Source: an uncultured Chloroflexia bacterium
GTDB lineage: Bacteria; Chloroflexota; UBA6077; JACCZL01
Assembly (NCBI GenBank): GCA_963765765.1
Contig: CAVXYC010000004.1
Coordinates: 1-34,293 of the forward strand
Direction: 5' to 3'
DNA: 34,293 nucleotides
The first letter of the stretch is position 1. Every line of letters begins with the position of its first letter. Both the position numbers and the translations under genes were made by a program. Under the pieces are notes generated by a model. The model did no database searches. It worked only from the letters and a program-made list of their open reading frames with translations, and was not told the DNA's origin. Of the stretch, positions 1-34,293 are shown one piece after another.

Positions 1-2
1 TG

Positions 3-1101
<1,099 letters not shown>

Positions 1102-1113
1102 ACGATCTGAGAG

Positions 1114-1146
1114 TGCTGGGCCGCGCAGGATAACGGCCCAGCATTT
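1114..1146 (+). terminator. Probable Rho-independent terminator
   Basis: Perfect 10-bp stem TGCTGGGCCG / CGGCCCAGCA, 10-nt loop, then a short T run. Confidence 0.55.
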
Positions 1147-1166
1147 GCCACGCAATTGCCCTTGGA

Positions 1167-2335
1167 GTGCATGATCTCTCAGGGCGTAACACATCCGCGG
1201 GCCCGCGCAGGGTGGCAGTTCTTACCGAGCTGGCCACCGTGCGCGATGTGGACGGCGCCAGCTATCTCGAGACCTTCCTGGTATCAGCGGTCGCATCAAT
1301 ACTGCTGATTCGTCTCTCCTCGAGCTCACAGACTATCCGCAGATCGGCGGCGGCGGGCTGCACATTGCCCACGTTCTCTGGGGCGGCTTCCTCATGCTGC
1401 TTGCCCTGGTGCTATTGCTCGGATTTCTGGGCAAGCTGTCAAACGCGCCGCCGCCGTGGTGGGCGGAGTCGGCTTCGGCGCATTCATCGACGAGCTGGGG
1501 AAATTCATCACCAGCGACAACGACTACTTCTATCGTCCCACGGCCGCGCTCATCTACGTGATTTTCATTGGGCTGGTCTTGCTCTTTCGCTGGATCGAGC
1601 AACGCCGACAGCATTCGCGTCTGGAGCTCCTGGCGAACTCCGCTGACATGTTGAAAGAGGTCATCATCGATGGCGCGCGGAGCGATGAGATAATCCGAGC
1701 ACTAGCTCTTCTAGAGCAAGTCGGCGAGGATACCGAGCTAACTCGTGCACTTCGGCAAGTGGTACTCAGCGCGGATCGTGCGCCTGATCACCCGCCATCC
1801 ATCCCCACGCGAGCGGCACTTCGCATGCGCAGCCTGTACGAGCGACTGCTCGTACATCACTGGTTTCAGAGAGTGCTTCTGCTCATCTTTGTCGGCAATG
1901 CTGCGATCGGTGTGGTCGTGGTGGGACTCGTGCTTGTTCAAGGCTCAGACACGTTATTCAGCAGCGAGGTGCGCTCATTGACGGCTATGGGCCAGGCAAG
2001 CTCAGCAACGATAGTCTGGAGCTTGGCCGTGGTCGGGACGTTGCAACTTCGCCGTTCCAACTAGCCGCCTTCGGATGGTTCAAACGCTCCGTACTCGCTA
2101 CGATTTTCTTCGTCCAGGTATTCCTGTTCATGCAGAATCAGGCAATCGCCTTGCCGGTCTCCTTGCCAACCTGGTGCCTCTGGGGGGTGTCAATGCGCTT
2201 ATCCGAGCGGAACGAATTCGACGTGCAGAACACGGTGATCCCGGCAACGAGGTAGGCCCTGGTGAACGCGCAACGATGATATGCAACTCCCAACGCTCCA
2301 ACGCCGTCTTACGAATACGAGGAGGACTCGTCTGA
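1167..2335 (+). CDS. Multi-pass hypothetical membrane protein (about 4 frameshifts; ends approximate)
   Basis: Joined frames give ETFLVSAVASILLIR / YPQIGGGGLHIAHVLWGGFLMLLAL / GGVGFGAFIDELGKFITSDNDYFYRPTAALIY / GWFKRSVLATIFFVQVFLF; shifts near 1315, 1450, 2060 and 2150. Confidence 0.7.
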
Positions 2336-3570
2336 TGACCATACCCGCGCAAGGAGCGGATTCAACCAGCGATGAGCTGGTGCTGCATCCACCCTCGCCA
2401 GTCGGCCCAGTAAGGCCCGAGCAAGTCGCCGCGGTCCGAGTTGACGACGCTACCGCTGAACAGATCGCCGCCGCGGTCCGAACCTGCGTGGAATCGCTCG
2501 CCTCACTGGAGGCGCAATCGCCCGAGTTCGAGCACAAAGTCACCGCGATCAGTCGTATGGGCCATGATGAGATTCGACGCTCATCCGAGGCATCGAACCG
2601 ATTTCTGGATCGGCCCACCACCGCGCTCAAGGACGGGCCGCTCTCCCAGGGCTCTGAGGTATCATCGGCACTCCTCTCGCTTCGTCAACAAATTGAGAGT
2701 CTGGACCCGTCTCGTCATCTGGGCAACCGTAGAGGCTTGCTGAGTCGATTTACTATGCGGAACGAGGTGGGAACATATTTCCGGAAGTACCAGTCGGCGC
2801 AATCGCAAATCGAGGCCATTGTCAGCAGCCTGTACCGAGGCCAGGATGAGCTTCTCCGCGACAATGCCGCCCTCGAGCAGGAGAAAGCGCATCTCTGGGA
2901 GATGAAGCGCCGCCTGGAACAGTACTCGTACATGGCCGGCAAGCTGGACGAGGCGCTGGAAACCGAGATCCAGCAGACTTCCATCCAGGATCCTGAGAAG
3001 GCCCGTGCGCTCAAAGAGGATGCCCTCTTCTATGTGCGCCAGAAGCACCAGGATCTGCTCACCCAGCTCTCGGTCACGGTGCAGGGCTATCTAGCGCTGG
3101 ACCTGATTCGTCGGAACAACCTTGAGCTTGTCAAGGGAGTGGAGCGTGCGACGACCACTACGGTCTCGGCCTTACGCACGGCCGTCATCGCCGCGCTCGC
3201 CCTGGGCAACCAGCGCCTGGTGCTCGATCAGATCACCGCGCTCAACAGCACAACAGGCAACATCATTCAATCCACCTCGGAGATGCTGCGACAACAATCG
3301 GCCGAGATTCAGAATCAGGCCGCCAGCTCTACCGTGGACGTCAAACAGCTTCAGACAGCGTTCGATAACATCTATGCGACAATCGATGCGATCGACACCT
3401 TCAAGTTGACAGCGCTGGATGCTATGAAGACGACCATCGATGCGCTAACGAAAGAAGTGGCGCGTGCCCAAACCCACGTGGAGCGAGCAAGAGCATCCGA
3501 GCTGGCTCAGCTCAAGGCCGAAACGATGCAGCAGGAGCTTGTGCTCCCAACTGGGAAGGGTGCCGCGTGA
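2335..3570 (+). CDS. telA: Toxic anion resistance protein, TelA/KlaA family
   Basis: AGGAGGA RBS before ATG 2335; coiled-coil protein with YFRKYQSAQSQIEAIV, QGYLALDLIRRNNLELVKGVERATTTTVSALRTAV and LQTAFDNIYATIDAIDTFK. Confidence 0.88.
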   Translation: MTIPAQGADSTSDELVLHPPSPVGPVRPEQVAAVRVDDATAEQIAAAVRTCVESLASLEAQSPEFEHKVTAISRMGHDEIRRSSEASNRFLDRPTTALKDGPLSQGSEVSSALLSLRQQIESLDPSRHLGNRRGLLSRFTMRNEVGTYFRKYQSAQSQIEAIVSSLYRGQDELLRDNAALEQEKAHLWEMKRRLEQYSYMAGKLDEALETEIQQTSIQDPEKARALKEDALFYVRQKHQDLLTQLSVTVQGYLALDLIRRNNLELVKGVERATTTTVSALRTAVIAALALGNQRLVLDQITALNSTTGNIIQSTSEMLRQQSAEIQNQAASSTVDVKQLQTAFDNIYATIDAIDTFKLTALDAMKTTIDALTKEVARAQTHVERARASELAQLKAETMQQELVLPTGKGAA

Positions 3571-3704
3571 CGGACTACGATAACAGTGCCGCATCCGGTG
3601 AAGGTGCGGTTTTCCCGGGAGCCCGACACACCCTCCAACCGGGATATCTACGAGGAACCGCACCCTCACGAGATGCGGCTCTGTTAGCGAGAGGTCATTA
3701 GACC

Positions 3705-4387
3705 ATGTGGTTACTACTATTCCCATTGCTGCTTGTGACCATTGTGCTCTCGATGATTCTGGGCACAGCGGCCATATTCGTGACCGTGGCCAGGGATATG
3801 CCCGTGCTCCTGATCGCGCTAGGCGCCTGGATCATATGGCGGGCTAATCGGCCACGCCCACATCGCCGCGCGTATCGTTACGGACATCGCGAATGGCGAT
3901 ACGAGGCTGGTCAACGGCGACCCGAGGCTGGTCCCATCATTGAGCATGACACCGTAAAACCGCCCGCGGTCGAACCCGCCGCAGCGACCCCGATTCAGAG
4001 GCCGAGGCGGAGCTGCCCATCGATGTGCAAGTGATGGTGGAGCAGATCACGCGCAAGGCGGATGTCCTTCAGGGCTATGCAGATCGCTTTCCTCCCATGT
4101 CACAGGACTTGCACATCGTTCGGCAGACGGCGGCTGACTATCTCCCCAGAACGGTTAACGCATACCTGGCGTTACCGAGCGATGACGATCCGTTTGACAT
4201 CACCACCAATGAGCAGGCGCTGCAGGAGCTTCGCAACCAGCTACGGTTACTGGACGTGAAACTTGACGAGATCGCCCAGGATCTTCAGCGTCAGGACATG
4301 GACCGCCTTCTTGCGAACCGACGGTTCCTCGAAGAGCGATTTCGTCCACGGGAATTAGGCGAGCCAGCGGGAAGCGGCAAGAGCTAG
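3705..4387 (+). CDS. Membrane-anchored TelA partner (XpaC-like helical protein), frameshift near 4010
   Basis: Two N-terminal TM segments, Pro-rich linker, then RQTAADYLPRTVNAYLALP...LRNQLRLLD...DRLLANRRFLEERF; adjacent to telA. Confidence 0.65.
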
Positions 4388-4401
4388 CGAGAAGCTCCTG
4401 T

Positions 4402-4499
4402 GCTCCCCCTTTTGGCCCTTGGGAGAGGGTTGGGTCGATGAGAGGGATATCCAGCGCCTCTCATCCTTGCTCCAGCCCTCTCCCAAAGGCCAAAGGAGC
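4402..4499. repeat. REP-like inverted repeat pair (about 100-nt hairpin) between convergent genes
   Basis: GCTCCCCCTTTTGGCCCTTGGGAGAGGGTTGG pairs with CCAGCCCTCTCCCAAAGGCCAAAGGAGC; inner stem GATGAGAGG / CCTCTCATC. Confidence 0.75.
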
Positions 4500-4500
4500 T

Positions 4501-5061
4501 TTAGCGCCGACCCAGCAGTGCTAGTAGCTTCGCCTGAGGGGTCGCGTCGGGTCCCACGTCTAGGCTTTCCCCGAAAATCCCCGCACTACGCCATTGCTCG
4601 CTGATTCGCTCAGCGAGCGGCAAGCAGGCCTGAACCAGATCCGCATCAAGGGTTGCAACTTGTCCGCTGCCAACAGCAATGTCCCAGCCGTGGACAAGCG
4701 TATCGAGGAAGAGCTGCGACGCGTACTCCGAGCCCGGAAAATCACCGAACGAAAGATGGCAAACGGCATCCATTGCTCCAGATGCCTCGGCCGCCGCGGC
4801 GGCCAGTGGAACCGAGCGCGCGTACGCGCCGGCAGGGTCGTTTCCGACGAGGTCGCCGTCCAGCCTGTCTCCAACATCCGCCATCGTCTTTCCCTGGAAA
4901 ATCTCCGCCGCCCAGAGATTCTCACCCACGATGTGATTCACCACGTCGCGAACATTCCACTCCGTGCACGGTGTTGCGGAGGTCCACTGCTCAGGACGCA
5001 CGTTTGCAATGATTTGCTCGGTCCTGCGCATGGCCTGCGCATAAAGCTGCCCGGTCGTCAT
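4501..5061 (-). CDS. TIGR03086-type metal-binding protein (MDMPI / DinB superfamily)
   Basis: TPCTEWNVRDVVNH, DTLVHGWDIA and C-terminal KLLALLGR motifs; AGGAGG RBS before ATG 5061. Confidence 0.88.
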   Translation of the reverse strand: MTTGQLYAQAMRRTEQIIANVRPEQWTSATPCTEWNVRDVVNHIVGENLWAAEIFQGKTMADVGDRLDGDLVGNDPAGAYARSVPLAAAAAEASGAMDAVCHLSFGDFPGSEYASQLFLDTLVHGWDIAVGSGQVATLDADLVQACLPLAERISEQWRSAGIFGESLDVGPDATPQAKLLALLGRR

Positions 5062-5155
5062 GCCGCCTCCTACTGCATCAGCCATAGACTCCGCCTTTTC
5101 TGATCTGCGCTCACCGCGATTCCATTGTAGTGCGCTTTCCTCCCTCCTCGATTAG

Positions 5156-5188
5156 CCGACTCCCTCGCCCTTTGGGAGAGGGAGTCGG
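5156..5188. repeat. REP-like hairpin of the same family as 4402-4499
   Basis: Perfect 11-bp stem CCGACTCCCTC / GAGGGAGTCGG; shares the TTGGGAGAGGG core. Confidence 0.65.
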
Positions 5189-5249
5189 TGGAAAGCTTCT
5201 CGGCAGGGAACGGGAGCCGGTTGCGTGGCCGTGGGACTGGCGGATCGTT

Positions 5250-7418
5250 ATGCTCATGGAGGACCCGGAAGGACAAGCATTGGACCTACCCGTAATCCTG
5301 ATCGTCGCCCATGACCCGTTGGTGCGGCGCGCCATGGAGCGAGATCTCGAACGGCAGTTTGCTAGCGACTATCAAGTGCGCTCAGTTGATTCCGGTCGCG
5401 CTGGTCTCGATGTCATCCGCGAATGCGCCTTGCACGGGCAACCGGTGGCCATGCTGCTCGCCGACCAGCCTATGCCAGAGATGAGCGGCGTCGCATTTCT
5501 GGCCGAGGCGGCGCGATTAGCTCCGAGAGCCAAGCGAGTTCTGCTCGCGGCCTATGACGATACCCAGGCCGCGATCAGCGCGATCAATCAGGTGCGTCTG
5601 GACTACTATCTCCCGCGACCAACGGGCTCTCCCGACCAGAGCCATTACACGGCCCTCAGTGATCTCCTGGATGACTGGCACACAACCGCGCCAAGGCTGG
5701 GCTCCGGAATTCGTGTCGTCGGCCATCGCTGGTCCGCCCGTTCCCATGAGATCAAAGATTATCTGGCGCGAAACCTCGTTCCTTACGAATGGATGGACGT
5801 GGAGGCACAGGAGGACGCGCAGCATCTCCTGCGCTCGCCGGCGCCAACCCGGCCCAGCTTCCACTGGTGCTCTTTCCCGATGGCGCGACGCTGGTCCAGC
5901 CTGACGTTTCGAAACTCGCGGAACGCCTGGGCCTTCGCACGCACGCCCAACGTCGCTTCTACGATCTCGTCATCGTCGGTGGCGGACCGGCCGGATTGGC
6001 GGCGGCAGTCTACGGTGCCTCCGAAGGGCTCCACACGCTGCTGATTGAGCGCGAGGCACCTGGCGGGCAGGCGGGGATGAGCGCCCGAATCGAGAACTAC
6101 CTCGGGTTCCCCTCAGGTTTAAGCGGCGGCGAGCTGACCCGACGCGCCGTTGCGCAAGCCAGTCGCTTCGGCGCTGAGATCCTCACTCCATGCGAGGTGG
6201 TTAGCGTCGAGCTACACGGTGACTATCGGGTGATCCACCTGTCCTCGGGCGAAGAGATCAACTGCCAGGCGCTGCTCATCGCCACAGGCATCTCCTATCG
6301 AAAGCTCGATGTACCGGGCGCCGATCGATTGTCCGGCGCGGGCGTGTATTACGGCACGGCCGTACCAGAGGCTCTGGAATCGCAGGGGCGGGACGTCTTC
6401 ATCGTTGGCGGCGGCAACTCGGCCGGCCAGGCGGCTATGTATCTCTCCCAATATGCCCGCTCGGTGACGGTGCTCGTGCGCGGCGAGTCCCTGGCCAGCA
6501 GCATGTCGCAGTATCTCATTGCCCAGATCGAGTCCACGGACCGCGTCACTGTTCGTGCGCGAACGAGCGTCACCGAGGTGCTGGGCGAGAGCCACATTGA
6601 GTCGCTACGTCTCCGATACTCCAATCCCGCCATGGAGGAGACCGTTCCGGCGGACGCACTCTTCATCTTTACAGGCGCCACGCCTCGAACCGATTGGGTG
6701 GCGGGGACGATTGAGCGCGACGAGGATGGCTTCATTCTTTCCGGAGCGGACGTGATGCGCGACGGCAACCCGCCGCTCGGCTGGCCGCTGGAGCGCGATC
6801 CCTATTGGCTGGAGACGAAGCGTCGCCGGCGTCTTCGTCGCCGGTGATGTGCGTCATGGATCGGTCAAGCGGATCGCCTCAGCCACCGGCGAAGGCGCCA
6901 TGGCCGTACAGCTCATTCACGGCCACCTGGCCGCTCCATCGCCGCGGCGAGTGGGGTGGGCTGCTGCTCCTGAGGAGCACATCGCTCTCCTGCGCTCATC
7001 GTCCATCTTCGCGAACCTGGCCGATCGCGATCTCGAGCTTCTGGCAGAGCTAGCCAATCCCGTGGACGTACCGTGTGACCAGCTCATTATTGAAGAAGGT
7101 CGGGAAGGCGACACACTTTACCTGGTGTTGGATGGGCAGCTCGAAGTCTTCACCAATCGCGACGGTCGCGATGTGCGGCTAGCGCTCCTTACCCGTGGAC
7201 AAATCGTCGGGGAGATGGCAGTGCTGCAGCAATCGCCGCGCATGGCCTCTGTCCGAGCCCTCTGTGACACTCGCCTGCTGGTGATCAGCCAGGCCGCGTT
7301 TCTGCGAATGCTGATGAAGAATGCGAGCGCATTGCGTGAAGTCTTGCGCACCGTCACGTCTCGCGTACGCGAGACGGAGAACACGTTAACTCAGCAAGCA
7401 CCATTCCCTCGTGGATAA
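5250..7418 (+). CDS. Receiver domain + thioredoxin-reductase-like FAD oxidoreductase + C-terminal cNMP-binding domain (frameshifts near 5832 and 6817)
   Basis: REC LLADQPMPEMSG; FAD motif IVGGGPAGLAAA; NAD(P)H motif IVGGGNSAGQAA; ETSVAGVFVAGDVRHGSVKR after correction; cNMP domain EEGREGDTLY...GEMAVLQQSPRMASVRA in frame with the TrxB end. Confidence 0.85.
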
Positions 7419-7589
7419 GCTCCAAAGTACTGCCCCTGAGGGGTCTGCATCACGGCTAGTCCACTGAGAGGAGGGCGTGCCCGGTAGCCGACGGTGCCCC
7501 GGTATGCACGCCGCCCGAACTCCCGGCCGCCTTGGCCGAAGCACAGCGCATGATACGAACGGCCCGAAAAGACTGTCAAGACGTAGCGA

Positions 7590-7668
7590 AATGAAGAATG
7601 AAGAATGAAGAATTAGGTCAGTACTTTCCGTGGACGCATTCTTCATTCTCAATTCTGGCATTCTTCAT
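7590..7668. repeat. Inverted arrays of a 7-nt repeat (AATGAAG) between convergent genes
   Basis: (AATGAAG)x3 at 7590-7610 and degenerate complementary copies ATTCTTCATTCTCAATTCTGGCATTCTTCAT at 7638-7668. Confidence 0.75.
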
Positions 7669-7672
7669 ACGT

Positions 7673-8194
7673 TCAATAGCGCTCCCAATGTGCAAACTCA
7701 GTGATCGGCTTGCGTGCTCCGCCATCAGGCCGTGGAGGTCGTGCGCGACGAGCTTCCACGTCCGTGTGTCCGACGGCCACGACAGTCTTGGCACGCTTGT
7801 CTGAGGGGATCCCGAGCAGCGATTTGGCATTGGCGGGGCCGTCGTTTTTCAGCGTGGCTACGGTCGATCCGAGACCATGCGCTGCTGCGGCCAGACACAG
7901 CCGCTCCGCGAGCCGTCCTTCGTCAAAGGCAACGTCATCGCTCGTGCTGACAATCAGGAATACCACGCCAGCAGTGGCCGCGGGTTTGGCGCCCCAGTCA
8001 CCAAACTTCTCTTTGACCGAGGGATCCTCCACCACGACCACTTCCCATGGCTGCCGATTCACTCCGCTCCCCGTCCAGCGACCAACCTCGAGAATGTCCT
8101 CTATGACCGGCCTATCGATCTCCTCGGGCGTGTACTCCTTGATCGCCCGAAGCTTCGCCAGAAAGGTCGACTTCTCATTATTAGATGGCGCCAT
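7673..8194 (-). CDS. Nitroreductase family protein
   Basis: LRAIKEY, ILEVGRWTGSGVNRQPWEVVVV, LAAAAHGLGS and VVAVGH motifs; GGAG before ATG 8194. Confidence 0.9.
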   Translation of the reverse strand: MAPSNNEKSTFLAKLRAIKEYTPEEIDRPVIEDILEVGRWTGSGVNRQPWEVVVVEDPSVKEKFGDWGAKPAATAGVVFLIVSTSDDVAFDEGRLAERLCLAAAAHGLGSTVATLKNDGPANAKSLLGIPSDKRAKTVVAVGHTDVEARRARPPRPDGGARKPITEFAHWERY

Positions 8195-8367
8195 TGCTCC
8201 GCCCCCACACTTCACTGAGCGCGCCCGCGGCACGCTTGCAGTCATTATGTCCCACGGTCCTAGCGGTGGCGACTGATCTGCGTCTGAAGACCTCCATAGA
8301 CCGCGTTCACAGTCCAGTGCTAGGCTGACGCACATCTTCAGGTTCATGATTCAAAAGGGTGGTAACC

Positions 8368-9426
8368 ATGGCTGCACCGGCACCCGCGCTCACATCGTTC
8401 ATCTCCGCCGACTCGCACGTGATGGAACCGCACGATCTCTGGGAGACGCGATTGCCCGCCGCGCTACGAGACGCCGCACCACGCTTTCCCGCGCCAAAGG
8501 TTGGCGAAGGATTCCAGGGACAGCCTGGTGGGCATGATCCCCACGCCCGACTGGATGAGATGAGCGTGGATAACGTGAGCGTCGAGGTTCTCTACCCTAC
8601 TCTCACGCTCTCACTGTTTGACCTGGACGATGCCAGCCTCCAGGAGGCCTGCTTCCGCGTATTCAACGACTGGCTGATCGAGTACTGTCAGGTTTCGCCT
8701 GAGCGACTCATTGGTCTTGCTGCCATCTCCACATACGATATCGACAACGCCGTGGCCGAGCTCACGCGCTGCGCGCGGGCCGGCCTGCGCGGCGCACTTG
8801 TCTGGCAAGCGCCGCATCCTGATCTGCCGTTCTCCGGTCAGCACTACGAGCGGCTCTGGGCTGCAGCCCAGGACTTGAGCATGCCCATCAGCATGCACAT
8901 TCTCACGGGACACAGCTATCACAAAGGCGGTCTCGATCGCGGTGCAAGCCAGGTCAAGCGCGGGGGTCTAGTACCCTTCCGTGGCGCCGTGAACCTGAAG
9001 ATCGCGGACGCCGCCGGAGCCATCTTTGACCTCGTCTATAGCGGCGTCCTGGAGCGCTATCCCGAGCTCAAGATCGTCACCGTTGAGACCGAGATGGGCT
9101 GGCTGCCGTTCTACGAGCAGCAATGGGACTATTACTTCCACCGCTACGCCGCGGCTAATCCGCCCATCAACGAGCCGCCCAGCACCTATCTACGCCGACA
9201 GGTCTACGCAACCTTCTTCAACGATCCAATGGGCGCTCGCCAGCTCACCTGGTGGGGTCAGGACACCAGCATGTGGTCCAACGACTTCCCCCACCCCAAT
9301 ACCACCTGGCCCAACTCCCATGCCGTCATCGCCCGAGACCTCGGCCATCTGCCCGCCGACGTGCAGCGCAAAATCCTGTGGGAGAACGCGGCGCGGCTAT
9401 ATGGGCTGGACATCGCCAGGGTGTAG
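8368..9426 (+). CDS. Amidohydrolase family protein (Amidohydro_2)
   Basis: [47 protein letters not shown]. Confidence 0.9.
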
Positions 9427-10731
9427 CTCTCCAGGACTCCAGACGAACCGATCCGATATCCACCCCGCCACATAATCAAACGTGGTCTTCACGGTGTCTC
9501 CGTATTGCCCGGGGAACTCCTCACAGGCGGCGCACGGGGTGATGTTGTGCGAGGCGCCTTCCACGAAGACGAGCTGCTTGTCCGTGCTGGCGGCGTGCTG
9601 GAAAAAGATCTCGCCCGGCACCATCCAGTAGTGGCCGGTCATGGCCATGAGGAGCAGCGGTGCACGCACGCCTTGCAAATTGGCCGGCGTGGACGTGTTG
9701 GATGAATTCCAATTGATGCCCTGGATGTCATCTTCAGTAATGGCGTAACGGTCCGGGTCCACGCGAATGGCGTTGCTGCTCAGCCAGGACTTTACGGAGT
9801 AGGCGATCGCTCCCGATGACCACGAGGCATTCTGTGCGGCCGTCAAACTCGCGGCCCCGCCAGATCCGGGCATCACGCCGGCTACCCGAACGCAGTGCGG
9901 AACGTCCACGATGGTTGAGCCGTCCGGTCGAAGTATCGGATAAGCCTCCTTCGTGTGCGCGATCAGGCGTGGATCGAGCTGCCAGATGCGCGCCTGGCCA
10001 CGTGCCAGCGTAAAGGGCTCGTCATCCGGATACAGGCCCCGCCCCTGCTGAATGAGCTCCAGCCGCTCTTGAGCGCGCTGGGTCAGACGTTGCATCCGCT
10101 CCGCCTGCGCTCGCAGGTAGCGATGCCGAAACTCGTCACTGTACCGTGGGCCGGCAGGATCGTATCCGTTCTGCGGATCGAACACATCAAGTGATGGATC
10201 GATCCGATTAGGCTCGTCCTCGTCCACGACTGCTGGGTCCATGGCCGTAAGCGTGTTGGCGGCGTAGCCGTGATGCGCGTCCAGCAGCACCAGGCCATCA
10301 GCGGGCGGCAATCCGTCTAGCTCGTCTCCGCCGTGCGCGAATCGGCCTTCGACCCGCGCCGCCGCCGCGCCGTTCTCCGCCACGTTTTGATAGAAGGGCA
10401 TGAGCTGACCGCCGCCGCTGTGGCCGATGAGCACCACCTTCTTGATTCCGGGGAGACCGCGCAGATACTCCACCGCCAGCTTCACATCCAGCGGCACCTG
10501 CTCCCAGATCATGGTCTCGCGGTTGGTATTGAAGTAGCGGCCGTTTACGCCCATCGCCCGAAAGCCGCGGCTCGCCAGCTCGCTGCAGCCGAGATGGGTC
10601 ATGTAATTGGAGTTAGGATGCATCAACACCACTCCAACCGACTCCTCCGCCTGACCCTGCTCCGGGCCATACAGCAGCCCCATGGTCTGTGCGCGAAGGC
10701 TTACGAATTCGGGGTTCACGTGATCAGTCAC
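9397..10731 (-). CDS. Alpha/beta-fold hydrolase, uncharacterised family (in frame with glgC in this assembly)
   Basis: Nucleophile elbow LIGHSGGG, candidate catalytic His in VEGASH; probable own GTG start at 10731. Confidence 0.75.
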
Positions 10732-11946
10732 GGCCCGGATGACCTTGTTCTTCTCAACTACCACGACGCCATTGGGTGACATCGTGAAGCGCTTCTTGTC
10801 TAGCTCATGATCGACGCCAACCCTGGCGCCATCTTCAACGATGACGTTTTTGTCCAGAATGGCGTTGCGGACGACGGCGCCGTAACCCACGCGGACGTTA
10901 TCCAGCAGGACTGAGCCATCGACGCGGGCTCCGCGCTGGACCCGCACGAGCGGAGAAAGCACCGACTTTTGCACCATTCCACCCGCCACGATGACGCCTG
11001 CGCTGAGCAGCGAATCGTGCGCCTCGCCCTGCTGCTGGTCCAGCACAAGCTTGGCCGGTGGCACCGGCGGATGCCAGGTGTGGATGGGCCATTGCATGTT
11101 ATAGAGATTGAACGCCGGAACCGGCGCCACCAGATCCATGTGCGCGTCGTAGTACGCGTCAATAGTACCGACGTCACGCCAGTAGCCCCAGTCCGCCTCA
11201 GTAGACCCCGGAACTTTATTCAATGTGAAGTCGTAACAGCTTGCATCACCACGCTCCACGAATTTAGGCACCAGGCTTCCGCCGATGTCGTGTGCGCTGC
11301 GGTGATCCCTGGAATCTGTCGTCACCGCGTCTACCAGCGCGGCTGTGGTGAAGATGTAATTACCCATGGAAGCCAGGATCTGGTCCGGGGCATCGGGCAA
11401 GCCCGGCGCACTCGCCGGCTTCTCGCGGAAGGCCTCGATTCGTCCGTCCGTGCCATCCTGGATGACACCAAAGTCGCTTGCCTCAGCCCGCGGTACCCTG
11501 ACGGCCGCCACTGTGAGTCCGGCGCCGCTGGCGATGTGGTGCTCCAGCATCTGCTGAGGGTCCATGCGGTAGATGTGGTCCGCGCCGAACACGAGGATGT
11601 AGTCCGGCCGCTCGTCATAGATCAGGTTGAGGTTCTGGTAGACCGCGTCCGCTGAGCCGAGGAACCACTGCGGGCCACGGCGCATTTGTGCCGGCACGGC
11701 GGCCACGTAGTGACCCAGCATGGCGCTCATCTGCCAGGTCTGAGCCACGTGTCTATCCAGACTGTGGCTTTTGTACTGGGTGAGAACAACGATCTTGCGG
11801 TAGCCACCGTTGGCGATGTTCGAGAGTACGAAATCCACCAGGCGATACGTGCCGCCAAAGGGCACAGCCGGCTTTGCGCGGTCGGCTGTAAGTGGGCTGA
11901 GACGCTTTCCCTCTCCGCCCGCGAGGACCATAGCAAGAACCTGCAT
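10732..11946 (-). CDS. glgC: Glucose-1-phosphate adenylyltransferase (ADP-glucose pyrophosphorylase)
   Basis: [56 protein letters not shown] and C-terminal beta-helix; about 405 aa. Confidence 0.96.
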
Positions 11947-12113
11947 CCTCCGCCCCTTCTGGCGCCATTCGCGCCAGGCGATTGTGCGCCGCCGCTGTAT
12001 TACTGACCAGATTACCAAGCGGATTAACCGTACCACGTAGGAATCCGACAAATGGCAACCGATTTCATGTGAAAGCTGGCAATTTGTGCGGCTTGTCAGA
12101 CTTGAAGCTGGAG

Positions 12114-12130
12114 CCGGCGTGGCTATTGCA
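12114..12130 (+). promoter_or_regulatory. Possible sigma-54 -24/-12 promoter upstream of the transglutaminase-like genes
   Basis: CCGGCGTGGCTATTGCA has exact GG-N10-GC spacing and TTGCA; three mismatches to CTGGCACG. Confidence 0.3.
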
Positions 12131-12262
12131 AAGTGCAGCCTCTAAGTGGGTGTGCTGCGCGTGCCAATTCGTACTCGGTGCACGTGGCCATCTCCGAAGG
12201 GAATTCTTACGATGACTGCAATCTCGGGACTGGAATCCAGGTCTTCAGGAAGGGCGAAAGCC

Positions 12263-13070
12263 ATGCGCGTCAATGTTGGCTGCGAGCTGAGGTTTAGCTC
12301 GCCCGCGCCGGTGCCGCTCGTAGCTCAAGTGCTTCCGCGCACTGACGATGCACACGAGATTCTCCGCGAAGAGCGCTCGGCTGAACCGATCGATCAATCG
12401 CACGAATATCAGGATGCCTTCGGGAATCGCTGCTGGCGCATCCTGGCGCCAGCCGGTGACTTCTCGTTTCGCTACGATGCCGACGTGATGATCACCGGCC
12501 AGCCGGATCGGCGTGGTACCTGAGGCGATGCAGGTTCCAGTGGAGGACCTGCCGGACTCTCTCCTCGCCTGGACGCTCCCCAGCCGTTACATCCTCTCTG
12601 ATGTGCTGGGCAGCACGGTCTGGGATCTCTTTGGCTCAACGCCCCCCGGATGGGGCCGCGTGCAGGCGATTTGCGATTGGATCCATCAGCACATCCAGTT
12701 CCGAGCCGCCAGCACCACCCCCGCTACCACAAGCCTGGATGTGTATCATCAGCGCTACGGCGTTTGCCGAGATTTCGCCCACCTGGGTGTCACCATGTGC
12801 CGCGCTCTCAATATTCCCGCGCGCTACGTCTTTGGCTACCTTCCAGACATCGGCATTGAGCCGCCGGATGTACCCATGGACTTCCATTCCTGGTTCGAGG
12901 CTTATCTGGGCGGGCAGTGGTACACGTTTGATGCGCGACACAATGAGCCGCGCATTGGACGTATTCCGATCGGCCGCGGACGCGATGCGCTCGATGTCGC
13001 CATCGTCACCCAGTATGGCGCCAGCACGCTTGCGGGTATCAGCGTCTGGTCGGATGCACTCGACGCTTAG
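12263..13070 (+). CDS. Transglutaminase-like family protein (frameshift near 12510)
   Basis: YQDAFGNRCWR N-domain; triad motifs GVCRDFAHL, DFHSWFEAY, WYTFDA; IGRGRDALDV. Confidence 0.88.
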
Positions 13071-13089
13071 CCAGGGAATACAGGGCTCG

Positions 13090-13994
13090 GTCGTTGACAG
13101 CCTTGAAACTCCCGCCACACTGCTTGACCATGCCATCGTGGATTGGGACCGAGTACGGCGCACCAGTTACCTGGTGGACCAGGTGCTGCGCTACGAATAT
13201 CCCGGGCCCGTGGAAAATCTGCATCAGCGTCTAGTGGTTTTCCCCACGATCGATACGGACAACAGCGGCTTCTGAATCGCCACCTACAAGTGAGCGGTCC
13301 TCAACCGAGGCTTCAAGAAGAGCTCGATCAGTTCGGAAACCGTGTTTGCCATCTGTTGGTGCCGCGGACCGAGCGGGTTATCGAATTTGAGGTCCGTTTT
13401 CTGGTGGAGCTCAATCGCGCTGCACGTCCACTTTCGCCGGCAAACATGAAGGACCCGGAGTACCTGGAGCCGACGGCTCTCACGATGCCTGACGGACACC
13501 TGAAAGAAGTCGCGACCCAGCTCGCCGGTTCTGGGCATCGCCCTGGACCTCCCGAACCGGATCAATGATTGGGTCAGGCAAACCATCGAGTACAAGAAGG
13601 ATGTGACCGGCGTGAAGACCACGGCGGCGGAGGCACTTTCGCTTCGCGCGGTGTGTGCCAGGACTACTCCCACATCATGATCAGCATCTGTCGGCTCCTT
13701 GAGATCCCGGCCCGCTACATATCCGGTCATCTCCTGGGCGAGGGCGCGACGCATGCCTGGGTAGAGGTGCTCGCGCCTGATCCCGTTCATCGTGATCGAT
13801 TCAGCATCCAGGCCTTCGATCCGACTAACGGTCGCCGGTGTCGCGCCGATGCGATAACGGTGGCAGTGGGACGCGACTATTCGGACGTATCGCCCACCTC
13901 CGGAACGTTCGCGGCGCCCTACGGCGGGTTCCTCTCCAGCCGCAAAGCGGCCGGCATCATTGAGCTAGAGTACTTCGAGCCGGAAGCTGCCTAG
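13090..13994 (+). CDS. Second transglutaminase-like protein (about 3 frameshifts; start uncertain)
   Basis: LRYEYPGPV, DQFGNRV, EYKKDVTGVKTTAAEAL, GVCQDYSH, ATHAWVEV, FDPTN, VAVGRDYSDVSP across frames. Confidence 0.8.
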
Positions 13995-14109
13995 TTCTCC
14001 GCGGAACAGTCACTGGTGGCGCTCCTTCCTACTGCCTCTGAGTCAGGCGGCACGGTCAGCCCCAGTCCAACTACCATTCCCGGTATCAACTCGGAGCGGG
14101 AGTTCTGCT

Positions 14110-14670
14110 ATGCCGCGTATCCGTCCCATTACTGTTGACGAAGCCGAACCGCAAGTTCGAGCCGCGATGGAGCGCAACCTTGAAGCGTTTGGACGCGTCC
14201 TCCCGAGCACCGAGGTCTACGGGCACGCTCCCAGAGTGCAAGAAGGCGCTCGCGCCCTTGACGCGGGAATCACCGCCGCCGGCCGAATCTCACCCGAGCT
14301 TCGATCATTGATGAATGTACGCGTGGCCGCCACGGTCGGCTGCCCATTTTGAATGGATAGTAATGCTGCCGGGAGCAGCAGAAACGGTGCGTCCGACGAG
14401 AAGATCGCCGCCGTCTACGAATACGAGAAAAGCGATCTCTTTACGCCGGCCGAGCGCGTGGCGCTGGAGCTGGCCGACGCCATGACGGAGACGCCACCAA
14501 ACGTGACCGATGAGCTCTTCGCCCGCCTCCAGGAGCACTACAACGAAGCCGAGCTTGTGGAGCTCGCCGCCATCGTCGCGCAGGAGAACTTCCGCTCTCG
14601 ATTCAACACGACATTCAGGGTTGAAAGCGCGGGCATGTATTGTCCCGTTCCGCCAGCGTCGAGCGGCTAA
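14110..14670 (+). CDS. Carboxymuconolactone decarboxylase / AhpD-like protein, candidate selenoprotein (Sec at codon 81, CxxU)
   Basis: ORFs 14110-14352 and 14353-14670 are in one frame, separated only by TGA 14350-14352 in VAATVG-C-P-F-U-MDSN; joined 186-aa protein has FTPAERVALELADAMT...VTDELFARLQEHYNEAELVEL...ENFRSRFN. Confidence 0.85.
14364..14380 (+). promoter_or_regulatory. Candidate bacterial SECIS hairpin
   Basis: 6-bp stem UGCUGC / GCAGCA with loop CGGGA; 17 nt between UGA and loop; G at loop position 2. Confidence 0.65.
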
Positions 14671-15029
14671 TTGCGTGTGGTGAGATTGAACATGGACATG
14701 AGGTCCATAATTCAGTCTCACCACGAACCTATCTGCTGCCTCGGGGCTAGAATTGGAATCCCAGACAGGTTCCAGTGACCAAGCTAGCCGATGAACGCGA
14801 TGCTTACTCAGTGCTGTGACTGTCGCCATGATTCGAGTTAGCAGACTTCCGCGGCGATCTCGCCAGCTCAGTGCGCAAACCGCGCACAGCACCCATAAGA
14901 ACGACGCGCGCCAGCGGCGAGCAACAGCACGTTCACCACAGGCGGCACGTCATTCGGCAGGTCGGAGAAGCCGGACGAACCAGATAGCGAATCCGATGAT
15001 GAACATAAGATTGGGCGTGCTCAGCAGCT

Positions 15030-15759
15030 TCAGGAGCCAGCCCTAGAAGCGCTTCCTCCCAGGTATATGTCCTGCACGCGATCATTTCGCAGGAGCTCCG
15101 CGCCTGTCCCGGACATGACCACGGACCCTGTCTCCATGACGTACACATGATCAGCCATCGCCAGGGCTGCTCGAGCGTTCTGCTCGACCAGCAGGATAGC
15201 CAGTTCACTGCCCTTGAGCTGCACGATCGTCTCGAAGATCATCGTCACAACCATCGGCGCAAGCCCAAGTGATGGCTCATCCAGGAGCAGGACTCGAGGT
15301 CGCGCCATTAAGGCGCGTCCGATGGCCAGCATCTGTTGCTCGCCGCCACTGAGCGTGCCGGCTTAGCTGAGCGGCTCGCTCTCGCAGTCTGGGAAAGAGC
15401 GTCATAACTCGATCCAAGTCGGCCGCTCGATCGCCCGCGCGTTGTGACGAGGCAATCGCGCCCAGATCCAGGTTGTCGCGCACCGTGAGTCCGCCAAAGA
15501 CCTGACGCCCCTCTGGCACGTGCGCAACACCCAGCCGAACGATCTCATGCACGGAACGACGAGTTAGATCATCATCATCCAAAGCGATCGTTCCGGAGCT
15601 GGCCCGCAGGACGCCCGAAATCGTTCGAAGAAGCGTGGTCTTGCCAGCGCCATTGGCACCAATGAGCGCCACGATCTGCCCAACATCTACGCTGATGGAC
15701 ACGTCGCGCAACACCGTCAGCGGCCCGTAACCCGAGTGAAGCTGGCTAACTTGCAGCAA
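15030..15759 (-). CDS. livF: Branched-chain amino acid-type ABC transporter ATP-binding subunit (frameshift near 15360)
   Basis: [28 protein letters not shown] after correction, [19 protein letters not shown]. Confidence 0.9.
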
Positions 15760-17586
15760 CCGTGACTTCCTCGCCCAGATAAGCGCGGATGACCTCCGGA
15801 TGCTGACGGATTGCTTCAGGCGAGTCATCCGCCACGAGCTGACCGTAGTTGAGCACGGCGATCTCATCAGCGACGCGCATCACCAGGCGCATATCGTGCT
15901 CCACCAGCACCACAGTCAGCCCCTGCTCGCGCAGCCAGAGCAATAGATCGCCTAGTCGGTCTTTTCCGACTCATTCAGTCCAGCTGCCGGCTCGTCCAGC
16001 ATGACGATGGACGGTTCCAGCGACAGCGCGCGAGCGATCTCCAAGAGCCGACGCTCGCCAAACGGAAGAGTACTCGCCAACTGATCGGCACGCTGTCTAA
16101 GCCCCACCAGGTCTAGAAGCGCCATGGCCGACTCGTGAGCCGTCCGCTCCTCGACCGTACTCGAGGTGCCTTCACAAGATTGGCCAGCAACGATGAGGTA
16201 AAGAGGGCGTCGTGGCCGGTCAGCACGTTGTCCAACACGCTCAGCGACGTGAACAGCCTTGGCGTCTGATAAGTACGCACCAGCCCCAGCCGCGCCACCG
16301 CGTCCGACGCCAGGCCGATGACCTCGCGTCCATTCAGCAGGACCGAGCCTGAGTCCGCCGGCATGACACCCGAAAGGAGATTGAAGAGCGTGGTCTTGCC
16401 CGCGCCGTTGGGTCCGATCACAGCCTTGAGCCGCCCCGCGGCTACATCGAAAGATACGTCGCCTACCGCTTGGAGCCCCCCGAATCGTTTAGAGATGCCT
16501 CTGATGCTTAAAAGCGGCATCGTGCCCTCCGTCATCGAGCGCGGTACCCAGCTAAGTCGAGTCAGCGCTGATGTGCCAGCCCGCAGTGGCGAAGTAACAG
16601 CGGAGGTGCGCCCACGGGCCAGGAAATCCATGATGAACCCCGCAATGCCGCGCGGCATGAAGATCAGGATCAAGATGAAGATCAGGCCCTGGATGGCCAC
16701 GCGCCAGTCCTGGAAGATTCCCATGAGCTCCGGAAGAAAGCGCAGGACGACGGCGCCCACGATCGGCCCCCAGAGTGTTTCCACACCGCCCAGAAAGAGC
16801 ATGAGCACCATATCGAGCATCACCGGGATGTCGAAATTCGCGGGGGTGGGCACGCGCAGGTAGAGGCCGTAGATGCTCCCGGCCAGAGAGGCGTAGGACG
16901 CAGATAACATGAAGAGCTGCACCTTGCGTCGTGGGACCGGAATTCCGAGCGTATTCGCGGCCTGTTCGTCGGTGGCAATCGCACGAATGGACCGGCCGTA
17001 GCGTGATTCGATGTAGTTGCGACCCACAATCAATCCTGCCAACAGCATGAGTACGGCCAGCCAGTAATACTGAAGGTCAGATGAGATAGGAACGCCCGGC
17101 AATAGTGGGTCGGGGAATGCCTTGAAGTCCGGACCACCCGCCGGTCACCTCGGGAAATCCCGCGATGACGTGGACCACTATGACGGCGAACCCCAGCGTT
17201 GCCACGGCGAAGTAGTACTCCTTGAGTCGAAGAGTGGCCAGGCCAATAATCAGTGCCAGAAGGAGACTCACTCCAAGAGCAATGATGATCCCCAGCAGTA
17301 AGGGAACCTGGAGGCGAACCGCGAGAATGCCCATCACGTACGTGCCCACGGCGAAGAAGCCAGTGTGTCCAAAGGTGGGCAGGCCACCGTAGCCCATGAT
17401 CAAATCGAGGCTGACTGCCACGATGCTGAAAAAGGCCACCGTGACGAAGACGTTCATTACGTATGTCTGCCCGAAGAGCAGCGCTGGAATGGAAGCGATG
17501 ACGATGAACGTGACCATCCAGTGCCAGCCGTCGAAAAGAAGCGCGCGAACGTCGATGTCGCGAGCTTGCCAGGGCAAGGCCGACAT
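15746..17586 (-). CDS. Fused LivM permease / LivG ATP-binding subunit (about 3 frameshifts)
   Basis: SLDLIMGYGG, LRLKEYYFAVATLGF, GRSIRAIATDE, then in frame [41 protein letters not shown]. Confidence 0.85.
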
Positions 17587-18458
17587 CAGTGCTGCTCGCG
17601 CCGCCCGAAGATGCCCTGCGGCCAGAGGTACAGCACCACGATCAAGACGAGGAACGCGACGGCGTCCTTCATGGCGGATGAGACGAAGACAGTGCTGAAC
17701 GATTCAATGAGGCCCAGCAGGATAGCCCCCGCCACAACGCCGGACACGCGCTCCAGGCCGCCAATGATGGCCCCGGTGAAGCCCTTCATCGCCAACAAGA
17801 AGCCACCCTGAAAGTCCATGGTGGTGATGGGAGTTATCAGCACTCCTGCCAGGCCGCCGATCGCCGCGGAAAGGAGAAACGAAAGCCTCACCATCTTGCC
17901 AACGTCGATCCCCACCAGTCCAGCAGCGTGTGGGTTCTCAGCACAGGCGCGCAACGCTTTGCCCCAGATAGTCTTATTCAGGAAGAGCGAAAGCAGCGCG
18001 ACGGTGGCCGCCGTACCGGCCATTATCCAGACGACTTGCGGTAGAAGCGAGGCGCCGGCGATCTCCAGGGGCTGACCACCCGAGAACGGCGCCAGCGGCA
18101 GCGCATCTTTTCCCCAGATCACCATCGCGACGCCGCGGAACAATGCCGAGGCGCCGAGCGTGATGAGGATGAGCACGAATGGGGGCTGGCTGCGCACTGG
18201 GGTCACCATGAATCGCTCGAAGGCGACGCCAATTAATCCACTCAGCACGACGGCGATCACCACGGCTGCCGCGAGCGGCAGCTTAAACGTCGCCACCCCG
18301 CTAACGGCTAGTAGTGCGCCGATCATGACAAGCTCACCATGCGCAAAGTTGATGACCGTCGTGGATCGGTACACCAACGTGAATCCCAGAGCGATCATCG
18401 CGTAGATGCTTCCCGCGGTCAGACCGCCGAAGAACGCCTGAAGGTAGAGGGGATCCAT
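17586..18458 (-). CDS. livH: Branched-chain amino acid-type ABC transporter permease
   Basis: GSIYAMIALGFTLVY, INFAHGE, GKALRACAEN, KGFTGAIIGG, PQGIFG. Confidence 0.93.
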   Translation of the reverse strand: MDPLYLQAFFGGLTAGSIYAMIALGFTLVYRSTTVINFAHGELVMIGALLAVSGVATFKLPLAAAVVIAVVLSGLIGVAFERFMVTPVRSQPPFVLILITLGASALFRGVAMVIWGKDALPLAPFSGGQPLEIAGASLLPQVVWIMAGTAATVALLSLFLNKTIWGKALRACAENPHAAGLVGIDVGKMVRLSFLLSAAIGGLAGVLITPITTMDFQGGFLLAMKGFTGAIIGGLERVSGVVAGAILLGLIESFSTVFVSSAMKDAVAFLVLIVVLYLWPQGIFGRREQH

Positions 18459-18464
18459 GTTCAG

Positions 18465-18551
18465 AGAGGTCAGAGGTCAGAGGCTAGAGGTCAGGCACGG
18501 GATTCGACGTCGCTGACTGCCCTGACGTCTAGCCTCTGACCTCTGACCTCT
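18465..18551. repeat. 31-bp inverted repeat built from AGAGGTC heptamers filling the SBP-livH gap
   Basis: AGAGGTCAGAGGTCAGAGGCTAGAGGTCAGG (18465-18495) matches the reverse complement of 18521-18551 at 30/31 positions. Confidence 0.9.
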
Positions 18552-18553
18552 CG

Positions 18554-19738
18554 TCACTTCTTCAGGACGAACTTCTTGTTGGCGGCATCCACGCCCATAA
18601 GGATCCAATCGGCTTCCATACCATTGTGGTCCTGGGCACTGCGATTGATCGTCCCGGTGAGCGTCCTCAACCCCTTCTGATTTTCCAGCGTCTCGCGAAT
18701 TTTCTCGCGATCTGTGCCAGCGACCTTTATAGCTTCCGTGAGCGAAAGCATCATGTCCCAGCCGACGTTGGACACAAGCGTCGCCGGGCGACTGGTCCTG
18801 GTGGTGAACTTGGTAGCGAAGTCCGTGAGTGGAGCCTTACTGCTATCGCTGTCCGGCAAGTCCTGATAGATAAAGACCTTGGTGCCAATGACGTTCGTCG
18901 CATCCGCCGCCTCGGCCACGAGATCGATGAAGGCCGCGTTGGCGTTCTGAGCGGTGACGATCAGCACACCCGGGTAGTTGATCTGCTTGAAGTTTCTGGC
19001 GGCCAACGCAGCCTGCTGCCCGGTCATCGGGTTGAGCACCATCTCCGCCCCGGCGGCGCGAATCTTCGCCAGCACCGGCGTTAAGTCTGTGTCGCTCGGC
19101 TGGACCTGCTCATAGGCCACCATCTGCATGAGCTTCTCGAAGTCCGGCGTAGTCGTGCGCCTCGTGGACTCGGCTAATGGCCCCGCCTGCACGATGACAC
19201 CGAACTTCGTCAAGTTTCGCTGTTTAACGAAGTCAAGCGCGACCACGCCCTGCCCGGTGATGGGGAACAGCGAGAACAGGTACGGATTCAGTGGGCCGAA
19301 ATCGCCAATGGCGCTGACGTCGGGTACCTTACTCTCAAGGAAAATCGGCGCTGTGGACGCCGAGACAATGGCAGAAGACGGCCCGATTGAAGCAAGAACG
19401 TTCTCCTGCTGAATGAGCTTTTTGGCAGCGCTGACAGCGTTTTCTGGCTTGGACTCATCGTCGATATGGATGAGCTGAATTTGCCGCCCGTTGATCCCGC
19501 CTTTCCCGTTGATGTCCTCGACGAACATCTGAGCGCCCACGAGCTCATCAGTCCCGAGCCCGGCTATTGCTCCCGTGGTCGAGAGAATTGCCCCAATCTT
19601 TATCGGCTCATTACCGCCGCCACCGGTAGACGAGGGTGCGCACGCCACCGTCAATGCGAGCAGCAGCACGGCCGACGCGGTCATCACTTGGCGAATCCTC
19701 GCCAGTCGATCGAATGGGCGTGAATGAAGCGCTGGCAT
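18554..19738 (-). CDS. LivK/LivJ-like ABC substrate-binding lipoprotein
   Basis: Lipobox-like LTVAC; PIKIGAILSTTG, INGKGGINGRQIQL..DDESKP, DTDLTPVLAKIR; heads the liv operon. Confidence 0.9.
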   Translation of the reverse strand: MPALHSRPFDRLARIRQVMTASAVLLLALTVACAPSSTGGGGNEPIKIGAILSTTGAIAGLGTDELVGAQMFVEDINGKGGINGRQIQLIHIDDESKPENAVSAAKKLIQQENVLASIGPSSAIVSASTAPIFLESKVPDVSAIGDFGPLNPYLFSLFPITGQGVVALDFVKQRNLTKFGVIVQAGPLAESTRRTTTPDFEKLMQMVAYEQVQPSDTDLTPVLAKIRAAGAEMVLNPMTGQQAALAARNFKQINYPGVLIVTAQNANAAFIDLVAEAADATNVIGTKVFIYQDLPDSDSSKAPLTDFATKFTTRTSRPATLVSNVGWDMMLSLTEAIKVAGTDREKIRETLENQKGLRTLTGTINRSAQDHNGMEADWILMGVDAANKKFVLKK

Positions 19739-19946
19739 GCTGACTACCCCCGACGCTGCCTGGCCAGGCGGTGCATTTTGCGCTCGGTCACCAAGTCGGC
19801 GACTCTTCACCCCGGGCCGATGCCTAGTATATGCTGATAGCTCCCGAGCCGAGCCAACAATGCGCAGAGCGAGGGTCGGACGCACCAGATAATCCGAAGC
19901 AGCACGTGCATTTCCCGCGTTGCCGCGCTGTAAAGGAGTAAATGTC

Positions 19947-21062
19947 ATGGACCGGCGCAATCTTCGCATTGTGGACGCCGACGGCCACGTGGTCGAGGAT
20001 GACAGCGTTCTGGTGGATTTCCTGGAGGAGCCCTACCGTGCCAACAGCATGGTGACGCGCTTCCCGTTTTTCCCGACCCTCGACGGCATGCAACGAGGCG
20101 CAATCGCTGCCAGGCTTGGCATACGCAATGTCGATGTGTATCGTCCGTCTGCCTGGATTGACTTTCTCGATCAGGTGGGCATCGAGTCCACCGTGCTCTA
20201 CCCCACTGCGGGTTTGTCCTATTCACTCATTCAGGATCCGAGCTGGGCCACGTCGCTCGGACGAGCCTACAACCAGTGGTTCTACGAGACGCACTATCAA
20301 TTCAGCTCGCGGCTCCGTCAGGTTGCTCTCGTGCCACTGCAGGATGTGGCCGAGGCAGTCAAAGAGACGCGCCGTGCGGTCACCGAGCTGAATGCCGCGG
20401 GTATTTTGCTCCCCGCCACGGGTGGCGACCTCGGGGTACGCAGGCCGCTGGGGCACCAGGATTTCTGGCCCGTATACGAGGCCGCTCAGGACCTTAACGT
20501 GCCTGTGGCTGTCCACGGTGCGCCGGGCCAGGGGCTGGGTATGAATTTCTTCACTAACTTTGCCTCCATCCAATCGCTGGAGCATCCGCTACCGCTCATG
20601 GTTCAGCTCACCAGCATGGTGTTCGAGGGCGTCTTCGAGCGATTCCCACGATTACGTGTGGCATTCCTCGAAGCAGGTGTTGGCTGGGTGCCCTACATGA
20701 TGGATCGGCTGGATCGCTCTTATGAGATCTGGGCAGGTCGTGGCGAGACCGAATTTAGCGAGTGGGTCAAGAAGCGCCCCAGTGAATACATCACCAACGG
20801 CAATGTCTACTTCAGCGCTGAGGGAGATGAAGAGGGCATCGGGTATGCGATCAAGCGACTCGGTCCGGACGTGGTGCTGTACGCCAGCGATTTTCCTCAT
20901 GAGACGAACGCGGAGCGCGCGATTCACGAAATCGATGAGCTGCTGGAGCGCGAGAACGAGCTTCCCGAGGGGACGATACAGAAAATCCTCTCGGAGAACG
21001 TCGACCGATTCTACGGGATGCAAGCCCCGGCAGCGTCGGGCCAGGGCAAAACACGGGCCTAG
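19947..21062 (+). CDS. Amidohydrolase family protein (Amidohydro_2)
   Basis: AAGGAG RBS; IVDADGHVVE, PVAVHG, GVFERFPRLRVAFLEAGVGW, YASDFPH. Confidence 0.92.
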   Translation: MDRRNLRIVDADGHVVEDDSVLVDFLEEPYRANSMVTRFPFFPTLDGMQRGAIAARLGIRNVDVYRPSAWIDFLDQVGIESTVLYPTAGLSYSLIQDPSWATSLGRAYNQWFYETHYQFSSRLRQVALVPLQDVAEAVKETRRAVTELNAAGILLPATGGDLGVRRPLGHQDFWPVYEAAQDLNVPVAVHGAPGQGLGMNFFTNFASIQSLEHPLPLMVQLTSMVFEGVFERFPRLRVAFLEAGVGWVPYMMDRLDRSYEIWAGRGETEFSEWVKKRPSEYITNGNVYFSAEGDEEGIGYAIKRLGPDVVLYASDFPHETNAERAIHEIDELLERENELPEGTIQKILSENVDRFYGMQAPAASGQGKTRA

Positions 21063-21115
21063 ATTTCACAGTACGATTCCTTCAAGCTGAGCAAACGCTT
21101 CCAGGAGCAACGACA

Positions 21116-22210
21116 ATGGCGATAGCGAACAGCATGCGCATCATTGACGGCGACGGCCATGTTCTCGAGGACCTGAAGGCTATAGCCAGCTACCTCCCAG
21201 AGGAGTGGCACAACAACGTAACCACTCGGACTCTGGGCGTCTTCCCCGGTCTGGACCATATGCACAACGTGCTGGCGCACAATCCGCCGGGCGCGTTTGA
21301 AGACCCAAGTGCCGACGGCTGGTCTCGATTCGCGGACGCACTGGGTTTGGAAGCAGCGGTGCTCTATCCGACGGCGGCACTGGCTTACGGAAAAATGATC
21401 GATATCGATCTCGCCATTGCCGGGGCGCAGGCCTACAACAACTGGTTGAACGACACCTATTGCAAGCAAGATTCGCGACTGAAGGGCATTGGGCTGATCC
21501 CCATGCAGGACCCAGACGCCGCAATTGTTGAGCTTCGTCGTCTCGTGAACGAGCTGGGGTTCGTCGGTGGCTTTCTACCTTCAACGGGCCTCAAATCGCA
21601 CCTTGGCGACAAGATCTACTGGCCTATCTATGAGGAGGCGAACCGCTTGGGCTGCTGCCTTTCAGTGCACGGCGGTGCGCACAGTGGGATGGGGTTTGAT
21701 CAGCTCAACGTTTTTGCGGCGGTCCATGCGCTGGGACACCCCTACGGCATCGCTATCGCATTTGCCAGCATGACCATTAACAATGTGTTCGAGCGCTTCC
21801 CCAACGCCCGCTTCGGGTTCCTCGAGGGCGGAGTTGGCTGGTTCATCATGATGATGGAGCGGTTACAAGGCTCCTACAACGCCTTCATTCCGTACGATCC
21901 GCGCGGTGAGTTCATCCAGCTCCAGAACGGTGAGTCGGTTTCCGAGCATCTCATCCGGCAGATCAAGGCCGGCCGAGTCTACGTAGGCGTGGAGGGCGAT
22001 GAGCCGTCGCTCGCATGGGCAGTCAAGCAATTCGGTCGCGAGGCGTTTGTGTTCTCGTCTGACTTCCCACATGAGGTCAATATTGAGAGCTGCAAACACG
22101 AGATCGAGGAGCTCCTGGAGAATGACGAGCTGACCGACGAAGACAAGCAAGCGATCCTCTTCGACAACTCGATCCGGTTTTACGGTCTGAAAGTTCCGGC
22201 GAGGGCGTAA
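21116..22210 (+). CDS. Amidohydrolase family protein (Amidohydro_2), tandem paralogue
   Basis: AGGAG RBS; IIDGDGHVLE, LSVHGG, VFERFPNARFGFLEGGVGW, FSSDFPH. Confidence 0.92.
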   Translation: MAIANSMRIIDGDGHVLEDLKAIASYLPEEWHNNVTTRTLGVFPGLDHMHNVLAHNPPGAFEDPSADGWSRFADALGLEAAVLYPTAALAYGKMIDIDLAIAGAQAYNNWLNDTYCKQDSRLKGIGLIPMQDPDAAIVELRRLVNELGFVGGFLPSTGLKSHLGDKIYWPIYEEANRLGCCLSVHGGAHSGMGFDQLNVFAAVHALGHPYGIAIAFASMTINNVFERFPNARFGFLEGGVGWFIMMMERLQGSYNAFIPYDPRGEFIQLQNGESVSEHLIRQIKAGRVYVGVEGDEPSLAWAVKQFGREAFVFSSDFPHEVNIESCKHEIEELLENDELTDEDKQAILFDNSIRFYGLKVPARA

Positions 22211-22248
22211 GGGGAGTCGGCAGCCTTACGGGCCAACAATTTTTCGTA

Positions 22249-22319
22249 GTGGCTCCTTTTACGGACGTCATCCAAATGTCCCCGTTTCGACCGTAAGGTG
22301 GCTCCGTAAAAGGCGCCAT
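22249..22319. repeat. 17-bp imperfect inverted repeat in intergenic gap
   Basis: GTGGCTCCTTTTACGGA versus TCCGTAAAAGGCGCCAT (15/17 complementary). Confidence 0.6.
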
Positions 22320-22370
22320 CAAAGACTGGATCACTCTACCGCCGAGGAATCCGATATTTGGAGCCATCAA

Positions 22371-23468
22371 ATGACCGAGAGTCTCGCGGCCGTCGTAGTC
22401 GAGTTCGGCAAAGACCTGGAGCTGCGGCACATCCCAATTCCGGAGCTGGATCCCGGCGGTGTGCTAGTGCGCGTGGACGCCGCCACCCTGTGCGGCACGG
22501 ACGTGCATTTCTGGCATGGGCAGATCATCAATCAGGAAAGTGTCCCCTACATCCCCGGCCACGAGACGTGCGGGACGATCGTGGATGTCCAGGGCCCGCG
22601 CACGGACATGCTCGGTGCGCCTCTGAAGGTCGGCGATCGCATCATCGCCGCATATCCGTTTTGCGGTCACTGTTATTACTGTACGGTGGCGCGACAACCG
22701 GTCCTCTGCCCCAACGTCGTCGCCTACGGCCGCATTCGCTGTGATCAACCGCCGTATCTCCTGGGGGGCTGCGCCGAGCATCATTACTTCCCGCCCGGAT
22801 GTGACATCGTTCGCGTCCCGGATGGCGTTTCGCCAGCGCTAGCAGCGTCTGCTGCGTGCGCGCTGCGAACTATCATGCACGCCTTCGAAAAGATCGGAAG
22901 CGTTGCCAGCAACGACACCGTCCTGGTGCAAGGTGCGGGTCCTGTGGGCTTGTACGCAGCCGCGGTGGCGCGTGACCGGGGTGCCCGCAAGGTGCTCGTT
23001 ATCGGCGCACCGGCCTCACGGTTGGAAGTGGCAACGATGTTCGGCGCGGACGACGTGCTGGACTTGGAGACCCATCCTGATCCCGCTGAACGACTAAGCT
23101 GGGCGCGCGATCACACCGACGGACGCGGCGCGGACATCGTGCTGCAGTGCGCTACGTCGGCGGCGATTCCGGAGGGTCTCGACCTCGTACGAAACGGTGG
23201 CCGCTTTGTGACCATTGGCGCGTCCGGCGGGAACATCGAGCTTCCGGCAGCGCTCTTCACCGTGAAATACGTGGACGTGCTGGGCATTTTGATGGCCGAG
23301 GGCAGGCATTTTCTTCAGGCCATCGATTTCCTCGATACACGCAAAGGTCGATTCCCCTTTCAGGAAATGATCACCGGCCAGTACCCGCTCAGCCGAGTTG
23401 GCGAAGCATTGGGCGCCATGGCTGATTTCCGCGAAGTCAAGCCGGTGATCGTTCCGAGCCTGAGCTAA
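22371..23468 (+). CDS. Zinc-dependent alcohol dehydrogenase (MDR superfamily)
   Basis: CGTDVH, PGHE, structural Zn CGHCYYC...LC, third ligand in ACALRT, GAGPVG. Confidence 0.93.
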   Translation: MTESLAAVVVEFGKDLELRHIPIPELDPGGVLVRVDAATLCGTDVHFWHGQIINQESVPYIPGHETCGTIVDVQGPRTDMLGAPLKVGDRIIAAYPFCGHCYYCTVARQPVLCPNVVAYGRIRCDQPPYLLGGCAEHHYFPPGCDIVRVPDGVSPALAASAACALRTIMHAFEKIGSVASNDTVLVQGAGPVGLYAAAVARDRGARKVLVIGAPASRLEVATMFGADDVLDLETHPDPAERLSWARDHTDGRGADIVLQCATSAAIPEGLDLVRNGGRFVTIGASGGNIELPAALFTVKYVDVLGILMAEGRHFLQAIDFLDTRKGRFPFQEMITGQYPLSRVGEALGAMADFREVKPVIVPSLS

Positions 23469-23727
23469 CAGGGTGCGAGAAACTGCATCTGACGTCTTGT
23501 AGACCCGAAACCGCGTCGGAAAGGGATCAGCGGCCGCGCAGGCGACGGCGGTAGTGTTTAGCGGACTCTTCTTGCTTCGGAACTGTAAGTTCCACCTACC
23601 ACACTTGCTTAGAAACGACCTCAGCATCTGTCATACCCGCAACGTCAGGTTGCCTTCATCGTCGAGGCGTGTGACCGCTACACTCTACGATAGTTCTTCA
23701 CTCCTAACACGGCGCCTGACTGAGATA

Positions 23728-24065
23728 CTAGTGGCATCGACGCCATCCGGGCAACACGCCGGTCATGAGGCCATACAGCCAGGCACCCAACAGCGCCCGC
23801 GGCGCGTAGACCGGGGCCCCGCGCGCGCCGCCGTCCGGATCGATGCCTATGGCTCGCCACGCGGCCCCGTCGAGTGCATCGACCACTGCGGCGACGAAGC
23901 GGGCGGGATGGTCGGCGGGAAGATCTCCTCAAACTGGGGGCCAGAACCAGGCCTGCACACGGGAAAAGGACCGCACCGGGCATCCGCCCCACTCCTTCTC
24001 CGGATCGCCCGAAGGGTGCGTACCCGCCCACTCCGCCGGTCGACAGAAGATTGTGAGACACCCTC
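23728..24065 (-). mobile_element. IS1182-family relic: left end plus degraded 5' transposase fragment
   Basis: Minus strand: terminal GAGGGTGTCTCACAA (24065-24051), AAGGAG RBS, ATG 23983, frame-corrected VRSFSRVQAWFWPP..LPADHPARFVAAVVDALD...GAPVYAPRALLGAWLYGLMTGV (DUF772-like), ending at TAG 23728. Confidence 0.8.
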
Positions 24066-24126
24066 TCACGTGCGCGGCTCGGAGATTGAAGGAGCCGCAC
24101 CCTTATGGGATTCGGCTCAGTTTTAT

Positions 24127-24519
24127 TCATCCGTGCCAGTCGGGGTGATCGTCCCATTGGCTTATGACGCTGTTGGCGGCCTCGAGCGCGTGGTTCGTCT
24201 TGGGAAAGCCGATGTACGGCGCGCACTGAACGATCGTCTCGATGATCTCTTCGCGGGTTGCACCGCGGTTGAGCGCGCCGCGCGTGTGAATGGCCACCTC
24301 GCCGGGCAGGTCCTGCGCCGCGGTGGCAGCAATCACGATCAGCTCGCGCAGCTTCAGGTCCAGGCCAGGGCGAGCCCAGATGGTGCCGAAACAGTATTCC
24401 AGGATACTTTCAGCATGCCCGGGATCTATCTCATTGAGAGCGCGCCAGCGCTCTTCGCCGTTCTCACCAAAGGCACTCCGTCGGATCTCCTGGCCACGTT
24501 GCCGTCGATCGTCACTCAT
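24127..24519 (-). CDS. Carboxymuconolactone decarboxylase family protein (PcaC-like, no CxxC)
   Basis: GGAGG RBS; FGTIWARPGLDLKLRELI, HTRGALNRGATREEIIETI..APYIGFP. Confidence 0.88.
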   Translation of the reverse strand: MSDDRRQRGQEIRRSAFGENGEERWRALNEIDPGHAESILEYCFGTIWARPGLDLKLRELIVIAATAAQDLPGEVAIHTRGALNRGATREEIIETIVQCAPYIGFPKTNHALEAANSVISQWDDHPDWHG

Positions 24520-24545
24520 CGCGAGCCTCCTCTCAACTTGGGCGG

Positions 24546-25407
24546 TTATCGGAACAGCGGATGCCCGATGCCTGGCGTCTTCACACGTAGGCTGTAGATG
24601 GACGTACGAGCAGTGAAGTAGATCGTTCTCAGATCTGGCCCGCCAAAGACCAGATTCGCGGGGACCTCCGGCGTGCGGATAATACCGAGCCTTCTCGCCA
24701 GCGGGATTGAATACCCACGTGCCACCCGCGCCGGTGCAAAGGATATTGCCAGCAACATCTACTTTCATACCGTCCGGCACGCCGTCCGTCTCGTCCGACG
24801 ACATATCGGCAAAGATCCGCCGCCGTACTACCGTCCGATCATCTGCGAGCTCGAAGACGTGGATGTATTGACTGAATCGCGTGTTGGAGACGTAAAGCAG
24901 CTTCTCATCCGGAGAAAACGCTAGTCCGTTGGGGTACTCGCAGTTGGCCACCAGCGATACATCGCCATCCGGAGCGATCCGATACACGCCGGAATAGAGC
25001 AGCTCCTTTTGATCCAGCGGTACGCGTAAACCGGGATCAGTGAAATAGAGGCTGCCATCCGAGGCGCAGATAACGTCATTCGGGCGACTGAGTCGCCCGC
25101 CTTCAAATCGGTCGACCAGTGTCTCAGCCTCCGAGCCGGGAGTCCAGCGAGCAATTCGTCGACTCCCGCCTTCGCAAACGATGATTCGACCCTGGAGATC
25201 CAGCGTCGTGCCGTTGCCGTCCCCGGTGTTCTCTCGAATCAGCTCCGGCGAGCCGCCTGGAACGAGCTTGTAGTACTTCCCGACCCAGATATCTGAGAAA
25301 GTCAGATATCCGTCCCTATGCCAGATAGGCCCCTCGACGAACTCAAAGCCCGTCGCGACCCGCTCAGGCTCGGTCGTTTCCAGAATCGCGCTGAGGTCTT
25401 CGTTCAT
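24546..25407 (-). CDS. SMP-30/gluconolactonase family protein (frameshift near 24690)
   Basis: GFEFVEGPIW, RPNDV, LYFTDP, PNGLAFSPDEK, PDGMKVDVAGN; true C-terminus PANLVFGGPDLRTIYFTA in the adjacent frame. Confidence 0.9.
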
Positions 25408-25442
25408 GCTGGCCTACCTTTCAGCTGTGCATCTCACGTCCT

Positions 25443-25534
25443 GGGACCGCGAGCGTCTCGCCCGTTCGATCAGACCGCGCCAACTACAGGGATTTGGGAG
25501 ATCTAGCCGGGACGGGCGAAACGCTCGCGGTCCC
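25443..25534. repeat. REP-like 23-bp inverted repeat pair
   Basis: GGGACCGCGAGCGTCTCGCCCGT versus ACGGGCGAAACGCTCGCGGTCCC (22/23 complementary). Confidence 0.8.
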
Positions 25535-25544
25535 AAGGGCTGTC

Positions 25545-26631
25545 CTATCCATTGGGCGTGATCACCGCCACAATGGCTTCCAGCGTCTCACTGGCACGGA
25601 ATGCCTCGTTCGCCTGGTCCAGCCCGTATTTGTGGGACACCATGCGCTCGACCGGGTACGGCGTCATGGTCTGCATGGCTTCGAGGCAACGGATGAATGA
25701 CTCCGGGTCGGCTCCCGACACGCCAGTTACCCGCAGCCCCTTCTGCACGATATGAGCTGGATTGATGGGCACCGCGCCAAAGTCCGTGGCTGAGCCAACC
25801 AACAGATAACGGCCACCGGAGCGGACCATCTCCAGCCCCTCCTGAACGACGGACTTGGTCCCGGCGCACTCGATGACGACGTCCGCGCCGCGGCCGTTGG
25901 TGATATCCCGAATGCGCTGCACACGCGCTTCCGGCGTGGGAAAATCCTGCAGATCCAGCGTTTCCGTAGCGCCCAGCTCAAGCGCCATCTCGAGCCGATG
26001 TGACGGCGCACCAATCATGATGACTCGGCCGCGCCCGCGATCTTCGCCTGCACCAGGCCTGCCATGCCCATGGGTCCGGAGCCTTGAACGACGACGGTGT
26101 CTGCCAGACCAATGCCGCCCATGCGCTGAATGCCGCGCCAGAGGGTGGGGTTGCCGGTCACGCTGATAAGTGCCCGCTCCGACGTCACGTCGTCCGGAAT
26201 TTTCAGAATCCATCGACGTGTCGGCTCTAGGTAGACGTACTGGCTGAAGCCTCCGGTAATGTGCGGCGGCTCGGTGAATGGCCGCATGCCGTACATCATG
26301 CGCTCTTCGCAGTTTTCACCCATGGCGCAGCTTCGGCACTTACCGCACGGTGCCGAGCGGAAGAGAACGCGATCACCCTCCCGTAGCGGTTGACCGAGTA
26401 CGTCCTTATCCAGTCCCTGTCCCGCCATCGCGAGCGTAGCCACGTTCTCGTGGCCGAAGATCATAGGGTGCGGGGTGGTATCGATGTGCAGGTTGTGTAC
26501 GTCCGTCCCGCAGACCGCGGCCATGGACATCTTCACGATGGCACCGCCCGGCGGCGGATCGGAACCGGGAACTCCTGCACTTCCAGCGGCTTACCAGCCC
26601 CCACAAAGACCGCGGCCTTCGATGTCGTCAC
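25545..26631 (-). CDS. Zinc-dependent alcohol dehydrogenase (frameshifts near 26555 and 26030)
   Basis: GGAGG RBS and GTG; KAAVFVGAGKPL, CGTDVH, FGHE, CGKCRSC...NC, GSGPMG, GRGADVVIECAG. Confidence 0.88.
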
Positions 26632-26835
26632 GATCCCACCTCCCGATCTGCGCGTCCCTGCATTGTTGCCGGCCCATCGCCCGCCGTCAACGGGGGCATG
26701 CAAGGCAACGGAGCCGCATCCGAATCGTTGAGGGCGGCACTCGCGGGTGCTATCCTCGCGGATGGTTCCCTGCACTTCGCGTATTCATCCCAGCGAACGC
26801 GACGCACGAAGCGCCGCGGGGAGGGTACCGTCAGT

Positions 26836-28094
26836 ATGGACTCCACGTTCGTCTCTCCGATGTCACGCCGCCAGGCGCTTCGAGCTTTCGGACTCTCAGG
26901 GATTACCGCCGTGCTCGCGGCCTGCAGCCAGGCCGCCGCCCCATCGCCCACGGCGCCTGCCGCACCAGCCAAGCCCACCGCGGCTCCGCCGGCCCCCAAC
27001 ACCGCCCCAGCGGCTCCTGCTCCCACGACCGCGCCGGCCGCTGTGGCTCCTGCGGCCACTGTCCCCGGCGCGGTCAGTGATGCCGAGTGGGCCTCCATTG
27101 TAGAAGCGGCCCGCAAGGAGGGCGTCTCAGTCTGGCCACATACGCGGGTACGCCACATCGCAACATAAGCATGGCCTTCGAGGCCGCGTACCCCGGCATC
27201 AAGGTCGAGCACTCGCAATTCCAATCGTCCTCGCGTGACTACGTGCCGCGTCTACTCCAGGAGCAGAAGGCCGGTCTCTTCAATTGGGACGTAGCTCACA
27301 TGCCCGTCCAGGAGATGACCCGCCAGGTGCGGCCCGTCGGTGGCACGGAGCCAATACGGCCACACATCGTGCAAGCGCAAGCGCTGGACGACAAAGGCTG
27401 GATCGACTCGTATGAGAAGGGCTACCCGGACGACGACAGGAAATGGGGCTACGCCCTCACCCGTCAGCGCTACAAAAGCGTCTGGATCAACACCGATCTC
27501 GTGAAAGAGGGGGAGATCACCAGATTTGACGATCTGCTGGATCCCAAGTGGAAGGGGAAGGTCCTGATCGGGGACGCGCGCACCAAGGGATCGGCATTCC
27601 TGTCATTCACCGCCGTGCGGGCCAAGCGTGGCGACGCGGATATGACCACGATCATCAAAGACCACGAGGCGGCAGTCCTGGTGGACTCACGCCAGCTCGT
27701 GGAGCAGATGGTCCGCGGCCGCTACGCCTGGGGCATCGGCGCCATCGACTTTCCCGTCCTCAAGGACTTCCTGGCTCAGGGACTGGGAGGCAACCTGAAA
27801 AATATTCCCATGGTCGAGACCGACAGCGTCAACGCCGGCAACCGCACCATGTGGTACCTCAAGAACGCCCCGCATCCCAACGCTGCCAAGGTCTACATGA
27901 ACTGGTCGCTCAGCCGCGAGGCCGGCCTGATCACGTCACAGCAGGTGGAGGAGAACAGCCGGCGCGCGGATGTGCCGGTCTTTGACGAATCCACCGCGCT
28001 CCAGAAGGGCGTGGACTACGTATTCGTGGACTCCGAAGCGATGCTTGACGAAATCGAGAAAACGCAGAACCTGGCGAAATCGCTCATCAATTAG
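26836..28094 (+). CDS. Extracellular solute-binding lipoprotein (Fe3+/thiamine/polyamine-type cluster) with Tat-like signal; frameshift near 27125
   Basis: SRRQALR...VLAAC signal, Pro/Ala linker, VEAARKEG, FEAAYPGIKVE, DLLDPKWKGK, APHPNAAKVYMNW. Confidence 0.85.
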
Positions 28095-28145
28095 CGCTCC
28101 CCAGGACAATCCCTCGGTGGGGCTGGTGTCCGTACCCCTCCCAAC

Positions 28146-28248
28146 CAGCCTCAGAGCGGCGCACGCGAGTAAGCGATACCTCTCAGGAATCCCTGACGTC
28201 GCCGGGAATACGCAAGAGGAACCGCTTACTCAGGTGCCGCTGAGGTTG
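28146..28248. repeat. Long imperfect hairpin between convergent SBP genes
   Basis: CAGCCTC..AGCGGC..GAGTAAGCG..CCTCT pairs with AGAGG..CGCTTACTC..GCCGCT.GAGGTTG. Confidence 0.6.
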
Positions 28249-28256
28249 TCGGAATC

Positions 28257-29996
28257 TCAGGGCGCAGCCTTGATTCCTGTCAAATGAGTCCATGTCCCGG
28301 AGATGTTGCCGGGGAACACGTAGTCGCCAACGACGCGCGGATTGACCACCGCTTCGGTCGGCAGCCAGAAAAGCGGGATGTCCTGGTGCAATGGGAAGGC
28401 TAAGTCTCCAAGCTGACGCCACAGCTCTGCCTGCTTGGCCTCGTCCAGCTCCACGCGCACGCGGTTGAACAGCTCATCGACCTCGTAGTTTTCAACCATT
28501 GAGCCACGTGTACCGTGCACCCCCGTGTTGTAGGCACGGAACCCGAGCAGTTGGTGAGAGCTGGTACTGCGGACCTGTACTTCGTTGGTGTATTCCAGTC
28601 GCAGGCTGCGGTCGCGGATCTGTGTTGCATCCACGGTAAGCTGATCCGGCGTTACGCCGATCGTCCGCCAGTAGCCCGCGATAGCTTCGGCGATATCCTC
28701 CGATTCTGGCAGGTCCGCCAACCTCTGCATAAACATCGACGTGCTCAACGGGCGGCTTGAAGAGTATCCAGCCTCTGCCAGAAGAGCGCGCGCCTTCGCC
28801 GGGTCGTAACCGTACTCATCTTTGAACTTCGTTTCCCACTCCGGATTCCAACCGAGGCGGGTTGGGTTGTAGTGATTCAGCGCCATGACGTCGGCCTTGC
28901 CGCCAAAGAAGGCCTGATTCATCTCATCCCGATTAATCGCCTTGTTGAGCGCCCGGTGCACGCGAACGTCCATCAAGGGACTCTCCGGATACATGTAGCC
29001 TTTGGATGCGTCAACGGGATCGCTCTTGTAGCAACAGTGGAATGACGCAAACGTCCGCACACTCTGAGTTTGGCCGCGCAGCGCCTTCATTCCCTGTTTG
29101 CTCGCCTCGACGAGCAGATCCTGAGGCAGCGTGGTGGCGTGCACCTCACCCGCCTGCAGCGAAGCTAGCCGAGTGGACGCCTCCCGCTGCCAGCGGAGCT
29201 CGAGCTCCGGGAAGTCCGGCGTCGTTCGCCAGTGCTGATAGGGTACGCGCTCAAACCGAATGTGTGAGCCCTGGGTGCGGTCTTTGAACTGGTACGCACC
29301 CGTTCCCGCGGTCGGCTTCCCGGAGAGGCTTGGGCGGCCCTCAGCTTCGAAGTGCGCCTTACTCTTGATCTCAACGCCGCTCACGAGCTCGCCCGACACA
29401 TTCAGGAAATCCGCGTCGGGGCGTTTGAGCCGCACCACAATCTCATGATCGTTGACGATATCGATTCCGTCGATCAGCCCCCGGAAGTACCCCGAGTTTC
29501 CGTGCTGGGAGTCCTCCTGCATGATGTTCCAGAACGAGAACTCGACGTCTCTGGCCGTCATCTGGCCCCAGGTACCGTGGAACTGGACGCCCGGGCGCAG
29601 CTTGAATCGGTACGATTTTCCGTCCGGTTCTACGCTCCATGAGAGAGCAAGCTGCGGAACGAACTTACCATTCGCCGGGTCAACCCCGATTAAGTACTCG
29701 TACATCGGGCGGATCTGGAAACTTGGCGGCGAGCTGTAGTCACGACCGGGGTCGTTGCCCTCGGTGCTCGGGGCAGGCATGCTGAACACTAGTCGCTCAA
29801 CTCTGGCCTTGGCGGCCGGGGCCGCGGTTGGCGGGGCCGGTGCGGCGGTAGGAGCGGACGCAGCCGCCGTCGGCTTTGGAGCCTGGACGGCGGTGGGAGC
29901 AGGGGGAGTGGATGCCTGGCCGCAAGCGATGGATATGGCCAGCGGCAGGCTGACCAGGAGAACCAGTATGGGTGACGGTTTGGAATAGTGTTGCAC
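28257..29996 (-). CDS. Peptide/nickel-type ABC substrate-binding lipoprotein (SBP family 5)
   Basis: AGAGGAG RBS; lipobox-like ISIAC; PQLALSW..DGKSYRFKLRPGVQFH, TARDVEFS, GTGAYQF, YDPAKARALLAEAG. Confidence 0.92.
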   Translation of the reverse strand: MQHYSKPSPILVLLVSLPLAISIACGQASTPPAPTAVQAPKPTAAASAPTAAPAPPTAAPAAKARVERLVFSMPAPSTEGNDPGRDYSSPPSFQIRPMYEYLIGVDPANGKFVPQLALSWSVEPDGKSYRFKLRPGVQFHGTWGQMTARDVEFSFWNIMQEDSQHGNSGYFRGLIDGIDIVNDHEIVVRLKRPDADFLNVSGELVSGVEIKSKAHFEAEGRPSLSGKPTAGTGAYQFKDRTQGSHIRFERVPYQHWRTTPDFPELELRWQREASTRLASLQAGEVHATTLPQDLLVEASKQGMKALRGQTQSVRTFASFHCCYKSDPVDASKGYMYPESPLMDVRVHRALNKAINRDEMNQAFFGGKADVMALNHYNPTRLGWNPEWETKFKDEYGYDPAKARALLAEAGYSSSRPLSTSMFMQRLADLPESEDIAEAIAGYWRTIGVTPDQLTVDATQIRDRSLRLEYTNEVQVRSTSSHQLLGFRAYNTGVHGTRGSMVENYEVDELFNRVRVELDEAKQAELWRQLGDLAFPLHQDIPLFWLPTEAVVNPRVVGDYVFPGNISGTWTHLTGIKAAP

Positions 29997-30074
29997 GCGC
30001 CCTCTCCTCTGTACCTGCGTCTCGGTTTGTCCCCTAACGAGCTTGCTCCCGGATTCCGCTCCTGGTTTGAAGTA

Positions 30075-30104
30075 GCGGCCGGAGCGTGTTGGGGCTCCAG
30101 CCGC
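30075..30104. other. GC-rich intergenic hairpin
   Basis: GCGGCCGGAGC / GCTCCAGCCGC with an 8-nt loop and one mismatch; no U-tract. Confidence 0.4.
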
Positions 30105-30124
30105 GTGTTCGAATCTCTTGCGGG

Positions 30125-31014
30125 TTACACCATGACCGCTTCTTCAAAGGTGCCCGAGCCAACCTGCTCAGGTTTAAAGACGTCGAGGTCCAGTGTCCAA
30201 CGATGCGTTCGCTCGTACATCTCCCGAGTGTACGGCTCGAATACCACTCGCTCGCCGTGGCCAAATGCCCGAACGTCGACCATGCTGTGATACTTCTCCG
30301 GCATCTCCCGGAGGAAGTAATGCTTGAACCGCTCCGGTCGAGGTCGATGTCCGCCTGAGCACGTTGCAATGCTCGGAAGTACCTGTCGAGATCCTCAACC
30401 GTCGCGTCACCAGTAGACAGAAATCCGATCATGAACGTCGTATCCAGTACGCGCCGGAATCCGCGCTGCTCGGCGATGTAGTAGGGAAATTCCAAACAGA
30501 TTGGCTGCCGTAACGGTGTGGTCCAGGAGTAGCCCGAGTCGGTCCATCGGGCCGCCGCCAAACCTCAACGTGATGTCCGCCGGTTTCAGAATGTTCTCCA
30601 GCGCCTGCAGCGTGAAGAAATGACTGCCCGAATGGTAGCCCACCGCTATATCAACCCCCGCGAGGTCTTCGGGCTTGCTTACCTGGACTCGTTCGCTACG
30701 AACAAGCCCCCCGGTACCACGGAGTAGGCGTGGCCCCACATTCGGCCGTGGCTGGCGGAGGCTGCCATATTGACCATCCAGTGACAGGCTGAGCTGATTT
30801 CGCAGGCGCGACCTGCTTCCATCGACTCAAACGCGCCCTGGCGAATGTCGAGTGGGTTGCCATCGGCGGGCTGCACGCTGGGCCGCGCCTCAGCGCTTAC
30901 AGCGGCCGTGCCATGGACGAACTCGTAATCCAGACCTTCTTCGGTAAAGTACCCTAGTTCGTCAGCGACCCATTCCTGCAGTCGACCATGTGGCGTGATC
31001 CGAAACTTTGCCAT
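30125..31014 (-). CDS. NMT1/THI5-like periplasmic-binding-fold protein without signal peptide (about 3 frameshifts)
   Basis: Joined frames: MAKFRITPHGRLQEWVADELGYFTEEGLDYEF..SSACHW / KPEDLAGVDIAVGYHSGSHF / YYIAEQRGFRRVLDTTF / ERFKHYFLREMPEKY..EEAVMV-stop at 30125. Confidence 0.75.
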
Positions 31015-31146
31015 GGGCTTCTCTTTTGGTGCTCGGCCGGTCCGTACTGGCCGGAATTATGTCCCTGTTAATAGAGTACGTCAATAGTTATGCTAGGAAG
31101 CAGGATGATTTGTGATGAAGCTCGCGCCGAACCAGATGAATAAACA

Positions 31147-31728
31147 GTGAACCGGTTCACGATATCGGCGGATGGTCTGCTCTCCGATCAGTCTGTGCAA
31201 GACGTGGCGTCCATGTACCAACAATTGGCGCCGTGGGCGGACGGTCTGACAATCGAGGCCAATGCGATGGTAGTACGTGCCTATACGGCCATGATCGCCC
31301 GAAACGCTCCCTGCTGGGCTGAATTCGGCCTTTCGGACGGCCGATTTACGCTATTGCGCTGGCTCTACCAGGCCGAAAACCACCGTCTCTCGATGGTTGA
31401 GCTTGCCCGCCGGATGAAGGTAAGCCCCGCCAATGTGACGAAGCTGGCCAAAGGGCTTGAGCGCGATGGCCTGATCAAGCGCGTGAACCACCCACAGGAT
31501 CGCCGACTTGTTATCGCAGCGCTAACCCCGGAAGGGCGATCGCGATTTGAAGCTGTGCTTCCTTCCATGCGGAGACGCATGGAAGCCGCGTGGGCTGGTA
31601 TTTCCAATCAAGAGAAGCGCGTGCTTATCCACATCCTGTCCAAGCTTCAGATCACGATGCAGGCTGACGTGGACGTCGCCGCGTTGGTCCAGCGGGAACC
31701 CCAGAACGCCTCCGATTCGGAACGCTGA
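31147..31728 (+). CDS. MarR family transcriptional regulator
   Basis: FGLSDGRFTLL, ELARRMKVSPANVTKLAKGLERDGLIKR, PQDRR..LTPEG; divergent from 30125-31014. Confidence 0.92.
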   Translation: MNRFTISADGLLSDQSVQDVASMYQQLAPWADGLTIEANAMVVRAYTAMIARNAPCWAEFGLSDGRFTLLRWLYQAENHRLSMVELARRMKVSPANVTKLAKGLERDGLIKRVNHPQDRRLVIAALTPEGRSRFEAVLPSMRRRMEAAWAGISNQEKRVLIHILSKLQITMQADVDVAALVQREPQNASDSER

Positions 31729-31900
31729 CTTCGGCCCGTCCATTGACCGCGGAGCATAGTTCCACGAGCGGTCCGAAATGGGACTCGCAACAGCGCCGCG
31801 GCCGTGAGCGCGCGGTTTCCTTGAGCGCTCCGGTCTACGTCGTGGAGAGTGAGGAGGAACCCGCTTACTCACGTGCGCGGCACTGATGCTGGTTGGGGCG

Positions 31901-32952
31901 CTACAGCCCGAAGAATCTCCTGGGGTTCGCCTCCAGGATCTGCTCCTGATCAGCCTCCGACAAACCAGAGCGGCGTAGGTCCTCGATAGCCGACGGCCAG
32001 AGGCCGTTGGGGTCGCCGTGATAGAAGTCGCTGCCCAGCATGAATTGATGGTCGGGCACCAGCCGCACCATGTCGGCGAGGTACGGCTCTTTGGTGTGCA
32101 CCGTGATGTAGAAGCGGTCGATGTACTCGCTGGGCATCCGCTCGAGGTGCGTGATCAGTCGCGAGGCCTGGCCGCGCTCCAGATGGTCCTGGTAGTAAAT
32201 GTCCAGCCGGTTCATGAGGTACGGCACCCAGCCACGCCGGCCTCGAACATGCCGAATTTCAGCGTGGGAAAGCGATCCAGAGCGCCGCTGAAAATCAGGT
32301 GCGCCATGGTCAGCATGTAGGTGAACGAAAAGCCCAGCGCCGAGCCCAGGAAACCGTACTCGGCACCGAATCGATCGGCGCCAACCAGCGCGGTGTTCAG
32401 CGGCTGAGCATCGGAAGTACGCGCCGCTCCGTGCGCCAGCACGGGCACGTCTAGCTCGGCCACCTTCGCCCAGAACGGGTCCAGCTCACGGCTGCCCAGG
32501 TGGAGATCGCCGACCGCACCGGTGACTTTAACCGACCGCAAGCCGAGCGTATTGACGGCCCGCTCCAGCTCCTTGATCGCGCCGTCGATGTCGGCCAGAT
32601 AGACCCAGGCCACACCGATGTAGCGATCGTGCCCCTTGATCGCCGCGGCCGTGGCGTCGTTGTAGCCGCGCGCCAGTGAGTTGCCGATCTCCGGGTCGTC
32701 CTCGTAGATCAGGGGTCGGTTCTCCGGAATGAGCACCTGCCGATCGAATCCGTGGCGGTCCATCACCGCCGTGCGCTTGCTCAGGTCGTAGCCGTCCTCC
32801 GGGATGCTGATCAGCGGTGCGCCCTGCCGCAGCACGTTGATTCGTGTGCCGTCGCGCTGATATTGAATCCAGTCTCGCGCTGCCGGGCTGTCCACGTGGT
32901 CTAGCCACTCCAGCGGCAGATAATGCGTGTCGGCATCGATGTACAGGGTCAT
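31901..32952 (-). CDS. Amidohydrolase family protein (Amidohydro_2, ACMSD-like); frameshift near 32230
   Basis: IDADTHY, ELDPFWAKVAELDVPVLAH, LIFSGALDRFPTLKF..EAG, MLGSDFYH, ILEANPRRFFGL. Confidence 0.88.
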
Positions 32953-32971
32953 GTCTCATTCTCCCCTTTGT

Positions 32972-34216
32972 TCACTGGCTATCAGTCGTGACCAGTTTGT
33001 CTAGCTCTTCCACAATGCTCTTGGGCGTATTCATGTAATCGGCGATCAGAGTCTGCACCTGCTCTCCAGTGCGGGGGTTGATGCGCAGTCCGGAGCGGGT
33101 GGCATCGCTTATCAGCTCAGGATCGGACACCGTCGCCGTGAACGCGCCGCGCAACGTGGAGATCAAGTTCGCGGGCATTTCCGGCGGTGCGACGAATGCA
33201 TACGACCACTCGAAGGGGCGCTGAGCAAGGTTCAAGAGCTGGCGGGCCTCTGCGCTCTTGCCAACATACAGCTCGTCCGCCGTGGGCACACTCGCGAGCA
33301 GCGGATCCGGATCACGCGGCCCGATCTGTACCAGCGGGACAAGTGTCTTCGAGCGGATATCGTCGCCCTTCGTGGCGAGCCACGAGTCCCAGGCGTTGAC
33401 GAGTCCATCGATCTCGCCGCGTTCGATGCCTAAGACCACGCTGGCGCTGCCCTGGTAGCCAAAGAAAGTCTGATTCTTCCAACCGAGTCCATGGTTCAGC
33501 ACGGCCGCGCCAATGTGCGACGTCGTACCGGGGCTGTCCGTGCCGAGCCTGATTGGCGTGGTATCAAGCTGCTTCACGTCGGTAATGCCGGCTCGCGAAT
33601 GCGCTACCAGGACGCGTGTCGCCGCGTTTGGGCTGCCAACCCAGAACATCTTGTTGACGTCGTAGCGCACGCCTTCCTCGGCGCCTTCGCCACGAAGCTG
33701 ATTCGTGGGGATGGTATTGGCAAGGATACCGAGGGTCAGACCGTCTGGCTTTGCCTGTTGGACGGCGTTGGCGGCGATGCGATGCACGGCGCCCGGCATG
33801 TTTTGAACGATGATCGTTGGATTGCCAGGGATAAATCGACCGAGGTTGCGCTGAATCAAGCGCGCCCAGACATCGTGTCCGCCGCCAGCGGCATCGCCGG
33901 CGATGATGGTGATGGTCTTGCCGGCCCAGACAGTCGCCAGGCTGGCATCAATGGCGGCTGGTGGCTTCGCCGCCGCTGGCCCGGACGCCGCGGGTGACGC
34001 AGCGGGGCTGGCAGCGGGAGCTGCGCTTGGACTGGCGGCCGGGGATGCGGCGGGCGCTGCCGCGGGCGAAGCGGCCGGCTTCGGCGCATCGGTCTTTGAG
34101 CCCGACGCGGCCGTGGGGCTGGCAGGTGCGCTGGGCGCACACGCCACGCCGAAAAGTCCTGACAACAAACAGAGTCCGAGAACCGAAGCAGCTAATCGAT
34201 GCCGCCAGTAGTCCAC
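32972..34216 (-). CDS. Tripartite tricarboxylate transporter (TctC/Bug)-like substrate-binding lipoprotein
   Basis: AAGGAGG RBS; lipobox-like FGVAC; ASPAA repeats; GKTITII..AGGGHDVWAR, IPGNPTIIVQNMPGA, KPDGLT, GYQG..IERGEIDG. Confidence 0.9.
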   Translation of the reverse strand: MDYWRHRLAASVLGLCLLSGLFGVACAPSAPASPTAASGSKTDAPKPAASPAAAPAASPAASPSAAPAASPAASPAASGPAAAKPPAAIDASLATVWAGKTITIIAGDAAGGGHDVWARLIQRNLGRFIPGNPTIIVQNMPGAVHRIAANAVQQAKPDGLTLGILANTIPTNQLRGEGAEEGVRYDVNKMFWVGSPNAATRVLVAHSRAGITDVKQLDTTPIRLGTDSPGTTSHIGAAVLNHGLGWKNQTFFGYQGSASVVLGIERGEIDGLVNAWDSWLATKGDDIRSKTLVPLVQIGPRDPDPLLASVPTADELYVGKSAEARQLLNLAQRPFEWSYAFVAPPEMPANLISTLRGAFTATVSDPELISDATRSGLRINPRTGEQVQTLIADYMNTPKSIVEELDKLVTTDSQ

Positions 34217-34293
34217 GCTTCCTCCTTCACTGAGTCATGACCACGGTAGTACCGACTAGAGCCTATTCATCGTCATGACTCTTCATTCTCATT

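Follow-up and report, generated by a model that had tools for sequence, protein, structure and literature searches.

A CMD/AhpD-like selenoprotein gene with a conserved in-frame UGA and a covarying hairpin in an uncultured Chloroflexia bacterium

We analyzed a stretch of 34,293 nucleotides from an uncultured Chloroflexia bacterium (hereafter the window) and confirmed that positions 14110..14670 form one intact gene for a UGA-containing small redox enzyme, a member of a selenocysteine-using family. It is highly probable that this single gene encodes a 186-residue CMD/AhpD-like selenoprotein of the COG2128 / YnjA-YciW-like branch with UGA81 decoded as selenocysteine (Sec), for which a selenol/thiol oxidoreductase function is proposed. 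The features of the gene are collected in Table 1.

Table 1. Positions of the selenoprotein gene and its associated features in the window
Feature	Position	Strand	Remarks
Shine-Dalgarno-like GGAG / GGGAG	14093..14102	+	7 nt between its end and ATG 14110
Selenoprotein gene, complete	14110..14670	+	186 codons and TAA stop; CMD/AhpD-like fold; UGA81 very probably read as Sec
Redox motif C78-P-F-U81	14341..14352	+	TGC CCA TTT TGA
Sec codon UGA	14350..14352	+	TGA 80, other 0 among the best 80 of 493 relatives; Cys in distant homologues
Bacterial SECIS hairpin	14364..14380	+	6-bp stem, loop CGGGA; encodes part of N85-A-A-G-S-S90
Cys178, Y-C-P-V-P tail	14641..14643	+	Clade-specific

Reading frame and split annotation

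Two open reading frames, 14110..14352 (80 aa) and 14353..14670 (105 aa), were found in the same frame with the TGA at 14350-14352 as their sole separator, just as the first-pass annotation had described in joining the two fragments into one frame with a single in-frame UGA. The read-through product comprises 186 residues, with the core V-G-C78-P-F-U81-M-D-S-N and the C-terminal end M-Y-C178-P-V-P-P-A-S-S-G. Apart from the TGA, the frame is unbroken between ATG and TAA, the product aligns with its relatives from end to end, and no frameshift was seen in the selenoprotein gene. The Pfam CMD profile (PF02627) matched residues 41-123, a span that crosses the TGA, over profile positions 1-83 of 84 (E 5e-15). 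It was noted that the read-through protein scored 55.7 bits against the gathering cut-off of 23, whereas the halves scored separately reached 21.9 and 18.3 bits, so that the cut-off was passed by the read-through protein only and by neither half. The AlphaFold2 model, built from a 92-sequence alignment, is all-helical with nine helices (mean pLDDT 94.7, pTM 0.89). This fold and the PF02627 match across the TGA agree with each other and with the 186-aa CMD/AhpD-like protein that had been claimed, and the PF02627 score together with the all-helical AhpD-like fold places the product in the CMD/AhpD-like superfamily.

The claim that annotation pipelines split the gene in two was likewise borne out by the public records. 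A word-indexed protein search returned 166 relatives, and 115 of the 120 that were listed are fragments of 102-124 aa, approximately half of the query, named either 'hypothetical protein' or as a truncated 'carboxymuconolactone decarboxylase family protein'. Among the 14 fragments that were read, nine begin right after the Sec column, three begin two residues later, two begin eight residues later, and none begins before it (0 of 14). An exhaustive search also recovered 80-aa N-terminal pieces (P0125, P0210, and P0214) that end in GCPF. Fragments that abut the Sec column in this manner are the signature of gene callers halting at a conserved UGA. One record, P0002, is identical to the C-terminal fragment of the window (14353-14670) except for its tail, which reads ..PPASVDAEPDA in the record and ..PPASSG in the window; the record stems either from a strain that is nearly identical or from a different version of this region.

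Other candidate selenoprotein genes in the window were sought by listing the in-frame stops flanked on both sides by 60 or more open codons. The TGA at 13566-13568 in a transglutaminase-like gene, with open stretches of 146 and 141 codons, was rejected as a second Sec codon and attributed to a frameshift artefact because the reading that looks conserved (..NDWVRQTIEYKKDVTGVKTTAAEALSLR..) is in a different frame. Past the stop codon of the selenoprotein gene by 7 nt, we observed an inverted repeat (14677-14724) with 14-nt arms, GTGGTGAGATTGAA and TTCAGTCTCACCAC, that are 93% complementary and 20 nt apart. A T-run does not follow this repeat, and it was not called by the terminator scan; it may represent a repeat element or else a T-independent terminator.

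Conservation of the Sec codon and the downstream hairpin

We assessed the UGA codon across relatives through a scan of one genome per species, which confirmed 493 relatives; the best 80 of these were retained for analysis (42-74% identity). These 80 were derived mostly from Chloroflexota MAGs, with some from Acidobacteriota, Methylomirabilota, Myxococcota, Binatota, and Pseudomonadota. All 80 of the best 80 of 493 possess TGA at the Sec column, and a TAA or TAG at this codon, which would have spoken against Sec, was found in 0 of 80, as was any sense codon. The surrounding contexts in the same set were CPF*MD (32), CPF*VD (20), CPF*ID (15), and others (13), and the median identity to the window was 40% for the N-terminal half and 56% for the C-terminal half. 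The first-pass annotation had placed the UGA at the second Cys of a CxxC motif with Cys in homologues, and the Cys/UGA pairing check on the read-through protein upheld this: Cys occupies the Sec column in more distant full-length relatives, including P0080, P0093, P0099, P0126, P0127, and others. The first four of these carry GCPFC-I/V-D, and the full-length Cys relatives show GCPF-C, GCSF-C, or GCEF-C in comparison with GCPF-U in the window. Across the 92-sequence alignment, C78 is invariant and the Sec/Cys column is always C or U. The gene thus displays what characterizes a bacterial selenoprotein gene, namely a Sec/Cys pair and a UGA kept in orthologues with coding conserved on both sides. 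Two full-length database relatives carry other residues at the Sec column, W (CPFW) in P0048 and R (CPFR) in P0123, which reflect either one-base changes of TGA (to TGG and CGA) or translation by the depositor under another code.

In a quick tree (SH-aLRT), the window was grouped with four Chloroflexota MAGs (L001-L004) at a support of 100, and the clade as a whole derives mainly from Chloroflexota. Three of 11 Cys forms were nested among Sec forms, a placement that suggests that Sec/Cys switches may have occurred in both directions or more than once. It was also noted that two loci from MAGs with distant labels, L068 589-1176 (labelled Myxococcaceae) and L069 5364-5951 (labelled Dehalococcoidia), are identical in their proteins and in the 51-nt SECIS region, which suggests mis-binning or very recent transfer.

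The hairpin downstream of the UGA, UGCUGC/CGGGA/GCAGCA, comprises six pairs and a 5-nt loop with a folding energy of -7.9 kcal/mol. A 6-bp stem with a CGGGA loop had been described 17 nt downstream of the UGA; the stem and loop were as described, but the 17 nt separate the UGA from the apical loop, and the stem begins at 11 nt. The G that had been noted early in the loop is found at loop position 2 and is followed by another G. The bSECIS model given in the Fig. 2 legend of PMC13188914 specifies an apical loop of 3-9 nt, a stem of 4-16 bp, a G in the first two loop positions, a UGA-to-loop distance of 16-37 nt, and an MFE of -7.5 kcal/mol or lower. The window hairpin lies within all four published constraints (5-nt loop, 6 bp, 17 nt, and -7.9 kcal/mol) and has its G at loop position 2. 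Judged in the window sequence alone, the hairpin is weak evidence. We found that 17 of 200 shuffles of the 17-mer folded as well, that the 76-nt context folded no better than its shuffles (z 0.07), and that 79 of the 1079 TGA triplets (7.3%) in the window, which is 61% G+C, are followed by a bSECIS-compliant hairpin in a simplified scan that considered uninterrupted stems only. No Rfam family matched the whole window at the gathering threshold, and a permissive scan of 14300-14450 (E up to 10) returned only chance snoRNA matches (E > 2).

The support from the hairpin becomes decisive because of the comparative data, in which the TGA in 80 of 80 relatives is accompanied by covariation of the stem. 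For this examination, the 51 nt from the TGA were aligned for the window and the 80 loci (81 sequences) in a gap-free alignment. RNAalifold predicted the same six-pair stem from these sequences, and a seventh pair is present in sequences with a GGN triloop. With the seven-pair structure, 88.0% of cells form standard pairs, compared to a shuffle mean of 77.0% and a range of 17.7-73.6% for slid partners. The proposed covariation was recovered as compensatory double changes in six of the seven pairs (shuffle mean 4.4) and as a score of 0.375 (shuffle mean 0.162), which none of 500 shuffles reached and which compares to at most 0.228 for slid partners; the shuffle control ignores the kinship of the sequences, a concern that is partly answered by the slid-partner control and by the Cys-homologue control. 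At columns 15-31, the outermost pair alternates between U-A (32 sequences) and C-G (30-31). Since the 5' base of this pair falls on the synonymous third (wobble) position of the Asn85 codon, selection on the protein does not explain the correlation. Other switches keep the stem and change the peptide, such as GCUGCC..GGCAGC (N-A-A-G-G-S), GCUAGC..GCUAGC (N-A-S-G-A-S), and ACUGCC..AGCAGU (N-T-A-G-S-S). The Cys-homologue control used eight Cys homologues picked for taxonomic spread among the 25 listed of 181 plasmid records; these form only 2-4 of the seven pairs at the hairpin columns, compared to 5-7 of seven in 78 of the 80 Sec loci. The hairpin at 14364-14380 is conserved, covarying, and absent in the eight Cys homologues.

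We weighed three other explanations of the TGA against these observations. According to the first, the TGA arose by mutation or misreading of a Cys or Trp codon and has left a dead or truncated gene. Several nearby genes do look frameshifted, which makes sequence quality or gene decay a concern in this region: the transglutaminase-like ORFs at 12146-13994, the LivF/LivG/LivM genes of the Liv ABC transporter at 15030-17586 with LivM fused in frame to an ATPase part, and the zinc alcohol dehydrogenase (25545-26536) and amidohydrolase (31901-32952), each recorded as two overlapping ORFs. These frameshifts reflect either an indel-prone assembly or a decaying stretch. However, the defects elsewhere in the window are indels and not substitutions, the selenoprotein frame is undamaged from ATG to TAA and aligns with its relatives over its full length, and conservation is higher in the half that follows the TGA. 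Because this codon is TGA in all 80 species (best 80 of 493), which come from many phyla, neither a nonsense mutation nor a base-call error explains it, and we regard this explanation as very unlikely.

A comparably low probability is given to the proposal of two small genes linked by UGA-AUG stop-start coupling, whose 80-aa and 105-aa proteins would assemble a split CMD domain. It draws on the ATG directly after the TGA in the window, on Met (34 of 80) or Val (21 of 80) as the residue after the TGA in the best 80 of 493 relatives, and on the public gene callers that list both pieces separately. Yet the next codon encodes Ile, Ser, Ala, Thr, or Leu in 25 of the same 80, and the Ile cases are ATT, ATA, or ATC, which are not usual starts. 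No purine-rich Shine-Dalgarno-like site comparable to the one ahead of ATG 14110 was found before ATG 14353, where the bases upstream are ggctgcccatttTGA. Two separate genes would also cut through the CxxC motif and the active-site helix 79-91, and would leave the covarying hairpin unexplained. Reassignment of TGA to a standard amino acid, Trp or Gly (codes 4, 25), is exceedingly improbable and was excluded because TGA is the normal stop of 11 of the 26 other, Pfam-supported ORFs in the window; the W and R of P0048 and P0123 would fit it, but the relatives belong to many standard-code phyla and the Sec column otherwise holds Cys rather than Trp or Gly. Decoding of UGA81 as Sec within a single gene is the reading followed below.

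Proposed chemistry and genomic context

In the AlphaFold2 model, the CxxU motif lies at the N-terminus of helix 79-91. Recruitment of SelB by a hairpin 3' of the UGA is the established bacterial mechanism, and because of this we infer Sec insertion in the source organism: the hairpin at 14364-14380 would recruit SelB with Sec-tRNA(Sec), and UGA81 would be translated as selenocysteine instead of a stop. The product most likely follows a selenol/thiol oxidoreductase cycle, with a peroxide or an oxidised protein thiol as the most likely oxidant; the attacking residue, the substrate, and the reductant are those that we infer as follows. The Sec81 selenolate would attack an oxidised substrate, which may be either a peroxide or a partner protein that carries a sulfenic acid or disulfide, and Cys78 would then resolve the intermediate through a selenenylsulfide. 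A thiol reductant, for example thioredoxin, may reopen the selenenylsulfide and so recycle the enzyme. A Sec at the second position of the motif would fit the chemistry of M. tuberculosis AhpD, where the nucleophilic attack is made by the second Cys.

The C-terminal tail was examined in connection with the suggestion that the Cys of its YCPVP motif might act in resolution. This did not hold as a family feature: among the best 80 of 493 relatives, a [YF]C[PVAMT] motif is present in 29, another tail Cys in 28, and no tail Cys in 23. With the motif in 29 of 80 and no tail Cys in 23 of 80, Cys178 is not a general resolving residue. The tail is without secondary structure in the model, with a pLDDT of 88 for residues 171-180 and 53 for residues 181-186.

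We then considered the genes surrounding the selenoprotein gene. In the window, its neighbours are the transglutaminase-like genes upstream and the Liv-type ABC transporter downstream on the opposite strand. To compare neighbours across 81 loci, we clustered the ORFs that had 90 or more codons and lay no farther than 6 kb from the TGA, and the transglutaminase-like and Liv genes were not conserved beside the relatives. Setting aside the gene's own halves and an antisense shadow, the largest neighbour cluster was a PEP-mutase-family gene found in 13 of 81 loci, and all others occurred in at most nine loci. In L003 (8297-9976) and in 12 other loci, this PEP-mutase/isocitrate-lyase-family gene is immediately upstream and has the same orientation; it is not in the window. 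Since no neighbour is conserved, no partner can be proposed from context. At 5789-7418 (+), approximately 7 kb upstream of the selenoprotein gene, the window holds a thioredoxin-reductase-like pyridine nucleotide-disulphide oxidoreductase followed by a cNMP-binding protein; it is conceivable that this oxidoreductase belongs to the reductant system of the selenoprotein, with which it is neither adjacent nor conserved. A second CMD domain was also encountered at 24127-25407 (-), where it is fused to an SMP-30/gluconolactonase (SGL) domain (CMD Pfam E 7.9e-23). A pattern search found no CxxC in this ORF, which makes it probably a non-redox CMD protein.

The genes for Sec synthesis and insertion were sought in the same sequences. 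No tRNA was found in the 34-kb window, no SelA, SelB, or SelD domain was found among the 48 ORFs scanned there, and no tRNA-Sec was found in the flanks of the 58 of 80 relatives' loci that were scanned (22 shorter loci were left out). The Sec competence of the source organism is thus assumed, and the gene itself is a probable mark of a selenium user. A 2026 database reports Dehalococcoidia genomes with 46-49 selenoproteins and includes an AhpD-like family page (PMC13326102), and these genome counts place the selenoprotein trait in the phylum to which the nearest relatives belong.

Comparison with known systems

Among solved structures, profile searches gave E-values of 2e-25 to 4e-25 against CMD/AhpD entries, and 37 PDB fold matches were obtained at E <= 0.001, those listed all being CMD/AhpD-family entries such as Bmp8 (6ohi), 2prr ('AhpD core, peroxidase-related'; TMq 0.86), PA0269 (2ijc), and Atu0492 (2gmy). 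By sequence, the solved structure that matches best is that of the thiol-dependent debrominase Bmp8 (PDB 6ohi, 6ohj; E 3e-13, 25% identity), with a profile match of 2.9e-25 over positions 4-171 and a fold TM of 0.80. Bmp8 ranked first in the single-sequence search and on Foldseek E-values, and was narrowly second in the profile search. The CxxC of Bmp8 aligns with the CPFU of the window, and both the fold and an equivalent of the C82 of this debrominase, Cys78, are present in the window protein. The clade could accordingly be viewed as a selenol-dependent reductive dehalogenase related to Bmp8 and not as a peroxide-defence factor, in which case Sec would play the same role as in the iodothyronine deiodinases. 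We consider this improbable. In the C82A chain of the Bmp8 substrate complex, the mutated Cys is the first of the motif and aligns with Cys78; the dehalogenase reading is weakened because Sec81 aligns with the second motif Cys of Bmp8 instead of the mutated Cys82, and because AhpD-type structures match about equally well. No bmp-like neighbours of halogenated-pyrrole biosynthesis were found in the window or among the conserved neighbour clusters. The selenol/thiol oxidoreductase cycle set out above remains the preferred reading.

The P. aeruginosa PA0269 / AhpD structures (2ijc, 2o4d, 7xw1) and Agrobacterium Atu0492 (2gmy) share the core fold of the window model (TMt 0.88-0.93, rmsd 1.1-1.5 A) with the CxxC aligned. 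These proteins are shorter (approximately 145 aa), are without the N-terminal 40 residues, and carry Cys in place of Sec. They possess a His four residues past the second Cys (C-x-x-C-V-D/N-M-H), the residue that is catalytic in M. tuberculosis-type AhpD, whereas the window has Asn85 where 2gmy, 2ijc, and 7xw1 have this His. Proton relay chemistry of the AhpD type is therefore not simply transferable to the window protein, and it does not group with M. tuberculosis-type AhpD by this residue. The M. tuberculosis AhpD structures 1knc and 1gu9 themselves match the window weakly (E 0.5-0.7, TM 0.45-0.52). Among named homologues from model organisms, E. coli YnjA (CMD family) is the closest, with 32.9% identity over residues 27-185. 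YnjA has CEFC at the CPFU column of the window, and thus Cys in place of Sec, forms 3 of the 7 hairpin pairs, and is encoded in the context ydjZ-ynjA-ynjB.

With regard to curated families, relatives among the 120 listed of 166 carry the JGI label 'alkylhydroperoxidase family enzyme', which we take to be the COG2128 name. TIGR01926 ('peroxidase-related enzyme') aligned residues 2-167 with profile positions 1-169 of 178 and scored 42.2 bits, below its cut-off of 81.8. The best family match was NCBIfam NF053654, 'GroundWater_YciW, YciW-related (seleno)protein' (E 1.8e-46), which is curated by NCBI as a (seleno)protein and matches end to end, with residues 1-177 on profile positions 1-177 of 179. 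The score against this equivalog was 158.1 bits compared to a cut-off of 310, and all 92 aligned relatives matched it, the best member at E 1.6e-66. These sub-cut-off scores suggest that the window protein and its relatives form sister clades that fall outside the equivalog. The window protein stays below the cut-off of every curated NCBIfam model, as, to judge by the scores, do its relatives; the clade is probably mis-annotated across many MAGs of Chloroflexota, Methylomirabilota, Acidobacteriota, and Pseudomonadota. The set of 81 sequences with a covarying and very compact SECIS (6-7 bp, 3-5 nt loop) is a possible training case for SECIS models. The practical value of the finding lies in annotation and SECIS modelling and the surprise is low; no new question is opened by it, because AhpD-like CxxU proteins have ranked since 2005-2008 with the most abundant prokaryotic selenoprotein families known.

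The statement in the first-pass annotation that AhpD/CMD-like selenoproteins had already been reported from metagenomes agrees with the 2005 and 2008 surveys in what they describe of these families. AhpD-like (COG2128) CxxU selenoproteins were described as new in the Sargasso Sea with 27 sequences in 2005 (PMC1088965). The GOS survey of 2008 gave 299 sequences for AhpD-like 1, with AhpD-like placed fourth among 51 families, and 70 sequences for AhpD-like 2 (Pfam02627) (PMC2398784), and the family table of a 2026 review includes an 'AhpD-like protein, TIGR01926, CxxU' (PMC13188914). Likened by their published descriptions, this family (PMC1088965, PMC2398784) and the window gene share a CMD/AhpD-like fold, a CxxC motif whose second position is Sec, and a SECIS hairpin that follows immediately downstream. 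They differ in their source environments, as the sets described in those surveys derive from marine plankton, whereas the window clade comes mainly from Chloroflexota in soil and groundwater MAGs. The window gene is a new member, from a clade that current curated models leave uncaptured, of a selenoprotein family first described two decades ago.
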